From Candidatus Nealsonbacteria bacterium (GTDB taxonomy: Bacteria > Patescibacteriota > Minisyncoccia > Minisyncoccales > GWA2-38-27): 64,000 nt of DNA. Of the stretch, positions 1-64,000 are shown one piece after another. A program made the position numbers and the translations under genes. The notes beneath the pieces are model-generated. The model saw only the letters and a program-made list of their open reading frames with translations, was not told the DNA's origin and did not search any database. Location of the stretch: contig JAUWWC010000001.1 of the NCBI GenBank assembly GCA_030617105.1, positions 4,759-68,758 of the forward strand, given 5' to 3'. The first letter of the stretch is position 1. Each line of letters begins with the position of its first letter.

Positions 1-13
1 CCACAGACATTGT

Positions 14-319
14 ATGAGAATTAAAAAAGGTGATACACTATTAATAATTTCTGGGAAAGACAGAGGACGAAAAGGCAAGGTTATAGAAGCTTTTCCAAAA
101 CAAGGCAAGGTTGTTGTTGAGGGTATTAATTTAAGAAAAAAACATATGAAGCCAAAAAAGTCTGGTGAGAAGGGTCAGATTGTAGAAACGCCTGGTCCTC
201 TTGATGTTTCAGATGTCAAACTTATTTGCCCTAAATGCGGAAAAGCAGTAAAGGTAGGATATAAAATAGAGGGGAAGAAGAAATACCGCATTTGCAAAAC
301 ATGCAAACAGGAAATATGA
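14..319 (+). CDS. rplX: 50S ribosomal protein L24 with C-terminal Cys-rich zinc-ribbon extension
   Basis: N-terminal KGDTLLIISGKDRGRKGKV KOW motif; position upstream of L5; C-terminal CPKCG...CKTC. Confidence 0.85.
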   Translation: MRIKKGDTLLIISGKDRGRKGKVIEAFPKQGKVVVEGINLRKKHMKPKKSGEKGQIVETPGPLDVSDVKLICPKCGKAVKVGYKIEGKKKYRICKTCKQEI

Positions 320-879
320 TTATTAAATTAAAAGAAAAATATATAAAAGAAGTAATACCTGCTATGATGGAGAAGTTTGGCTATAAAAACAGAATGGCTG
401 TTCCTAAGATTCAAAAGGTTGTAATAAATACTGGATTTGGCAGAATGATTGTTGGCAAGACCTCAGAAGAGCAGAAAAAGATTTACAAGCTTGTCTTAGA
501 TGATTTAAGTTTAATTTGCGCTCAAAAACCTGTCTTAACCAAGGCAAAAAAGTCAATTTCTGGATTTAAGACAAGACAGGGAATGTCAATCGGGGCTAAG
601 ATTACTTTACGAGGCAGAAAAATGTATGATTTTTTAGAGAGAGTAATCCATATTGCTATTCCTCGTTTTCGGGATTTTCGAGGCATTGACTTGAAATCTT
701 TTGATAAACAAGGGAACCTTACAATTGCTGTTAAAGAACATATTGTCTTTCCTGAAGTTTCTTCAGAAAAAGCTAAGAATATTTTTGGCTTTGAGATTAC
801 CGTGGTTACTACAGCAAAGAACCGTGAACAAAATATAGAATTGTTAAGATTACTAGGATTTCCAATAAAACATGGCTAA
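316..879 (+). CDS. rplE: 50S ribosomal protein L5
   Basis: MIIKLKEKY...[13 protein letters not shown]5 signature; ATGA overlap with rplX stop, so start trimmed from the track ORF (292) to 316. Confidence 0.85.
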
Positions 880-1057
880 GAAATCACAAATCGCAAAATC
901 AAAGAGAAAACCCAAGTTTAGCACAAGAACTGTTCGCCGCTGTTTTAGATGTGGACGAAGAAGAGCGTATATGAGAAAATTTGGACTGTGTCGTATATGT
1001 TTTAGGGAATTAGCGAATAAGGGAGAAATACCCGGCGTTAAAAAAAGTAGCTGGTAA
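872..1057 (+). CDS. rpsZ: 30S ribosomal protein S14 type Z (zinc-binding, 61 aa)
   Basis: 61 aa, CxxC...CxxC ([20 protein letters not shown]); between L5 and S8. Confidence 0.85.
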
Positions 1058-1061
1058 TTTT

Positions 1062-1442
1062 ATGACTGATCCAATAGCAGATATGTTAAATAGAATAAGA
1101 AATGCTCAGGCTGTTTCTAAAGAAATAGTGGATATTCCTTTTTCTAATTTAAAATATGAGATTGCTAAGATTCTAGAAAAACAGGGATTTGTTGACAAAG
1201 TAGAGAAAAAAGGAAGGAAGTCAAGAAAAGCCCTTGAGATTACTTTGAAATATCCTGCTGCGATTTCTGGTTTAAGAAGAATTTCAAAACTAGGCCAAAG
1301 AATTTATACTAGTAGCAAAGAGATTAAACAAACTCGAGGAGGTTATGGCATAAGCATAATCTCTACGCCAAAGGGATTAATGACGAATAAAGAGGCAAAG
1401 AAGAAGAAACTAGGCGGAGAAATTATATGCGAAATATGGTAA
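1062..1442 (+). CDS. rpsH: 30S ribosomal protein S8
   Basis: MTDPIADMLNRIRNA S8 N-terminus; spc order. Confidence 0.85.
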   Translation: MTDPIADMLNRIRNAQAVSKEIVDIPFSNLKYEIAKILEKQGFVDKVEKKGRKSRKALEITLKYPAAISGLRRISKLGQRIYTSSKEIKQTRGGYGISIISTPKGLMTNKEAKKKKLGGEIICEIW

Positions 1443-1446
1443 AAAT

Positions 1447-2013
1447 ATGTCAAGAATAGGTAAAAAACCAATTGAAATGCCAGAAGGCGTTGAAGTCAAG
1501 ATAGAAGATAATATGGTGACTGTTAAAGGTCCGAAGGGAGAACTTCAAAAAGAGATTCGTCCCGAGATTAAAGTTGAAATAAAAGATAATGAGATTCTTG
1601 TTAGTCCTGAGAAAGAAACCAAGAGAACAAAGGCATTTTGGGGTTTGAGCAGAACCCTTATCTCAAACATGATAGAAGGAGTTACTAAAGGTTATGAAAA
1701 GAAATTAGAAATCCAAGGTGTTGGTTATAAAGCTAATTTAGAAGGAGAGGATTTGGTTTTACAGGTAGGCTTTTCCCATCCAACGAACATAAAGAAACCA
1801 GAAGGCATAGAGTTTTCAGTAGAGAAAAACATTATTACTGTTTCTGGGATTAATAAAGAACTTGTTGGTCAAACTGCTGCTAAAATCAGAAAAGTCAGAA
1901 AACCTGAACCTTACAAGGGTAAGGGGATAAGATATTTGGGTGAGGAGGTTCGGAGAAAACCGGGCAAGAAAGTAGCAACCACTGAGGGCGCAGCAGGAGC
2001 AGCAGCGAAATAA
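1447..2013 (+). CDS. rplF: 50S ribosomal protein L6
   Basis: MSRIGKKPIEMPEGVEVK... L6 signature; spc order. Confidence 0.85.
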   Translation: MSRIGKKPIEMPEGVEVKIEDNMVTVKGPKGELQKEIRPEIKVEIKDNEILVSPEKETKRTKAFWGLSRTLISNMIEGVTKGYEKKLEIQGVGYKANLEGEDLVLQVGFSHPTNIKKPEGIEFSVEKNIITVSGINKELVGQTAAKIRKVRKPEPYKGKGIRYLGEEVRRKPGKKVATTEGAAGAAAK

Positions 2014-2014
2014 A

Positions 2015-2047
2015 AAGGCACCAAACCAGATTGATGTTCGGTGCCTT
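2015..2047. terminator. 8-bp GC-containing hairpin (AAGGCACC/GGTGCCTT) between convergent rplF and antisense small ORF; T-run only on the minus-strand side
   Basis: Perfect 8-bp stem read directly; the minus strand continues TTTTATTT after the stem, the plus strand has no T-run. Confidence 0.45.
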
Positions 2048-2065
2048 AAAGAGCTGAAAGTAGCA

Positions 2066-2269
2066 TTAAGCTACACTATTGGAGTAGGAATCATTCTTTA
2101 GGGCCAGTTTACCACCTAAAATGAATAGAGGTATCCCTACAAAAATTACTACCGCTATTGCAATAAATAGACTTTTCGGTTCTCGCGGTAGTACAGGGCA
2201 AAGGAATAATCCTCCCATTGACCCCCAAATCATTAATCCGATCCCAAACCAAAACTTAAACTTACACAT
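2066..2269 (-). CDS. small hydrophobic membrane protein (67 aa), antisense insertion between rplF and rplR
   Basis: Two predicted TM helices; own minus-strand TTGACA-N17-TAAAAT promoter upstream (about 2393-2350) and hairpin+T-run downstream; no homology recognised. Confidence 0.35.
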   Translation of the reverse strand: MCKFKFWFGIGLMIWGSMGGLFLCPVLPREPKSLFIAIAVVIFVGIPLFILGGKLALKNDSYSNSVA

Positions 2270-2386
2270 TTTTAATACCTCCTTTCAAAAGAACAATTTT
2301 TCATTTTTCGATACTAATATCAGTATAACAAATTAAATTATGGTTGTCAAGGGTTTAAAACAAAATTTTAGTAAAAATAGAGTAAA

Positions 2387-2429
2387 TTGTCAAAAAGGGC
2401 TTGACAAAGGTTTTTGGTTTGCTAAAATA
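2387..2429. promoter_or_regulatory. back-to-back divergent promoters sharing palindromic -35 pair TTGTCAA-N7-TTGACAA; plus-strand TTGACA(2401-2406)-N17-TAAAAT(2424-2429) for rplR operon
   Basis: Sigma70-like hexamers with 16-17 bp spacing on both strands read directly. Confidence 0.45.
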
Positions 2430-2484
2430 AATATAGTTAATCCCACCGCTCTCTCGGTTCGCCGGGACGGCGGTTTTAATTTTT

Positions 2485-2805
2485 ATGTTAGAGAAACAGG
2501 AAAAAAGAAAAAGGCGGCATAGGAGGGTGAGAGCAAAGATAAAAGGTACAGCTAAAGTTCCACGTCTTTGCGTTTTTAGATCTTCTAAACATATTTATGC
2601 GCAATTGATTGATGATGAAAAAGGAAAAACTTTATTCGCTGCTAATGGGAAACTTACTGCTGCTAATGAAGTAGGCAAATTAATTGCTAAGAAAGCAATT
2701 GAGAAGAAAATAAATAGAGTTGTGTTTGACAGAGGAGGATATAAATATCATGGCAAGGTTAAGGCCTTAGCAGATGGGGCCAGGGAGGCTGGATTGAAGT
2801 TTTAA
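2485..2805 (+). CDS. rplR: 50S ribosomal protein L18
   Basis: [13 protein letters not shown]...[16 protein letters not shown]18 signature. Confidence 0.8.
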
Positions 2806-2814
2806 TTTTTTAAT

Positions 2815-3321
2815 ATGTTTATTCAAAAAAGACAATTTAGAAGAAGAACATTTGAAAAGAAAAAAGAAGAGTTTGACTCAAAACTCTTGGATTTGGCGCG
2901 TGTCACCCGGGTAACAGCTGGTGGTCGACGTCTTCGCTTTCGGGCAGCAATGGTGATTGGAGACAAGAAAGCAAGAGTTGGTTTTGGAATAGCTAAAGGA
3001 AAAGATGTTGCTCAAGCAGTAGAAAAAGCAACCAGAAAGGCTAAGAAAAACTTGATTAAGGTCCTAATTGTGAATGAGACAATTCCCCATCCAGTAGAAG
3101 CAAAATTTGGAGCAGCCAGAGTTATGTTAAAACCTCAAAGGAAAGGGAGAGGATTGGTAGCAGGAGGAACCATCCGGATTATCTGCACTTTGGCTGGGAT
3201 AAAGAACATTTCTTCAAAAATTATTGGTAGAACAGGAAACAAAATTAATAATGCTAAAGCTACAATTAAAGCGTTAAAAGAATTAAAACATGCAGATACA
3301 TCAACTAAAACCAAAACATAA
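2815..3321 (+). CDS. rpsE: 30S ribosomal protein S5
   Basis: LLDLARVTRVTAGGRRLRFRAAMVIGD S5 dsRBD signature. Confidence 0.85.
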   Translation: MFIQKRQFRRRTFEKKKEEFDSKLLDLARVTRVTAGGRRLRFRAAMVIGDKKARVGFGIAKGKDVAQAVEKATRKAKKNLIKVLIVNETIPHPVEAKFGAARVMLKPQRKGRGLVAGGTIRIICTLAGIKNISSKIIGRTGNKINNAKATIKALKELKHADTSTKTKT

Positions 3322-3712
3322 ATTAAAGAAGAAGAAACGAATAGGACGCGGTGGAAAAAGAGGCACTTATTCTGGCAAAGGAATTAAGGGACAGAAATCC
3401 AGAGCTGGCAGGAAGTTTGCTCCAGTTATCAGAGAATTGATAAAGAAATACCCAAAATTAAGAGGTTATAAATCTAAAAAACGAGATAAGAATCTTGCAA
3501 ATGTTAATATTGGAGATTTAGACAAGAAATTTAAAGAATCAGAGGTTGTGAATCCAAGGGTCTTGATTGAAAAGAGATTAATCCGTAGAATAAAAGGAAA
3601 GATACCTAAAGTAAAGATTTTGGGCAGAGGAGAATTGACAAAGAAGCTGACTATTAAGAATTGCGAAATGTCAAAAAGCGCAAAAGAAAAAATAAATAAT
3701 TATGCTGAATAA
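3290..3712 (+). CDS. rplO: 50S ribosomal protein L15 (directly follows S5; no L30 gene)
   Basis: KRIGRGGKRGTYSGKGIKGQKSRAG L15 signature; overlaps rpsE 3' end. Confidence 0.8.
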   Translation: MQIHQLKPKHKLKKKKRIGRGGKRGTYSGKGIKGQKSRAGRKFAPVIRELIKKYPKLRGYKSKKRDKNLANVNIGDLDKKFKESEVVNPRVLIEKRLIRRIKGKIPKVKILGRGELTKKLTIKNCEMSKSAKEKINNYAE

Positions 3713-4994
3713 ATTACTTCAAGTATTTAAAATAAAAGATTTACGCAAGAAGATTTTGTTTGTTTTAGTGATTTTTGCTATTTTTAGATTAATGGCAAGT
3801 ATTCCAATGCCAGGAGTTAATGCTGAAAACTTAGAGAAATTCTTTGCCAGATTTAAGATGATGGGATTTGTAAGTATTCTTACGGGTGGAGCTCTGAGCA
3901 GATTTTCTATTATTATGCTTGGCATAGGTCCATATATTACTTCAGTTATTATCTTACAGCTTTTAACAATGATTTTTCCTCAGTTAGAGAAAATGTATAA
4001 AGAGGAAGGAGAGGCTGGTCGTAGAAAATTTAATCAATACGGAAGATTGCTAACCATTCCTTTAGCTTTTCTTCAGGGATATGCAATGCTGTCTTGGCTG
4101 CAGCGGCCGCCAGATCCAGTGATTTCTCCTCCGCTTGGCTTATCTGGCACCTTAACTGCTCTTTTAATTATTACTGCAGGAACTGTATTCTTAATGTGGT
4201 TAGGGGAGTTAATCACAGAAAAAGGGATTGGCAATGGAGTTTCCCTTTTAATTTTCGCTGGGATTATTGCCAGTTTCCCAATGAGTATTTTCCAGGCATA
4301 TCAGGATATTTCTCTTGATCCGGCTAAAATCCCTAATTATTTACTATTTTTTGCAATGGCCTTACTTATTGTTACTGGAGTTGTTTTAATTACTGAAGCC
4401 AGGCGCAATATACCAGTTTCTTATGCTAAAAGAGTTAGAGGAACTAAAATGTATGGGGGAGTTTCTACTTATCTGCCTATGAACCTTAATCCAGCTGGAG
4501 TAATCCCTATAATCTTTGCTATGTCAATTTTGCTTTTTCCTGAAATGATTGCTAATTTCTTAGGAGGGACAGCAGGGATGGTAGGTAATGTTGCTGCTAA
4601 CGTAGCTGTTTTTCTGGGAAATCCCTGGGTTCGTGGAAGCCTATACTTTCTCTTGGTTGTGCTTTTCACTTATTTTTATACTGCTGTTACTTTTGACCCG
4701 AAAGCAATTTCCGCGAATCTTCAGAAAATGGGTGGATTTGTGCCAGGCATAAGACCAGGAGAGTCAACTGCTAAATTTATCAAATATATTTTAAATCGGG
4801 TTTTACTGATTGGAGCTTTATTTCTTGCTACAATTGCTGTAATGCCGTCTATTGTTGGAGGAATTACCAGAGTAGAAAATGTTTTTCAGTTCTTTATTGG
4901 AGGAACAGCTTTGTTAATTGTAGTATCAGTTGTTTTGGAAACAATGAAGCAGATTAATTCTCAGCTTCAAATGCGCGAATACGATACATTTTAA
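3702..4994 (+). CDS. secY: preprotein translocase subunit SecY
   Basis: 10 TM segments; conserved SecY layout after L15. Confidence 0.9.
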   Translation: MLNKLLQVFKIKDLRKKILFVLVIFAIFRLMASIPMPGVNAENLEKFFARFKMMGFVSILTGGALSRFSIIMLGIGPYITSVIILQLLTMIFPQLEKMYKEEGEAGRRKFNQYGRLLTIPLAFLQGYAMLSWLQRPPDPVISPPLGLSGTLTALLIITAGTVFLMWLGELITEKGIGNGVSLLIFAGIIASFPMSIFQAYQDISLDPAKIPNYLLFFAMALLIVTGVVLITEARRNIPVSYAKRVRGTKMYGGVSTYLPMNLNPAGVIPIIFAMSILLFPEMIANFLGGTAGMVGNVAANVAVFLGNPWVRGSLYFLLVVLFTYFYTAVTFDPKAISANLQKMGGFVPGIRPGESTAKFIKYILNRVLLIGALFLATIAVMPSIVGGITRVENVFQFFIGGTALLIVVSVVLETMKQINSQLQMREYDTF

Positions 4995-4998
4995 AATT

Positions 4999-5688
4999 AT
5001 GAAAAAACAAGTTATCATTATTCTTGGACCGCCTGGAGCAGGAAAAGGCACTCAAGCCGAGCTTTTAGCTGATAAGCTCAGCTTATATTACTTTGAGACA
5101 AGCAAGATATTAGAGCAGAAATTTAAAGAACCAGATAAGAATTCTATTGAGATTGAAGGAAAGAAATATGATGTTTTGAAAGAAAAGAAATTATGGGAAG
5201 ATGGCATTCTTTGCAGTCCTCCTTTTGTTAGTTATTTAGTAATGGAAAGAGTAAAAAAATTGGCAGGGGAGGGAGAAAGCTTAGTTTTGGCTGGATCTCC
5301 AAGAACCCTATATGAAGGAGAAAGGGTAACTCCTTTGTTAAAAGAGCTTTATGGGCCAGAAAATATTAAAGTGTTTTTGATTGATATTAGCGCTGAAGAA
5401 ACCATTTTTAGAAATACTCATAGAAGGATTTGCGAGTTGATGCGTCATCCAGTTTTGTATAACAAAGAAACAGAGAATCTAAAAATATGTTCTTTAGATG
5501 GTTCTAAATTAATCAGAAGAAAAGGATTAGACGATCCAGAAACTATTAAAGTTCGGCTCAAACAATATAGGGAAAGAACCTTTCCTTTGATTGAACTTTT
5601 TGGAAAACAAGGCATAAAAGTAAACAAAATCAATGGCGAACAATCAGTATCTGATGTTCACAAAGACATTCTAAAAGCAATTAGATGA
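4999..5688 (+). CDS. adk: adenylate kinase
   Basis: P-loop ILGPPGAGKGTQAELL; position after secY. Confidence 0.85.
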   Translation: MKKQVIIILGPPGAGKGTQAELLADKLSLYYFETSKILEQKFKEPDKNSIEIEGKKYDVLKEKKLWEDGILCSPPFVSYLVMERVKKLAGEGESLVLAGSPRTLYEGERVTPLLKELYGPENIKVFLIDISAEETIFRNTHRRICELMRHPVLYNKETENLKICSLDGSKLIRRKGLDDPETIKVRLKQYRERTFPLIELFGKQGIKVNKINGEQSVSDVHKDILKAIR

Positions 5689-6434
5689 TTTCAATAAAAA
5701 CAGAAAAAGAGATTAAGATAATGAGACAGGGTGGGAAGATTTTGGCAGAGATTATGGCAGAACTGGAAAAGAGGGTTGAGCCAGGTATTACCACCAAGTA
5801 TTTAGACAAGGTCGCAACCGACCTTGTTTTAAAATATGGAGCAAAGCCGTCTTTTAAAAACCATCAGGGTTTTCCAGATGCTCTTTGTACTTCAATAAAT
5901 GAAGAGCTTGTCCATTGCATCCCTTCTAACAGAAAATTACAGCAAGGGGATATAATTTCTCTTGATTTGGGTATTTTTTTTAAAGGATTCCATACTGATA
6001 TGGCAATTACAGTTCCAGTTGGAAAAGCTTGTCCAGACGCATTAAGAATAATTAGAGTAACCAAAAAGGCATTAAAAAGAGGAATAAAAAAGGTTAGGCC
6101 AGGCAAAACATTTGGCGATGTAGGCAACACGATTCAGAGATATGTTGAAGACCAGGGATTTAATGTAGTTAGAGATCTTTGCGGTCATGGAATTGGAAAA
6201 GAACTTCATGAAGAGCCACAGGTGCAAAATTATGGTAAAAGAAGAGCAGGTCCTGAAATAAAGCAAGGAATGTGTTTTTGCATTGAGCCGATGGTGGCAA
6301 TAAAAGATTGGCATTTGAAAAAAGCCAAAGACGGCTATGGCTTCCAAACCCGCGACAACTCTCTTTGCGCTCATTTTGAACACACCCTTGCTGTAACCCA
6401 AACCGGCTGCGATGTATTGACAGGTTTAAGATAA
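5685..6434 (+). CDS. map: methionine aminopeptidase type I
   Basis: pita-bread fold motifs (HGIG...E...HFEHT); after adk. Confidence 0.85.
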   Translation: MISIKTEKEIKIMRQGGKILAEIMAELEKRVEPGITTKYLDKVATDLVLKYGAKPSFKNHQGFPDALCTSINEELVHCIPSNRKLQQGDIISLDLGIFFKGFHTDMAITVPVGKACPDALRIIRVTKKALKRGIKKVRPGKTFGDVGNTIQRYVEDQGFNVVRDLCGHGIGKELHEEPQVQNYGKRRAGPEIKQGMCFCIEPMVAIKDWHLKKAKDGYGFQTRDNSLCAHFEHTLAVTQTGCDVLTGLR

Positions 6435-6502
6435 TTTGTTATCATATAAATATCGTTCTTGAAAAAGTAAATACGGAAAGTTTATAAAGAAAGGAAAAAA
6501 AG

Positions 6503-6772
6503 ATGCTGTATATATGTCCAGAATGTAAAACAGAGATTATAATACAAAGATTTTGTTCAAAATGTGGAAAAAAAAGAGTGCCAGCGTTATATCCTCGTTG
6601 TAAATGGTGCTGGAAAACTCTTTGGCCGCATGAAAATTTTTGCACAAGATGCGGACGATCACGTGACGAAGCGCTCAATACTTCCCCTCCGTCTATCAGA
6701 ATTCGTATCAAAGCATGGATATTTGTTTTGTTTGGCAAAAAGGTTGTTCAATCTAAGCAAAACGCTCATTAA
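6503..6772 (+). CDS. small multi-zinc-ribbon protein (three CxxC...CxxC pairs)
   Basis: CPECK...CSKCG, CKWC...CTRCG pairs; followed by strong terminator. Confidence 0.45.
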   Translation: MLYICPECKTEIIIQRFCSKCGKKRVPALYPRCKWCWKTLWPHENFCTRCGRSRDEALNTSPPSIRIRIKAWIFVLFGKKVVQSKQNAH

Positions 6773-6798
6773 AAGCTCGAGTTATAAACTTGCGCTAA

Positions 6799-6830
6799 AG
6801 TCCATTCGTTGAATGGACTTTTTTATTTTT
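6799..6830 (+). terminator. rho-independent terminator (9-bp stem AGTCCATTC/GAATGGACT + T-run)
   Basis: Stem-loop followed by TTTTTTATTTTT read directly. Confidence 0.7.
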
Positions 6831-6855
6831 GGAAATTTTGTGGTAGAATAAAACA

Positions 6856-7902
6856 ATGGTTAAAAAGACTAAAAAGCAAAAACTAAAATTTCCTTCAGAA
6901 CTGAGGATGGATTTAGTTAGTGAAGATTGGGTTGTTATTGCTACTGGCAGAGCAAGAAGACCGGAAACTTTTAAGAAAGAAAAAAGAACTTCTGAAAAAG
7001 TTTCTAAAAAAACTTGTCCTTTTTGCAAGATTAACGGTAAAGAAAGACCAAGTCTTGTTTTTTCTCATGGTAAAAAAGTTCTTTTTAAAACAGGAGAAAT
7101 GCCTAAGGGCTGGACAACTCTTGTTGTTCCTAATAAATTTCCAGCTTTTCTTCCTCATCCTAAATTAAATGAGCGGATAGAGGGCAAGTTATACAAAAAA
7201 ATGAACGCTGTTGGTTTTCACGAAATAGTAATTACTTGCGACCACAGAAAGCAAATGGCTCAATTTTCAGTAAAACAGGTTAAAGAGGTGTTTGATGTTT
7301 ATCAGGAAAGATATTTAAATTTAATGCCTAAAAAGTTTGTTAATCACATTTCTATTTTTCATAATCACGGCAAAGAAGCTGGAGCCTCAATTGTTCATCC
7401 TCACTCTCAAATCATCACCACTCCTCTTATTGATATTGACCTTCAACAGGCACTTTTGCGTGCTCAAAAATATTATAAGAGGAATAAGAAATGCATTTAC
7501 TGCCAGATGAATGAATGGGAGAGAAAATCCAAGAAAAGAATTGTTTTTGAAAATAAAGATTTTTTAGTAATTTGCCCTTTTGCTTCAAAAACTGCTTTTC
7601 AAGTTATTGTTTCGCCAAAAAAACATCTTGCCTGTTTTGAGCGAATAAAAGAAGAACAAAAATGGCAGTTAGCAGAAGCTTTTGGAATAGCTCTAAATAA
7701 GATTTACAAAGGTCTGAATGACCCTGCTTATAATTTTTATTTACATACTGCCCCTTCTGATTGCCGAAATCATAATTACTATCATTGGCACTGGACAATC
7801 TTGCCGAAAACCTCAACTTGGGCAGGATTTGAAATTGGCACCAGAATAGAGATATCTACAATTGAGCCTGAAAAAGCAGCAGAATATCTGAGAAAACAAT
7901 AA
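6856..7902 (+). CDS. galT: galactose-1-phosphate uridylyltransferase (HIT-family GalT-like)
   Basis: CPFC zinc site near N-terminus; VVPNKFPA; HGKEAGASIVHPHSQ (HxHxQ active-site motif). Confidence 0.65.
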   Translation: MVKKTKKQKLKFPSELRMDLVSEDWVVIATGRARRPETFKKEKRTSEKVSKKTCPFCKINGKERPSLVFSHGKKVLFKTGEMPKGWTTLVVPNKFPAFLPHPKLNERIEGKLYKKMNAVGFHEIVITCDHRKQMAQFSVKQVKEVFDVYQERYLNLMPKKFVNHISIFHNHGKEAGASIVHPHSQIITTPLIDIDLQQALLRAQKYYKRNKKCIYCQMNEWERKSKKRIVFENKDFLVICPFASKTAFQVIVSPKKHLACFERIKEEQKWQLAEAFGIALNKIYKGLNDPAYNFYLHTAPSDCRNHNYYHWHWTILPKTSTWAGFEIGTRIEISTIEPEKAAEYLRKQ

Positions 7903-7903
7903 T

Positions 7904-8614
7904 ATGAAACCACTTATTGTTGCAAATTGGAAATGTAATCCAATAACTCAATCTGAAGCTAAAGAGCTTTTTGATTCTATTTCCAAAGGTATTAAAGATA
8001 TTGAAAATGCAGAAACAGTAATCTGTCCGCCATTTATTTATTTGTCTTTATTAAAAGGATTAACTCTTGGAGCGCAGGATTGTTATTTTGAAGAAAAAGG
8101 AGCATATACTGGAGAAGTTTCTGCAGCAATGCTCAAGGATTTAGGCTGTCAGTATATTATTGTTGGTCATTCAGAAAGAAGAAAGCTTTTTGGAGAGAAA
8201 AACAATGATGTGAATAAAAAGGTTTTAGCTGTTTTGGATGCAGGTCTTATTCCTATTCTTTGTGTCGGAGAAACAGAACAAGAAAGAGAACAAGAAAAAA
8301 CAGAAGAGGTTTTGAAAGCAGAACTTGAGATAGGGCTTATTGATGTTCATGATGTGTCAAAAGTAATTGTAGCTTATGAGCCCATTTGGGCTATTGGGAC
8401 TGGCAACCCCTGTGATATAGAAGAAGCTCAGAGAATGAAAGGAATAATTCAAAAAATGGTTTCAAAGAATATTAGGATTCTTTATGGAGGAAGTGTTAAC
8501 AGCGAGAATGCAGAAGGATATTTAAAACAAGCTGAATTTAATGGTCTTCTTGTGGGCGGCGCTTCTTTAAAAGCAAAAGAGTTTATAAAGATAGTAAATA
8601 GGAGCTTATCTTGA
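7904..8614 (+). CDS. tpiA: triosephosphate isomerase
   Basis: ANWKCN, GHSERR, EPIWAIGTG TIM signatures. Confidence 0.85.
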   Translation: MKPLIVANWKCNPITQSEAKELFDSISKGIKDIENAETVICPPFIYLSLLKGLTLGAQDCYFEEKGAYTGEVSAAMLKDLGCQYIIVGHSERRKLFGEKNNDVNKKVLAVLDAGLIPILCVGETEQEREQEKTEEVLKAELEIGLIDVHDVSKVIVAYEPIWAIGTGNPCDIEEAQRMKGIIQKMVSKNIRILYGGSVNSENAEGYLKQAEFNGLLVGGASLKAKEFIKIVNRSLS

Positions 8615-8629
8615 TTTTAAAAGAGAATT

Positions 8630-9172
8630 TTGGTACAATGTTTCATTATGAATAACATAGATTTTAATGGACATTTCTATAATCCAACTAAGGGAAGTCT
8701 ATCAGTTAAGCAAGTAATTGAAGAAATAATAGGATATATTAAGGAAAAACCAGAAAAGTTTTATGACATTATTGTTGGATGTGATTCCTCTTCAGGAGAA
8801 GAGCCGCATTTTCCAGTTGCTGTGGCGGTTTTAAGAAAGGGCGAAGGAGGAAGGTTCTTTCTTAAAAGGATAAAATATCCCCGTGCTTTTAATAGAAAGT
8901 TTATTCATTGGAAAAACAGGATTTTACAAGAAGTTCTATTATCTTGTGAATTAGCTTTGTTCTTAAGAGAAGATTTTCAAAAGAGAATTCAACAAGTAGA
9001 TGATGGAAATCTTCAATATCAATTTAGATATATTCATGCTGATATTGGTGAAAATGGTCAGACAAAAGATATGGTAAAAGAATTAACTGGCCTTATTCGA
9101 GGCAATGGCTTTGAGCCCAAGATTAAACCAGAAGCATATGTAGCGTCTGTTGTAGCAGACCGATATTCATAA
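8630..9172 (+). CDS. YkuK/DUF458-like RNase H-fold protein (alternative start at 8648)
   Basis: IVGCDSSS motif resembling DUF458 ITVGTDSQ; assignment from memory only. Confidence 0.4.
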   Translation: MVQCFIMNNIDFNGHFYNPTKGSLSVKQVIEEIIGYIKEKPEKFYDIIVGCDSSSGEEPHFPVAVAVLRKGEGGRFFLKRIKYPRAFNRKFIHWKNRILQEVLLSCELALFLREDFQKRIQQVDDGNLQYQFRYIHADIGENGQTKDMVKELTGLIRGNGFEPKIKPEAYVASVVADRYS

Positions 9173-9173
9173 T

Positions 9174-10889
9174 ATGACTTCAAAAGAGATTAGGAATAAG
9201 TTTTTGAGATTCTTTGAAAAAAAAGGGCACAAAATAGTGCCCTCGTCTTCTCTTTTGTCTACTGATCCCAGTGTTTTGTTTACTACAGCTGGCATGCAGC
9301 AGTTTAAAGAATATTTCTTAGGAGAGTCATCTCCTTATGGAAACAGAGTTACTTCTTCTCAGAAATGTTTTAGGACTTCAGATATTGAGGAAATCGGGGA
9401 TACAACTCATTTGACTTTTTTAGAAATGCTGGGCAACTTCAGCTTCGGTGATTATTTCAAAAAAGAGTCTATTGAATGGACTCTTGAATTTTTAACTAAG
9501 GTTTGCAAATTGAAAAAAGAAAAGCTTTGGATTACTGCGTTTAAGGGGGATAAAGAGGTTCCTGAAGATAAAGAATCAAGGGAAATCTGGAGAAAATTGG
9601 GATTTCCTGAAAATAGAATTTATGGATTCTCGCGCAAAGATAATTTCTGGGGACCAACTGGTGAGCAAGGGCCTTGCGGGCCGACTACTGAAATTCATTA
9701 TGATTCAACAGGAAAAAGCTGCTCTTTAGGTAAAAAATGCTTGCCAAATTGTAGGTGCGGAAGATTTGTTGAATTATGGAATTTAGTTTTTAATGAATTT
9801 TATCAGGACAAAGATAAAAAACTAACGCCTTTAAAGCAAAAAGGAGTAGATACTGGCATGGGGCTGGAGAGATTAGCCATGGTTGTTCAAAACAAAGCAT
9901 CAGTTTTTGAAACTGATTTATTTTCTTCCACGCCTCAGGCCAAGGCAGAGAGAATTATTGCTGACCATATTAAGGGGTCAGTTTTTTTAGCTTCTGAAGG
10001 CATTATTCCTTCAAATGTTGAACAAGGCTATGTTTTGAGAAGAATCTTGAGAAGGGCAATTCGCTATGGCAAGATTTTGAAAATGCCAAAGAATTTCTTA
10101 ATTCCTTTAGCTCAGAAAGTTATTGAGATTTACAAAGATGTTTACCCAGAAGTTAAATCTAAAGAAACAGATATTTTAACTATTATTCAAAATGAAGAAG
10201 AAAAGTTTGAGAAAACTTTAGAAAGGGGATTAAAAGAATTTGATAAACTAATTAGCAGGAATAAAGATATAAAAGGGGAACAGGCCTTTGACCTTTATCA
10301 GAGTTATGGATTTCCTTTGGAGCTTACTGAAGAATTAGCCAAGGAAAAAGGTTTTAAAGTAGATAAAAAAGGTTTTGAAAAAGCAATAAAGAAACATCAA
10401 GAGATTTCCAGGGCTGGCAAAGAAGCAAAGTTTGGAGGAATAGGTAAAGAGGCAGGATTGGAAGCAGCAAAGCTTCATACAGCTACTCATTTGATGCATC
10501 AGGCATTAAGAGAGGTTTTGGGTAGTCACGTTAAGCAAATGGGTTCAGATATTACTCCTAAACGTCTCCGTTTTGATTTTTCTCATTCTGCTAAAATGAC
10601 AGAGCAGGAGATTAACAAGGTTGAGAAGATTGTTAATCAGAAAATTAAACAGGATTTAGAAGTTAAAAAACAAGAAATGCTTTATTCAGATGCTATAAAA
10701 TCAGGAGCTTTGGCATTTTTCAAAGAGAAATACCCTGAAAAAGTATCGGTTTATTCTATTGGCAAGTTTTCAAAAGAAATTTGCGCTGGTTCTCATGTTA
10801 AGCGCACTTCTGAGCTTGGTAAGTTCAAAATTATTAAAGAAGAATCTTCAAGCGCCGGCATCCGCCGTCTTCGCGCTATTTTAGAATAA
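9174..10889 (+). CDS. alaS: alanyl-tRNA synthetase, short form lacking C-terminal C-Ala domain (571 aa)
   Basis: class II catalytic core, FSFGDYFK; editing-domain HxxxH (HTATHLMH) and CxxxH (CAGSH). Confidence 0.85.
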   Translation: MTSKEIRNKFLRFFEKKGHKIVPSSSLLSTDPSVLFTTAGMQQFKEYFLGESSPYGNRVTSSQKCFRTSDIEEIGDTTHLTFLEMLGNFSFGDYFKKESIEWTLEFLTKVCKLKKEKLWITAFKGDKEVPEDKESREIWRKLGFPENRIYGFSRKDNFWGPTGEQGPCGPTTEIHYDSTGKSCSLGKKCLPNCRCGRFVELWNLVFNEFYQDKDKKLTPLKQKGVDTGMGLERLAMVVQNKASVFETDLFSSTPQAKAERIIADHIKGSVFLASEGIIPSNVEQGYVLRRILRRAIRYGKILKMPKNFLIPLAQKVIEIYKDVYPEVKSKETDILTIIQNEEEKFEKTLERGLKEFDKLISRNKDIKGEQAFDLYQSYGFPLELTEELAKEKGFKVDKKGFEKAIKKHQEISRAGKEAKFGGIGKEAGLEAAKLHTATHLMHQALREVLGSHVKQMGSDITPKRLRFDFSHSAKMTEQEINKVEKIVNQKIKQDLEVKKQEMLYSDAIKSGALAFFKEKYPEKVSVYSIGKFSKEICAGSHVKRTSELGKFKIIKEESSSAGIRRLRAILE

Positions 10890-10916
10890 AAAAGAATTCT
10901 GTGGTAGAATTAACTA

Positions 10917-12047
10917 ATGAGGTTTGATTTTTTGGGGATAAGGAGAAAAAAGGAAAGACTTTTTTTGGTTTTGGATATTGGAACTGAAGCAGTAAAGGTT
11001 TTAATTTGCAGAAAGGGTAATATCAAAGTTGCTATTTTAGGAGCTGCTACTCAATATTTTAAGAGATACAGTGTTTTTAATGGGAAGATTTTTGAAGCAA
11101 ACGTAATAAAGAAAGATATTCTCAAAGCAATTGAACAGGCCCAGGCCCAGGTTCAGGCGCAAGATTTAAAGAAATTACCAGTTTTACTTACTCTAAGCCC
11201 TAATATTCTAAAAGCAAGAGTTAATGGGCAGTCATTTATACAGGATGAAGGCTTGAAGATAAAAATTTCTAAAGCAAAAGAAAAAGCTATTCTCCAGCAG
11301 GTTCTTAAAAAAGCGCAGCAAGAAATTTCTCAAAGATTTAGCAGAGAATTTGGTATTTTAGCAAAAGATATTCACTGGATTAGTTTGAAAATTCTTGAAA
11401 TGAAAATTGATGGCTATCCAGTTTCAAGATTATGCGGATATAATGGGAAGGATTTAGAATTTAGGATCTTGGCTACTTTTTTGTTGAAACACTATCTCAA
11501 AAGCATAAAAAGAATTCTTGAAGATTTAGGATTAAAGATTTCTAAAATAGTTCATTTAGCTGAAAGCCTGCCTATCGCATTAGGAGGTAAGGCAGGGGAT
11601 GGTATTTTCTTTGATATTGGCGGAGAGGCCAGTCAAATTATTTTAGTAAAAGGAGGTAATTTGAAAAAGGTTAGTGAGCTAGGGGTTGGAGGAAAAGCAT
11701 TTTCCCAAAAACTATCTCAATCTTTGGGAATTGATGAGCAATCAGCAAGGATTCTTAAAGAAAGATACGCTAATAAAGTTTTAAGCGGGGAAGTTGGACA
11801 AAGAATTAAAGAGATACTTTTATCAGAGAAGCGAACTTGGCAGCAGGATTTAGAAATGAAGATTAAAGGAATAAATTCATCAAATATTCAGATTTTTGGT
11901 GGATCCAGCTTGCTTCCAGAAATTCAAGAGGTCTTGCCAGGAGCCAAGATTATTTATCCCCAAGATTTTAAAAACATTAAAGACGAAACAAAGAGTTTAA
12001 AAAATCCTCAATATATTCCATCTTTATTCATTTGCTATTATGGGTAA
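10917..12047 (+). CDS. actin-fold ATPase of the FtsA/PilM family
   Basis: LVLDIGTEAVKV and FFDIGGEASQ phosphate-binding motifs of FtsA/PilM; no ftsZ adjacent. Confidence 0.5.
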   Translation: MRFDFLGIRRKKERLFLVLDIGTEAVKVLICRKGNIKVAILGAATQYFKRYSVFNGKIFEANVIKKDILKAIEQAQAQVQAQDLKKLPVLLTLSPNILKARVNGQSFIQDEGLKIKISKAKEKAILQQVLKKAQQEISQRFSREFGILAKDIHWISLKILEMKIDGYPVSRLCGYNGKDLEFRILATFLLKHYLKSIKRILEDLGLKISKIVHLAESLPIALGGKAGDGIFFDIGGEASQIILVKGGNLKKVSELGVGGKAFSQKLSQSLGIDEQSARILKERYANKVLSGEVGQRIKEILLSEKRTWQQDLEMKIKGINSSNIQIFGGSSLLPEIQEVLPGAKIIYPQDFKNIKDETKSLKNPQYIPSLFICYYG

Positions 12048-13284
12048 GAAATTTTTTGACATAATTCCTCCAGAAGAAATTGATTCTTTAGGGAGTAAAA
12101 AACAACAAGAAAAGACAGTGCTAGTTGGGAAAAAGAAAGGATTTTTTCTAAAGAGTTTACTTTTTTGTTTGGTTCTTTTAGTCCTAATAGCAGTTTCAGG
12201 GTTTTTCTTTTTTTCTAAAGTAGAAATTGAGATTTGGCCAAAAACAGATATTTTATCTTTAGAAGAAAATCTTGTTATAGATTTGAATGCAGAGACGTTT
12301 AATTTTAGTGAAAAAATTATTCCAGGCAAGATTTTTATTAATGAGAAATCTGCTTCTCAAGAATTTCCTGCTTCAGGCAGAGTTTTAAAAAAAGAAAAAG
12401 CCACAGGAGTTATCCGAGTTTACAATGCTTATTCTACTTCTGCCAGGACTCTAATACCTTCTCGGTTTGTTTCTGCTGATGGCAAGTTATTCTGGTCTGT
12501 TAAAAGAATAACAATTCCAGGGGCAAGATATGAAAAAGGAAAACTTATTCCTGGTGAGATTGATGTTGAGGTTAAAGCAGCTGAACCAGGAGAAGATTAC
12601 AACATTGGTCCTTCTACTTTTGCTCTTCCTGCCTTAGCTGGCTCTCCGTTATACACCACTATTTATGGAAGGTCATTTTCAGATATGGCCGGAGGCTTTA
12701 TAGACGAAGTTCCCCAGATTAGCCAGGAGGATTTGGAAAAAGCTGAGAATATTTTAATTGAAGAATTAAAAAAAGAAAGCAGAGAGTTTTTCAAAACAAC
12801 TATTCCTAGAGATTTTGTTTTGTTAGATGAAACAATCTCTCAAGAGATTATAGAAACTAATAGCTCTTTGCAAGCAGGAACTGAGGCTGAGTCATTTGTG
12901 TTTCAAGTTAAGATTAAATCAGAAGGAGTTGGCTTTAAAAAATCAAATCTAGAGGATTTTGCTAAAGGTTGTATTAATTTGAATATATCAGAAGGTACAA
13001 GGATTCAGGAAGAGAGTTTAGAAATCAATCATTTTATTTTAGAGCAGAAGATTGATGAAGAGGGTAAAATTGTTTTAAATTTAGAGATTAAAAGCAAAGT
13101 TTATTCAGATATTGATTTAGATAAAGTTAAAAAAGCTCTTTTAGGAAAGTCGCTTAAAGAGGCCAGGATATTTTTAGAAAATCTTCCTGAAGTAACTAAA
13201 ATTGAGCTTAAATCTTGGCCATTCTTAAAGAAGAAAATTCCAGAGGATATGGAAAAGCTTGAGATAAAGCTAAGGATTGACTAA
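12040..13284 (+). CDS. membrane-anchored hypothetical protein (N-terminal cytoplasmic tail, one TM, ~350-aa external domain), translationally coupled to the FtsA/PilM-like gene
   Basis: 8-nt overlap with upstream gene; single TM at aa about 40-60; possible PilN/PilO-like or FtsQ-like role is inference. Confidence 0.5.
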   Translation: MGKKFFDIIPPEEIDSLGSKKQQEKTVLVGKKKGFFLKSLLFCLVLLVLIAVSGFFFFSKVEIEIWPKTDILSLEENLVIDLNAETFNFSEKIIPGKIFINEKSASQEFPASGRVLKKEKATGVIRVYNAYSTSARTLIPSRFVSADGKLFWSVKRITIPGARYEKGKLIPGEIDVEVKAAEPGEDYNIGPSTFALPALAGSPLYTTIYGRSFSDMAGGFIDEVPQISQEDLEKAENILIEELKKESREFFKTTIPRDFVLLDETISQEIIETNSSLQAGTEAESFVFQVKIKSEGVGFKKSNLEDFAKGCINLNISEGTRIQEESLEINHFILEQKIDEEGKIVLNLEIKSKVYSDIDLDKVKKALLGKSLKEARIFLENLPEVTKIELKSWPFLKKKIPEDMEKLEIKLRID

Positions 13285-13326
13285 TTAAAAAAACTTTGCT
13301 ATATTAGATAATTATTAAGTACCTAA

Positions 13327-13551
13327 ATGGCAGAAACTAAGAAAAATGTTTATCGGAAAACGGGTATTGTCTTAGAGGCGCTACCTAGCCTTGATTTTAA
13401 GGTAAAGTTAGATGACGGAAAAGAAATAATTGCTCACCTTGCTGGGAAGCTGAGAATTTATAGGATTAAAGTTTTGCCAGGAGATAAGGTAACAGTAGAG
13501 ATGAGCACTCAGGGTGATACCAGAGGGAGAATTGTATATAGGGGGAAGTAA
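13327..13551 (+). CDS. infA: translation initiation factor IF-1
   Basis: S1-like KVLPGDKVTVEMSTQGDTRGRIVYR. Confidence 0.85.
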   Translation: MAETKKNVYRKTGIVLEALPSLDFKVKLDDGKEIIAHLAGKLRIYRIKVLPGDKVTVEMSTQGDTRGRIVYRGK

Positions 13552-13554
13552 TTT

Positions 13555-13671
13555 ATGAAAGTAAGGCCATCAGTTAAAAAAATATGCAGAGATTGTAAAG
13601 TCGTCCGAAGGAAAGGACGAGTTTATGTAATTTGCAAGAAAAATCCTAAACATAAGCAACGTCAAGGTTAA
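13555..13671 (+). CDS. rpmJ: 50S ribosomal protein L36 (38 aa; not in ORF track)
   Basis: [38 protein letters not shown] translated by hand; C...C...C...H zinc ribbon. Confidence 0.8.
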
Positions 13672-13690
13672 GTACCCGCTCTATAAAATT

Positions 13691-14080
13691 ATGCCAAGAA
13701 TTGCTGGGGTTAATATCCCAAAAGAAAAACAAATAGAGATTGCTCTAACCTATATTTATGGTATAGGTCGTTCTTTGAGTAGAAGAATTTTATCTGAAGC
13801 AGGGGTTGATCCTAGTTGCAGGGCTTCTGAATTAAAAACAGAAGAAATAAATAAGCTTAAAGACATAATTGAAAAAAAATACAAGATTGAAGGAGGGCTT
13901 AGGAGAGAAGTAATGGTGAGTATTAAGAGATTGCGGGATATTGGCTCTTGGCGAGGTATTCGTCATATTAAAGGATTACCAGTTAGAGGCCAAAGAACAC
14001 GGACTAATACCAGAACCATTCGTGGGAATGTGAGAAAGACAGTAGGGTCTGGAAGAAAAGCAGCACCAGAACCAAAGTAA
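13691..14080 (+). CDS. rpsM: 30S ribosomal protein S13
   Basis: MPRIAGVNIPKEKQIEIALTYIYGIG. Confidence 0.85.
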   Translation: MPRIAGVNIPKEKQIEIALTYIYGIGRSLSRRILSEAGVDPSCRASELKTEEINKLKDIIEKKYKIEGGLRREVMVSIKRLRDIGSWRGIRHIKGLPVRGQRTRTNTRTIRGNVRKTVGSGRKAAPEPK

Positions 14081-14088
14081 ATAATATT

Positions 14089-14541
14089 ATGGGTAAAAAA
14101 AGAATTGTTGCAAAAACTGAAGAAGAGTTGTTAAAAGAAACAGAAAGAGTAGAAGCTGGGATGAAGAAAGAAATTAAAACTAAAAAACCTTCAAAAACAA
14201 AAGAGGGCAAGATTTGCATTTCTTCTTCATATAACAATACTCTAATTACTTTAACTGACCTTCATGGTAATGTTTTAACCTGGGCTAGTGCTGGCTCAAT
14301 TGGTTTTAAAGGAACAAAAAAAGCCACTCCTTTTGCTGCTTCAAAGGTTGCAGAAGCAATATCTCTTGCAGCTAAAAGATTAGGAATTGAGAAAATAGCG
14401 GTTTTAGTAAAAGGAATTGGTTCTGGCCGGGAATCAGCTATTAGATCTTTAGCTGTTCATGGCTTAGAGATTGTTTCTATTAGCGATATTACGCCAGTAC
14501 CACATAATGGTTGCAGGCCGCCAAAAGTCAGGAGAGTTTAA
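14089..14541 (+). CDS. rpsK: 30S ribosomal protein S11
   Basis: S11 signature; alpha-operon order. Confidence 0.85.
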   Translation: MGKKRIVAKTEEELLKETERVEAGMKKEIKTKKPSKTKEGKICISSSYNNTLITLTDLHGNVLTWASAGSIGFKGTKKATPFAASKVAEAISLAAKRLGIEKIAVLVKGIGSGRESAIRSLAVHGLEIVSISDITPVPHNGCRPPKVRRV

Positions 14542-14551
14542 AAGTTTAAAA

Positions 14552-15181
14552 ATGAGGGATAAGAAATGTAAAATTTGCAGACGGTTAGGAGTAAAGCTCT
14601 TTTTAAAGGGTGAACGTTGTTTATCTCCGAAATGTCCAATGATAACAAAACCCTATGCTCCTGGAGAAAAAGGCAAAAAGAGAACTAGGCCTCCTTCTGA
14701 GTATGGCAAGGAATTAAGAGAGAAGCAAAAACTAAAAAACTGGTATAATTTAAAAGAGAGGCAATTTAGAAAATATGTAAAAGAAGTTCTTGAAAAGCGA
14801 GGAAAAGTAGAAGATGCCGGAGCTTTACTAATAAGAAAATTAGAAAGCCGTTTAGATAATGTGGTTTTTCGGATGGGATTTACTCCTTCTCGTGTTCAGG
14901 CCAGGCAAATTGTCAACCATGGTCATTTTTTGGTCAATGGAAAAAAGGTTAATATTCCATCTTATCAAGTTAAAAAAGGAGATAAGATTAGTTTGCAACC
15001 CAGCTCTCATAAGAAAGTTATGTTTCAAAATCTTCCAACAATCTTAAAGAAATACCAAGCTCCTTCTTGGATTAAAGTTAATATTGAGAAATTAGAAGGA
15101 GAAATTGTTGGCCAGCCTAATTTAGAAGAAGCAGGCCTGCCAGCTGAAATTTCTACTATCTTTGAGTTTTATTCACGATAA
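14552..15181 (+). CDS. rpsD: 30S ribosomal protein S4 (zinc-finger type); start trimmed to MRDKKCKIC
   Basis: CKICRRLG...CLSPKC zinc knuckle; S4 RNA-binding domain. Confidence 0.85.
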   Translation: MRDKKCKICRRLGVKLFLKGERCLSPKCPMITKPYAPGEKGKKRTRPPSEYGKELREKQKLKNWYNLKERQFRKYVKEVLEKRGKVEDAGALLIRKLESRLDNVVFRMGFTPSRVQARQIVNHGHFLVNGKKVNIPSYQVKKGDKISLQPSSHKKVMFQNLPTILKKYQAPSWIKVNIEKLEGEIVGQPNLEEAGLPAEISTIFEFYSR

Positions 15182-15185
15182 CATA

Positions 15186-15263
15186 ATGCGAATGACGCGA
15201 ATTACTATGCGAATGACGCGAATAAATATTCGTAGCATTCGCATATCATTCGTAGATTCGCAT
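15186..15263 (+). promoter_or_regulatory. structured repeat element in rpsD-rpoA spacer: 2x ATGCGAATGACGCGAAT followed by 2x CGTAG(C)ATTCGCAT (complementary), predicting a long nested imperfect hairpin
   Basis: Direct and inverted repeats read directly; ATTCGCAT is the reverse complement of ATGCGAAT. Confidence 0.5.
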
Positions 15264-15272
15264 TAAATTTAT

Positions 15273-16031
15273 ATGATTTTACTTCCCAAATCGCCTAAAA
15301 TTATTAATAAAAAAGAGGACTCTGCTCGTTTTGAAATTGAAGCGCTCTATCCTGGATATGGAGTAACTATTGGCAATTCTCTTAGAAGAGTTTTGCTTTC
15401 TTCTTTGTCAGGAGCAGCTGTTACCCAAATGAAAATTAAAGCGGTTCAGCATGAATTCTCAACAATATCAGGTGTTTCAGAAGATGTAATTACTATTGCA
15501 ATGAATTTAAAGCAGTTGAGATTTAAAATGCATACTGATGAACCACAAAAAGTAAGCTTAAAGATAAAAGGCGAGAAAAAAGTGAAAGGTTCTGATTTTA
15601 AATTCTCTAGCCAGGTTGAATTAATAAATAAGTCCTGTCACATTGCTACTTTAACTAGTAAAAAAGCAGAATTAGACATGGAAATTCAAATTGAAAAAGG
15701 TATTGGATATGAGCCAGTTGAGCGAAGGAAAAAGCAAAAGAAATTAGAAATCGGAGTAATTCCCATTGATGCCATTTTTACTCCTATTAAAAGAGTGAGT
15801 TATAAAGTGGAGAATATGCGGGTAGGGGAGAGGACTGATTTTGACAGACTATATTTAGATATTAAAACTGATGGAACAATTACTCCTGAAGATGCATTCT
15901 TTCAGGCCTCAGACATTTTAGTAAAGCACTTTTCCTTATTTGCTGGACTTTCCAAAGTTGTAAAAATGCAAAAAGAAAAGAAAGTAGTTAAAAAGCCTGC
16001 TAAAAAGAAAGAACCAAAGAAAAAAAAGTAA
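15273..16031 (+). CDS. rpoA: DNA-directed RNA polymerase alpha subunit, N-terminal domain only with Lys-rich tail (no recognisable alpha-CTD)
   Basis: RpoA NTD signature ([17 protein letters not shown]); 252 aa ending [13 protein letters not shown]. Confidence 0.8.
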
Positions 16032-16032
16032 T

Positions 16033-16380
16033 ATGCGGAAACTTAAACAAGGCAGAAAATTATCAAGAAAAAGAAATCAGCGGAAAGCTCTGTTAAAATC
16101 TTTAGCACAAGCCCTTTTTTTACATAACAAGATAAAAACTAGTGAGGCAAAAGCCAAAGAGCTTTCCAGGTTTGCTGAGAAATGCATAACCCGAGCAAAG
16201 AAAGGAGATTTGAATTCCAGAAGAATCTTAGCAAAGTATTTCTCAAAAGATTTAGTCAAAAGATTGATTGATGAGATTGGACCAAAGTATAAGAATAGAA
16301 AAGGGGGATATACAAGAATTATTAAATTGGGTCCTAGAAAAAGTGATGGTGCCAGGATAGCGATAATAGAATTAGTATGA
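16033..16380 (+). CDS. rplQ: 50S ribosomal protein L17
   Basis: L17 signature; after rpoA. Confidence 0.85.
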
Positions 16381-16724
16381 AAAGAGAAACTCATACAATT
16401 GATGCTAGCGGCAAGATTTTGGGCCGTTTCGCTACTGAAATTGCTGTTTTGCTTCGCGGCAAAAACAAACCCGATTTTATTCCTAACAAAGACATGGGTG
16501 ATTTTGTAGTTGTTAAAAATATTAATAAGATTGAAGTCACTGGCAAGAAACTTGAGAAGAAAATTTATTATCATCACTCTGGATATTTAGGAGGATTGAA
16601 AGAAACCCCATTGAAGAAACTTTTTGAGAAAGATCCAGGAGAGGTTTTAAAAAGAGCAGTTTTCGGCATGCTGCCTAAGAATAAGTTACGAGCTAAGCAA
16701 ATTAAAAGATTAAAGTTTGAATAA
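16377..16724 (+). CDS. rplM: 50S ribosomal protein L13
   Basis: [22 protein letters not shown]. Confidence 0.85.
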
Positions 16725-17200
16725 TGGAAAAAGCTAAAAAAACTAAAACAAAAAAGAAGACAAGTAGTAAAAAGAAAGTTGAGAAACGCAAAAAGCCAAG
16801 AGCTAAACCAGCTAAGTATTTTGAAGCAGTTGGCAGGAGAAAAACATCTGTGGCTCGGGTTCGGCTTTTTACTCAGGGAGATAAAACAATTATGATTAAT
16901 GGAAAATCGTATAAAGAATATTTTCCTGGTTTAGAGCTTCAGCAGATTGTAGATACTGCTTTAGATAAAATGAAAGCTCTTGATAAGTTTATGGTTTCAG
17001 CTAAGGTAAAAGGGGGAGGAGTTCATTCTCAAGCTGAAGCTGTTAGGCATGGAATTTCCAGGGCTCTTGTGAAGTTTAATCCTGAGTTTCGCAAACGGCT
17101 TAGGCGAGCTGGATATTTAACCCGTGATCCCAGAATGCGGGAAAGAAAGAAATTCGGATTAAAGCGCGCCCGCAGAGGCCCGCAATGGTCTAAGAGATAA
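16724..17200 (+). CDS. rpsI: 30S ribosomal protein S9 with ~30-aa Lys-rich N-terminal extension
   Basis: AVGRRKTSVARV...RDPRMRERKK...; K-rich N-terminus. Confidence 0.85.
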   Translation: MEKAKKTKTKKKTSSKKKVEKRKKPRAKPAKYFEAVGRRKTSVARVRLFTQGDKTIMINGKSYKEYFPGLELQQIVDTALDKMKALDKFMVSAKVKGGGVHSQAEAVRHGISRALVKFNPEFRKRLRRAGYLTRDPRMRERKKFGLKRARRGPQWSKR

Positions 17201-17206
17201 TAAAAA

Positions 17207-17240
17207 ATCCCTCTGAAAATCAGGGGGATTTTTGCTTTTT
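17207..17240 (+). terminator. rho-independent terminator after rpsI
   Basis: TCCCTCTG...CAGGGGGA stem followed by TTTTTGCTTTTTT. Confidence 0.6.
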
Positions 17241-17252
17241 TACTGCTTTTTA

Positions 17253-17615
17253 CTACTCTCTGTTGAATTTATATTTGATTTTGCATTGTTGGGCTCTAAA
17301 ACGATTTAGATGTTTAAATCCTGCAGGTAAATCTGATTCCAGTGTTTCTCCATTGAAGCTTAAATCAACAGGATATATACAAGCGACTTCCCAAGTTTTT
17401 GCTTGTGGGTTCTCTTGTACACAGAAAGAAAGATTGTGTTTTTGGCCCAAATCAAGAATCAGAACAGATACATCAACTACACCTTCACAACGTTTCATCG
17501 TTCTAATATTGAGCCCTTTTTTACAAGGAAGGCCAACTTGATGAGCAAATTGAAGTGCGAAGTCAACAGCTGTTAGATCTATTGCCATAACATCGGTGTT
17601 TCTAATAGAATTCAT
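17253..17615 (-). CDS. hypothetical protein (120 aa), start MNSIRNTDV with strong SD AGGAGGTG
   Basis: ORF plus canonical RBS 5 nt upstream; no family recognised. Confidence 0.5.
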   Translation of the reverse strand: MNSIRNTDVMAIDLTAVDFALQFAHQVGLPCKKGLNIRTMKRCEGVVDVSVLILDLGQKHNLSFCVQENPQAKTWEVACIYPVDLSFNGETLESDLPAGFKHLNRFRAQQCKIKYKFNRE

Positions 17616-17725
17616 TTTACACCTCCTGGGCATCACGCCCAATTTACTGCCATCACGGCAGAAAGGTTAATAATGTGGTTTGAAACGAACTAATACTACT
17701 TACAGTATACACCCATATTTAGTTT

Positions 17726-17778
17726 TTGTCAAGAGCTGGTGCTGGGGATTTGACCTTTGTTTATAAATAGATTAAAAT
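17726..17778. promoter_or_regulatory. divergent promoter pair with palindromic -35s (TTGTCAA...TTGACC); plus-strand -10 TAAAAT 17773-17778 gives near-leaderless start for the Cas4-like gene; minus-strand TTGACA-N17-TATACT for the 120-aa gene
   Basis: Hexamers and spacing read directly. Confidence 0.45.
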
Positions 17779-17786
17779 GATATTGT

Positions 17787-18470
17787 ATGTTAAAAGAAAT
17801 TATTGATAAATATTATTTGGATAGGCAGAGGAATAAAGAACAGCGTCATTTTTATATCAGTGACGCTGGCAAGTGTTCTCGGGCAGTGTTTTTTAAATTT
17901 AAAAACGCTCCCAGAAAAGAAATGGGAGCAAATATCTTGAGATTATTTGATCATGGAGACCATATGCACAAGCTTATAATGAAGTCTTTATTAAGCACTA
18001 GAGATATTCATGTCGTGGCTTCTGAAGTAAATATTGCTCCACAAGAGATAATTTCAGGCAGAGCCGACGCCATAATTAGTGATGGAAAGCAACTCTATGT
18101 TTTAGACATTAAAAGCATGAATAGTATGATTTTCAGAAATTTGATACAGGCAAAAGAGGAAAACGTTGAGCAGCTTCAATTATACTTGCATTATTTTAAA
18201 ATACCTAAGGGAATCCTGCTTTATGTTGATAAAGATAAGTTAGAGCTGAAAGAGTTTATAGTAAGCTATAATCAAATCCAAGCAGAAAGTCTTTTGAAAC
18301 AGTTAACTGTTCTTAAAAAACAAATTGATTCTAACACTATTCCTTCACGTCTTGCCGATTATCCAGATGGTTGGCAGTGTAATTATTGCCAGTTTAGAGA
18401 AATCTGTGATATGGGAGCTCCAGATGAAATGAAATGGGACGATTTTAAACAAAAAATAGAGTCTCAATAA
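17787..18470 (+). CDS. Cas4-like / RecB-family PD-(D/E)xK nuclease with 4-Cys Fe-S cluster signature (DUF83-like), stand-alone
   Basis: N-terminal Cys (SDAGKCSR), GRADAII (motif II), VLDIKS (D-x-K), QLQLY (QxxxY), C-terminal CNYCQFREIC (Cx2Cx5C). Confidence 0.6.
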   Translation: MLKEIIDKYYLDRQRNKEQRHFYISDAGKCSRAVFFKFKNAPRKEMGANILRLFDHGDHMHKLIMKSLLSTRDIHVVASEVNIAPQEIISGRADAIISDGKQLYVLDIKSMNSMIFRNLIQAKEENVEQLQLYLHYFKIPKGILLYVDKDKLELKEFIVSYNQIQAESLLKQLTVLKKQIDSNTIPSRLADYPDGWQCNYCQFREICDMGAPDEMKWDDFKQKIESQ

Positions 18471-18533
18471 ATAATTAACAAAATAAAAATTAAAAAGGAG
18501 CTTAGCTTCTTTTTAGTTTGGGAGATTTTGGCC

Positions 18534-18660
18534 TTGACAAGGTTCTTTAATAGGGGTTTAATGCATTAGAGACAAGATGGTCTTGTTTCAAGGTGTAAAG
18601 TTCTTTGAAAATTGAAAAAGTAAAAAAAACAGAAATTTTAGAAAAGAAAGGAGAATAGAA
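18534..18660 (+). promoter_or_regulatory. conserved promoter + 5'-UTR hairpin element, copy 1 (TTGACA-N17-TTTAAT; hairpin ACAAGA-TGG-TCTTGT at 18572-18586; AATTGAAA...AGGAG before ATG)
   Basis: Shared with copies at 22931-23017 and 25777-25864; stem sequences differ but stay complementary. Confidence 0.5.
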
Positions 18661-19623
18661 ATGGAAAAAAGAATAATGGCAAGAAATATTGCATGGTTTT
18701 GTGTTTTGCTTGCTGTATTAGGTAGTTTGATTTGGTTCAATAATCTTAGTATAGCTTTGCAATGGAATCCAAAAGCAGGTCATGGATTTGAATATCATGG
18801 TCCAATCTCTTATTTTGATCGTTTTGCAGTAGATTTTTCTACAGTTAGCACTCTTGTACCTTTTTTTGGGATGTGCCTTATTGCAAGAGGATTTTTCAGT
18901 ATTGCTAAAGCCAAAGAAAAGACTAATTGTTCAAAGGTCTTTCCATTTTTTGTGAATTACGAACGTATTATGGTTGCCTTAGGATTGATGGGAACGGTCT
19001 GGGGGCTTATTATGATTGGGTATTACCCATCTGAACAAGTCCAAATGTCACAGTTGATAAATTGTTTGAGAACCGCTCTTTATTCAACTTTAATTGCCTT
19101 GATTTGGGTGTTTCTTATTGTTATACCACTTAGATATAGTATGCAGCGAGCTTATAGAAGTATTTCTGGTTACCAGGTCTTAAAACCTAATGAGACTATT
19201 ATTTCCCTTTTAGGAGACCTCAGTTCAGCAGCTTCAGGCCTTACTGAGACCATAAATGAAACCAGTAGTACTTTTAGCCAGCTTAAGAATGAAGTCTCAG
19301 GAGCTAAAAAGGAATTTCAAGAAGTTGATAAGTTGATAGCAGAGATCAAAGGTAAGGCTGAAGGTGTATTTGATAAAGCTCAGGAGTCCTTTAACCAGAT
19401 AAGTTCTGGATCTCGGGCTTGGCAGCGAGCTGCAGAAAAACAGCAAAAAGCTGCTGAGGCGCAAGAAGCATTTTTCCAGCAATTAACCAATGAGTTGGAC
19501 AAAGTAATAAAAGAAAGGGATGAATTAAAAGGAAAATTAGACCAAACAAAACAAGAATTAGTTGAAGTAAAAAGCAAATTCCGTAGATTAAGGGATTTTG
19601 TTAGAGGAATAGTTGGAAAATAG
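18661..19623 (+). CDS. MotA/TolQ/ExbB-family proton-channel protein with ~165-aa C-terminal coiled-coil tail
   Basis: 4 hydrophobic segments; ALGLMGTVWGLIMIG matches TolQ/ExbB G-L-x-G-T-V-W-G signature; following TM resembles TolQ TM3; heptad-rich K/E tail. Confidence 0.6.
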   Translation: MEKRIMARNIAWFCVLLAVLGSLIWFNNLSIALQWNPKAGHGFEYHGPISYFDRFAVDFSTVSTLVPFFGMCLIARGFFSIAKAKEKTNCSKVFPFFVNYERIMVALGLMGTVWGLIMIGYYPSEQVQMSQLINCLRTALYSTLIALIWVFLIVIPLRYSMQRAYRSISGYQVLKPNETIISLLGDLSSAASGLTETINETSSTFSQLKNEVSGAKKEFQEVDKLIAEIKGKAEGVFDKAQESFNQISSGSRAWQRAAEKQQKAAEAQEAFFQQLTNELDKVIKERDELKGKLDQTKQELVEVKSKFRRLRDFVRGIVGK

Positions 19624-19636
19624 AAAGGAGCAAAAA

Positions 19637-20503
19637 ATGGAAGATTTATTAGAACGGGTAGGAACACTTTTTGGTGCTGAAAAAGAGGAAGAAGTGTCTA
19701 CGGCTGAAACTTTTGAGTTATTGTGTCAGATTGCTTTGGCTCTACTAATAATCTTTGTTATGGCTAATACTATTTTTAGAGGTAGAGCTCAGGCACAGAT
19801 TGATGAAAGTAGAGGTAGGCAAGGTGTTCTTGAAGATGAAAATAGAAGATTTAGACAAGCAGATCCAAATATTGCAAGCTATGAGAGAGCAATGATGGAT
19901 GTACAAAAACAGAAGCTTCTTTTGGCATTAGAAAAGATTGAAAATACCCTTCGTGATGATTTCGGGATTGATCATTTTGCACCAAAAGATCGCAGTACTC
20001 ATGAAAGTAAGTATTTAATGAACGATCTTCTTTCAGGGGAAAAAGTAATTAATGAGCGGTTTAAACAAGCTTGTATTATTGCTAAACAAGTTTTCTTAGA
20101 CAGAAAAAAATTGCGACAGAACTGGTGTGATAGGATACCTTTGGTTGAGCCAGGATTAGTATTTGATAGTACTCCAGAAAAACAATCAATTATTACAAAC
20201 CCTGAAGTTATAAGTCCGGAAAATGAAATATTGGTATTTCAGGAGATTGCTAATAGAATAGAAGGGATATATGCTGATTGTTGCGATATGCAGCGCATGG
20301 CCCTTTCTTATCTGCAGGAGTATTATTATGAACATACAGAATTACTAAAAGGAACTGAATTTGATAAGAACTTAAATAATGATGTATCTTCAGCATCAGA
20401 CAAGGAAAAACGAAGACTTATGTTGCAACGTAGTCAAGAATTGTATATGTATATAAAATCACTTTTTGAAAAACAGAATGTACCACTGCTTAGCGGAGTT
20501 TAA
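19637..20503 (+). CDS. single-pass membrane protein (N-in, TM aa about 25-45, ~240-aa C-terminal domain), candidate TolR/ExbD/MotB-like partner of the upstream channel
   Basis: Start at ATG 19637 with AAAGGAG SD, abutting stop of upstream gene; TM lacks canonical Asp but is preceded by Glu; topology only. Confidence 0.45.
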   Translation: MEDLLERVGTLFGAEKEEEVSTAETFELLCQIALALLIIFVMANTIFRGRAQAQIDESRGRQGVLEDENRRFRQADPNIASYERAMMDVQKQKLLLALEKIENTLRDDFGIDHFAPKDRSTHESKYLMNDLLSGEKVINERFKQACIIAKQVFLDRKKLRQNWCDRIPLVEPGLVFDSTPEKQSIITNPEVISPENEILVFQEIANRIEGIYADCCDMQRMALSYLQEYYYEHTELLKGTEFDKNLNNDVSSASDKEKRRLMLQRSQELYMYIKSLFEKQNVPLLSGV

Positions 20504-20536
20504 GCACGACGGTCATTAAGAAAGGAAGGTGCAAGA

Positions 20537-22885
20537 ATGAGATCCGCAAGAAAAAAACCTGTTATTACAATAGCTTTGTTTGTAGTTATCAGCGCCTTGC
20601 TCCCTGGAAGATTTTGCCTAGGGAGCAAGGGCGAATTATCAGCAAAAAAAGCTAATGCAAGATTGTATGCTAAGATGCATATTAATAAACTTTGCGAGCA
20701 AGCAAGAAAACAAGAAGTTGATGTTAATGATCTCTGTGAGAAAATGCTGCAGAATCCAGCTAAATATCAAAACAGAAGACAGGCCTGGGATAACTTAAAG
20801 CAGGAACAAACTCAGATGTTTACTGATTGGTATCAAAAGGAAGTGAAACTTGTTTTACAGGCAATTGACCGGAACTACTTTACTAAAGAAGAGCGAGATG
20901 CTTTTCTAAAACCTCTAGACGAAGTAGTTAAGGACTATCTTGATAAGAATTTTGGCAAAAGCCATACAGATGGAACAACAGTATTTGGCAAAGCAAGAAA
21001 AAAAGCTTATGAAAGCCAACTCAATAAGCTGACAAAAGATGTTTATCCCACAGAAAGCGAAGTTGATACAGCTGTGGCTAAAAGACAGCTCAATAACTTG
21101 CGGATTAAAATATTGAATCAGCTTATTAAAAAACAAAAAGAACCTGTTTTTTCAGAAAATGTAAGTACGCTTAGCAGCGATTTCGTTAATCCCATACTTG
21201 ACGATGCTAAAAAGCAATTAGAAAAACAAGGTTCAATTGTGACCGGTTCTTCTGGCGCTAGTTATGTTGTGCCGGAAGATATCAGGAATTTCATCAGCAG
21301 GGAGATTACTACTTATCAGAACAAGCTTAAGCAGGAAAAGCAGGGAAAAACAATAGCCAATAAGGTCTATAAGATGTTTCCTTCAGTTAAGAAGAAAGTT
21401 GATGATGAGGCAGGCAAAATCGCTATCAAAAGATTTCGCAATGCTATATCTGAAATGAATTTGTCAGTTGACAAGAAGGTTTTAAAAAAGCTGATAAGCG
21501 GGAGCTTATCAGTTCATGCTGACAAAGATAAAAGCTGGAGCACTTGCTTGAAACGTTTTCGACAAGATATTGTTAACAAAGCCATTGATAATCATGCAGT
21601 CAAGGCTCCAAAAGACAAACAATCTGATTTTCGCAACTTTCTGTCATCACTTATTTCAAACAGTGATCAATCTTGCAAAGATGCTATGAATAAACTGGTT
21701 GATAGAAGCTTGAAGCAGGAGTTTGATCGTATACGAAAAGAGATTGCTCAGCAGCAATTCAGAGATTTCTTTGGACCGCTTGAACAAGGTTCTTGGCCTT
21801 CTTCAGAAAAAGCAGATGAGCTGATTGACAAATGGTACAATAAATCAGTGAACATATCTGAATCTGAAGCTTTGAAAATGCCTGATGTTTCATCAAGGTC
21901 CTTTAATTCTAAAGACCTGCTTAAAGAGACCATTGAAATGGTTCGCGAAGCAGAAGAAGCAGGAATAAAAACAGGACTTGATGCTCTGAGGAGCCAGATG
22001 AGCACGGTTGAGAGACTTGAGTTTCAAGTCAAGAGCCAAATTAGAAATATGAGAGATCTCACTATTGAGAAGGTTATAGAGATTTACACACAAAAAGTAA
22101 ATTCATCTTGGTCTTCCAAGGATTATCCCCATCTTTTTACCCGAACTCAAAAGGAAATTAAAAGGCGAGCTAAGGATATTTTAGATTTAGAGATTGCTCG
22201 TCAGCGTCAGATTGCTAATGACAAAGCTAAAGCTGATAAAGCTCGAGCCGATGCTAAAGCCAGAGCTCAGCTTGAAGATAAAGGCAGGTCTGACATACTT
22301 GGCTTGGAAGATTCTGACAAGCCAGGAAAACCAGGTGGAGGAGGAGATCCTAATAAGTCAGGAAAACCAGGTGGTGGCACGCCTGATACTTTTGGCGGTC
22401 CTCCGGGGGGAAAAGGACCTGCAAAAGAACAAGAGGAACCGGGGGATCAAATGCCAGATGTTATTCTTGATTTTGGCTACGAAAGTGGAAAAGTTTATGC
22501 TGACATAATGTTTCCCAAAGAATCAAAAGACAAGCTTAGACTTTTTATGGATCTCAGTGTCAACCTTAATTCGTCTAACATGGTTATTGCTCGAAAGCTT
22601 TTTGCTGATTGGCTTAAAGACGCTGTCAAGAAAAGCAAAAAAGACCAGCAAGACATAAATTTCTATGTTTTTGCCCGAGTTTTTCACGGAAGTTCTGTGT
22701 TATACAGCATGGTTTATTATTTCAGAGAGTGCTTGATAAAAGCTTTAGAAGATACTGGTGATAAAAGAATAAAAATTCACTGGTATGACAGGCTTTTTTA
22801 TGGTTCTTCTGATATTGAGAAATACAGGGGTAAGCCTATTTTGCCTCCTAAGTTTGATAAAAAACTTATGCCGAGATTGGTATAA
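20537..22885 (+). CDS. large membrane-anchored or secreted protein with TolA/TonB-like architecture: N-terminal signal/anchor, ~600-aa K/E/A-rich alpha-helical region, Gly/Pro-rich spacer, ~150-aa C-terminal globular domain
   Basis: N-terminal hydrophobic segment; ANDKAKADKARADAKARAQ helical repeats; KPGKPGGGGDPNKSGKPGGGTPDTFGGPPGGKGP spacer. Confidence 0.5.
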   Translation: MRSARKKPVITIALFVVISALLPGRFCLGSKGELSAKKANARLYAKMHINKLCEQARKQEVDVNDLCEKMLQNPAKYQNRRQAWDNLKQEQTQMFTDWYQKEVKLVLQAIDRNYFTKEERDAFLKPLDEVVKDYLDKNFGKSHTDGTTVFGKARKKAYESQLNKLTKDVYPTESEVDTAVAKRQLNNLRIKILNQLIKKQKEPVFSENVSTLSSDFVNPILDDAKKQLEKQGSIVTGSSGASYVVPEDIRNFISREITTYQNKLKQEKQGKTIANKVYKMFPSVKKKVDDEAGKIAIKRFRNAISEMNLSVDKKVLKKLISGSLSVHADKDKSWSTCLKRFRQDIVNKAIDNHAVKAPKDKQSDFRNFLSSLISNSDQSCKDAMNKLVDRSLKQEFDRIRKEIAQQQFRDFFGPLEQGSWPSSEKADELIDKWYNKSVNISESEALKMPDVSSRSFNSKDLLKETIEMVREAEEAGIKTGLDALRSQMSTVERLEFQVKSQIRNMRDLTIEKVIEIYTQKVNSSWSSKDYPHLFTRTQKEIKRRAKDILDLEIARQRQIANDKAKADKARADAKARAQLEDKGRSDILGLEDSDKPGKPGGGGDPNKSGKPGGGTPDTFGGPPGGKGPAKEQEEPGDQMPDVILDFGYESGKVYADIMFPKESKDKLRLFMDLSVNLNSSNMVIARKLFADWLKDAVKKSKKDQQDINFYVFARVFHGSSVLYSMVYYFRECLIKALEDTGDKRIKIHWYDRLFYGSSDIEKYRGKPILPPKFDKKLMPRLV

Positions 22886-22890
22886 ATTCA

Positions 22891-22930
22891 AGGAGCTAAC
22901 TCTTAAAATAAGAGTTAAGCTCCTTTTTTC
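22891..22930 (+). terminator. rho-independent terminator (13-bp stem GGAGCTAACTCTT/AAGAGTTAAGCTCC + T-run)
   Basis: Read directly after stop at 22885. Confidence 0.7.
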
Positions 22931-23017
22931 TTGACAAAGTTATTTATAGGATGTTTAATGCAATAGAGGCAAGAAGGTCTTGTCTTTAGCACTTTAACAA
23001 TTGAAAGGAGACAGAAA
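22931..23017 (+). promoter_or_regulatory. conserved promoter + 5'-UTR hairpin element, copy 2 (TTGACA 22931-22936; hairpin GCAAGA-AGG-TCTTGT 22969-22983; AATTGAAAGGAG)
   Basis: Aligned by eye with copies 1 and 3. Confidence 0.5.
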
Positions 23018-24655
23018 ATGAATAAAAGAATTTTCTTGATAATTGTTATACTTTTTCAGATAGGAAAAGTTAGTGTAGCTAATTATCCGCCAAGAGTTAA
23101 AATTCAGAATCCAACAAGTGGTTCAAAATTTAAACTTGACGAAGAAATTGTTTTTAGAGGAATTGCAGTTGATTTAGAAGATGGAGAATTACCAGAAAAA
23201 AATCTTACTTGGACATCTGATTTAGATATTTATATTGGTCAAGGTAATTCATTGACCTATAAGGGTCTTTCAGTTGGTCCTCATATTGTTATGTTAACAG
23301 CATTTGATTCAGAGGGTTCTGTAGGCAGAGATTCAGTTTTTATTACAATACAAGACCCTAAGATCACTAAACCTATTGTTAAGAAACCCAAAAAGGAACC
23401 TAAAACTGGACCTGAAGGACCTAAACTTGAAGAGCTTGAACCAGGGGCGCCATCTATTGAATTTCTTTTTGTGCCTTCTTTTCGCAGTTTCGAAGATCTT
23501 ACAGGCAGAGTATTGAGTGCTGACCCTAATAATTTTGCTGTTGCTGTTTATATTATGAAAGATGGTCTTTGGTGGAGTAAGCGGGTAGGCAAGATTAATA
23601 GAGAGGGCAGATGGATTTGTGATATTACGACAGCTGAACGTGATGAAGTAGCGCTTAAAATCCTTGTCTATCTTGTTCCAAGCGATTTTAAACCCCCGTT
23701 AGCTTCTGGCAATTTTCAGCTTTCTCATGAATTAGAGAAAAATAGTGTAGCAAAAATAGAAGTACTTCGGAAAATAAGAATGCCCAAGGTAACGTTACAG
23801 TCAAAAAGGGAGCCAGAAATCAAGAAGATCCGCAAAAAGCCAGAACCTAAAGGTCCAATAGAGGCATTGGGAGAGCTTTTGATTCGGTTGCTGCCTAAAG
23901 AAAAGCAAACAACAGAGACTCTGAAAAGATATCTCCCTTTAGCAGTTGGCAACAAATGGACCTATCAGAGAACCGTTTACAAGAGCGATGAAGTTTTTCA
24001 TTACAGAAAGCAAATTATTGAGAAACCTGGCTGGAATAGTCCCCCTCGAGGAGCTGTCTATTTTACCCTCGGCCGGACAATAGAAAAGATGCCCCAGAGT
24101 TCTCTAGAGACATATAGCATTTCTAATTCTACTCTAACAGACAAATTTGCATCCTGGGACGTAGAAATTGAAGGGACTATTCCTAGAGATGGAAGATACT
24201 CCTCACTTTATATTAAAGAGGAGCCAAATGTTAAATGGCTTTATGTTGATGGAGGTGTTTGGGAACTAATGCAAGGTGAATATTTAGGCGCTGAGACCAT
24301 AAGTCAGACTTGGCTAGCGGTCTTAGAGCCAGGGATAATAATTTCTGACTCAGCAAAAGAAGGGGAGATACCTTTCTGGGCAATAGGAGCAGTTTTAATC
24401 CCAGAAAAAATCACTACCCCGGCTGGAAAATTCTCAAGCTGCTTGAAGAATTGCACTATGATTAGAGGTCAAAATTTGAAAGAAGTATTATTAAAAGATA
24501 TGCCTCCTGAGTATTCAGAACAGGAAGATGGTTTTGGAAACTTCACGACCATATCTTTTTATGCGGAAGATGTTGGCTTGATCAAAGAGGTTCAGTATAA
24601 CTCCAAAGGGGAACTTGTATATGAATTAGCGTTAATCGAATATAAGGTAAATTGA
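23018..24655 (+). CDS. secreted multi-domain protein (signal peptide; Ig-like N-domain; domain shared with the GH17-like protein; C-terminal domain shared with the downstream paralog)
   Basis: RGRVLSADPNNFAVAVYIM...WICDITT aligns with 25865 product; PLAVGNKWTY and YELAL motifs align with 24778 product. Confidence 0.55.
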   Translation: MNKRIFLIIVILFQIGKVSVANYPPRVKIQNPTSGSKFKLDEEIVFRGIAVDLEDGELPEKNLTWTSDLDIYIGQGNSLTYKGLSVGPHIVMLTAFDSEGSVGRDSVFITIQDPKITKPIVKKPKKEPKTGPEGPKLEELEPGAPSIEFLFVPSFRSFEDLTGRVLSADPNNFAVAVYIMKDGLWWSKRVGKINREGRWICDITTAERDEVALKILVYLVPSDFKPPLASGNFQLSHELEKNSVAKIEVLRKIRMPKVTLQSKREPEIKKIRKKPEPKGPIEALGELLIRLLPKEKQTTETLKRYLPLAVGNKWTYQRTVYKSDEVFHYRKQIIEKPGWNSPPRGAVYFTLGRTIEKMPQSSLETYSISNSTLTDKFASWDVEIEGTIPRDGRYSSLYIKEEPNVKWLYVDGGVWELMQGEYLGAETISQTWLAVLEPGIIISDSAKEGEIPFWAIGAVLIPEKITTPAGKFSSCLKNCTMIRGQNLKEVLLKDMPPEYSEQEDGFGNFTTISFYAEDVGLIKEVQYNSKGELVYELALIEYKVN

Positions 24656-24777
24656 AAGGAGCGGAAAATGATTAAGAGAATTTTTCAAAAGAAAGGAGGA
24701 TTGAAACGAAAAGGATTGTAATTGTTTTAGAGAAATAGAAACAGAAACCCTTTAGGAAAACATGAAAGGAGAAAAAA

Positions 24778-25731
24778 ATGAAGACTCTACTAAAAAATGT
24801 AAAGTTAGTTATTTTGGTTGTTTTTGTGGCTCTGGCTTCTTTATTCTTTTTTGAAAGAAAGCCTAGTGAGGCTTCTAACCAGCCAACTGAGATCAGGATG
24901 AAAGAGCGAAAGACAGTAGAGAAAGCTACCACTACTGAAAATTTTATCCCCGGTACCTATGATCCAAGATTACTTATGCCCCTAGCTCTTGGAAATAGCT
25001 GGACCTACGGTTGGAAAAGTGCTGCTGTATCGACCTTAAAAGAAGTAGAATCCAAAGATAAGGCAATTTTTAGGGGTCTAAGCTGGTACTCATTTGGTGG
25101 AAAGAGTGTGCTGGCCAGATGCTATGGCTATAAAGCAAAAGCCCATAAGGAAACTTACACCCTTATCCGACAGGATGGCGATCACTATTTCTTTACTATT
25201 TCTATTGATCCCAAGGTACCTTCAGAACAGATACGCGATGGCAGATTTGAAGATTCTGTTGAGAATTGCTGGACCTGGTGGGACCTTAGGCAAGGCTCTT
25301 ACGGTTCAATGGGAATGACTGAGTCCATAAAACGGAATTGGGGTATCCATAGAGATTATCTTCTTGGCAAACAAGCTGAATTGCCAGATGATTTTCCAGC
25401 AGACCACCGCAACGCTATTCACATTGAGTTTACAGAAGGTGAGTGGGGCGATAGTTGGTTGGAATTTGCTTATTCTAAAAATCCCTGTAGATATGTATAC
25501 AAAACCATGGGTAATGAAGTTAAGGTAGCTGCTGGAACATTCAAAAACTGTATTGAAGCGATTGAGAAGGTTCATAAGGATGCCGAAGAGAAAAGCCCCC
25601 TGGTCTGGGAGACCCATATATTCTGGGCTCCTGAGGTAGGCAAGGTCTGGGAATACCAGAGGCTTGCTGATGGTACCATAACCTATGAGTTGGAGCTCCT
25701 AAAATTTGTTCCAGCCCAAAAGAAAAAATAG
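24778..25731 (+). CDS. secreted protein, paralog of the C-terminal domain of the 23018 product
   Basis: Signal/TM at N-terminus; PLALGNSWTY...YELEL shared motifs. Confidence 0.55.
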   Translation: MKTLLKNVKLVILVVFVALASLFFFERKPSEASNQPTEIRMKERKTVEKATTTENFIPGTYDPRLLMPLALGNSWTYGWKSAAVSTLKEVESKDKAIFRGLSWYSFGGKSVLARCYGYKAKAHKETYTLIRQDGDHYFFTISIDPKVPSEQIRDGRFEDSVENCWTWWDLRQGSYGSMGMTESIKRNWGIHRDYLLGKQAELPDDFPADHRNAIHIEFTEGEWGDSWLEFAYSKNPCRYVYKTMGNEVKVAAGTFKNCIEAIEKVHKDAEEKSPLVWETHIFWAPEVGKVWEYQRLADGTITYELELLKFVPAQKKK

Positions 25732-25740
25732 GCAAAATAG

Positions 25741-25776
25741 GTGTCAGATTTATTTTCTGGCACCTCTTTTTTTCGC
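25741..25776 (+). terminator. rho-independent terminator (GGTGTCAG...CTGGCACC stem with one G-U, then T9)
   Basis: Read directly. Confidence 0.6.
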
Positions 25777-25864
25777 TTGACAAAGCATTGATAAGATATA
25801 TGCTATAAAAGAGAGATAAGGCGGTCTTATCTCAAGATTAAGAACCTTAAAAATTGAAAGGAGA
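25777..25864 (+). promoter_or_regulatory. conserved promoter + 5'-UTR hairpin element, copy 3 (TTGACA 25777-25782; hairpin GAGATAAG-GCGGT-CTTATCTC 25813-25833; AATTGAAAGGAG)
   Basis: Aligned by eye with copies 1 and 2. Confidence 0.5.
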
Positions 25865-27766
25865 TTGAAAATGGAAAAGAGAGTCTTTTTAATGATTGTT
25901 ACGATAGTGTTAGTTTTGAATTATTTTGTTCCTGTTGTATGTGGAGCAGAATCTGTGCCTGCAATCGGGCTCACTTATGTGCCGAAATATGGCAGTACTG
26001 AGAACTTGCGAGGCAGAGTATTAAATGCCAATTCTAAAGATTTTGCTGTTGCTGTTTATATTATGGTAGATCGTTTTTGGTGGACCAAGCCTTATTGGGA
26101 CAGCCCGATAACAGAAATTAATGATGATGGAACCTGGGTTTGTGATATTACCACTGGCGGTATTGACGAGACCGCCACCAGGATTGCTGCTTATCTTATT
26201 CCAGCTGATTACAAGCCTTCTTTGATCAGCTGGAATTTTCAGCTTCCTCAAGATCTGGAAGAGAAAGCTTTAGCAAAAGCAGAGGCAAGGCGGGATGTAT
26301 TAGGCAAAGTGTCGATAATACCTAGAGTTGAAGCAGAGTCCAAGATAGATATCAGGGAAAGAGATGTTGATAAACTGAAAGGTGTATGTTACGGACCTTT
26401 TCGTGATAATGAGAATCCTGATATGGGCATCCTTCCGTTTCTTGATGAGTTGAATCCTGATATTGGGTTTATTCCCAAGGTAGCCAGGGCAATTAGGACA
26501 TATGGTTGTACCAATACGCTTGGTAATATTCCTGCATTGTGCGAGAAAATTGCTATAGACTGCTATCCCGGGGCTTGGCTTGGTAAGTACAAAGCAGAAA
26601 ATAGAGAAGAAATTGAAAGTTTCATCCAGATTGCTAATCAGAACCTCAATTGTGTTAAAGCTCTAATTGTGGGAAATGAGGTTCTGCTGAGAGAAGATAT
26701 GACCGGGGAAGAGTTGATTTTCTACATCAGGGAACTGAAAAAAACAGGAGTTCCTGTGACAACCGCAGACATATGGAGAGTTTGGCTCATGCACCCAGAG
26801 CTTGCCGATGAGGTTGACTTTTTAATGGTTCATATCCATCCCTACTGGGAAGGAATATCAATAGGGGATGCTGCAAATTATGTTATACAGCGCTGGAATG
26901 CCATGAAGAAACGTTTTCCCGGCAAAAGGATTGTGATAGGTGAAACAGGATGGCCCTCTGAAGGTAAAACAATAGGTAAAGCCATAGCCAGTCCAGAAAA
27001 CCAGGCAAGATTTTTTAAAGAGTTTACTCAGTTAGCTGAAAAGGAACGGATTGAATACTTCTATTTTGAGCTATTTGATGAACTCTGGAAAGATAAATTT
27101 GAAGGTAAAGCTGGAGCTCATTGGGGGATCTACAATTCAGATGGTTCATTAAAAGATCATATGAAAGATCTGATTCCTACCCAAGCCCTCGAAGGGATTA
27201 GCCGGCCTCTAAGAGAAGTTGCTAAAGTTAAGGTCAGTGCTCCTCTTATTGTTTACAGGGATGCTGGTTCAGAAGAAAATAGCTTCCAGCCATCGGGTTG
27301 GATGGGTGATAGCGAGTGCATAGATTTGGACAAGGCCTGTGAGATAAACCCTTATGCTGGTAAGACCTGTATCCGTATTAGCTTCAAAGCTGCTCGATTC
27401 CTCTCCTGGGGTTGGGCTAGTATTTATTGGCAGTATCCTTTAAACAACTGGGGTAAATATCCTGGCTATGAGCTGTCAGGAGCTAACAAGCTTAGCTTCT
27501 GGGCTCGAGGCGAGAAAGGCAATGAAAAAGCAGAGTTTAAGACAGGAGGGATTAGGAGTTGGGTTCCAACAGAGTTCCGTCGCGATTCCTTTGGTCCTGT
27601 CTCTACTGGCGTCATGAAACTTACTCCAGAATGGAAAAAATATATCATTGACCTAAAAGGTAAAGACATGAGTAGTGTGATTGGCGGCTTTTGCTGGACA
27701 ACTAATCGTTGGTGGAATCCCAAAGGTTGCACGATTTACTTAGATGATATTCAGTTTGAACCATAA
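25865..27766 (+). CDS. secreted glycoside hydrolase family 17-like (beta-1,3-glucanase-like) protein with N-terminal domain paralogous to the 23018 product and a ~200-aa C-terminal probable carbohydrate-binding domain
   Basis: KGVCYGPF, LIVGNEVLL (acid/base Glu) and IGETGWPSEG (nucleophile Glu) GH17 motifs; signal peptide. Confidence 0.6.
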   Translation: MKMEKRVFLMIVTIVLVLNYFVPVVCGAESVPAIGLTYVPKYGSTENLRGRVLNANSKDFAVAVYIMVDRFWWTKPYWDSPITEINDDGTWVCDITTGGIDETATRIAAYLIPADYKPSLISWNFQLPQDLEEKALAKAEARRDVLGKVSIIPRVEAESKIDIRERDVDKLKGVCYGPFRDNENPDMGILPFLDELNPDIGFIPKVARAIRTYGCTNTLGNIPALCEKIAIDCYPGAWLGKYKAENREEIESFIQIANQNLNCVKALIVGNEVLLREDMTGEELIFYIRELKKTGVPVTTADIWRVWLMHPELADEVDFLMVHIHPYWEGISIGDAANYVIQRWNAMKKRFPGKRIVIGETGWPSEGKTIGKAIASPENQARFFKEFTQLAEKERIEYFYFELFDELWKDKFEGKAGAHWGIYNSDGSLKDHMKDLIPTQALEGISRPLREVAKVKVSAPLIVYRDAGSEENSFQPSGWMGDSECIDLDKACEINPYAGKTCIRISFKAARFLSWGWASIYWQYPLNNWGKYPGYELSGANKLSFWARGEKGNEKAEFKTGGIRSWVPTEFRRDSFGPVSTGVMKLTPEWKKYIIDLKGKDMSSVIGGFCWTTNRWWNPKGCTIYLDDIQFEP

Positions 27767-27773
27767 CAAAATA

Positions 27774-27806
27774 AAGCCCTCTTAGGATAATCCTTAGAGG
27801 GCTTTT
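27774..27806. terminator. bidirectional terminator between convergent genes (near-perfect 15-bp palindrome flanked by A-run and T-run)
   Basis: AAAGCCCTCTTAGGA-TAA-TCCTTAGAGGGCTTT read directly. Confidence 0.7.
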
Positions 27807-27846
27807 TATGTACTTATTTTAAGACTATATGTTTAACTTTAGCGAA

Positions 27847-29118
27847 TCAAGGAGTTAATTCTTCTGAAGTGTAAAGGTTCCCTTCAGATAAAATATATAG
27901 CTTTTTATTAGCCCAGAAGATTTTAGGTTCTTTAAACTCAGTCAGGTCAACTATATTTATTCTATCTCGGTCGTCGATTTCGACGACTTTTATTTTATCT
28001 CCAGCATTAAAGATTAAATAATGGTTTGTATACCAGAAAACATTATCAATTCTCTCTGAGAAACGTGTTATAAATAGTTTTTCTCCAGGTTCCTTTTGTG
28101 GCTGGTCATATTTCTTTTCTAAGAATAAAACCCAGATTTCATAATTATTGAAATAAGCCATTTTTCTTGAATCAGGAGAGAATTTGAGATCTTTAATTGG
28201 TTCAAAGAGTTTTTGGAAAGATTTTTTACTTTCATCAAAAATATATAAAATATCATTTTCTTCCAAGAGAATATGAGAGTTGGAAGCTCTGATTTTATAT
28301 TTTGTTTCTTGTTTAACCTCAAAAGGAATCAGATTTAATCTTTCTTGGTTTTTGAAAACAAAGCCAGCTATGTCAAGATAGTAAATATCTTTGTTAGAAA
28401 TAAAGAGGGTAATTACATTTTTCAGTTCTGGGGCAGGGTCCAAGAAGGCTTGTTCAGGCCATTCTAAAAAACCAATAGAGGTCAAAACAGGAGGACTTTT
28501 ATCTATATCTAAAACATAATAATTTATTGTTTCTTTAAGGCCAACTTTCAGCAAGATTTTTTTTGAATCTGGAGAAAATCTTATATCAAACAACTCTACT
28601 TCTTCTTTTGATATGTCTTCTTCATCAATGAGATGGCTTTTGACATTTTTATCTATTTCAAAAAGCTTTAAAGACCAGCCAGGGCTTTTTAAGATTATCT
28701 TTTTCTTGTCTGGAGAAAAGAAAAAGTCCCTTACCCCTTTTGTTATTATTGTAAAGCCTGGGTTTTCTGGGATTAAGACGATATTTTTTGCTTCAGTAGC
28801 CTCTCTTTTCCTTATTTCTAATGTTTTCTCCCACTTATGAAATCCTTGTTTTTTAACCTCCACCTTATATTCTTTAGCCAAGAGATTTTCAATAAGTACT
28901 GAGCCAAAGAAGAAGTCAGTTTTCTCTTTTAGTTCTCCATTAAGATAAATTTCAGCGCTCCGTGGCCAGACCTTGAAATAGAAAATTCCTGGCTGGGTGA
29001 TTTTTTTGGTTTCCCAGTCAAAACGCCAGCCCAGGCAATACAAAACAGCTAAAGGAGCAATAATTAGAAATAAAATTAACAAAGATAAAAATAGAATAGT
29101 CCGCGTTTTATAAGTCAT
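27847..29118 (-). CDS. membrane-anchored protein with PEGA-like domain and TolB-like beta-propeller repeats
   Basis: N-terminal TM; VWPRSAEIYLNGE...KVEVKKQGFHKWE PEGA-like; repeated FSPDSKK/FSPDSRK propeller-like motifs. Confidence 0.5.
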   Translation of the reverse strand: MTYKTRTILFLSLLILFLIIAPLAVLYCLGWRFDWETKKITQPGIFYFKVWPRSAEIYLNGELKEKTDFFFGSVLIENLLAKEYKVEVKKQGFHKWEKTLEIRKREATEAKNIVLIPENPGFTIITKGVRDFFFSPDKKKIILKSPGWSLKLFEIDKNVKSHLIDEEDISKEEVELFDIRFSPDSKKILLKVGLKETINYYVLDIDKSPPVLTSIGFLEWPEQAFLDPAPELKNVITLFISNKDIYYLDIAGFVFKNQERLNLIPFEVKQETKYKIRASNSHILLEENDILYIFDESKKSFQKLFEPIKDLKFSPDSRKMAYFNNYEIWVLFLEKKYDQPQKEPGEKLFITRFSERIDNVFWYTNHYLIFNAGDKIKVVEIDDRDRINIVDLTEFKEPKIFWANKKLYILSEGNLYTSEELTP

Positions 29119-29187
29119 AGATATTTTTTAATTTTACCTTAAATTTTTACCCTTGCCAAGTTTTTGATTTTAGATTAAGATAGGAAT

Positions 29188-30459
29188 ATGGAAGAGAAGT
29201 TTATCATTCAAGGAGGCAATCCTTTAAAAGGAGAAGTTGAAATAAGAGGAGCAAAAAATGCTGCTTTCCCTATATTAGCAGCTTCTGTTTTAACCAAAGA
29301 AACTTGTGTTATTGATAACATTCCTTTGATTGAGGATGTTTTCAAAATGATAAAAATTCTTGAAAAGATGGGAGCTGAAATTTCTTGGACAGGGAAGAGA
29401 AAAATTGAAATAAATTCTTCAAAAGTTAGACCTTCAAAAATTCCTTTTAATCTTGTAGCATGTTTTAGAGGGTCTGTTTTAGTTTTAGGAGGATTATTGG
29501 GTCGTTTCAATAGAGTAAAGATTCCTTCTCCTGGCGGGTGCCTTATTGGGGCAAGGCCTATTGATACTCATTTAGATGCTTTTGAGCAAGCAGGGGTTAG
29601 AGTTTCTCCAGAGAGCGGATTTTATTGCTTTGAAAAGAGAAAAGAGGACAAAGCAATTGAGGTTATTCTTAAAGAAATAAGCGTTACAGCAACAGAGAAT
29701 ATGCTTTTGTTTGCTGCTGCTAATTCTAAGAAAACAGTTATTAAGATAGCTGATCAGGATTATCAGGTTCAAGATTTGATTAAAGTTCTTGAGAAAATGG
29801 GTGCTGAAATTAAACACTCTGGAGTTAGGGAATTAGAAATTATTGGAAAGAAAAGATTAAAAGGATTTAAACACTTTATAATGTATGATCCTATTGAAGC
29901 AGGCACTTTTATTATTGCAGCTTTGGCAACAAGAGGACAAGTAATAATTAAAAATGCTGAATTATCCTTTCTTAGTTTATTTTTAAAAAGATTAAAGGAC
30001 TTCGGCGCTAATTTTAAAATATTAGATTCAAAAACTATTAGAGTTTTACCTTCAAAAAAGCTTAAAATTGATAAAATTCAAAGTTTACCCTACCCTGGTA
30101 TTCATTCTGATTTGCAGCCAGAATTAGGCGTATTGGCAACTCAGACGAAAGGTGCCACTTTAATACATGATCCTTTGTTTGAAGGTAGATTAAGATATCT
30201 TAATGAGTTAAATAAGATGGGAGCTGATATTATTTTCTGCGATCCTTATAGAGCTATTGTTTATGGTCCAAGCCAGCTTCAGGCAATTGAGATGCCTAGT
30301 TCAGACATTAGGGCTGGAGCAGCAATGATTATTGCAGGACTTATCGCAAAAGGAACAACTGTTATTCATAATGTTTATCAGATTGATAGAGGGTATGAAA
30401 AGATAGAAGAGCGTCTTCAGAAATTAGGAGCAGATATAAAAAGAAGAATCCAAAAGTAA
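29188..30459 (+). CDS. murA: UDP-N-acetylglucosamine 1-carboxyvinyltransferase
   Basis: IRGAKNAAFPILAASVL EPT-fold N-terminus, 423 aa. Confidence 0.85.
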   Translation: MEEKFIIQGGNPLKGEVEIRGAKNAAFPILAASVLTKETCVIDNIPLIEDVFKMIKILEKMGAEISWTGKRKIEINSSKVRPSKIPFNLVACFRGSVLVLGGLLGRFNRVKIPSPGGCLIGARPIDTHLDAFEQAGVRVSPESGFYCFEKRKEDKAIEVILKEISVTATENMLLFAAANSKKTVIKIADQDYQVQDLIKVLEKMGAEIKHSGVRELEIIGKKRLKGFKHFIMYDPIEAGTFIIAALATRGQVIIKNAELSFLSLFLKRLKDFGANFKILDSKTIRVLPSKKLKIDKIQSLPYPGIHSDLQPELGVLATQTKGATLIHDPLFEGRLRYLNELNKMGADIIFCDPYRAIVYGPSQLQAIEMPSSDIRAGAAMIIAGLIAKGTTVIHNVYQIDRGYEKIEERLQKLGADIKRRIQK

Positions 30460-30460
30460 T

Positions 30461-31468
30461 ATGTTTATTAAGAAAATTGGCATTGATTTAGGAACCTGCA
30501 ATTCAGTGGTTTTTACTCCTAAAAAAGGAGTGGTTTTGACTGAACCTTCAGTAGTAGCAGTTACTCTTGCTGAAAACAAAATTCTGGCTGTAGGTCAAGA
30601 AGCAAAAGAAATGACTGGTCGAACACCTGATACGATTAGGATTTATAGACCTTTAAAAGATGGAGTAATTGCTGATTATAGAGTTACTGAAGCAATGCTG
30701 AGATATTTTGTTAAGAGAGCAGCAAGAAGTTTTAGGTTTTTTAAACCAGAGCTTTTAGTTGGAGTACCAGCTGGTATCACTTCTACTGAGAAAAGAGCAG
30801 TGATTGAAGCTGGGATGGCAGCTGGAGCTAAGGGAGTTTACGTTGCTAAAGAGCCAATTTTAGCTGCAATTGGGGCTGGCATTCCTATTAATTCTTGTTC
30901 AGGCCATATGATTGTTGATATTGGCGGAGGGACTTCAGAAGTAGCTGTGATTTCTCTTGGCGGGATAGTAACTTGCAGTTCTCTTAGAGTAGCTGGAGAT
31001 AAAATGGACCAGGCAATTTCCAATTACATCAAGAAGAAGTATAATCTGGCTATTGGTGAACAGACAGCTGAAGAGATAAAGATAAAAATTGGCACAGCTT
31101 TGCCAGAGAAGGAAGAGAAAGAAATGGAAATCAGGGGCAGGAATTTAATTTCTGGCTTGCCTCAGAACATTAAGATTAGTTCTAACGAGGTTTGTGAGGC
31201 AATTTCTGACCGGCTTGATGAAATTGTTCAGATAGTTAAGGCAGTTTTAAGAGAGACGCCTCCTGAGCTTTCAGCTGATATTATGGATAAAGGAATGATT
31301 CTTTCAGGCGGGGGAGCATTGGTTAGAAATATTGATGGACTTATTGCTCGGGCTACTGGAGTTCCTTGTTTTTTAGCTGAAGATCCATTGCTTTGCGTTG
31401 CAAAAGGACCAGGAGTAGTGCTGGAGAGTCTTGAAGCATATAAGAAGAGTATAATGACTAAAAAGTGA
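30461..31468 (+). CDS. mreB: rod shape-determining protein MreB
   Basis: IGIDLGTCNSVVF, DIGGGTSEVAVISLGG actin-fold motifs. Confidence 0.8.
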   Translation: MFIKKIGIDLGTCNSVVFTPKKGVVLTEPSVVAVTLAENKILAVGQEAKEMTGRTPDTIRIYRPLKDGVIADYRVTEAMLRYFVKRAARSFRFFKPELLVGVPAGITSTEKRAVIEAGMAAGAKGVYVAKEPILAAIGAGIPINSCSGHMIVDIGGGTSEVAVISLGGIVTCSSLRVAGDKMDQAISNYIKKKYNLAIGEQTAEEIKIKIGTALPEKEEKEMEIRGRNLISGLPQNIKISSNEVCEAISDRLDEIVQIVKAVLRETPPELSADIMDKGMILSGGGALVRNIDGLIARATGVPCFLAEDPLLCVAKGPGVVLESLEAYKKSIMTKK

Positions 31469-31469
31469 T

Positions 31470-32216
31470 ATGACCGCTCATCAGAAACAATGGCAATTTT
31501 TAAAAAAATCAGTTGAGCTTGGGAAACTTCCCCATGCTCTTTTGTTCTATGGCCAACAGGGCTTAGGGAAAAAAGCATTAGCAATTGAGTTTTCCAAGTT
31601 TCTTATCAAGGAAATAAGTCCTCCTGATTTTATTTTAATTGAACCTCAAGGCAAAGAAATCCAGATTGCTCAAATAAGAAACCTTATACAAAAACTTTGT
31701 TTCAAACCGTATTTAGCTGATTTTAAAATTGCAGTTATAAATAAAGCTCACTTAATGACCCAAGAATCTCAAAACTGCTTTTTAAAGTTTCTTGAGGAGC
31801 CAACAGATAAAACATATTTAATTCTAATAACGGAATATCCTGCAATGCTTGTTCCAACTATTCTTTCCCGGGTTCAGAAAATTAGGTTTTTTCCTGAAAA
31901 GGGTTTTGAAATTGAGGATAATAAAGAGCTGATTTCAGATTTAGTAAAGATAACTAAATCTGATTTAGCATCTCGCTTTCAATATGCTAAGAATGTTTCA
32001 TTAGAGGATTTGAAAGAAACTTTAGATACCTGGCTAAGATATTTCAGAAAGATATTCATTAACAGATTAACCGGGCAAAGAATAGAAGATTTTAATCAGT
32101 ATTCTTTATCTAAACTAAAAGAGATTATAAGGCATATTCAATCCACAAAATTTCTAATCTCCACCACTAACACCAACCCCCGCCTCGCTTTAGAAATTTT
32201 GCTAATGGAATTTTAA
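31470..32216 (+). CDS. holB: DNA polymerase III delta-prime subunit-like AAA+ clamp-loader protein
   Basis: HALLFYGQQGLGKKALA Walker-A-like, 248 aa. Confidence 0.55.
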   Translation: MTAHQKQWQFLKKSVELGKLPHALLFYGQQGLGKKALAIEFSKFLIKEISPPDFILIEPQGKEIQIAQIRNLIQKLCFKPYLADFKIAVINKAHLMTQESQNCFLKFLEEPTDKTYLILITEYPAMLVPTILSRVQKIRFFPEKGFEIEDNKELISDLVKITKSDLASRFQYAKNVSLEDLKETLDTWLRYFRKIFINRLTGQRIEDFNQYSLSKLKEIIRHIQSTKFLISTTNTNPRLALEILLMEF

Positions 32217-32315
32217 AATCATTGACCAATTCGTCTAATTTGTTTAATATATAATTAGTTACCGAAGATCTTTCGGTTTTAACAAGTAAATAATTTCAGA
32301 AAGGAGCAAAAGATA

Positions 32316-32627
32316 ATGAAAGAACATATTGGAGAATTGATTATAGGAATATTTCGAGGCGTATTTAGAATTTCATCATGGATTACTCAAAAAAATTGCA
32401 TCCTGGGATTTAGCTGGTTATTTATAGTAGCCTTTGGAAGTTGTATGCTGATGAACTACTTTGGGAAAGTAGCCTCTGGATGGAGGATATACTCTGGATT
32501 AGGGTTAGGAATAGGATTCGCTGCTGTGGCAACAGTGATTATAGTAATTACATGTTTGGGTTTTCTTTATGGTTCTGGAAAAATTAAAGAAGAAATCAAC
32601 CCAGATAGTCAGAAAGCTTGGGGTTAA
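32316..32627 (+). CDS. small membrane protein (103 aa)
   Basis: three hydrophobic segments; good SD AGGAG. Confidence 0.4.
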   Translation: MKEHIGELIIGIFRGVFRISSWITQKNCILGFSWLFIVAFGSCMLMNYFGKVASGWRIYSGLGLGIGFAAVATVIIVITCLGFLYGSGKIKEEINPDSQKAWG

Positions 32628-32692
32628 TAAAATCCCAAGCTTTTTTTGTTTTGCTCGACAGGGGATGGATTTTTTGTTATTATAAAATATCT

Positions 32693-33250
32693 ATGGAATA
32701 CAAGGAGATTATTGATAAAATTAAGCCGGAGATGGAGAAAGTTATTAGTTTCTTAGAAAGGGAATTGGCTAAGATTAGGACTGGCAGGGCTTCGGTTTCT
32801 TTGATTGAAGATATAGTTGTTGAATGTTTTGGCCAGAAGTTTCCTTTAAAGCAATTAGCAGCAATATCTTCTCCAAGCCTTAAGCAGATTGTTATTCAAC
32901 CCTGGGATAAGTCATATATTGAGCCAATTGAGAAAGCGGTTTCTCAATCAAGCTTGGGAGCAGCTCCAATTGTTGATAAAGATTTAATTCGTATTTCTTT
33001 GCCTCCTTTAAGTGAAGAGTATAGAAATAATTTACTTAGAATTCTTTCAGAAAAGCAAGAAGAGGCAAGGAAAACAATAAGGCATTGGAGAGGAGAGGGC
33101 TGGGAGGAAGTTCAAGAGAAAACCAAAGATGGAGAGATTAGAGAGGATGATAAATTTAGAGCTAAAGATGAACTTCAGGATTTAATTGATGAGTATAATA
33201 AGAAGATAGAGGAAATGGGAGAGAGGAAGAAAAAAGAAATATTAGAGTAA
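32693..33250 (+). CDS. frr: ribosome recycling factor (start trimmed to MEYKEIID)
   Basis: RTGRASVSLIEDIVVECFGQK...LKQLAAIS RRF signature. Confidence 0.8.
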   Translation: MEYKEIIDKIKPEMEKVISFLERELAKIRTGRASVSLIEDIVVECFGQKFPLKQLAAISSPSLKQIVIQPWDKSYIEPIEKAVSQSSLGAAPIVDKDLIRISLPPLSEEYRNNLLRILSEKQEEARKTIRHWRGEGWEEVQEKTKDGEIREDDKFRAKDELQDLIDEYNKKIEEMGERKKKEILE

Positions 33251-33251
33251 T

Positions 33252-34337
33252 ATGATATTAATAATTGTTACAGCTTTTTTTAGCCTCATTGGGTTAATAA
33301 TATTGCATGAATTAGGTCATTTTGTTTTAGCTAAAAAGTTTGGAGTAAAGGTTGAAGAGTTTGGCTTGGGTTATCCTCCCAGATTGTTTGGAAAGAAAAT
33401 AGGGGAGACAATTTATTCTTTAAATCTTTTGCCTTTTGGTGCTTTTGTTAAGATTTATGGTCAGGAAAAAAGAGCAAAGGGGCCTCGGAGTTTTGGTGCT
33501 AAACCTTTTTGGCAGAAAGCTCTTATCATATTAGGCGGGGTTGTAAGTTTCTGGATAGTTGCTGCAATTTTATTAAGCATTGTAATGGGACTTGGTGTTC
33601 CATCAATGATAGATGATGAAGAAGGCGGTATTTTAAAAGATCCTAAAGTTCAGATTATTAGTATTGTTTCTAATTCTCCAGCTGAACAAGCAGAATTAAA
33701 ACTTGGAGATGCAATTAAAAATGTTAAATGTCAGATATTAGATGCTGAAATCAATAAGGTGAAAGAGGTTCAAGAATCAATTGACATTTGCAAAGGACAA
33801 GAAACTGTTTTAACAATTCAAAGAGGAAGGGATATTTTTGATGTTTCTTTAATTCCAAGGATTTCTCATCCCAAAGAAGAAGGTCCAATGGGAGTAGCCT
33901 TAGTTAGAACAGCTTTAAAATCCTATCCTTGGTATCAAGCTCCAAATGAAGGAACTAAAGCTACAGCAGCTTTAACAATAGCAGTAATTAGAGGATGGGG
34001 AATGGTTTTTTCAAGTTTATTTCAAGGCAAGGGAATTCCTCCTGGCGTTGAGATTGGAGGGCCAGTGAGAATCTTTGAACTTTTTGTTGATGTAGGAACC
34101 TTAGGAGTAAATTATTTCTTGCAGTTTATAGCTTTAATTTCTATTTCTCTTGCTTTAATTAATATCCTGCCTATTCCAGCCTTGGACGGCGGCTGGTTGT
34201 TATTTCTTGTTATTGAAAAATTAAGGGGAAAGCCATTAAATGATAAGATTGTTCAGAAGATCAGTATTACTTTCTTTTTCTTATTAATTGCTTTAATGAT
34301 TTGGATTACAATAAAAGATATTATTAGATTGTTTTAA
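33252..34337 (+). CDS. rseP: RIP site-2 metalloprotease RseP-like
   Basis: HELGHF zinc motif in TM1, PDZ-like middle, LDGG motif near C-terminus. Confidence 0.75.
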   Translation: MILIIVTAFFSLIGLIILHELGHFVLAKKFGVKVEEFGLGYPPRLFGKKIGETIYSLNLLPFGAFVKIYGQEKRAKGPRSFGAKPFWQKALIILGGVVSFWIVAAILLSIVMGLGVPSMIDDEEGGILKDPKVQIISIVSNSPAEQAELKLGDAIKNVKCQILDAEINKVKEVQESIDICKGQETVLTIQRGRDIFDVSLIPRISHPKEEGPMGVALVRTALKSYPWYQAPNEGTKATAALTIAVIRGWGMVFSSLFQGKGIPPGVEIGGPVRIFELFVDVGTLGVNYFLQFIALISISLALINILPIPALDGGWLLFLVIEKLRGKPLNDKIVQKISITFFFLLIALMIWITIKDIIRLF

Positions 34338-34343
34338 AATAAT

Positions 34344-35588
34344 ATGAAACAGTCAAAACTTTTTTATAAAACAATGAAAAAAGCTCCAAAAGCAGCTGAG
34401 ATTGCTTCTCATAAGTTATTATTGAGAAGTGATTTTATTTCTCAACTTGCTTCAGGCATTTATACTTTTCTTCCTTTAGGATACAAGGTTCATCAGAAAA
34501 GAGAGAGTATTATTAGACAGGAAATGGATTCAATCGGAGGCCAGGAGATTTTTATGCCTTCTTTTCAGCCAAAAGAACTTTGGCAGAAAACAGGTCGTTG
34601 GGTCAATATGGATCCTCCTCTTTTTAAAATAAAAGATAGGCACAAGAAAGAGTTTGCATTAGGTTCAACCCATGAAGAAGTAATTACAGATTTAGTTAAA
34701 GATAGAATTCAATCATATAAGGATCTTCCTTTAGCTCTTTATCAGATTCAGAATAAGTTTAGAAATGAAATGCGTTTTACAGGAGGTCTTTTACGCGCAA
34801 GAGAATTTGTAATGAAGGACCTTTATAGTTTTCATACTGATAATAATGATTTAGAAAAGTTCTTTAATAAGGTTCTCAAAGCTTATGACAAAATTTATAA
34901 CAGATGTGGCTTGAAAGCTGTGAAAAGCGAAGCATCTGGAGGAGTGTTTACCAAAGAGAAAACCTATGAGTTTCAGGTATTGTCAGAAATAGGGGAAGAT
35001 AGAATAATTCATTGTGAAAAATGCAATTGGGCAATGAATTTAGAAAACATAAACAAAAACAAGATGCCTAAGAGGTGCCCAGAATGTAATGGTAAAGTAG
35101 TTAAGAAGAATTCTATTGAAGTGGGCCATACTTTTAAACTGGGAACAAAGTATTCCAAAGACCTTAATCTTTATTTCAAAGGCAAAAAGGGAGAAAATAG
35201 ATTAGTATTAATGGGATGTTATGGAATTGGCATAGGAAGGTTAATGGCAACAGTTGTTGAAATTAATCATGATGATAAAGGAATTATTTGGCCAGAAGAG
35301 GTGGCTCCTTTTCAGGTTCATTTAATTCAGATTGAGGATAATCAGAAAGTTAGAAAAGCAGCAGAGAAGCTGTATAAAGATTTACAAAACAAAGGAGTTG
35401 AAGTACTATATGATGATAGAACCGATAAGAGTGCTGGAGAGAAGTTTGCTGAAGCAGATTTAATTGGAATTCCAATTCGGCTGGTTGTGAGCGAAAAAAC
35501 ATTGAAAAAGAACTCTCTAGAGGTTAAAAATAGAGATAAAAATAAAGTATGCTTAATAAAATTTTCTCATATATCTCAAATAATATAG
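34344..35588 (+). CDS. proS: prolyl-tRNA synthetase (short form, with Cys4 zinc site)
   Basis: class II motifs, FRNEMRFTGGLLRAREF; CEKC...CPEC. Confidence 0.8.
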   Translation: MKQSKLFYKTMKKAPKAAEIASHKLLLRSDFISQLASGIYTFLPLGYKVHQKRESIIRQEMDSIGGQEIFMPSFQPKELWQKTGRWVNMDPPLFKIKDRHKKEFALGSTHEEVITDLVKDRIQSYKDLPLALYQIQNKFRNEMRFTGGLLRAREFVMKDLYSFHTDNNDLEKFFNKVLKAYDKIYNRCGLKAVKSEASGGVFTKEKTYEFQVLSEIGEDRIIHCEKCNWAMNLENINKNKMPKRCPECNGKVVKKNSIEVGHTFKLGTKYSKDLNLYFKGKKGENRLVLMGCYGIGIGRLMATVVEINHDDKGIIWPEEVAPFQVHLIQIEDNQKVRKAAEKLYKDLQNKGVEVLYDDRTDKSAGEKFAEADLIGIPIRLVVSEKTLKKNSLEVKNRDKNKVCLIKFSHISQII

Positions 35589-36601
35589 CCATTGACTTAG
35601 GAACTGCGAATTCTTTGGTTTATGTTCAGGGCAAGGGGATAGTTATTAATGAACCTTCAGTAGTTGCAATAAACAAGAAAACAGGCCAGATTTTGGCAAT
35701 TGGTGAAGAAGCTAAGAAAATGGTTGGCCGGACTCCAGCTCATATTGTAGCTACCAGGCCTTTGGTTGACGGAGTGGTTTCTGATTTTGAGGTTACAGAG
35801 CAAATGCTCAAGTATTTTATTGAGAAGGTTCACAAAAGAAAATTTATCCTAGGCCCCCGTCCTCGAGTTATTGTTGGTATTCCTTATGGAGTTACTGAAG
35901 TTGAGAAGAAGGCAGTTCGTGATGCTACTAAAAATGCTGGAGCAAGAGATGTTTTTTTGATAGAAGAGCCAATGGCAGCAGCTATTGGGGCAAGGTTAGC
36001 AGTTCAGGAAGCTGGCGGCAACTTTGTTGTTGATATTGGAGGAGGGACAACTGAAGTAGCAGTAATTTCTCTTGGAGGAGTAGTTATTGCCAAGAGCTTG
36101 CGCATTGCTGGAGATAGGCTTAATGAAGATATAATTCAGTTTGCTCAAGATGAGTATAAGTTGTTAATAGGAGAGAGGGGAGCTGAAGAGGTTAAAATTG
36201 GAATCGGCTCTGCTTATCCTTTAAAAGAAAAAAGAGAGCTTCCCTTGAGAGGAAGAAATCTAATTACTGGTCTGCCAGAAGAGATTTTGGTTAATGATGA
36301 AGATATTAGAAAGGCCTTGAGCAAGTCAGTAAAGCAGATTGTTACAGCTATAAAAACTACAGTAGAAGAAACCCCGCCTGAACTTTTAGCTGATATTATG
36401 GCAAAAGGGATTCATTTAGCAGGCGGTGGCAGTTTGCTTAAAGGATTAAGTATTTTAATCCAAGAAGAGGTGAAGATTCCTGTTAAAATTATTGAGGATC
36501 CAATGACTGTAATGGTTAGGGGAGCAGGAATGGTTTTAGAAGATCTTGATGGATTGCATGAGATATTAGCTGAGACAGAAGAAATGGAACCACCAAGATA
36601 A
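35549..36601 (+). CDS. mreB: rod shape-determining protein MreB, second paralog
   Basis: IAIDLGTANSLVYV, DIGGGTTEVAVISLGG. Confidence 0.8.
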   Translation: MLNKIFSYISNNIAIDLGTANSLVYVQGKGIVINEPSVVAINKKTGQILAIGEEAKKMVGRTPAHIVATRPLVDGVVSDFEVTEQMLKYFIEKVHKRKFILGPRPRVIVGIPYGVTEVEKKAVRDATKNAGARDVFLIEEPMAAAIGARLAVQEAGGNFVVDIGGGTTEVAVISLGGVVIAKSLRIAGDRLNEDIIQFAQDEYKLLIGERGAEEVKIGIGSAYPLKEKRELPLRGRNLITGLPEEILVNDEDIRKALSKSVKQIVTAIKTTVEETPPELLADIMAKGIHLAGGGSLLKGLSILIQEEVKIPVKIIEDPMTVMVRGAGMVLEDLDGLHEILAETEEMEPPR

Positions 36602-36628
36602 TAATTTTTAATTTTTAATTTTAAAACT

Positions 36629-36934
36629 ATGATATCCCAAGAAGATACTAAACATATAGCTAAGTTAGCTAGATTAGGTTTGAAAGAAGCCGAGATTAAG
36701 AAGTTCCAGAAAGAGCTTTCTTCAATTTTGAATTACTTTAATTTGTTAAAAAAGGTTGATGTTTCAAATGTTGAACCAACTTTTCACCCAGGTGAGAATT
36801 ATTTCAAAGAAAGATTAGACATAATGAGGCAGGATAAAGCGGAATCTGAAAAACCCGAGAAAGTAAATAAACTCATTGAAGCTGCTCCTGACAAGAAAAA
36901 AAGACACATTAAAGTTAAGGCAGTGTTTAAATGA
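36629..36934 (+). CDS. gatC: Asp/Glu-tRNA(Asn/Gln) amidotransferase subunit C
   Basis: ~100 aa, VKHIAKLARL-like N-terminus; precedes gatA with 4-nt overlap. Confidence 0.7.
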   Translation: MISQEDTKHIAKLARLGLKEAEIKKFQKELSSILNYFNLLKKVDVSNVEPTFHPGENYFKERLDIMRQDKAESEKPEKVNKLIEAAPDKKKRHIKVKAVFK

Positions 36935-38331
36935 ACAATTTAACTATAAGCCAAGCTCATAAAGGACTTTTAGAAAAGAAATTTTCAGCATTAGAATTAA
37001 CCAAGTTATTTTTAAATAAGATTAAGAAGCAGGATAAAAAGATTTCTGCTTTTTTAACAATTACTGACGATTTAGCTCTTTCTCAGGCAAAACAAGTTGA
37101 TAAATTGATTTCAGACAATAAAAAGATTCCAATTTTAGCTGGAATTCCTTTGGCTGTTAAAGATAACATATTAGTTGATGGGGTAAAAGCAACTTGCGCT
37201 TCTAAAATCCTTGAAAACTACATTGCTCCTTATGATGCAACCTGTATTAAGAAACTTAAACAACCTGGAGCTGTAATTTTAGGGAAAACCAATCTGGACG
37301 AATTTGCTATGGGTTCTTCAACAGAACATTCTGCCTTTTCTCCGACTAAAAATCCCAATGATTTGACCCGAGTGCCTGGAGGAAGTTCTGGAGGGTCAGC
37401 AGCAGCTGTTTCTGCTGATTTATGCTGTTATGCCCTTGGTTCTGACACAGGCGGCTCCATTAGGCAGCCAGCTTCTTTTTGCGGGGTAGTTGGATTAAAG
37501 CCAACCTATGGAGCAGTTTCCCGTTATGGTTTAATTGCTTTTGCTTCTTCTTTAGATCAAATTGGTCCTATTACAAAGACAGCAGAGGATGCGCAGATTG
37601 TATTTAAAGCTATTTCTGGAAAGGACAAGAAAGATTCAACATCAGTAGAGCTATCAGAGACCCGGGTCTCTGTAAAGCTCAAAGATTTACGAATTGGTAT
37701 TCCCAAAGAATATTTTATTAAAGGAATGGATTCAGAGGTAGAAAAGATAATTAGACAAGCAATTAAAAAAATACAAGAAATAGGAGCAAAGGTTGAAGAA
37801 ATCAGTTTGCCTCATACAGAATATGGATTAGCTGTTTATTACCTTATTATGCCTTCTGAGGCTTCAGCTAATTTAGCAAGATATGATGGAGTTAAATACG
37901 GGTTATCCAAATCTGCTAAAGATTTGTTAAATGTATATTTGGATAGCAGGGCAGGGGGGTTTGGAGATGAGGTTAAGAGGAGGATTATGCTGGGCACATA
38001 TGCATTATCTGCAGGTTATTACGACGCATATTATTTGAAAGCTCAGAAAGTTAGGACTTTGATTAAGCATGATTTTGATAAGGCCTTTAACAAAGTTGAT
38101 GCTATTTTTACTCCTACTTCTCCATTTCCGGCTTTCAAGCTTGGAGAAAAGATTAAAGATCCTGTTTCAATGTATCTTTCTGATATCTTTACTGCTTGTG
38201 TAAATTTAGTGGGTCTGCCAGCTGTTTCTATGCCAGTTGGGTTTGCAGGAAAACTTCCAGTTGGTTTGCAGATTATTGGAAAGCCATTTGAAGAAAATAA
38301 AATATTAGAAATTAGCAAGGTCTATGGATAA
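36931..38331 (+). CDS. gatA: Asp/Glu-tRNA(Asn/Gln) amidotransferase subunit A (amidase signature family)
   Basis: GGSSGGSAAAV amidase signature; KDN catalytic context. Confidence 0.85.
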   Translation: MNNLTISQAHKGLLEKKFSALELTKLFLNKIKKQDKKISAFLTITDDLALSQAKQVDKLISDNKKIPILAGIPLAVKDNILVDGVKATCASKILENYIAPYDATCIKKLKQPGAVILGKTNLDEFAMGSSTEHSAFSPTKNPNDLTRVPGGSSGGSAAAVSADLCCYALGSDTGGSIRQPASFCGVVGLKPTYGAVSRYGLIAFASSLDQIGPITKTAEDAQIVFKAISGKDKKDSTSVELSETRVSVKLKDLRIGIPKEYFIKGMDSEVEKIIRQAIKKIQEIGAKVEEISLPHTEYGLAVYYLIMPSEASANLARYDGVKYGLSKSAKDLLNVYLDSRAGGFGDEVKRRIMLGTYALSAGYYDAYYLKAQKVRTLIKHDFDKAFNKVDAIFTPTSPFPAFKLGEKIKDPVSMYLSDIFTACVNLVGLPAVSMPVGFAGKLPVGLQIIGKPFEENKILEISKVYG

Positions 38332-38824
38332 TATATTTTCTATTATAACATCTGCAACATTTTTATTTTATCTAAAGATTGCTTTCATAATTATTGGCGC
38401 GCTTTTCTCGCTTGCTATTGTTTTTCTTCTTTCAAAAAACACTTGGTTTAAGCGCCGCTTTTTAGAGGATTGGACAGAATTCTTTATTTATCGTCCATTT
38501 GGAGTAAAGAAAACCTTTAAGCAATGGGCTAAAGTTTTGAAAAGATTGGATACTGGCAAAGAAGCAGATTATAAATTGGCTTTAATTGAGGCAGACAGTT
38601 TGCTTAATGATATTTTGAAGAAAATAGGATATAAGGGCAAGACAATGGCAGAGATGTTAGAGCAGCTTGATTCAAAAACTTTGCCTAATATAGAGCAGAT
38701 TTGGAAGACTCATAAAATACGTAATAATGTTGTTCATGACCCAGATTATAAGTTGAGTTTGGAGGATGCAAGAAAAGCGCTGGGAATCTACGAAAAAACC
38801 TTCAGGGATTTAGAGATGTTTTGA
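38324..38824 (+). CDS. hypothetical membrane-anchored protein (166 aa)
   Basis: N-terminal TM; no family recognised. Confidence 0.5.
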   Translation: MDNIFSIITSATFLFYLKIAFIIIGALFSLAIVFLLSKNTWFKRRFLEDWTEFFIYRPFGVKKTFKQWAKVLKRLDTGKEADYKLALIEADSLLNDILKKIGYKGKTMAEMLEQLDSKTLPNIEQIWKTHKIRNNVVHDPDYKLSLEDARKALGIYEKTFRDLEMF

Positions 38825-38833
38825 TTAAAAAGC

Positions 38834-38869
38834 AAAGCCTGGCTTATCGGTACCGATAAGCCAGGCTTT
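38834..38869. terminator. perfect 36-nt palindrome (18-bp stem centred on GGTACC), probable bidirectional terminator
   Basis: AAAGCCTGGCTTATCGGT/ACCGATAAGCCAGGCTTT read directly. Confidence 0.6.
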
Positions 38870-38908
38870 TAGCTTTCCTTGATTTTTTTATAAAAATATA
38901 ATATAATG

Positions 38909-39190
38909 GGCCTGCGGGGTGGAGAAGTAGTATCTTGCGAGGCCCATAAACTTTTTGTGGCCCAGAGTAGTAATATTCTGCGGAAAAATTCTCTAAATTG
39001 CTGGAAAGCCCATAAGGGTAATCAGCAGCCAAGGTCGTCTAGGGCGACAAGGTTCAGAGACTATAATGGGAACTTCCTTTTTAAAAGGAAGATGGTATAG
39101 TCCGTTCCATCTAGAAATAGATGGCTAACATTAAAGAACCTCGAGACACAGGTGCAATTCCTGTCCCCGCGACTAGTATTCTTTAGAATT
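38909..39190 (+). ncRNA. candidate structured non-coding RNA of unknown class, downstream of a TATAAT box at 38903-38908
   Basis: ~280 nt without convincing ORF; multiple GC-rich local stems (GGGCC...GGCCC, CCCATAAGGG); identity not established. Confidence 0.25.
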
Positions 39191-39191
39191 T

Positions 39192-39977
39192 ATGAATTGG
39201 TCAATACAGGAAGAAAATAAACTTCGGGAACTTTATTTGAATACTTCACTTACTTTGAGTGAAATCGCCAAGAAGTTGGGACGAACTCCTCCAGCATTAA
39301 ATAATAGATTGGCCAAGATGAAAGTTAAAAGAAGGTTGACTCCAAATTCTAAACATCCTAAAAGAATAACCCCAGCTTTGGCAAGAATTCATGCTCATAT
39401 TTGTGGAGACGGATGCATTTATAGTTATCAAGCGAGAGATGATTATGGTTATTGGGCAAAATATCGAAAGAACACTATGCGTATTAGATATAATCTTAGT
39501 TATTGTAATACCAATAATGATCTTTTAAAAGAATTTAAAACAGATATTTATGAAGTGTTTGGGGTAAGAGGAAAGAAAATACATCAAAACGCAATTATTG
39601 TAGATTCAAAAAGGATTTGGGAATTTTTAAGAAATATGGGCGCGGGCGATTCGTTTAGTTGGTATATTCCAAAAGAAATTAGCAATGGTTCAAAAGAAGT
39701 AATGAAAAATTGGATTAGAGCATTTTTTGATGATGAAGCCTATTTTAATGATAGTGGTAGAATCAGAGTAAAATGTGTTAATAAACAAGGACTTAAACAA
39801 CTTACTAAAATGGTTAATAATTTTGTTCCTTGTAATCTTAGACCAAAGAGAGGTTCTTACTGGGGTAAAACTTTTTGTATAAGTATAAGCAAAAAAGACG
39901 CTCCAAAGTTTTTTTCGAAAATAGGATCAATTCGTTATAAGCCGGGGAGTAGAATGGTATCTAAGGCCGTCTCATAA
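39192..39977 (+). CDS. LAGLIDADG-family homing endonuclease-like protein with N-terminal HTH; 3' end runs into tRNA-Met
   Basis: HTH LTLSEIAKKLGRTPPALNNRLAKM; two LAGLIDADG-like motifs (AHICGDGCIY and RAFFDDEAYF); stop codon lies in the tRNA anticodon loop. Confidence 0.5.
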   Translation: MNWSIQEENKLRELYLNTSLTLSEIAKKLGRTPPALNNRLAKMKVKRRLTPNSKHPKRITPALARIHAHICGDGCIYSYQARDDYGYWAKYRKNTMRIRYNLSYCNTNNDLLKEFKTDIYEVFGVRGKKIHQNAIIVDSKRIWEFLRNMGAGDSFSWYIPKEISNGSKEVMKNWIRAFFDDEAYFNDSGRIRVKCVNKQGLKQLTKMVNNFVPCNLRPKRGSYWGKTFCISISKKDAPKFFSKIGSIRYKPGSRMVSKAVS

Positions 39978-40011
39978 GCGGTCAAAGTGGGTTCGATTCC
40001 CGCTCCCGGCA
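39941..40011 (+). tRNA. tRNA-Met-like (anticodon CAT) with short D-loop and short variable loop
   Basis: Hand fold: acceptor GCCGGGG/TCCCGGC, D-stem TAGA/TCTA, anticodon loop CTCATAA, T-arm GTGGG-TTCGATT-CCCGC, discriminator A. Confidence 0.5.
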
Positions 40012-40014
40012 CAT

Positions 40015-40088
40015 GCGGGTGTAGCTCAATTGGATAGAGCCCTGGATTGTCGATCCAGTGATTGCCGGTTCGAGTCCGGTCGCCCGCG
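40015..40088 (+). tRNA. tRNA-Asp (anticodon GTC)
   Basis: Hand fold: acceptor GCGGGTG/CGCCCGC, D-arm GCTC-AATTGGATA-GAGC, anticodon arm CTGGA-TTGTCGA-TCCAG, T-arm GCCGG-TTCGAGT-CCGGT. Confidence 0.8.
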
Positions 40089-40095
40089 CATAGAT

Positions 40096-40587
40096 ATGCC
40101 ACTCACACCATTTCATTGGGGGCCAAGTTCTTGGATAGGACTAGCTCTATTTAAGATTTTAGATTTTCCAGCTCTGATGATGGCTAGTGTTGTAGTTGAT
40201 ATAGAACCCTTTTGTGTTCTTTTATTTAATTTGAATTATCCTCTTCATGGATTTTTTCATAGTGTTTTGGGTGGTTCAATATTGGCAATTTTAACAGCTG
40301 TAGTTTTATATTTTTTGCAAGGCAAGATTAAAAAAATAATGGCTGTTTTTAAATTAGCTCAGGACTCGTCATTTAAAAAAATCCTCGTCACCTCATTTTT
40401 CGGTGTTTATTTCCATATTCTTTTAGATTCATTTCTCTATAGCGAGATAAAGCCATTTTATCCTTTAGAAATTAATCCATTTTTAGGATTATTTTCTGTC
40501 TCCCAAATTTATCTTTTCTGCGCCCTCTCCTTCTTAGTTGGAATTCTGCTTTACTTGATTAAACTAGCAAGAAGTAAAAATAATTGA
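40096..40587 (+). CDS. polytopic membrane protein, possibly DUF4184/YdjM-like membrane-bound metal-dependent hydrolase (start trimmed out of the tRNA)
   Basis: MPLTPFHWGP N-terminus and His-containing TM segments; family assignment is a weak recollection. Confidence 0.45.
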   Translation: MPLTPFHWGPSSWIGLALFKILDFPALMMASVVVDIEPFCVLLFNLNYPLHGFFHSVLGGSILAILTAVVLYFLQGKIKKIMAVFKLAQDSSFKKILVTSFFGVYFHILLDSFLYSEIKPFYPLEINPFLGLFSVSQIYLFCALSFLVGILLYLIKLARSKNN

Positions 40588-40681
40588 CAAACAATTTAAA
40601 TATTGCTAAAAATAGTATTAGAATTTTGTTCTTTGAAAGTTGAATAAAGTATTAATGTTTAAAATTGAAAAGAGGTGAAAA
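40584..40681 (+). promoter_or_regulatory. promoter + leader, copy A of a duplicated ~75-nt element (TTGACA 40584-40589; 39-nt identical core 40599-40637)
   Basis: ATATTGCTAAAAATAGTATTAGAATTTTGTTCTTTGAAA identical to 40927-40965. Confidence 0.5.
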
Positions 40682-40894
40682 ATGGCGGAAAGACATGAAG
40701 GATTAAAACCAGAACAAATTGATAAGGTAGTAGATGATCGCATTGAAGGCGCAATTGAGAAGCTACAAGAACATGTGGCATCGAACCTGGGCAGCTATGA
40801 AAATTTCTTACAGACCGAATTATCTTGGATTGAGACAGAAAAAGAACGCCGAAAAATAAAAGCTAAACCAATGCCAGGTGCCGTTGAGCTATAA
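40682..40894 (+). CDS. small acidic hypothetical protein (70 aa)
   Basis: ORF with AGAGGTG SD; shares its promoter/leader with the downstream pyr cluster. Confidence 0.45.
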   Translation: MAERHEGLKPEQIDKVVDDRIEGAIEKLQEHVASNLGSYENFLQTELSWIETEKERRKIKAKPMPGAVEL

Positions 40895-40911
40895 GTTCAG
40901 CGGCTTTTTTG

Positions 40912-41004
40912 TTGACAAAAAGTTCATATATTGCTAAAAATAGTATTAGAATTTTGTTCTTTGAAAATTGAATAGTTAATGTTTAGAAAGAAAGGGAGAT
41001 TAAG
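40912..41004 (+). promoter_or_regulatory. promoter + leader, copy B of duplicated element (TTGACA 40912-40917; core 40927-40965)
   Basis: See copy A. Confidence 0.5.
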
Positions 41005-41964
41005 ATGTATATAAGAATTGATCCGCACGTACATGGCAGAGATGATGAAGATGCATACAAAGAAACCATAGTTCATGTTTTTAGGGTTGCAAACGAGCAA
41101 GGTGTTACGGTGATTTTTGATATGCCCAATACATATCGGCCGGTTAAATCGGAAGCAGATGTTCTAAGAAGATTAAGTTTGGTTCCAAGAGAAGAGAAAG
41201 ATAATTACTTCTTATATCTCGGTTTAACAGCCAATGAAGATCAACTCGTAGAAGCTGTATCCGTTTATAACAAATATAAACAAGTTATTGGATTTAAACT
41301 CTATGCTGGCAAATCAGTAGGAAATTTATCTGTTACAGATCCAGAAAAACAGTTTGGGATTTACAAAGTTCTTACAGGTTTGAACTATACAGGAGTTTTA
41401 GCTGTTCATTGCGCAAGAAAGGATTTGCTAAAACTAGACCTTTGGGATCCTTCAAATCCAATTTCTCATTCATTCGCAAACCCGAAAGAAGCTGAGATAG
41501 AGGATGTAAAAGACCAGATAAGATCTGTTAAAAAAACAGGTTTTCAAGGCACTTTGCATATTGTTCATGTTTCGTGTCTGGGATCAGTGGAATTGATAAA
41601 TAGCGCAAGAGGGGATATTAAGATTACTTGCGGAGTAACGCCTCATCATATTATGTGGGATAACAGACAATTAAGTACACCTGATGGTTTGCTTTATAAA
41701 ATGGATCCTCCGTTAAGAAGCAGACCAGATGTATCAGATCTAATAGAGTGTTTAAAAGCAGGTCAAATAGACTGGATTGAAACAGATCATGCCCCGCATC
41801 CTATCAGCGAGAAGTTATACCCACCTTATCTTTCAGGATATCCTTCTCTGTGTCTTTACAAAGATTTTGTAGAGAACTTTTTACCAAGTATCGGTATAAG
41901 CGAAGAACAGATAAGAAAATTAACACATGACAATATTTGTAAAACCTTTGGTTTGAAGATTTGA
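41005..41964 (+). CDS. pyrC: dihydroorotase-like amidohydrolase (short, 319 aa)
   Basis: DPHVH metal-binding start and ETDHAPH motif typical of dihydroorotase; pyr gene neighbourhood. Confidence 0.55.
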   Translation: MYIRIDPHVHGRDDEDAYKETIVHVFRVANEQGVTVIFDMPNTYRPVKSEADVLRRLSLVPREEKDNYFLYLGLTANEDQLVEAVSVYNKYKQVIGFKLYAGKSVGNLSVTDPEKQFGIYKVLTGLNYTGVLAVHCARKDLLKLDLWDPSNPISHSFANPKEAEIEDVKDQIRSVKKTGFQGTLHIVHVSCLGSVELINSARGDIKITCGVTPHHIMWDNRQLSTPDGLLYKMDPPLRSRPDVSDLIECLKAGQIDWIETDHAPHPISEKLYPPYLSGYPSLCLYKDFVENFLPSIGISEEQIRKLTHDNICKTFGLKI

Positions 41965-41981
41965 GAAAGGAGAAGATAGAT

Positions 41982-42848
41982 ATGATTGCACTTTCCAATG
42001 GACATAAGTTTGAATATATGGCAGCAAGTGGAGCTTTGGCTCTTGATGGAAAAGGATGGTTCCATGAACAACCGCTTCGTTGGGCCAAATTAATTGATCC
42101 ATCTCTGTTTACAGTAGTAGCTAAGACACTTACTTATAAGCGAAGAAAGGGGAATTACCGTTCCTTTTCGCCTTGGCGATGTATCCGTTTGATACCCGAC
42201 GGAGTAGTGAATGTTGTTGGGCTTACAAATCCAGGGATTGATTGGTTTTGTAGAAAAATTGGACCTACAATAGACTGTAAAAGAATCGCTTTAGTTGGTT
42301 CAATTCTTTCTGATAAGATAAATGAGCTTGTTGCGATGACAAAAATGCTCAATAAATTTGATTTAGTTGCCTTGGAATTGAATTGGTCATGTCCAAATAT
42401 TGAAGGAGATTTATTAGAGAATAGCCAGAAGGTGATAGAAGGGTGTAAGGCAGTAAAAAAAGTAAGTCGTTTTCCTTCAATTCTTAAACTTTTAGTAGTT
42501 CATGATATAAAATCAATTCTCCCTGAAGTTAAGGGAATTGTTGAAGCAATTTCGATAAACAGCGTTCCCTGGGCGGTTATTTTTCCAAACAAGAAAAGTC
42601 CTCTTGCTCATTTAGGAGGCGGAGGAGTTTCAGGAAAAATCGCCCAGCCCCATACCTGGGATTTTGTTAAGCGGCTTGTTGACAGTACAGATATTCCTGT
42701 TATTGGTCCAAGCGTCTGGGACTATAAGGATATACAGAAATTGAGAGATATTGGAGCAAAAGCAATAAGCTTTGGCTCAATCTTCCTTAGATATCCTTGG
42801 CGCCCTACACAGTTTGTTCGAAAAGATATGAAAAGAAACCAAAATTAA
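41982..42848 (+). CDS. pyrD: dihydroorotate dehydrogenase (class 1-like catalytic subunit); start at ATG 41982 with AAGGAG SD
   Basis: VGLTNPG, ELNWSCPN, GGGGVSG motifs. Confidence 0.7.
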   Translation: MIALSNGHKFEYMAASGALALDGKGWFHEQPLRWAKLIDPSLFTVVAKTLTYKRRKGNYRSFSPWRCIRLIPDGVVNVVGLTNPGIDWFCRKIGPTIDCKRIALVGSILSDKINELVAMTKMLNKFDLVALELNWSCPNIEGDLLENSQKVIEGCKAVKKVSRFPSILKLLVVHDIKSILPEVKGIVEAISINSVPWAVIFPNKKSPLAHLGGGGVSGKIAQPHTWDFVKRLVDSTDIPVIGPSVWDYKDIQKLRDIGAKAISFGSIFLRYPWRPTQFVRKDMKRNQN

Positions 42849-42866
42849 ATTGAAAGGAAAAATGCT

Positions 42867-43625
42867 ATGAAGAAAGAATTAAAACCAGAAGAGCGGTTGA
42901 TAGTGGCTGCGGATTATTCTCCAAAAGACTACGGAGGCATCCAAGGCGTCAAAGAAAAGGTTATAACTTTAGCAGAGAGCTTGGAAGGACTCGGAGTTTA
43001 TATCAAAGTAAACTCAATTTTACGAGCACTTGGTTATGATCTGATTACAAAATTGCATGACCTCGGACTTAAGGTTTTTGCTGATCTTAAGCTTATCGAC
43101 ATTCCGAACACTATGAAAACTGACGGAGAATTGTTGGCTGAAGTAGCGCCAGAAATTCTTACAGTAATGTGTTGTGCTGGTATTGATGGCATGAACGCTG
43201 TTCAAAAAAATACAGGGACAGCAACCGAAGTTCTTGGAGTAACGGTTCTGACCAGTCTTAACGAAGAAGAATGCCAAGCAATTTTTACTTGTTCAACAAG
43301 AGCCGGAGTTCTCAGATTTGCCCGCATGGCACAATTGGCTGGACTTGGCGGTCTCATTCTTTCGCCAAAAGAAGTAGAAGTTGTAAGGGGTAGATTTGAG
43401 TTAATGCTTACACTTAATACGCCGGGCGTAAGGCCTGAATGGTTTATTGCTGATAGCGACGACCAAGTCAAAGCCAGAACATTAACCCCAAGGAAAGCTA
43501 TTCTGTATGGAGCAGAAAGAATAGTAATGGGAAGACCTATTGTGAAGGATCGAAATCCAAAGGAAGCAACGGAAAAAACCTTACAAGAAATTGAACAGGC
43601 ATTGGAAGAGAAAGGAGGTGATTAA
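42867..43625 (+). CDS. pyrF: orotidine 5'-phosphate decarboxylase
   Basis: LIVAADY and DLKLIDIPNT motifs. Confidence 0.75.
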   Translation: MKKELKPEERLIVAADYSPKDYGGIQGVKEKVITLAESLEGLGVYIKVNSILRALGYDLITKLHDLGLKVFADLKLIDIPNTMKTDGELLAEVAPEILTVMCCAGIDGMNAVQKNTGTATEVLGVTVLTSLNEEECQAIFTCSTRAGVLRFARMAQLAGLGGLILSPKEVEVVRGRFELMLTLNTPGVRPEWFIADSDDQVKARTLTPRKAILYGAERIVMGRPIVKDRNPKEATEKTLQEIEQALEEKGGD

Positions 43626-43627
43626 TT

Positions 43628-44341
43628 ATGTTGCCGACGCTTATTTATGATCCAAGACGTTACGATGATAAGATTTTGAGTGCAGAAGAAATTCTTAAAT
43701 GGTTTGATCTTTACGATGCAGTTTGGGTTTATGATTCTACTGATCCGAAAGCTCCTCATGCTGAATTGAGTGGAGGAAAATGCAGTAATGGTTTTTTTGA
43801 CTGCATGAGAGTACTTTGTAATCCAAAGCTTTGTGAGATTCTTGCGCTTCAACTTGTTAGAAAACTGAAAGAAGCTGGAATAGGAGAAGTTGACTGGGTT
43901 ATTGGTTCTCCTTATGCTGCTATTACTTTTTCTCATGAAGTAGCAAAAGGGTTTGGAGCTGTTCATGGATTTACTGAGAAAGATCCAATAGTAATTCCTA
44001 CTGATCCCAAAAGGAAAAGAATGCTTTGGCGAAGAATGCAAATTCCTAAAGATGCAATTGTTCTTCAGGCAGAAGAACTTATTACAACAAGCGGCACTTT
44101 TAAGGAAGTTCGTCGAGCAGTGGAACAAGGGAATTACGAACCAATTAAATGGTTGCCTGTTGTTGGGACGCTTGTGCATCGTCCTTCAAAGCTTCCAGTA
44201 GATTACAATGGAATAAACATAGTTTCTTTAATCGAAACAGAGGTTTGGGCGGTTGAGCAAAAAGATTGTCCATTATGTAAAATGGGCTCTCCTCGTTATC
44301 AAGCGAAAAGCAACTGGGAAAAATTAACAGGTAAGGCCTAA
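43628..44341 (+). CDS. pyrE: orotate phosphoribosyltransferase-like (type I PRTase)
   Basis: VLQAEELITTSGT PRPP-binding motif; pyr context. Confidence 0.65.
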   Translation: MLPTLIYDPRRYDDKILSAEEILKWFDLYDAVWVYDSTDPKAPHAELSGGKCSNGFFDCMRVLCNPKLCEILALQLVRKLKEAGIGEVDWVIGSPYAAITFSHEVAKGFGAVHGFTEKDPIVIPTDPKRKRMLWRRMQIPKDAIVLQAEELITTSGTFKEVRRAVEQGNYEPIKWLPVVGTLVHRPSKLPVDYNGINIVSLIETEVWAVEQKDCPLCKMGSPRYQAKSNWEKLTGKA

Positions 44342-44366
44342 AAAAGCAAAAAATATACACAAACAC

Positions 44367-44400
44367 AGCCGTTGGATATAATATATCAACGGCTTTTTTT
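44367..44400 (+). terminator. rho-independent terminator after pyr cluster
   Basis: GCCGTTGGATAT...ATATCAACGGC stem + T-run. Confidence 0.7.
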
Positions 44401-44461
44401 ATTGTTTTTTATCCACAATTTCTGCCTTGATTTTGAGGTGATTTTAAGGTAAAATGGAGGA

Positions 44462-45223
44462 ATGAACAAGTCCTCTAAATTTGATGTTACAGTACCTGGT
44501 GAAAAATATGAGGTTGGTCATTTGCATCCTTTGACTTTGGTTAAGAGAAAGATTGAAGAGATTTTCCAAGCAATGGGTTTTTCTGTAATTGAGGGTCCTG
44601 AAATTGAAAATGAATGGTATAACTTTGATGCTTTAAATATTCCTAAAGAGCATCCAGCCCGTGACCTTTGGGATACATTTTATTTGAAAAATGGAAAACT
44701 TTTAAGAACTCATACAAGTCCAGTGCAGATTCGTTATATGGAAAAGCATCAACCGCCATTCAGGATTATTGTTCCTGGAAGGATTTTTAGGCATGAAGCA
44801 ACTGATGCCAGCCATGAGACTAATTTTTATCAGGTAGAGGGATTAATGGTTGGAAAGGATATTTCAGCAGCTAACTTTAAAGCAATTATTCAGGAGTTTT
44901 TTTCAAGATTTTTTGGAAAGAAAGTTAAGGCCCGCTTAAGGCCAAGCTTTTTTCCATTTACAGAGCCGAGTTTTGAAGTAGATATGACTTGTTTGGTTTG
45001 TCAGGGGAAAGGATGCAGTACTTGTTTAAGAACTGGATGGATAGAATTAATGGGAGCAGGAATGGTTCATCCAAATGTTTTAAAAGCAGGAGGTATAAAT
45101 CCTAAGAATTGGCAGGGATTTGCTTTTGGAATAGGAATGGATAGATTAGCAATGATGAAATATAAGATAAATGATATTAGATTATTTTATTCAGGAGATT
45201 TAAGGTTTCTTAAGCAGTTTTAA
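44462..45223 (+). CDS. pheS: phenylalanyl-tRNA synthetase alpha subunit, catalytic core only (253 aa)
   Basis: class II motifs; FRHEATDASHETNFYQVEG; C...C zinc knuckle. Confidence 0.85.
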   Translation: MNKSSKFDVTVPGEKYEVGHLHPLTLVKRKIEEIFQAMGFSVIEGPEIENEWYNFDALNIPKEHPARDLWDTFYLKNGKLLRTHTSPVQIRYMEKHQPPFRIIVPGRIFRHEATDASHETNFYQVEGLMVGKDISAANFKAIIQEFFSRFFGKKVKARLRPSFFPFTEPSFEVDMTCLVCQGKGCSTCLRTGWIELMGAGMVHPNVLKAGGINPKNWQGFAFGIGMDRLAMMKYKINDIRLFYSGDLRFLKQF

Positions 45224-45226
45224 ATT

Positions 45227-45988
45227 GTGAAAAATAGACAAAAATCTTTTACAATAATTGAACTTTTGCTAGTAATAGCTATTATTGGAGTTTTGGCAAG
45301 TCTTGTTTTTGTATCTATCAAAGGAGTTATGGAAATAGCCGGAATTGCTGGAGGTATTCAATTTGGCAGTAGTGTTTATCATGGTTTAGGAGCTTATGCA
45401 GTAGGAATTTGGGATTTTGATGAGGAAGCATTTCCAGTTAAAGATAGAAGTGGTAATGGAAATGATGGTAATTGTACGAGTTGTCCTGATTTTACAACCG
45501 AGACCCCAAATAAGAAAGGTTATGCCCTAGAATTCAATGGAAGCGATGATTGTATTGAAATACCTGATTCAGATACTTTAGATGGTATGGATGTTATAAC
45601 AATTGAGCTTTGGATAAAACCGTATGAAAAAGAAACAAAACAAAAATATGTTTTCAAAGAGCATTGTTATGAGTTTTTTTACGAGGCATCAAAGAACCAT
45701 TTAGAATTTAAAGTACATCATGATAACAAGAGCTCTATGGCACGCGCTGATGTTAGTATCAATATTGAAGAATGGCATCATTTAGTCGCAATTTACAATG
45801 GCTCAGAAATTAAAATATTTTTAGATGCCAAGCAGCTTTCTTTAGACAAACATGATATAAAAGGGGGAGCTGTAAAGGATAGTGATAAAACACTATATTT
45901 AGGTTGCAAAAAAAAGAAAGAATATTATAAAGGCATTATGGATAATGTTAAAATATATGAAAAAACCTTTAAGCTTAGCCCAGATTGA
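45227..45988 (+). CDS. type IV pilin/pseudopilin-like protein (GTG start) with C-terminal LamG/concanavalin-like domain
   Basis: KSFTIIELLLVIAIIGVLAS prepilin N-terminus (G/F-T-x-x-E); LamG-like beta-rich C-domain; wedged between pheS and pheT. Confidence 0.55.
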   Translation: MKNRQKSFTIIELLLVIAIIGVLASLVFVSIKGVMEIAGIAGGIQFGSSVYHGLGAYAVGIWDFDEEAFPVKDRSGNGNDGNCTSCPDFTTETPNKKGYALEFNGSDDCIEIPDSDTLDGMDVITIELWIKPYEKETKQKYVFKEHCYEFFYEASKNHLEFKVHHDNKSSMARADVSINIEEWHHLVAIYNGSEIKIFLDAKQLSLDKHDIKGGAVKDSDKTLYLGCKKKKEYYKGIMDNVKIYEKTFKLSPD

Positions 45989-46026
45989 AAAACTTTATGC
46001 CAAAGGAATAAAAAATAGAAGATTTT

Positions 46027-47979
46027 ATGATTTTTTCTTATAACTGGTTAAAAGATTATATTAAAAAATTGCCAAAACCAGAAAAGCTGGCACAGATTTT
46101 GACTATGCACAGTTTTGAAGTAGAGGAAGTTAAGAAAGTTGGCAAGGATTATGTTTTAGATATAGATATATTGCCAAATAGGGGACCCGACTGTTTTTCA
46201 CATATTGGAATTGCTAGAGAAATAGCAGCGGTTTTAGCTTTGAAGTTTAAACTTAAGGATATAAAAATAAAAGAGAATGAGAAAAAAACCAAAGACTTTA
46301 TTTCAGTAAATGCTAAAGATGATTGTATTCGCTATACTGCTAAAGTTATTACTGATGTAAAAGTTGGGTCTTCTCCAAAATGGATTCAGGAAAGATTAAA
46401 AGTTTGCGGGTTGCGGTCTATTAACAATATTGTAGATGCTGCAAACTATGTAATGTTGGAAACAGGTCAACCACTTCATGCTTTTGATTTGGATAAGATT
46501 GAGGGCAAAAAAATTATTGTTAGAAGAGCAAAAAAGGGAGAGAAGATTATTAGTTTAGACAATCAAAGATATAACTTAGATAGCGATATTTTAGTTATTG
46601 CAGACGCAAAAAATCCCTTGGCTATTGCTGGGATTAAAGGAGGAAAGAAAGCTGAAATAGATAAGAAAACAAAAACCATTGTTTTAGAGTCAGCTAATTT
46701 TGATTCCAGAGTTGTTCGGAGGGGTTCACAAAAACTAGGCTTGAAAACTGATGCTTCTTGGCGCTTTGAACATGGTCTTGATCCAAATCTAACAGAATTA
46801 GCAATAAATAGAGTAGCTAAATTAATTCAAGAAATTGCTAAGGGAAAAGTTGCTTCTGGTTTGGTTGATTTTTATCCTAAAAAAGTTTTGCCAAAGAAAA
46901 TAAAGTTGGACTTGAAATATGTTGAGAAATTACTAGGAAAAAAGATTCCCAAAAAAGAAATTAAAAGAATTTTAGAAAGCTTAGGATTCAAATACAAAGG
47001 GAATATCGTGGAAGTCCCTACTTTTAGATTGGATATTTCTTTGCAAGAAGATTTAATTGAAGAGATTGGCAGGATTTATGGATATGAGAAAATCTCTGCT
47101 GCTTTTCCTGTTGCTTGTTTAATTCCTCCAAAGAGAAACTTTGAGATTTTCTGGGAGAATATGACCAAAGATATTTTAAAAGAACTTGGATTTACTGAAG
47201 TATATAATTATTCTTTTATTAATGAGGAACAAACCAAGGTTTTTAAGGGCGCTATTGAGATAGAAAATCCAATGAGCAAGGAACAGAAATATTTAAGGCC
47301 GAGTTTAATTCCAAATCTATTAAAAAATATTAAAGAGAACCTCAAGCATTTTAAAGAAATTAAAATATTTGAATTAGGTAAGATATTTGACAGCCAAGGG
47401 GAAAAACAAATGTTAACTGGAGCAACTAGTGATAGTTTTTATCAGGCAAAAGGAGCAGTTGATACTTTATTGAACAAATTGGGAATTAGCGATATTTATT
47501 ATGATGAATATCATCCAGGTTCTTTTTGGCAGAAAGGAAAATGCGCTGAGATTAAAGTTAGTGGAGAAAAAATTGGTTGTTTGGGACAAATATCAGCTGA
47601 CAGAGACCGGGTCTCTGTTGTTGTCTTTGATATTGATTTTGAAGAATTAGCAAAACTCTGCTCAGAAGAGCACGAGTATCAGCCAATTTCTCAATACCCA
47701 GCAGCTGTCCGTGATTTGGCAATTTTAGTGCCAATAGATATCAAAGTTGTAGATGTATTGAATAAGATTAATATTGCTGGAGGCGCTTTAGTTAGAGATG
47801 TTGACCTTTTTGATATTTATGAAGGAGAAAGCATTGGTCAAGGAAAGAAGAATTTGGCTTTTCATATAATTTATCAAGCAGAGGATAGAACACTAAGTAC
47901 CCAAGAAATAAACAAGATGCAAGATAAAATTATTAAAGCGTTGGAAAGCGAGCCTGCTTGGCAAGTTCGACGACAATAA
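46027..47979 (+). CDS. pheT: phenylalanyl-tRNA synthetase beta subunit (650 aa, reduced)
   Basis: MIFSYNWLKDYI N-terminus; B3/4 and B5 regions. Confidence 0.85.
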   Translation: MIFSYNWLKDYIKKLPKPEKLAQILTMHSFEVEEVKKVGKDYVLDIDILPNRGPDCFSHIGIAREIAAVLALKFKLKDIKIKENEKKTKDFISVNAKDDCIRYTAKVITDVKVGSSPKWIQERLKVCGLRSINNIVDAANYVMLETGQPLHAFDLDKIEGKKIIVRRAKKGEKIISLDNQRYNLDSDILVIADAKNPLAIAGIKGGKKAEIDKKTKTIVLESANFDSRVVRRGSQKLGLKTDASWRFEHGLDPNLTELAINRVAKLIQEIAKGKVASGLVDFYPKKVLPKKIKLDLKYVEKLLGKKIPKKEIKRILESLGFKYKGNIVEVPTFRLDISLQEDLIEEIGRIYGYEKISAAFPVACLIPPKRNFEIFWENMTKDILKELGFTEVYNYSFINEEQTKVFKGAIEIENPMSKEQKYLRPSLIPNLLKNIKENLKHFKEIKIFELGKIFDSQGEKQMLTGATSDSFYQAKGAVDTLLNKLGISDIYYDEYHPGSFWQKGKCAEIKVSGEKIGCLGQISADRDRVSVVVFDIDFEELAKLCSEEHEYQPISQYPAAVRDLAILVPIDIKVVDVLNKINIAGGALVRDVDLFDIYEGESIGQGKKNLAFHIIYQAEDRTLSTQEINKMQDKIIKALESEPAWQVRRQ

Positions 47980-48010
47980 TTTCTAATTTCTAATTTCTAA
48001 TTTCTAATTT
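47977..48010 (+). repeat. (TAATTTC)x4.7 tandem heptamer microsatellite immediately upstream of gyrB start
   Basis: read directly: taatttc taatttc taatttc taatttc taattt ATG. Confidence 0.9.
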
Positions 48011-49957
48011 ATGCCTAAGAAAAAAACTACTAAAAAACCAAAAAAGAAAGAAACAGGTTATACTGCTGAAGATATTTATGTTTTAAAAGGTCTGGAGCCG
48101 GTTAGAAGAAGGCCGGCAATGTATATTGGTTCAACTGGTTCTGATGGCTTGCACCACTTAGTCTGGGAGGTTTTAGATAATGGTTTAGACGAATGCCTGG
48201 CTGGTTATGCAAAAAACATTGAGATTATTCTTTTGCCTGGGAATAGAGTTAGAACAACTGATGATGGTAGAGGCATTCCAGTAGAGAAGCATCCTCAGAC
48301 AAAGAAGTCAGCTTTAGAAACAGTAATGACTACTTTGCATGCTGGAGGTAAGTTTGGAGGCAAGGCATATCAAGTGGCTGGCGGTCTGCATGGAGTAGGT
48401 GTTTCAGTTGTTTGCGCTTTGTCTAATTATATGAAAGCTGAGGTTTGTCGTGGAGGAGCTAGATATGGTCAGGAGTATTCCAAAGGCAAGGCAAAGACAA
48501 AGGTTAAAAAGATAGGTTCTTGCAGGCAGACAGGAACAACTGTTTTATTTGAGCCAGATCCAGAAATCTTTAAAGAGATTAAGTTTAATGCAAAAAGGAT
48601 TTTAAAGCATCTGCGGCAGCAAGCCTATTTAACTAAAGGAATTAGAATAACCTTTAAAGATGAAAGAGAAAAAGAAAAGACAAGTTATAGTTTCTATTTT
48701 GAAGGCGGTCTTGCCTCATATATTAAATATTTGACTCATGGTTCTGCACCACGTAATCCTAATGTTTTTTACTGCTATGGTGAGAAAAATGGAATGGTTG
48801 TTGAGGCATCTTTTCAGTATACTGAAGAATATGAATATTATGAAGAAGGTTTTGCTAATAATATCCATACTGAAGAAGGAGGCACTCACTTGACTGGATT
48901 TAGAACTGCTTTAACCAGGACTTTTAATGACTATGCTAAGAGGAATGATTTTCTTAAAGAATCAGATGATAATTTATCAGGTGATGATGTTAGGGAGGGT
49001 TTAACTGGAGTTGTTGCAGTAAAGATAAAAGAGCCGCAGTTTGAAGGTCAAACCAAGGCAAAGTTAGGTAATCCAGAAGCCAAACTTATAGTAGACCAAG
49101 TCGTTTCTGAACATCTAACTGATTTCTTAGAAAGGAATCCTCAAGATGCTAAAGCCATTATTGAGAAGTGCATTTTATCTTCTCGTGCTAGAAAGGCGGC
49201 AAGAGCAGCTAGAGAAACTGTGTTAAGGAAAGGAGTTTTAGAAGGCCTTGCCTTGCCTGGGAAGTTAGCTGATTGCGCTTCAAAAAAGCCTGAAGAATCG
49301 GAGCTATTTGTAGTGGAAGGCGAGAGTGCCGGAGGTAGTGGAAAGCAAGGCCGGGATAGAAGGTTTCAGGCAATTTTGCCTCTTAAGGGCAAAATCTTAA
49401 ACGTTGAAAGAGCCAGAATAGATAGAATCTTATCTTCAAAAGAGATTAGAGCTTTAATTATTGCTTTAGGAACTGCTATTGGCGAAGACTTTGACATTGA
49501 AAAAGCAAGATATCACAAAATTATTATAATGGCTGATTCTGATTCGGATGGAAATCATATCAGAACCTTACTTTTGACTCTTTTCTTTCGTTATTTCAGA
49601 CCCATAATTGAAAAAGGTTATCTTTATATCGCCCAACCTCCACTTTATAAGATTCAATCAGGAAAGAGAATTGAATATACTTACACTGAAGATGGGAAAA
49701 AGAAAACTTTAGATTTACTGAAAAAAGAAAAAATAACAAATCCTTCCATTCAAAGATATAAAGGTTTGGGAGAAATGAATCCAGAAGAGTTATGGCACAC
49801 AGCAATGGATCCAGAAAAGCGGACTTTATTACAGATTACTATTGAGGATGCTAAAGAAGCAGACAGGATTTTTGATACTTTAATGGGAGAAGAGGTTCCT
49901 CCAAGAAAGAAATTCATCCAAACCTATGCCAAGAAGGTAAAGAACCTTGACATTTAG
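48011..49957 (+). CDS. gyrB: DNA gyrase subunit B (type IIA topoisomerase ATPase subunit)
   Basis: GHKL ATPase N-domain (LHHLVWEVLDN), TOPRIM (EGESAGGS), 648 aa. Confidence 0.85.
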   Translation: MPKKKTTKKPKKKETGYTAEDIYVLKGLEPVRRRPAMYIGSTGSDGLHHLVWEVLDNGLDECLAGYAKNIEIILLPGNRVRTTDDGRGIPVEKHPQTKKSALETVMTTLHAGGKFGGKAYQVAGGLHGVGVSVVCALSNYMKAEVCRGGARYGQEYSKGKAKTKVKKIGSCRQTGTTVLFEPDPEIFKEIKFNAKRILKHLRQQAYLTKGIRITFKDEREKEKTSYSFYFEGGLASYIKYLTHGSAPRNPNVFYCYGEKNGMVVEASFQYTEEYEYYEEGFANNIHTEEGGTHLTGFRTALTRTFNDYAKRNDFLKESDDNLSGDDVREGLTGVVAVKIKEPQFEGQTKAKLGNPEAKLIVDQVVSEHLTDFLERNPQDAKAIIEKCILSSRARKAARAARETVLRKGVLEGLALPGKLADCASKKPEESELFVVEGESAGGSGKQGRDRRFQAILPLKGKILNVERARIDRILSSKEIRALIIALGTAIGEDFDIEKARYHKIIIMADSDSDGNHIRTLLLTLFFRYFRPIIEKGYLYIAQPPLYKIQSGKRIEYTYTEDGKKKTLDLLKKEKITNPSIQRYKGLGEMNPEELWHTAMDPEKRTLLQITIEDAKEADRIFDTLMGEEVPPRKKFIQTYAKKVKNLDI

Positions 49958-50007
49958 AAAATAAAAAAAGCCCCTTAGGTTTCACCTAAAGAGCTTATAT
50001 TCAGAAC

Positions 50008-50406
50008 CTATAAAAGATAGAATCTTAAATCTAAAGCGTCTATTATGGGCCATCCGATTATCCATAGGCCCATAAAGAACTCGTATATTACAGGTCTTTG
50101 ATATGGCGTGATTCGCGTGCCAAAAATTATAGCTCCGGAACAAAAAAGAACAAAGCAAGCTAAGCTTAAAAATATAAGTTTCCTAGAGCGTATGTTGACT
50201 ATCATTAATATCTTATTTAGTAATGATGATATAAACCAGATTATCACCAATATGCTTAGCAGAACTGTAAATTTATACTGATATTCTCCTGGATCTGTTT
50301 TTTGGTAAGATGCGAATATTCCAAGAAACATGATCAAGATGGATACGATCCCTGTTATTCGTCTTACATCTATTCTTCTCCTTCTTCCTTTCCATGTTGT
50401 CCACAT
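50008..50406 (-). CDS. hypothetical membrane protein (132 aa, 4 TM)
   Basis: hydrophobic segments; own minus-strand promoter from palindromic -35 at 50497-50503. Confidence 0.45.
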   Translation of the reverse strand: MWTTWKGRRRRIDVRRITGIVSILIMFLGIFASYQKTDPGEYQYKFTVLLSILVIIWFISSLLNKILMIVNIRSRKLIFLSLACFVLFCSGAIIFGTRITPYQRPVIYEFFMGLWIIGWPIIDALDLRFYLL

Positions 50407-50496
50407 TTTTTTCTCCTTTCTTAATAAACTTCTTTTATTTTTTTTGTAAAAGTGCTTTTCTAAATTCTAGTTAGATTGTATTATATTATTAAATTT

Positions 50497-50537
50497 TTGT
50501 CAAGAAAATTGACAGCACCATTATTTTCGGTTAATAT
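50497..50537. promoter_or_regulatory. divergent promoters with palindromic -35 pair TTGTCAA-GAAAA-TTGACA; plus-strand TTGACA(50509-50514)-N17-TAATAT for secE-nusG-rplK
   Basis: read directly; same architecture as 2387-2407 and 17726-17754. Confidence 0.45.
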
Positions 50538-50581
50538 AAGCATAGCTTAATTATTATAAGTATACTCAATTATAAAAAACT

Positions 50582-50782
50582 ATGAAAATTAGTAATTTGC
50601 CTAAAAAACTCGTTAGTTTCTTAAAAGAGGTAAAACTTGAGATGAAGAAAGTTAATTGGCCTACTAAGAAAGAAACTATAAAATATACTTTAATTATTAT
50701 TGCGGTTTCAATTGCTGTAGCTGTGTTTTTAGGCGGTCTGGATTATATATTCTCAACAATATTAAATAAATTTGTTTTATAA
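50582..50782 (+). CDS. secE: preprotein translocase subunit SecE
   Basis: 66 aa, single C-terminal TM; precedes nusG. Confidence 0.7.
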   Translation: MKISNLPKKLVSFLKEVKLEMKKVNWPTKKETIKYTLIIIAVSIAVAVFLGGLDYIFSTILNKFVL

Positions 50783-51327
50783 TGCCTAAGCAGAGATTAC
50801 CACAACAAAAAAACTGGTATGTAATTCATACTTATTCTGGTTATGAAGATGCAGTTGCTAAAAACCTTAAGCAAAGGGTGGAGTCATTGGGCATGGAAGA
50901 TAAGATTTTTAATGTCTTGGTGCCAAAAGAGAAAAAGATTAAGATTAAAAGCGGTAAAAGAAAAACAGTTGAAGAAAAGATTTATCCAGGTTATGTTTTG
51001 GTTGAAATGATTGTTACTGATGATTCTTGGTATGTTGTCAGAAACACTCCTAATGTAACTGGTTTTGTTGGGGTGGGTACCACGCCAGTGCCAGTTTCAC
51101 CAAAAGAAGTGGAAACTTTGCAGGCAAGAATGGGCGTAGAAACTCCTCAGTATAAGATTGAGGTTAAGCCAGGGGATTCAGTAAAGATTATTGATGGCCC
51201 TTTTAAAGATTTTGATGGCAAGGTTTCAGAAATTGATGAAGCGAGGGGAAAGATAAAAGTTTTGGTAAATATGTTTGGCAGAGATACTCCTGTTGAGTTG
51301 GACTCTTTACAGATTAAAAAGCTTTAA
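50782..51327 (+). CDS. nusG: transcription termination/antitermination factor NusG
   Basis: NGN domain (WYVIHTYSGYE) and KOW (GDSVKIIDGPFKDFDGKV). Confidence 0.85.
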   Translation: MPKQRLPQQKNWYVIHTYSGYEDAVAKNLKQRVESLGMEDKIFNVLVPKEKKIKIKSGKRKTVEEKIYPGYVLVEMIVTDDSWYVVRNTPNVTGFVGVGTTPVPVSPKEVETLQARMGVETPQYKIEVKPGDSVKIIDGPFKDFDGKVSEIDEARGKIKVLVNMFGRDTPVELDSLQIKKL

Positions 51328-51330
51328 AAT

Positions 51331-51756
51331 ATGGCAAAAAAAGTTATCGCAATTATCAAGCTTCAAATTCCAGCTGGTCAAGCAACCCCTGCTCCTCCAG
51401 TAGGGCCTTCTTTAGCTCAGCATGGACTAAATATTGCAGAATTCTGCCAGAAGTTTAATGATGCAACAAAAAATCAAACAGGTTTTACTGTGCCAGTAGA
51501 GATTACAGTTTATCAAGATAGAACTTATGATTTCAAGACAAAACAGCCACCAGCTGCAGAGCTTCTGAAAAAGGCAGCTGCAATTGAGAAGGGTTCTGGA
51601 GTGCCGAATAAAACAAAAGTTGCTAAAATTACAAAAGCCCAACTCAAAGAGATTGCACAAAAGAAAATGCCTGACTTAAACACTACTGACATTGAGCAGG
51701 CAATGAAAATCATTGAAGGCACTGCGAAGAACATGGGTATAGAAATAGAAAAATAA
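51331..51756 (+). CDS. rplK: 50S ribosomal protein L11
   Basis: [27 protein letters not shown]11 signature. Confidence 0.85.
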
Positions 51757-51767
51757 TTTCTTATTAC

Positions 51768-52286
51768 ATGAAAGAGTCCCCAAAAATAAATAATAAACAA
51801 TCTAGATATATTCGCCCAACTTGGGATGAATATTTTCTGAGCTTATTAGAGCCTTTAGGAAGAAGGGGAACCTGTGATCGAGGTCGCAGCGGCGCTGTTA
51901 TTGTAAGCAAGGCTAATACAATTTTAGCCACAGGTTATGTGGGATCGCCGCCGGGTCAGCCGCATTGCGATGAAGTCGGCCATATGATGGTGAAGGTTAT
52001 TGACGAGGAGGGAAATCAGTCCCAGCACTGTGTAAGAACCCTGCATGCAGAAGAAAATGCCATTTTGCAGTGTGCTAAAGACGGGGTAAAGCTTGAGGGA
52101 GCAACAGTTTATTGCAAAATGGTACCTTGTTATAACTGCAGCATGAGAATAGTGCGCGTAGGTATAAAGAGGGTGGTAGCACAAAAAAGATACCACGCAG
52201 ATCAGTTGTCAGTGGAATTATTTAAAAGTGCCGGCGTTAAAATATCCATAGTTGATAACACAATGGAAAAATACGCCCGACAGTAA
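51768..52286 (+). CDS. dCMP deaminase / CMP-dCMP deaminase zinc-binding family
   Basis: HAEENAI ... PCYNCS zinc-binding motifs. Confidence 0.75.
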   Translation: MKESPKINNKQSRYIRPTWDEYFLSLLEPLGRRGTCDRGRSGAVIVSKANTILATGYVGSPPGQPHCDEVGHMMVKVIDEEGNQSQHCVRTLHAEENAILQCAKDGVKLEGATVYCKMVPCYNCSMRIVRVGIKRVVAQKRYHADQLSVELFKSAGVKISIVDNTMEKYARQ

Positions 52287-52347
52287 GAACCTCGCCTTTG
52301 GCGAGAACCTTGATTCGTCATTGTAAAACATATAATCTTGAATTAAA

Positions 52348-53064
52348 ATGCTCAAAAATCAATATCCGGGAAAATTTATAGTTCTTGAGGGCTTAGATGG
52401 GTCAGGAAAATCAACCCAATCTAAATTATTGATTAGGCATTTGAAAAGCAAAGGATATAAAGTAGAAACAATTGATTTTCCTCGGCACGGTGAAAAACCA
52501 GCCTGGTTGGTAGATGAATATCTAAGAGGTAAATATGGTACTGCAGAAGAAGTGGGACCTTACAGGGGTTCTATTTTTTATGCTTGTGACAGATATGATG
52601 CTGGTTTCAAAATAAGAAAATGGTTAAAAGATGGGAAAATAGTTATTGCTGATAGATATCTTGCTTCAAACATAGGTCATCAAGGTGGCAAGATAAAAAA
52701 TAAAAAAGAAAGAAAAAAATACTTTGACTGGCTCTATCATTTAGAATACGAAATCTTAAAAATTCCTAAGCCTGACTATAATTTTATTCTTAAAACCTCG
52801 CCTAAATTTTCTTTAAAACTAGCTCATAAAATAACTGACAAAGAAAAAAAAGCAAGAAGAAAAGCTTACTTAGGCAGAAGCGATAAAAGAGATATTCATG
52901 AAAAGGACAAAAAGCACTTGGAAGATACTTTAAAATCGTATTTACATGCAGCTAAAGAATTTCCAAAGGAGTTCAAAGTTATAGAATGTATAGAAAATAA
53001 TAAATTATTATCTCCAGAAGTAATTCATGAGAAAATTTGGAAATTAATGAAGGAAATATTATAA
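52348..53064 (+). CDS. tmk: thymidylate kinase
   Basis: LEGLDGSGKSTQ P-loop, DRY motif. Confidence 0.8.
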   Translation: MLKNQYPGKFIVLEGLDGSGKSTQSKLLIRHLKSKGYKVETIDFPRHGEKPAWLVDEYLRGKYGTAEEVGPYRGSIFYACDRYDAGFKIRKWLKDGKIVIADRYLASNIGHQGGKIKNKKERKKYFDWLYHLEYEILKIPKPDYNFILKTSPKFSLKLAHKITDKEKKARRKAYLGRSDKRDIHEKDKKHLEDTLKSYLHAAKEFPKEFKVIECIENNKLLSPEVIHEKIWKLMKEIL

Positions 53065-53067
53065 CCT

Positions 53068-54693
53068 ATGGAGATAACAGAACAAGATAAATACTTATTA
53101 GAGCCGTTTTTTACTAATTTAGATAAATCGGTTTTTGCAGTGAGTTTTTTACCTCCAGAAGTGATTGGCGCTTTATGTTCCAGAACAAGCAGAGCTAAAC
53201 AGGACTTGAGAATGATATTCTTGAATGAGTTTATAAAACCCTTTATTGAAGAGGAAAGCGAATATGGAAAATCTCTAAAAGCTTTAATTGATTTTCTGCA
53301 TAAATATCCCATAGAACTTATTTTTTCAAATCCAAAAGGCAGAGAATTCTATATCAAATGGCTTGCTCAATTTGGAGATGATTCTATTGCCCAGATGGCA
53401 GGTACCCACCTTATATATTCAGGCATTTCCCAAATAACTATAAAGCATTTTGAGGATATGCGTCTTGGCATTGCTCCTATTGAGAAATCAACCCGTTATG
53501 TTGATTATTCATCTAAGGTTAATAATCAATACCGCTATTATACTGATCCAAGTTTAGAAAAGATGGGTTTGATTGAAGAATATAAAGAAGTAATGGATAA
53601 TCTTTTTGAAACATATGGTTCATTATTGCAGAAATACCTTGAACATTTGAAAAAGCAATATCCTGGAGAAAAAGAAAGCTTATTAAAAACAAAAGCATTT
53701 GATGTTAATAGAAAGCTTTTGCCAAATGCAACTCTTAGCCAGGTTTCTTTTTTTGGTAATGGCCAGGCATTTGAGTATTTAATAAATAGGTCTTTAGACC
53801 ATAAGTTAGGAGAAATACAATGGGCAGGCAAAAGAGCTTTTGAAGAGTTAAGTAAAATTATCCCTGCTTTTTTGAGAAGAGTAAAGAGTGAGGAATCTAA
53901 AGAATACAGGAACTATTTGTCAGAGAGGGGAGAGAGAATTCAGAAATCGCTTGAGCAAATTACTTGGAAAAAAGAGATAACATCATCTGAAGCTTCAGTT
54001 AAATTGCTTGATTTTGACCCAGATGGTGAGAATAAGATAATTGCTGGATTGCTTTATTTAGAACTTCACGAGCCATATGAGAATATTCTTCAGAAAGTAA
54101 GACGTTTATCAAATGAAAATAAAGAGAGAATTCTTCAAGAGGTTCTAAAAGACAGGAAGTTTAAATATTATAAGGTGCCAAGGGCTTTTGAAAATACTTA
54201 TTTGAGGTTTGAAATTGTAATGAATACTGGTGCTTGGCGTGATTTGCATCGTCATCGCATCCATACTCAATATAGGGAAAGATTTAATATCTATAATGGT
54301 TTTGATATACCAGAAGAGCTTAAACAAGCTAATCTTGATTCAGAATATGTTTCAGCAATAAAAAGAACTGAAGAATTGTTTAAGAAAATAGAGAAAATTG
54401 ACCCAGATATTGCTCAATATTGCTGTACCCTTGCTCATAAAGTAAGATTTATCCAGTATCAAAACTTAAGGTCCTTCTTTTGGGAAACAGAACTTAGAAC
54501 CATTCCTGAAGGACATCCTGATTACAGAAAAATAGAGCAGGAAAAGATAAAATTAGTTCAGAAAATATACCCTTTAATTGGGAAATACCTCTTGGTGGAT
54601 ATGGGAACTTATGACTTTGCTCGGCGCAGAGATGCCGAACAAATTCAAAAAAAAGAACAAGAATTAAAATCATGGAATATAAGCCAACAATAG
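53068..54693 (+). CDS. thyX: ThyX-like flavin-dependent thymidylate synthase, double-length (541 aa)
   Basis: WRDLHRHR (RHR motif) in C-terminal half; neighbourhood of dCMP deaminase and tmk. Confidence 0.45.
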   Translation: MEITEQDKYLLEPFFTNLDKSVFAVSFLPPEVIGALCSRTSRAKQDLRMIFLNEFIKPFIEEESEYGKSLKALIDFLHKYPIELIFSNPKGREFYIKWLAQFGDDSIAQMAGTHLIYSGISQITIKHFEDMRLGIAPIEKSTRYVDYSSKVNNQYRYYTDPSLEKMGLIEEYKEVMDNLFETYGSLLQKYLEHLKKQYPGEKESLLKTKAFDVNRKLLPNATLSQVSFFGNGQAFEYLINRSLDHKLGEIQWAGKRAFEELSKIIPAFLRRVKSEESKEYRNYLSERGERIQKSLEQITWKKEITSSEASVKLLDFDPDGENKIIAGLLYLELHEPYENILQKVRRLSNENKERILQEVLKDRKFKYYKVPRAFENTYLRFEIVMNTGAWRDLHRHRIHTQYRERFNIYNGFDIPEELKQANLDSEYVSAIKRTEELFKKIEKIDPDIAQYCCTLAHKVRFIQYQNLRSFFWETELRTIPEGHPDYRKIEQEKIKLVQKIYPLIGKYLLVDMGTYDFARRRDAEQIQKKEQELKSWNISQQ

Positions 54694-56114
54694 GCCTGGA
54701 AATACATGTAGAGCTTAAGACAAAGAGTAAGATGTTTTGTTCTTGCAAGAATGACCCAGACGAGAAAAGGCCTAATTTTAATATTTGTCCTGTTTGCACT
54801 GCGCAACCAGGTAGCTTGCCAGTTATTAATAAGGAAGCAGTAAGAAAAACAATAAAAACCGGGTTAGCTTTGAATTGTTCTATTCCTAAAGAATCAAAAT
54901 TTGATAGGAAAAATTATTTCTATCCTGATTTGCCAAAAGGTTACCAGATATCTCAGTATGATAAGCCATTCTGCAAACAAGGATTTTTGGAAGTTGATGG
55001 TAAGAAAATCCGTATAACAAGAGTTCATCTTGAAGAAGATACTGGAAGATTAGTTCACGAGAAGGGCAGTTCTTTAGTTGATTTTAATAGAGCTGGGATT
55101 CCTTTAATGGAAATGGTTACTGAGCCAGATTTATTTTCAGCAAAACAGGCAAAGAAATTTGCTCAAGAACTAAAATTAATTTTAAGATATCTTGATGTTT
55201 CTGACGCTGATATGGAAAAAGGCCAGATGCGGGTTGAAGTGAATATTAGTTTGAGCAAGGATAAGAAAATGGGGACAAAAGTAGAGATTAAGAATTTGAA
55301 TTCATTTAGAAGCGTTGAACAATCTATTGATTATGAAATTGAAAGACAAGCAGAGCTTTTAGATAAAGGGGAAAAGATTATTCAGGAAACTCGTGGCTGG
55401 GATGAGAAAAAAGGAAAAACAGTCAGTCAGAGGGAAAAAGAAGAAGCTCATGACTATAGATATTTCCCAGAGCCTGATTTGCCAACAATTCATTTAGATA
55501 AGAAGTTTGTTCAGGATATTCAAGGAGAAATCCCTGAACTTCCTCAAGCAAAAAGAATAAGATTGGCTTATGAATATAATTTAGATGAAAAGGTAGTTGA
55601 GATTTTCACTTCTAACAAAGATTTAGGCGAGTATTTTGAAAAAGTAATGTCAGAATTGAGCAATTGGTTGAAGAAAGTTGATCAGCAGAGATTAGTTAAG
55701 CTTGCTGTAAATTATATTACTACTGATTTTTGGTCATTGTTTGGAAAAGCTTCAATTTCTGAATTAGAAGATAAAATTACTCCAGAGAATTTTGCTGAAT
55801 TGGGTAGTTTGATTTATAAAGGAGAAATATCAAGCAAGATTGCTAAGCAGGTTTTGACAGAAATGTTTAAGACAAGAGCTGATCCTTCTCATATTATTGA
55901 AGAAAAAGGTTTAACTCAGGTAACTGATATAAAAGAGATTGAGGGAGTTATTAAAGATGTAATTTCTAAAAATCCCAAAGCAGTTGAAGATTATAAAAAA
56001 GGAAAACAAAATGCCCTGCAGTTTTTAGCAGGGCAGGTAATGGTCGTCACTCGCGGCCGCGCCAAACCAGACATAGTGCAAGAGTTATTGAAGAAACTTC
56101 TAGCAAAAAGCTAA
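54672..56114 (+). CDS. gatB: Asp/Glu-tRNA(Asn/Gln) amidotransferase subunit B
   Basis: [25 protein letters not shown] N-terminus, 480 aa. Confidence 0.85.
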   Translation: [480 protein letters not shown]

Positions 56115-56133
56115 AAACCAAGTTTCAAAAATC

Positions 56134-56168
56134 AAAACCAGGTTTCTGACGAAGTGAAACCTGGTTTT
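56134..56168. terminator. perfect 13-bp hairpin (AAAACCAGGTTTC/GAAACCTGGTTTT) between convergent gatB and miaA
   Basis: read directly; T-rich on both sides. Confidence 0.7.
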
Positions 56169-56176
56169 TAGATTTT

Positions 56177-57070
56177 TCAGAAACTCGGTTTTGCTTTTTT
56201 GATAACTTTAATAGCTTCCTTATAATCCTTAATCCAGTAAATTCTTTTATCTCTTTTGAACCAGGTCATTTGACGTTTGGCAAAATGTTCGCTTTCTTTT
56301 TGAATTCTATCTGTCATTTCTTTTTTAGTAATTTTGTTTTGAAGATATAAAGCGATATATTTATATTCCAAACCAAACTCTTCCAAACGTTTCCAAGAAA
56401 CACCTGATTTTCTTAACTTTTTAACTTCAGCTATCATTCCTTGCTTTAATCTTTTTAATAATCTTTTTCTAATTCGTTCTTTAAGTTCTTCAGGGTCTTT
56501 TTTTACACCAAGTATTAAAACTTCAAATTGAGGTTTATTTTTTTTGAGCAATGGAACTGGTTTTTTAGTTTTAATAACAATTTCTAATGCTCTTATTAAT
56601 CTTCTTTTATTTTTACTTTCAATGCTTTTAGCTCGACGAGGATCAAGCTTTTTCAGCATTTTAAAAAGTTCTTGGATACTTTTCTTCTCAAGCTTTTTTC
56701 TTAATTTCCAGTCTGGTTTTATTGAAGGAATAATAATGCCGTCTATTACTGCTTGGATATAAAAGCCGGTTCCTCCAACTAAAAATGGGATTTTGCTTTT
56801 CTTTTGTATTTCATTTATTGCTTTTAGAGCCAGTTTCTTATATTGAGTAACAGTGAATTTTCTTTTTGGAGATGTGACATCCAAAAGATGATGGGGCATA
56901 CCCTCCATTTCTTTTTTTGTAATTTTGCCGGTTCCAATGTCCATTCTTTTATATACTTGTCTTGAATCAGCAGAAACAACCTCGCCATCAAATTTTTTAG
57001 CAAGTTTAATTGATAAATCTGTCTTTCCTGAAGCCGTCGGTCCCAAAATGACAATTAGTTTGTTTGTCAT
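56177..57070 (-). CDS. miaA: tRNA dimethylallyltransferase
   Basis: IVILGPTASGKT P-loop, ADSRQVYKRMDIGT. Confidence 0.85.
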   Translation of the reverse strand: MTNKLIVILGPTASGKTDLSIKLAKKFDGEVVSADSRQVYKRMDIGTGKITKKEMEGMPHHLLDVTSPKRKFTVTQYKKLALKAINEIQKKSKIPFLVGGTGFYIQAVIDGIIIPSIKPDWKLRKKLEKKSIQELFKMLKKLDPRRAKSIESKNKRRLIRALEIVIKTKKPVPLLKKNKPQFEVLILGVKKDPEELKERIRKRLLKRLKQGMIAEVKKLRKSGVSWKRLEEFGLEYKYIALYLQNKITKKEMTDRIQKESEHFAKRQMTWFKRDKRIYWIKDYKEAIKVIKKAKPSF

Positions 57071-57147
57071 ATTCTTAAAAGTATGTTATGTTTTAATTAG
57101 AAGCTCTTTAACATCAATATAACGATTAAAATACAAGGAGATAAAAA

Positions 57148-57504
57148 ATGGAAAAGTTTGGATCTTTTATAAGCGTTTTGCTTGGTCTCTGTGTTGTTAT
57201 ATTTATTGCTCCTTTTTTATGGTTATTTCTTTTTTTCTTGGGATTATTTGTTGGCGGTTCGTTAGCTGAACATTTGAATAAACATATTAAAGGGAAGTTG
57301 ATTCAGAAAATGATTACCTTTTTTATGGTTTTATTCTTTTTGTTTCTTGCTCTGTGGATTATCATCATATGTATTTCAAACCTAAATTGGATTTGTGCTG
57401 TTGCTTTTGTTGCTATGTTAATTTTTACCTGTTTGCATCTGTGTGTTTTCGGTTGCGTTCTCGGTTTTGTTTCATTAAAGAAGGGAGTGCGAAAGCTGTT
57501 CTAA
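57148..57504 (+). CDS. small membrane protein (118 aa, Cys-rich TM segments)
   Basis: 3-4 hydrophobic segments; AGGAG SD. Confidence 0.4.
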   Translation: MEKFGSFISVLLGLCVVIFIAPFLWLFLFFLGLFVGGSLAEHLNKHIKGKLIQKMITFFMVLFFLFLALWIIIICISNLNWICAVAFVAMLIFTCLHLCVFGCVLGFVSLKKGVRKLF

Positions 57505-57525
57505 TTCAGAGCAGCTTTTTTCTTT

Positions 57526-58524
57526 TTAGGTTCCAGGCAAGGGCGTTGGTGATTTTTGTTTTAAGGTTTTTTCTAAGATTTTTTCCCGGCGTTTTTTTTC
57601 TTTTTGAGAAACATTATCTTTTAATTTAGCTGCTGCTGTGCCTGATCGGGGAGAATATCTTGAAATATAAGCTATATCATATTTGATTTCTTTAAATAAT
57701 TTTACTGTATTTTCAAATTGCTTTTTTGTTTCTCCAGGGAAACCAACAATTACATCTGTTGACAAGTTTATATTTGGAATTTTGCTTCTGATTTTCTTAA
57801 CTAATTTTTTATATTGGGCAACTGTATAGGGTCGATTCATTTTCTTTAAAATTTCATCATCTCCTGATTGAACCGGCAAATTTAAGTATTTTGCTACTTT
57901 TTTGCATTCTGCCATTGCTTTAATTAAATCATCTGAAAAATCCTTTGGATGCGAAGAAGTAAATCTTATCCAAAACTTGCCAGGTATACTGTTAATTTTT
58001 CTTAATAGTTTAGAAAAGGGGATATCTGAATAAGAGTTTACGTTTTGTCCCAAAAGCCAGATTTCTTTATATCCTTGCTTAACTAATTTTTTTACTTCAT
58101 AGATAATTTCATCAGCTGGTCTTGAAATTTCTCTTCCTCGAGTATATGGAACAACACAATAAGCGCAGAAATTATTACATCCAGTCATTATCGGAACAAA
58201 TGCCTTAATATTATCTGAGTATTTTTGTTTATTTTTAGTAAATTCTTTAATATCAATAATTTCATCAAAATATTTACTAAACTTTTTTCTATCTTTTTTT
58301 AAAATACATCCAGTTAAGATGCTCTTTTTCTCTTTTATTTTCGGCAGTAAACCATAAACTCTATCAACTGCTGACTGCCTCACCGAGCACATATTCACCA
58401 CAACTAAATCAGCTTTTTTAATATCTAAAGCTCGTTTATATCCTTTATTTTCTAAAACCGCTGCAATCTTCTCTGAATCTGCTTTATTCATTTGGCACCC
58501 AAAAGTAACTAAAAAGTATTTCAT
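57526..58524 (-). CDS. radical-SAM methylthiotransferase of the MiaB/RimO family, short form (no obvious TRAM domain); start trimmed to MKYFLVTFGCQMN
   Basis: UPF0004 N-domain FGCQMN; CNNFCAYC radical-SAM motif. Confidence 0.75.
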   Translation of the reverse strand: MKYFLVTFGCQMNKADSEKIAAVLENKGYKRALDIKKADLVVVNMCSVRQSAVDRVYGLLPKIKEKKSILTGCILKKDRKKFSKYFDEIIDIKEFTKNKQKYSDNIKAFVPIMTGCNNFCAYCVVPYTRGREISRPADEIIYEVKKLVKQGYKEIWLLGQNVNSYSDIPFSKLLRKINSIPGKFWIRFTSSHPKDFSDDLIKAMAECKKVAKYLNLPVQSGDDEILKKMNRPYTVAQYKKLVKKIRSKIPNINLSTDVIVGFPGETKKQFENTVKLFKEIKYDIAYISRYSPRSGTAAAKLKDNVSQKEKKRREKILEKTLKQKSPTPLPGT

Positions 58525-58578
58525 ACAAATCATTTTACAATAAAAAAACAGCCCTTTCAAGGGCTATTTTTAATGTTA

Positions 58579-60162
58579 TCAATGTATCTTCTCCTTTTTT
58601 TCTTTGAGAAAGTAGCGCCATTGTTCAATGAATTCCACAAAAACAGCGAATGGCATATCTATTAACGCGCTGAAAAAGACAGCTATTACATTGTATCTTT
58701 TCCATTTATTTGTAAGCCATTTTCCTAATTGAATAACTGGAACAGCAAATGGGTCAATAAAGAAATGGAATAATGTTTCTTTTTCTTCAATTACTTGCAG
58801 CTCTTTTGCTCTTTGTCTGATTTTTGCTCCAGCAAAAGCAATCAATGATAAGAAAACAACAAATATTACATAAGAGAGGGGAGGGAAGTTTACTTGGTAA
58901 AGGCCCCACACTATTAGAGCAAGAATAGCAATGAATCCTAAAAGATAGAAAAGATTAATAAAGGCCTCAAATATAATGTTTCTTTTTCTGAATTTCTTTA
59001 TTTCATAAACATCTTTTTCATCTTTTCCATAAACAGTTTTCATAACTTCCATTAATACTTTGCCAAGATTTTCTCTTTTGGGCGGTTTAATTGTTATAAC
59101 TAATAAAAACATTAAAAAGGTGGGGCCTAGAATATCTATTGTGATAGCACTGGGTTTAAAGAAATATCCAGTAATCCATATATTAAAGGGCATTTCTATG
59201 AGCAGAAGAGAAACAATATTAGTAAGAAAAATTGATAAAGTTGCATAAAAAGCAGCTCGTCCTAATCTTTTCTTTAATGTTTTAACTCTCTCATTGTAAT
59301 GAGCTGTAATTAATGCTTCTAATAATTCTGGGTCTGAAAGTTTTTCTTTAGCTTCTGTTGGATTTTTAGAAAGAACATCTCCTAAAAGCAGAAAAGGGGT
59401 ATCATATTTTTCGCAGATTTGGTAAAACTTATCACTTAGAGGATGACTAAGATCTCTTTCTATGTTTTCTTTGACTGAATAAATATTTTGATTTGCCCAG
59501 TCAGCATATTTGTGTTTAAAAAGATGATAACTAATTACCGGAGCATCTAATTTGAACAGAGCCCGTTGCACAGCAATATATGTTTGAGTATTCTTTTCTT
59601 GTTCGCTAATTTTGATTTTTTCGCTTAGTTTAATTCTTTGATTTATTATTTCAAACATATAGGTAATAAGAGCTCTCTCTTTAATAGAAGGGCTGAGAAT
59701 TTCTTCTATTTCGCATGCAGCAATTCCTGAAATCCAGCTGTAGAGTTGGAGTTTTGACTTTTTAGGGCCAGATTGAGCTTGATTTAGAATAAAGATATAT
59801 TTATCAATTGTTTTTTGAACTTCTTGAATTTTTGATTCTTCAATCTTGTCGTTTGGAAAATGACCGCCTCTAATCAATTCTAAAACCAGGGGTTCGGCAA
59901 TTAGTTTTTGAGAAAAGTTTCCATTACTTAAATCTAATTGAGAAAAGAGTCGTCTTTTTAGAATCCTTTCAATTGCTCTTCTTTTTAAAAGATGCTCTTC
60001 TTTCCAGTCAATAATCCCTCTTATCTTTTCATAAAAAGCAGCTACTTTTGAAGCAACTTCATCAACATGAATAGTAGTTATTCCTTGTTTTGGCTGAAAG
60101 GATTGATACCACTGCTGATATCTGGATATTAGTTTTTGAGTTGGTTGGGATAATTGGGTCAT
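58579..60162 (-). CDS. hypothetical protein: ~300-aa cytoplasmic N-domain plus C-terminal polytopic membrane domain (527 aa)
   Basis: ORF, 5-6 C-terminal TM segments; 4-nt overlap with thrS start; no family recognised. Confidence 0.5.
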   Translation of the reverse strand: MTQLSQPTQKLISRYQQWYQSFQPKQGITTIHVDEVASKVAAFYEKIRGIIDWKEEHLLKRRAIERILKRRLFSQLDLSNGNFSQKLIAEPLVLELIRGGHFPNDKIEESKIQEVQKTIDKYIFILNQAQSGPKKSKLQLYSWISGIAACEIEEILSPSIKERALITYMFEIINQRIKLSEKIKISEQEKNTQTYIAVQRALFKLDAPVISYHLFKHKYADWANQNIYSVKENIERDLSHPLSDKFYQICEKYDTPFLLLGDVLSKNPTEAKEKLSDPELLEALITAHYNERVKTLKKRLGRAAFYATLSIFLTNIVSLLLIEMPFNIWITGYFFKPSAITIDILGPTFLMFLLVITIKPPKRENLGKVLMEVMKTVYGKDEKDVYEIKKFRKRNIIFEAFINLFYLLGFIAILALIVWGLYQVNFPPLSYVIFVVFLSLIAFAGAKIRQRAKELQVIEEKETLFHFFIDPFAVPVIQLGKWLTNKWKRYNVIAVFFSALIDMPFAVFVEFIEQWRYFLKEKKEKIH

Positions 60163-61844
60163 ATTTTATCAATAAATTTGTCAATCTTCATTTCTCCAAT
60201 GTCGCCTTTTCCTCTTTGTCTGATTCTAACTGATTTATTTTCCATTTCTTTATCTCCGACAACTAAAATATATGGGATTTTCTGGATTTCACCTTGCCTG
60301 ATTTTCTTAGAAACTGTTTCATTTTCATCTTTCACTTCTATCCTAAAGAGATTTAGTTCTTTTTCAACTTCTTTGGCATATTTTTTGTGGCGAGCGCCTA
60401 CCGGGATTATCCAGATTTGAACAGGAGAAAGCCATAAAGGTAGAGCGCCTTCATAGTGTTCCAATAAAACACCAATAAACCTTTCCAAAGAGCCTAGTAA
60501 AGCCCGATGAATTAGAATTGGTTCTTTCTTTTTACCTTTCTTGTCAATATATGAAATATTAAATGCTTTTGGCAGGTTAAAATCAATCTGGAAGGTGCTG
60601 CACTGCCAGGGTCTTCCTATAGAATCTTTGATTTTTATATCAATCTTAGGACCGTAAAAGATTCCTCCTTCAGGGTCAGTTTGATATTTTAGTTTTAATT
60701 TGTCACAGGCGTATTTTAAGGAATTAGTAGCTTTTTGCCACATTTTCAGAGTACCCATGAATTTCTTGGGTCTGGTAGATAAATAGATCTCATAATCTTT
60801 AAACCCAAATGTTTTAAGAATTTTAAGTCCATACTTTAACATTGAAGTTAGCTCATTGCTTAATTGGTCAGGAGCACAAAAGATGTGAGCATCATCCTGG
60901 GTAAAGCCGCGAACTCTGGTTAATCCATGCAAAACTCCTGATTTTTCGTATCTATAAACAGTTCCTAACTCAGCAAACTTTATAGGCAAATCCTTATAAC
61001 TTCTGATTTTTGATTGATAAACTTTAATATGGAAAGGACAGTTCATTGGTTTTAGTAGATATTCTTCTTTATCAATTTTAATAGGGGCGTAGATGTTTTC
61101 TCTGTAGAAATCCCAGTGTCCAGAAGTTTTCCAAAGAGAAAGTTTGCCAATATGAGGAGTAGTTAGCCATTCATAACCCTGAGAGGTTAACTCTTCATAT
61201 AAATAGTTTTCAATAATATGACGGAGAATAGTTCCTTTGCCATGCCAGAGAGGAAGACCAGCCCCAACTTCTTCATTAATGCTGAATAGTTCTAATTTTT
61301 GTCCTAATTTTCTATGATCTCTTTTTTCTGCTTCTTGCTGGATTTTTAAATATTTATCCAATTCTTTCTTCGTTTCAAAAGCAACTCCATAGATTCTGGT
61401 GAGCATTTTATTTTTTTCATCACCTTTCCAATAAGCACCAGCAAGCTTTGTTAACTTAAATGCATTTGGATTTATTTCTTTGCTTGACTTGACATGAGGC
61501 CCCTTGCACAAATCAATAAAATCTCCTGTCTGATAAATTGACAGAGACTTGGTCTCTGATAGCTCTAATTTGTAGGGTTGAGTTTTGAATATTTTTTTCG
61601 CTTCTTTTTTTGAGATTTTTTTCTTTTTGAATTTAATATCTTTTCTAATTATTTCTTTCATTTTCTTTTCAATCTTTGGTAAGTCAGTATCAGAGATTTT
61701 TAACTTGTCAAAATCATAATAAAAGCCATTTTCAATCGCTGGCCCAATGCCAAACTTCACTCTAGGATAGAGTTCCTTCACAGCAGCTGCTAAAATATGC
61801 GCTAAAGAATGACGAATAATATCAAGTTTCATATATTTCTTCAA
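60159..61844 (-). CDS. thrS: threonyl-tRNA synthetase, short form lacking N-terminal TGS domain
   Basis: HSLAHILAAAV editing-domain start; class II core; anticodon-binding C-domain. Confidence 0.85.
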   Translation of the reverse strand: MKKYMKLDIIRHSLAHILAAAVKELYPRVKFGIGPAIENGFYYDFDKLKISDTDLPKIEKKMKEIIRKDIKFKKKKISKKEAKKIFKTQPYKLELSETKSLSIYQTGDFIDLCKGPHVKSSKEINPNAFKLTKLAGAYWKGDEKNKMLTRIYGVAFETKKELDKYLKIQQEAEKRDHRKLGQKLELFSINEEVGAGLPLWHGKGTILRHIIENYLYEELTSQGYEWLTTPHIGKLSLWKTSGHWDFYRENIYAPIKIDKEEYLLKPMNCPFHIKVYQSKIRSYKDLPIKFAELGTVYRYEKSGVLHGLTRVRGFTQDDAHIFCAPDQLSNELTSMLKYGLKILKTFGFKDYEIYLSTRPKKFMGTLKMWQKATNSLKYACDKLKLKYQTDPEGGIFYGPKIDIKIKDSIGRPWQCSTFQIDFNLPKAFNISYIDKKGKKKEPILIHRALLGSLERFIGVLLEHYEGALPLWLSPVQIWIIPVGARHKKYAKEVEKELNLFRIEVKDENETVSKKIRQGEIQKIPYILVVGDKEMENKSVRIRQRGKGDIGEMKIDKFIDKI

Positions 61845-64000
61845 CTTGTTCTGCTATTATTTTAGGTATGTTGTTTCGGTCGTCAACTCTTCCTGAAATA
61901 AAGACAATTTTGTTTTTTTGAAAAACAGTAGGATTTCTTTCAATTACTCCTGGGAAAACCACTATCTCTGTTTTATCAGTTAAGTCCTCTAATTTAACAA
62001 AAAGCATTGGCTGGCCCTTGCGAGTAATAATTTTTTTAATCCCAGAAATTATTCCTCCAACTCTAACCCTGGAATTCACCAAGCCGTTCTTGATTTCAGC
62101 CAAAGATACGGTTTTTCTCTGAAGAATACTTTTAAAATCTTCTAAAGGATGAGAGCTCACATAGAGACCTAACAGTTCTTTTTCCCAGCTTAGTTTTTCA
62201 AAGTTTGTTGCTGGAGCAGCTTGTTCCAAATTTATATTATTACTAAAAGCATTTTCATCAAAAAGACCTTTTTGTCCGTTCATTCTGCTTTTTTGAGATT
62301 CTTTTGACCATTCTAACAACCTTTCTAAATTATGCAATAATTTATTCCTTTCTGCAAATTCATCAAAGGCTCCAGCTTTAATCAAACTCTCTAATGACTT
62401 TTTATTTAAATCTTTGGAATTAACTCTTTGAACAAAATCTTCAATGCTTTTGAAACGACCATTGTTTTTTACTTCTTCAACAGTCACATCAATTACATTC
62501 TCACCAACATTTTTAATAGCCAAAAGCCCAAATCTTATCTTATTCTCTTTTGGAACTACTGTAAAGTTTTTCAAGCTTTCATTAATATTCGGAGCAAGGA
62601 CCTCAATTTTCATTCTTTTACATTCTTCAATTAAAACAGCAGTCCTTTCAATATCTATTTTTTCAGAGGTTAGAAGAGAAGCCATAAATTCAACTGGGTA
62701 ATGAGCTTTCAGATAAGCGGTCTGATAGGCAATAGTGGCATAGGCCGTAGAATGACTTTTATTAAATCCGTAATGTGCAAAAGGTAAAACCCATTGCCAG
62801 ATTTTTTGGGCAACATCTTCTTCAATCCCATTTTTTATCATTCCTTTAATGAACTTTTCTTCCTGGCCGTGAAGCAAGCTTTCTATCTTTTTCCCAACAG
62901 CTTTTCTTAAAATGTCAGCCTCAGCAAGAGTGAAACCTGCCAATTGCTGAGCAATCTGCATTAACTGTTCCTGAAAAATACAAATACCCTGAGTTTTTTC
63001 TAAAATTGGTTTTAGTTTGGGATGCAGATATTCTATTCTCTGTTTTTTATGTTTTCTAGCAATATAGTCAGGGATAAACTGGATTGGACCTGGTCTGTAA
63101 AGCGCAATCATAGCAACAATATCTTCAAATTCAGTAGGTTCTAATTGCTTTAAATATCTTGTCATTCCATCACCCTCTAATTGGAATATGCCTTTTGTAT
63201 GTCCTTTTTGCAAAAGTTTAAATGTTTCTCTGTTATCAAAAGGAATATTTTCAATATCCACTTTAAGTCCATTTCTAAGAACATATATTCGTGACAAGGT
63301 ATCTTCTATAATAGTTAGGTTTTTCAGGCCTAGAAGGTCCATTTTTAAAAGTCCTAAGTCCTCAATTGAATGCATTTCGTATTGAGTAACAATGTTTTCG
63401 TCGTTTTGCGTAGGACGTTGAAGAGGGATTAAATTGGAAAGTGGTTGGTCAGATATTACTATTCCGCAAGCATGAGTTGAGGCGTGACGGGCTACTCCTT
63501 CCAGTTTTTTCGCTAAATTAATTAGTTTTTTTGCTTGTTCATCAGTTTGATAAATGTTTTTGAATTCATCAACTTTTTTTAAGGTTTCATCTAAGTTAAA
63601 GCCAAAAGGAATCATTTTTGCAATCTGGTCGCAATAAGAATAAGCATAGCCCAAAGCGCGGCCAACATCTCTAATTACAGCCCTGGCAGCCATTGTTCCA
63701 AAAGTAATTATCTGAGCGACCTTGTCTTTTCCATATTTTTGAGCAATATATTCAATAACTTCATCTCTTCTTCTGTCAGTGAAATCAAGATCAATGTCAG
63801 GCATTGATATTCTTGCTGGGTTTAAGAATCTTTCAAACAAAAGATTATTTTTAAGAGGGTCAACATTAGTGATATTTAGTAGATAAGAAACCAGAGAACC
63901 CGGAGCTGAACCTCTTCCTGGGCCAACAACAATTCTTTGTTGTTTAGCCCAGTTAACAAAATCCTGAACAATTAAAAAATAGGAGGCAAAGCCAGTTTGT
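61822..64000 (-). CDS. dnaE: DNA polymerase III alpha subunit (DnaE), C-terminal ~725 aa; gene continues beyond window end
   Basis: PDIDLDF, fingers/palm motifs, OB-fold C-terminus; ORF open to window edge. Confidence 0.8.
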   Translation of the reverse strand, partial: QTGFASYFLIVQDFVNWAKQQRIVVGPGRGSAPGSLVSYLLNITNVDPLKNNLLFERFLNPARISMPDIDLDFTDRRRDEVIEYIAQKYGKDKVAQIITFGTMAARAVIRDVGRALGYAYSYCDQIAKMIPFGFNLDETLKKVDEFKNIYQTDEQAKKLINLAKKLEGVARHASTHACGIVISDQPLSNLIPLQRPTQNDENIVTQYEMHSIEDLGLLKMDLLGLKNLTIIEDTLSRIYVLRNGLKVDIENIPFDNRETFKLLQKGHTKGIFQLEGDGMTRYLKQLEPTEFEDIVAMIALYRPGPIQFIPDYIARKHKKQRIEYLHPKLKPILEKTQGICIFQEQLMQIAQQLAGFTLAEADILRKAVGKKIESLLHGQEEKFIKGMIKNGIEEDVAQKIWQWVLPFAHYGFNKSHSTAYATIAYQTAYLKAHYPVEFMASLLTSEKIDIERTAVLIEECKRMKIEVLAPNINESLKNFTVVPKENKIRFGLLAIKNVGENVIDVTVEEVKNNGRFKSIEDFVQRVNSKDLNKKSLESLIKAGAFDEFAERNKLLHNLERLLEWSKESQKSRMNGQKGLFDENAFSNNINLEQAAPATNFEKLSWEKELLGLYVSSHPLEDFKSILQRKTVSLAEIKNGLVNSRVRVGGIISGIKKIITRKGQPMLFVKLEDLTDKTEIVVFPGVIERNPTVFQKNKIVFISGRVDDRNNIPKIIAEQVEEIYET

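Follow-up and report, generated by a model that had tools for sequence, protein, structure and literature searches.

We find that positions 38913-40088 on the plus strand of a Patescibacteria chromosome hold a split tRNA gene that is most likely that of the initiator, tRNA-fMet, a free-standing gene that we call HE1, a second tRNA gene with a CAU anticodon, tRNA(CAU)-2, and a tRNA-Asp gene. Positions refer to the window, that is, the whole stretch of 64,000 nucleotides that was analysed. The account that we favour, and consider the probable one, is that the split tRNA-fMet carries a group I intron that has no ORF, and that HE1 is a mobile endonuclease gene that would home to the junction between tRNA-fMet and tRNA-Met and carry the intron along. 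Pairings of a free-standing endonuclease with an ORF-less intron are known mainly from phages, and the pairing described here is a cellular variant.

The left boundary of the tRNA operon is a 16-bp terminator-like hairpin (38834-38869, listed on the minus strand), which, read on the plus strand, lies immediately 3' of the stop of ORF 38324-38824, a 166-aa gene. It is followed on the plus strand by a promoter-like sequence, TTGATT-17-TATAAT (38879-38907), that has 10 of 12 matches, is the top-scoring site within 38700-40400 and stands 5 nt upstream of the 5' end of the first tRNA gene, tRNA(CAU)-1. The TATAAT box that an earlier note on this DNA had placed just 5' of a structured region (38902-38907) falls within this best promoter match, and the CTTGATTTTTTT...TATAAT block is kept upstream of the tRNA in syntenic relatives. 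Our scan of 38700-40400 found only one strong plus-strand promoter, the one upstream of the split tRNA, and detected no terminator upstream of tRNA-Asp. Between the 3' end of tRNA(CAU)-1 and the HE1 start there is a 19-nt plus-strand spacer, CTAGTATTCTTTAGAATTT (39173-39191), with no Shine-Dalgarno match, promoter or terminator; in relatives, adjoining genes carry AAAGGAGA, as against CTAGTATTCTTTAGAATTT ahead of HE1. HE1 itself lacks a promoter, a Shine-Dalgarno sequence, a terminator and a stop codon of its own. The final gene of the conserved tRNA cluster is tRNA-Asp(GUC) (40015-40088, plus strand; Rfam 66.2 bits, also called by ARAGORN), which begins 3 nt beyond tRNA(CAU)-2, as the earlier note had stated, and is kept 3' of that gene in most related loci.

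The split gene, tRNA(CAU)-1, consists of two plus-strand exons. Exon 1 (38913-38947) supplies the 5' strand of the acceptor stem, the D-arm and the 5' strand of the anticodon stem, and ends with CAU; exon 2 (39137-39172) supplies A37-A38, the 3' strand of the anticodon stem, the variable loop, the T-arm, the 3' strand of the acceptor stem and a discriminator A, with CCA not encoded. Joined in silico between 38947 and 39137, the exons form a 72-nt tRNA-Met(cat) according to ARAGORN, and the ligated sequence is identical to an uninterrupted tRNA at 72 of 72 positions in one close relative (L118) and at 71 of 72 in three others (L121, L123 and L125). ARAGORN missed the split gene, even in intron mode (0-400 nt), and the exons were joined by hand. 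The earlier note had likewise missed that the ends of its structured region together make up one more tRNA(CAT) gene. The identity of tRNA(CAU)-1 is probably that of the initiator, tRNA-fMet. Among its initiator features are the CAU anticodon and an A11:U24 pair in the D-stem that is present in all 15 relatives with an intron of the window's type (type A). Position 1:72 is U1.G72 in the window and, among these 15 relatives, U.G in five, U-A in three and a mismatch (C/A or A/A) in seven. The run of three G-C pairs expected at the anticodon-stem base of an initiator is absent in the window, where A29-U41, G30-C40 and G31-C39 include only two; distant HE1 loci have a canonical GGG/CCC initiator, CGCGGGGTGGAGCAG...GGGCTCATAACCC, in the same position. 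Because the window has two such pairs and not three, the tRNA-fMet assignment rests on positional continuity and on the shared CGCGGGGTGGAG 5' end.

The sequence between the exons (38948-39136, plus strand, 189 nt, no ORF) interrupts the tRNA between positions 36 and 37, with boundaries set by comparison with intron-less alleles. It matches RF00028 over the full length of the model (1-253) at 84.4 bits (threshold 50, E = 5e-20). The structure that the earlier note had perceived at 38909-39190 is thus real, and Rfam assigns it to a group I intron and not to an unrelated standard ncRNA. The CAU in P1 pairs with GUG in the window; the wobble at the 5' splice site, U38947.G38957, is U.G in 15 of 15 relatives, and the terminal G of the intron (39136) occupies an invariant alignment column. 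Covariation across 15 pre-tRNAs supports the helices from P1 to P9, with changes on both sides in P2, P3, P6a, P8 and P9, and with P4, P6 and P7 invariant. Overall, 97.1% of cells pair in these 15 pre-tRNAs, whereas sliding the partners lowers this share to 38-46%, or about 42%; both sides are altered in 45 of the 76 pairs, and none of 500 shuffles matched the observed values. By its model match and covariation, 38948-39136 is a small group I intron of the self-splicing type and is predicted to splice. Similarity to published tRNA introns is weak: the type A profile scores 15-25 bits against the Table S5 examples from lineages other than Patescibacteria (PMC13011429), a range that does not separate IC3, IA1 and IB2.

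Comparison with the same tRNA locus in relatives, which the earlier note had also proposed, turned up both uninterrupted tRNAs and empty slots. At seven independent syntenic loci (MreB-GatC-GatA-166aa), tRNA-fMet stands beside tRNA-Met with no ORF and a spacer of 0-11 nt, the slot that HE1 occupies in the window. The HE1 family comprises approximately 57 full-length homologs. The HE1 of locus L137 is 95.6% identical to the window's at the nucleotide level (94% as protein), against 82% for gatA and 74% for the neighbour gene. Since some syntenic loci have HE1 and others lack it, and since it is far more similar than its flanks, we conclude from these comparisons that it is a mobile insertion that has been horizontally transferred. 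L137 has HE1 and no intron; its tRNA-fMet is identical at 72 of 72 positions to that of the empty site L118 and its tRNA-Met at 72 of 74 to that of the empty site L125. Therefore, if the target lay within one of these two tRNAs, the genome that carries HE1 would itself contain it. More broadly, tRNA-fMet is uninterrupted in 22 of 44 dereplicated HE1 loci. In L120, L122 and L124, the contigs end within this tRNA.

These observations are best accommodated by a mechanism in which the target spans the junction of the two tRNA genes. The tRNA promoter at 38879-38907 would transcribe the entire unit, guanosine-initiated self-splicing would free the intron from the pre-tRNA and restore a CCCAUAA anticodon loop, and unprocessed transcript would allow low-level translation of HE1. 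The enzyme would then cut HE1-less alleles at the junction of tRNA-fMet and tRNA-Met, a site that its own insertion splits, and repair off the HE1-bearing copy would insert the gene ('intronless homing'), with co-conversion often bringing in the intron as well ('trans homing'). Co-conversion is expected within about 60 bp of the break in homing (PMC3984707), and 37 bp separate the point of intron insertion from the 3' end of tRNA-fMet, a distance at which co-conversion would often carry the intron. Such co-conversion would explain why an ORF filled the slot wherever the intron was found, and yet HE1 is also found beside uninterrupted tRNAs. Two observations fit this mechanism less well. Downstream of distant HE1 members there is no tRNA-Met, and the right half of their target must therefore be a different one, which counts against a single junction target, and the 0-11-nt spread of the empty-site spacer is awkward for one fixed target spanning the junction.

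The link between intron and ORF is statistical, and it is here that the most serious alternative arises. In relatives, the slot is filled either by HE1 or by an unrelated ORF, HE2, and the tRNA is either uninterrupted or split by an intron of one or the other of two types. Among 12 neighbour-anchored loci, the intron is present in three of five occupied slots and in none of seven empty ones (one-sided Fisher p = 0.045, kinship ignored), a marginal association that weakens further once the window is left aside (p = 0.11). Across all dereplicated loci, the counts are 24 of 47 occupied and none of seven empty slots (p = 0.011). It is possible, if unlikely, that intron and HE1 are unrelated selfish or neutral elements that share a conserved tRNA cluster, HE1 homing to the spacer and the intron being inherited or spread via reverse splicing or ordinary recombination, so that their co-occurrence reflects sampling or ancestry. 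This possibility draws on the marginal significance of the association, on the half of HE1 loci in which the tRNA is uninterrupted and on the occurrence of HEG-less tRNA-fMet introns in many phyla (PMC13011429). It also draws on reassortment: the window intron is closest to introns of HE2 loci (91% and 88%), and the window HE1 is nearest to that of an intron-less locus. HE2 has no known relatives, is unrelated to HE1 and has the same intron type as HE1 for a partner; it accompanies the closest relatives of the window intron, and its standing as no more than a candidate nuclease counts against our preferred explanation. Against mere cohabitation stand the contrast between empty and occupied slots within one narrow clade, the position of type A introns directly upstream of at least six further HE2 homologs and in L145, and the co-conversion expected at such short range from a break.

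Adjacent endonuclease and intron pairs in phages offer the closest models for HE1-driven homing at the junction. Under 'collaborative homing' (F-CphI/psbA in cyanophage S-PM2; an HNH enzyme and the DNA polymerase gene in phage PhiI), an ORF-less intron likewise sits in a conserved gene beside a free-standing endonuclease, and the same is true of the ORF-less intron next to a free-standing endonuclease gene in 'trans homing' (T4 mobE with the I-TevIII intron). As in our locus family, the two partners come apart and form new pairings across relatives (PMC3984707; see also PMC2790892). The window differs from the phage pairs in that it lies on a bacterial chromosome, that the host gene encodes a tRNA and not a protein, and that the enzyme belongs to the LAGLIDADG family and not to the HNH or EndoVII-like ones. 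Strict collaborative homing was the reading that we first favoured. According to it, HE1 would cut the uninterrupted tRNA-fMet at the intron site, the intron would shield the host copy, and it would be mobilised because the target is its own insertion site. The arrangement of an ORF-less intron adjoining a free-standing endonuclease gene, 19 nt from the 3' end of the tRNA, would fit, as would the occurrence beside HE1 of two intron types whose sites, 33/34 and 36/37, differ by 3 nt within the one tRNA-fMet loop. However, HE1 would then cut its own genome at the 22 dereplicated loci with an uninterrupted tRNA-fMet, and above all in L137, where a nearly identical protein coexists with a tRNA that equals the window's ligated exons. 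We dropped this reading on these grounds and now regard it as improbable. Because the endonuclease often occurs without the intron, it probably targets a site other than the one where the intron inserts, which places the system nearer to mobE-type trans homing.

The protein itself agrees with a homing function. ORF call, homologs and structural model converge on a plus-strand gene of 261 aa (39192-39977) with a helix-turn-helix (HTH) domain and two LAGLIDADG-like motifs, and profile and alignment agree with what the earlier note had read from the translation. The N-terminal three-helix Myb/HTH domain (residues 1-45, 39192-39326, plus strand; helices 5-17, 22-29 and 33-42 in the model) matches Pfam HTH_24 and Myb_DNA-bind_6, both under cut-off, and its PHROG matches are N-terminal regions of phage HNH endonucleases. 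Motif 1, ALARIHAHICGDG (residues 62-74, 39375-39413, plus strand), is modelled as a helix (61-72) followed by a strand and has L63, A64, R65, H67, H69, D73 and G74 invariant among 50 sequences. Motif 2, NWIRAFFDDEA (residues 173-183, 39708-39740, plus strand), is likewise a helix (168-182) and then a strand, with W174, F178, F179, D180 and A183 invariant and E182 present in at least 90% of the same 50 sequences. Both motifs place an acidic residue at position 8 (HAHICGD73G and AFFDDE182A). The AF2 model (pLDDT 89.4) has a tandem alpha-beta-beta-alpha-beta-beta-alpha fold, and Foldseek ranks I-DmoI and the endonuclease domains of inteins as its best matches (probability 1.0, E about 1e-9 to 1e-10), with a TM of 0.72 and about 19% sequence identity to I-DmoI. 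Like HE1, I-DmoI and the archaeal two-motif LAGLIDADG enzymes of inteins and introns have this fold in one chain, with motifs ending in Asp and Glu; the acidic residues of I-DmoI are D21 and E117. HE1 differs in that a Myb/HTH domain and a basic linker precede its I-DmoI-like two-motif core, and in being free-standing and bacterial. Against Pfam LAGLIDADG_3 it scores 17.9 bits, under the cut-off of 22.5, and several members of its family have precomputed matches to PF14528. Outside the family, its nearest relatives by sequence are archaeal LAGLIDADG_3 proteins of about 210 aa, with no rRNA or intron matches around them in the eight loci checked. Collectively, fold and motifs indicate that HE1 is most likely a two-motif LAGLIDADG homing endonuclease, with predicted nuclease activity and a putative cleavage site.

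We also considered a domesticated LAGLIDADG protein with no nuclease activity, acting as an intron-folding maturase or, in the manner of WhiA, as an HTH protein that regulates the tRNA operon. HE1 is under purifying selection (dN/dS 0.11-0.16, about 0.12), as a domesticated protein would be, and WhiA is among its weaker fold matches (Foldseek E about 1e-5). However, WhiA lacks catalytic residues and has its HTH at the C terminus, whereas HE1 conserves the acidic D73 and E182 and has its HTH at the N terminus. LAGLIDADG maturases are known, for example in Thermotoga (PMC3984707), and the restriction of the intron to loci with an ORF in the slot would suit one, but in half of the HE1 loci there is no intron for a maturase to act on, the same intron type also pairs with the unrelated HE2, and HE1 is patchy among near-identical syntenic loci and horizontally transferred. 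Such domestication thus appears quite improbable.

Lastly, HE1 runs into the next gene. tRNA(CAU)-2 (39941-40011, plus strand; Rfam 37.8 bits with a cut-off of 29, also called by ARAGORN) has a variant D-stem of 3 bp and would be either an elongator Met or an Ile2 tRNA. Its 5' half encodes the HE1 C-terminal tail, KPGSRMVSKAVS plus TAA (39942-39977, plus strand), and the TAA (39975-39977) takes in the third base of the anticodon together with positions 37-38, so that the ORF does end in the anticodon loop of a tRNA(CAT), as had been noticed before. Conservation in the HE1 alignment stops at KIGSIRY(K), residue 250, beyond which the tail is not conserved, and residues 255-261 have a pLDDT below 50 in the model. 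Having no stop of its own, the HE1 frame reads into the tRNA; the stop lies inside the downstream tRNA in 27 of the 34 related loci that have such a tRNA, and canonical tRNA-Met genes are also entered in this way. The apparent fusion is a by-product of HE1 insertion that recurs across the family. We rejected the idea that the overlap has degraded tRNA(CAU)-2, since the variant is conserved and recurs in L039 and L065, where changes in one strand of a stem are compensated in the other. Very improbable, too, is that the ORF is the remnant of an intron/endonuclease insertion fused to a decaying tRNA-Met-like gene, as its end in the anticodon loop and the weak score and short D-arm of the tRNA might suggest, but this tRNA is complete alone and shared with those two loci, Rfam finds no intron signal over it, and the overlapping tail and the common read-through are as described above. 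Thus, the options of an intron-bearing RNA gene and a free-standing endonuclease, which the earlier note had listed separately, hold in combination, while its degenerating insertion and its fusion of the ORF onto the tRNA do not: the ORF lies outside the intron as well as both tRNAs, and the tRNA that it enters is intact.

The intron has parallels among tRNA introns of other bacteria. The Azoarcus pre-tRNA-Ile(CAU) intron is about 200 nt long, ORF-less and spliced right after a CAU that is paired to a GUG guide. The window intron is likewise small and ORF-less, follows CAU and has a GUG guide, in a host tRNA that looks like an initiator rather than Ile2. The cyanobacterial tRNA-fMet intron with I-Ssp6803I, an intron-encoded PD-(D/E)XK enzyme, is also a group I intron of the initiator anticodon loop linked to an endonuclease. 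It shares its 33/34 position with the type B introns that adjoin distant HE1 members, and one of these, in L082, carries the same PF11645 gene. The window intron differs from it in being of type A, at 36/37 and without an internal ORF, and in having its endonuclease outside the tRNA gene and from another family. Patescibacteria tRNA introns (Nakagawa et al., mSystems 2026, PMC13011429) are similarly compact, located in the anticodon loop and overlooked by standard tRNA finders; relative to them, the Table S5 comparison being with rows for other lineages, the window is distinguished by its tRNA-fMet host, its 36/37 site and an endonuclease gene beyond the intron. LAGLIDADG-driven insertion into structural RNA genes of the CPR is also known from I-ShaI and the rRNA insertions (Tsurumaki et al. 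2024, PMC11270868), although those enzymes are mostly single-domain, homodimeric and encoded inside the rRNA insertion, whereas HE1 has two motifs and an HTH and lies between genes.

We also put forward a broader reading, tentatively, as one that may well prove wrong: the tRNA-fMet/tRNA-Met/tRNA-Asp cluster of Patescibacteria would be a chromosomal trans-homing arena, where at least two unrelated families mobilise ORF-less introns by co-conversion. HE1 and HE2 would lodge in the spacer that follows the initiator tRNA and move introns of this essential tRNA that are otherwise immobile. They would borrow a promoter from the tRNA and a stop from the next tRNA, either from its U8-A9-G10 or from its anticodon-loop UAA. 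RNase P processing of that next tRNA would leave a non-stop mRNA, possibly a built-in limit on nuclease dosage.

Since an interrupted initiator tRNA is invisible to standard tRNA finders, similar genomes will be reported as having no tRNA-fMet. HE1 would be a LAGLIDADG enzyme of compact size with an additional HTH; its probable target, the junction of two tRNAs, is of a type that may be useful for engineering enzymes. The survey of tRNA introns sought endonuclease genes solely within introns and inferred limited mobility (PMC13011429); an endonuclease gene just outside the tRNA suggests an overlooked route by which tRNA introns could move. Pairs of free-standing endonucleases and ORF-less introns have been proposed as precursors of mobile introns and have been described in a few phages. 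The locus family described here has natural alleles that are empty, that have the endonuclease alone, that have endonuclease and intron, and that have an intron with an internal endonuclease gene together with HE1, and with alleles of every stage at hand the precursor model becomes directly testable. Should the arena reading hold, the conclusion in print that tRNA introns without a HEG are for the most part immobile would have to be revised, and a single natural system would harbour, side by side, every intermediate stage through which mobile introns are proposed to have arisen.

The structured region upstream of the 261-aa ORF is, as judged from its sequence, a tRNA gene split by a group I intron. 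The Rfam search that the earlier note had proposed returned a full-length group I intron match at 38938-39124 within this region (RF00028, 84.4 bits, E = 5e-20; threshold 50 bits), and the sequence immediately 5' of the intron pairs with the internal guide to form a P1 helix whose U.G wobble involves U38947, which is the last base of a CAT triplet. In-silico ligation of 38947 to 39137 yields a 72-nt tRNA-Met(cat) in ARAGORN, the intron mode of which did not detect a split tRNA in the region 38913-39172. The junction is confirmed independently because related loci carry intron-less alleles reading ...GCGAGGCCCAT^AACCTCGAGAC... across it, and the tRNA of one such locus, L118, is identical to the ligated exons of the window at 72/72 positions. 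From the ligation and the uninterrupted alleles, we therefore place the intron at 38948-39136 (189 nt, without an ORF), between tRNA positions 36 and 37. The view of this region as structured and lacking an ORF stands, and it comprises two tRNA halves and an intron. The TATAAT box noticed just upstream (38902-38907) does form part of the region's best promoter-like site, TTGATT-17-TATAAT, with 10/12 matches.

Comparative analysis indicates that the intron-bearing pre-tRNA is under structural selection. On an alignment of 15 related pre-tRNAs, scored against a model comprising the four tRNA arms and P1-P9 with P7 treated as a pseudoknot, 97.1% of paired cells were complementary, versus 38-46% with slid partners, and both sides had changed in 45 of 76 pairs; none of 500 shuffles matched the observed values. 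Covariation was found in P2, P3, P6a, P8, P9, the anticodon stem and the T-stem, and no variation in P4, P6, P7, the U.G splice-site pair or the terminal G. A profile of these introns did not discriminate between the subgroups IC3, IA1 and IB2.

The split gene probably encodes the initiator tRNA-fMet. A11:U24 is present in all 15 aligned tRNAs with this 36/37 intron (type A), the 1:72 pair is non-Watson-Crick or weak in most of them, and at distant loci the same position holds a canonical bacterial initiator (CGCGGGGTGGAGCAG...GGGCTCATAACCC). We hold the assignment to probable because, in the window candidate, the anticodon stem has two G-C pairs at its base and no third, and the 1:72 pair is U1.G72. 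Its elbow and anticodon loop are unusual and conserved in the window (38913-39172) and the type A loci, with a T-loop UGCAAUU in 15/15, where G55 replaces the near-universal U/Psi55, a 7-nt D-loop AGUAGUA, and an anticodon loop CCCAUAA carrying C33, not U33. The second tRNA(CAT), at 39941-40011 (Rfam 37.8 bits, also called by ARAGORN), is a low-scoring variant with a 3-bp D-stem that could be elongator Met or Ile2; the variant recurs, with compensatory changes, at two other loci (L039, L065), and the closest relatives with an empty site have a canonical tRNA-Met in its place. As stated earlier, tRNA-Asp(GTC) follows 3 nt on (40015-40088, 66 bits in Rfam).

The ORF between these tRNAs, HE1 (39192-39977, 261 aa), has the two LAGLIDADG motifs and N-terminal domain first ascribed to it. 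Full-length homologs number about 57, with identities of 42-82%; most come from Patescibacteria and one from an Omnitrophota genome, and the farther relatives of the family are archaeal LAGLIDADG_3 proteins of about 210 aa that lack the N-terminal domain. The alignment contains the motifs LARIHAHICGD73G and WIRAFFDDE182A, with conserved acidic residues at motif position 8, indicating that the catalytic motif is retained. In an AlphaFold model (pLDDT 89.4), a three-helix N-terminal domain and a basic linker accompany two alpha-beta-beta-alpha-beta-beta-alpha halves. Foldseek ranked I-DmoI (TM about 0.72) and intein endonuclease domains highest against it, with E values of about 1e-9 to 1e-10, and WhiA matched only weakly. 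The window protein itself falls below the Pfam LAGLIDADG_3 cut-off. HE1 is under purifying selection, and since its dN/dS is 0.11-0.16 against three relatives, the protein is functional; we infer that it is an active homing endonuclease.

Several observations identify HE1 as an insertion. Across 117 related loci it nearly always lies 11-25 nt 3' of a tRNA(CAT), a distance that grows to as much as about 130 nt in distant members. A second tRNA(CAT) and tRNA-Asp come after it in close relatives. A second sample was anchored on the upstream neighbour gene, so that loci were drawn irrespective of HE1. The MreB-GatC-GatA-166aa context is kept across these loci, and at seven independent ones (L118, L121, L123, L125, L128, L138 and L142) ORF and intron are both absent and tRNA-fMet and tRNA-Met lie 0-11 nt apart, so HE1 is an insertion into the spacer between them. 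Sequence comparison shows both insertion polymorphism at this slot and horizontal transfer of HE1: the copy at L137 is 95.6% identical to that of the window in nucleotides, versus 82% for gatA and 74% for the neighbour gene. At L132/L133, an IS element with an rve-family transposase (2568-3608, on the minus strand) lies between the 166-aa gene and tRNA-fMet.

HE1 does end in the anticodon loop of the second tRNA(CAT), as first reported: its TAA (39975-39977) takes in the third anticodon base together with the two loop positions after it. However, the reading of this overlap as a fusion does not hold. The HE1 stop lies inside the downstream tRNA in 27 of the 34 related loci that have one, most commonly at the conserved U8-A9-G10, read as TAG; in the window HE1 is not in frame with this TAG, and translation continues to the anticodon-loop TAA. 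Conservation in HE1 stops with KIGSIRY (residue 250), and the tRNA-encoded tail is thus not conserved. Two proteins of an unrelated family in the same slot, HE2, have a nearly identical tRNA-encoded tail. The overlap is therefore a by-product of minimal insertion. Sequence inspection and a promoter/terminator scan of the locus found no promoter, terminator or Shine-Dalgarno sequence specific to HE1, and RNase P cleavage at 39941 would be predicted to leave a non-stop HE1 mRNA.

Dereplicated HE1 loci include about 22 with an uninterrupted tRNA, 14 with the type A intron and 8 with an Azoarcus-like type B intron at 33/34. The type B intron of tRNA-fMet at L082 contains a PF11645 PD-(D/E)XK gene (2261-2788, E = 9e-42); there and at L084 (upstream of 3001) HE1 lies just downstream, giving two endonuclease genes at one tRNA. 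The occurrence of the intron with an occupied slot is suggestive only: among neighbour-anchored loci, introns were found at 3/5 occupied versus 0/7 empty slots (one-sided Fisher p = 0.045, or 0.11 without the window), and p was 0.011 across all dereplicated loci, all of these tests ignoring shared ancestry. Metagenome contigs L120, L122 and L124 end within tRNA-fMet exon 1 or the intron, as would be expected if co-occurring strains differ there in intron or ORF content.

Strict collaborative homing, with the intron insertion site as the HE1 target, is argued against by L137, which has HE1 and yet keeps an uninterrupted tRNA-fMet identical (72/72) to that of empty-site L118. Its tRNA-Met is 72/74 identical to that of empty-site L125; therefore, any target wholly within either tRNA would persist in HE1's own genome. 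For this reason, we favor a target that would span the tRNA-fMet|tRNA-Met junction and be split by HE1's own insertion, with the caveats that spacer length varies among empty sites and that distant HE1 members lack a downstream tRNA-Met. Measured from the intron insertion site, the tRNA 3' end is 37 bp away and the HE1 start 56 bp, and repair at a junction cut would often take the intron along by co-conversion (trans homing; PMC3984707). Such a model is consistent with the association of intron and ORF as well as with their reassortment.

The slot alternatively holds HE2, a 226-229-aa HTH protein (L119:3846-4535, L134:2821-3510, L130:2709-3389 and L145:1501-2190) whose family counts at least 289 members among Parcubacteria and gave no detectable relatives in sequence and fold searches. 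As in LAGLIDADG domains, a strand comes after its helix 95-109, which closes with the invariant pair E109-G110. HE2 is often preceded by a type A intron. The window intron is nearest to introns at HE2 loci (91% and 88%), and at least six further HE2 homologs have over-called N-termini that are translated type A intron and 3' exon. At L138/L139 (2955-3635), the spacer between tRNA-Met and tRNA-Asp holds a third gene, a clear LAGLIDADG_3 member (E = 3e-12), so more than one spacer of the cluster hosts endonuclease genes. Inserts of about 130-150 nt after tRNA-Met and tRNA-Asp (L138:2819-2960; L142:2780-2925 and about 3002-3150), each bordered by a ~20-nt direct repeat of the tRNA 3' end and sharing the motif GCAATGCCTTCGGGCAAC, look like a small element targeting tRNA 3' ends.

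Group I introns that sit at position 33/34 of tRNA-fMet and encode a PD-(D/E)XK enzyme are already known; PMC13011429 reports this position, as well as Patescibacteria introns in tRNA-Asn, -Asp and -Thr genes. LAGLIDADG enzymes are known within CPR rRNA insertions (PMC11270868), as are phage pairs of a free-standing endonuclease and an ORF-less intron (PMC3984707). A literature search of limited breadth, which covered part of the supplementary data of PMC13011429, gave no account of free-standing LAGLIDADG genes forming a family lodged between tRNA genes, of such a family paired with tRNA-fMet introns, or of tRNA-fMet introns at 36/37 in Patescibacteria. Since one locus, L003 (JBFMBZ010000104.1), comes from a genome labelled Candidatus Omnitrophota and carries HE1 at 44% identity after a tRNA-fMet split by a type B intron, the arrangement of HE1 behind a split tRNA-fMet reaches beyond Patescibacteria.
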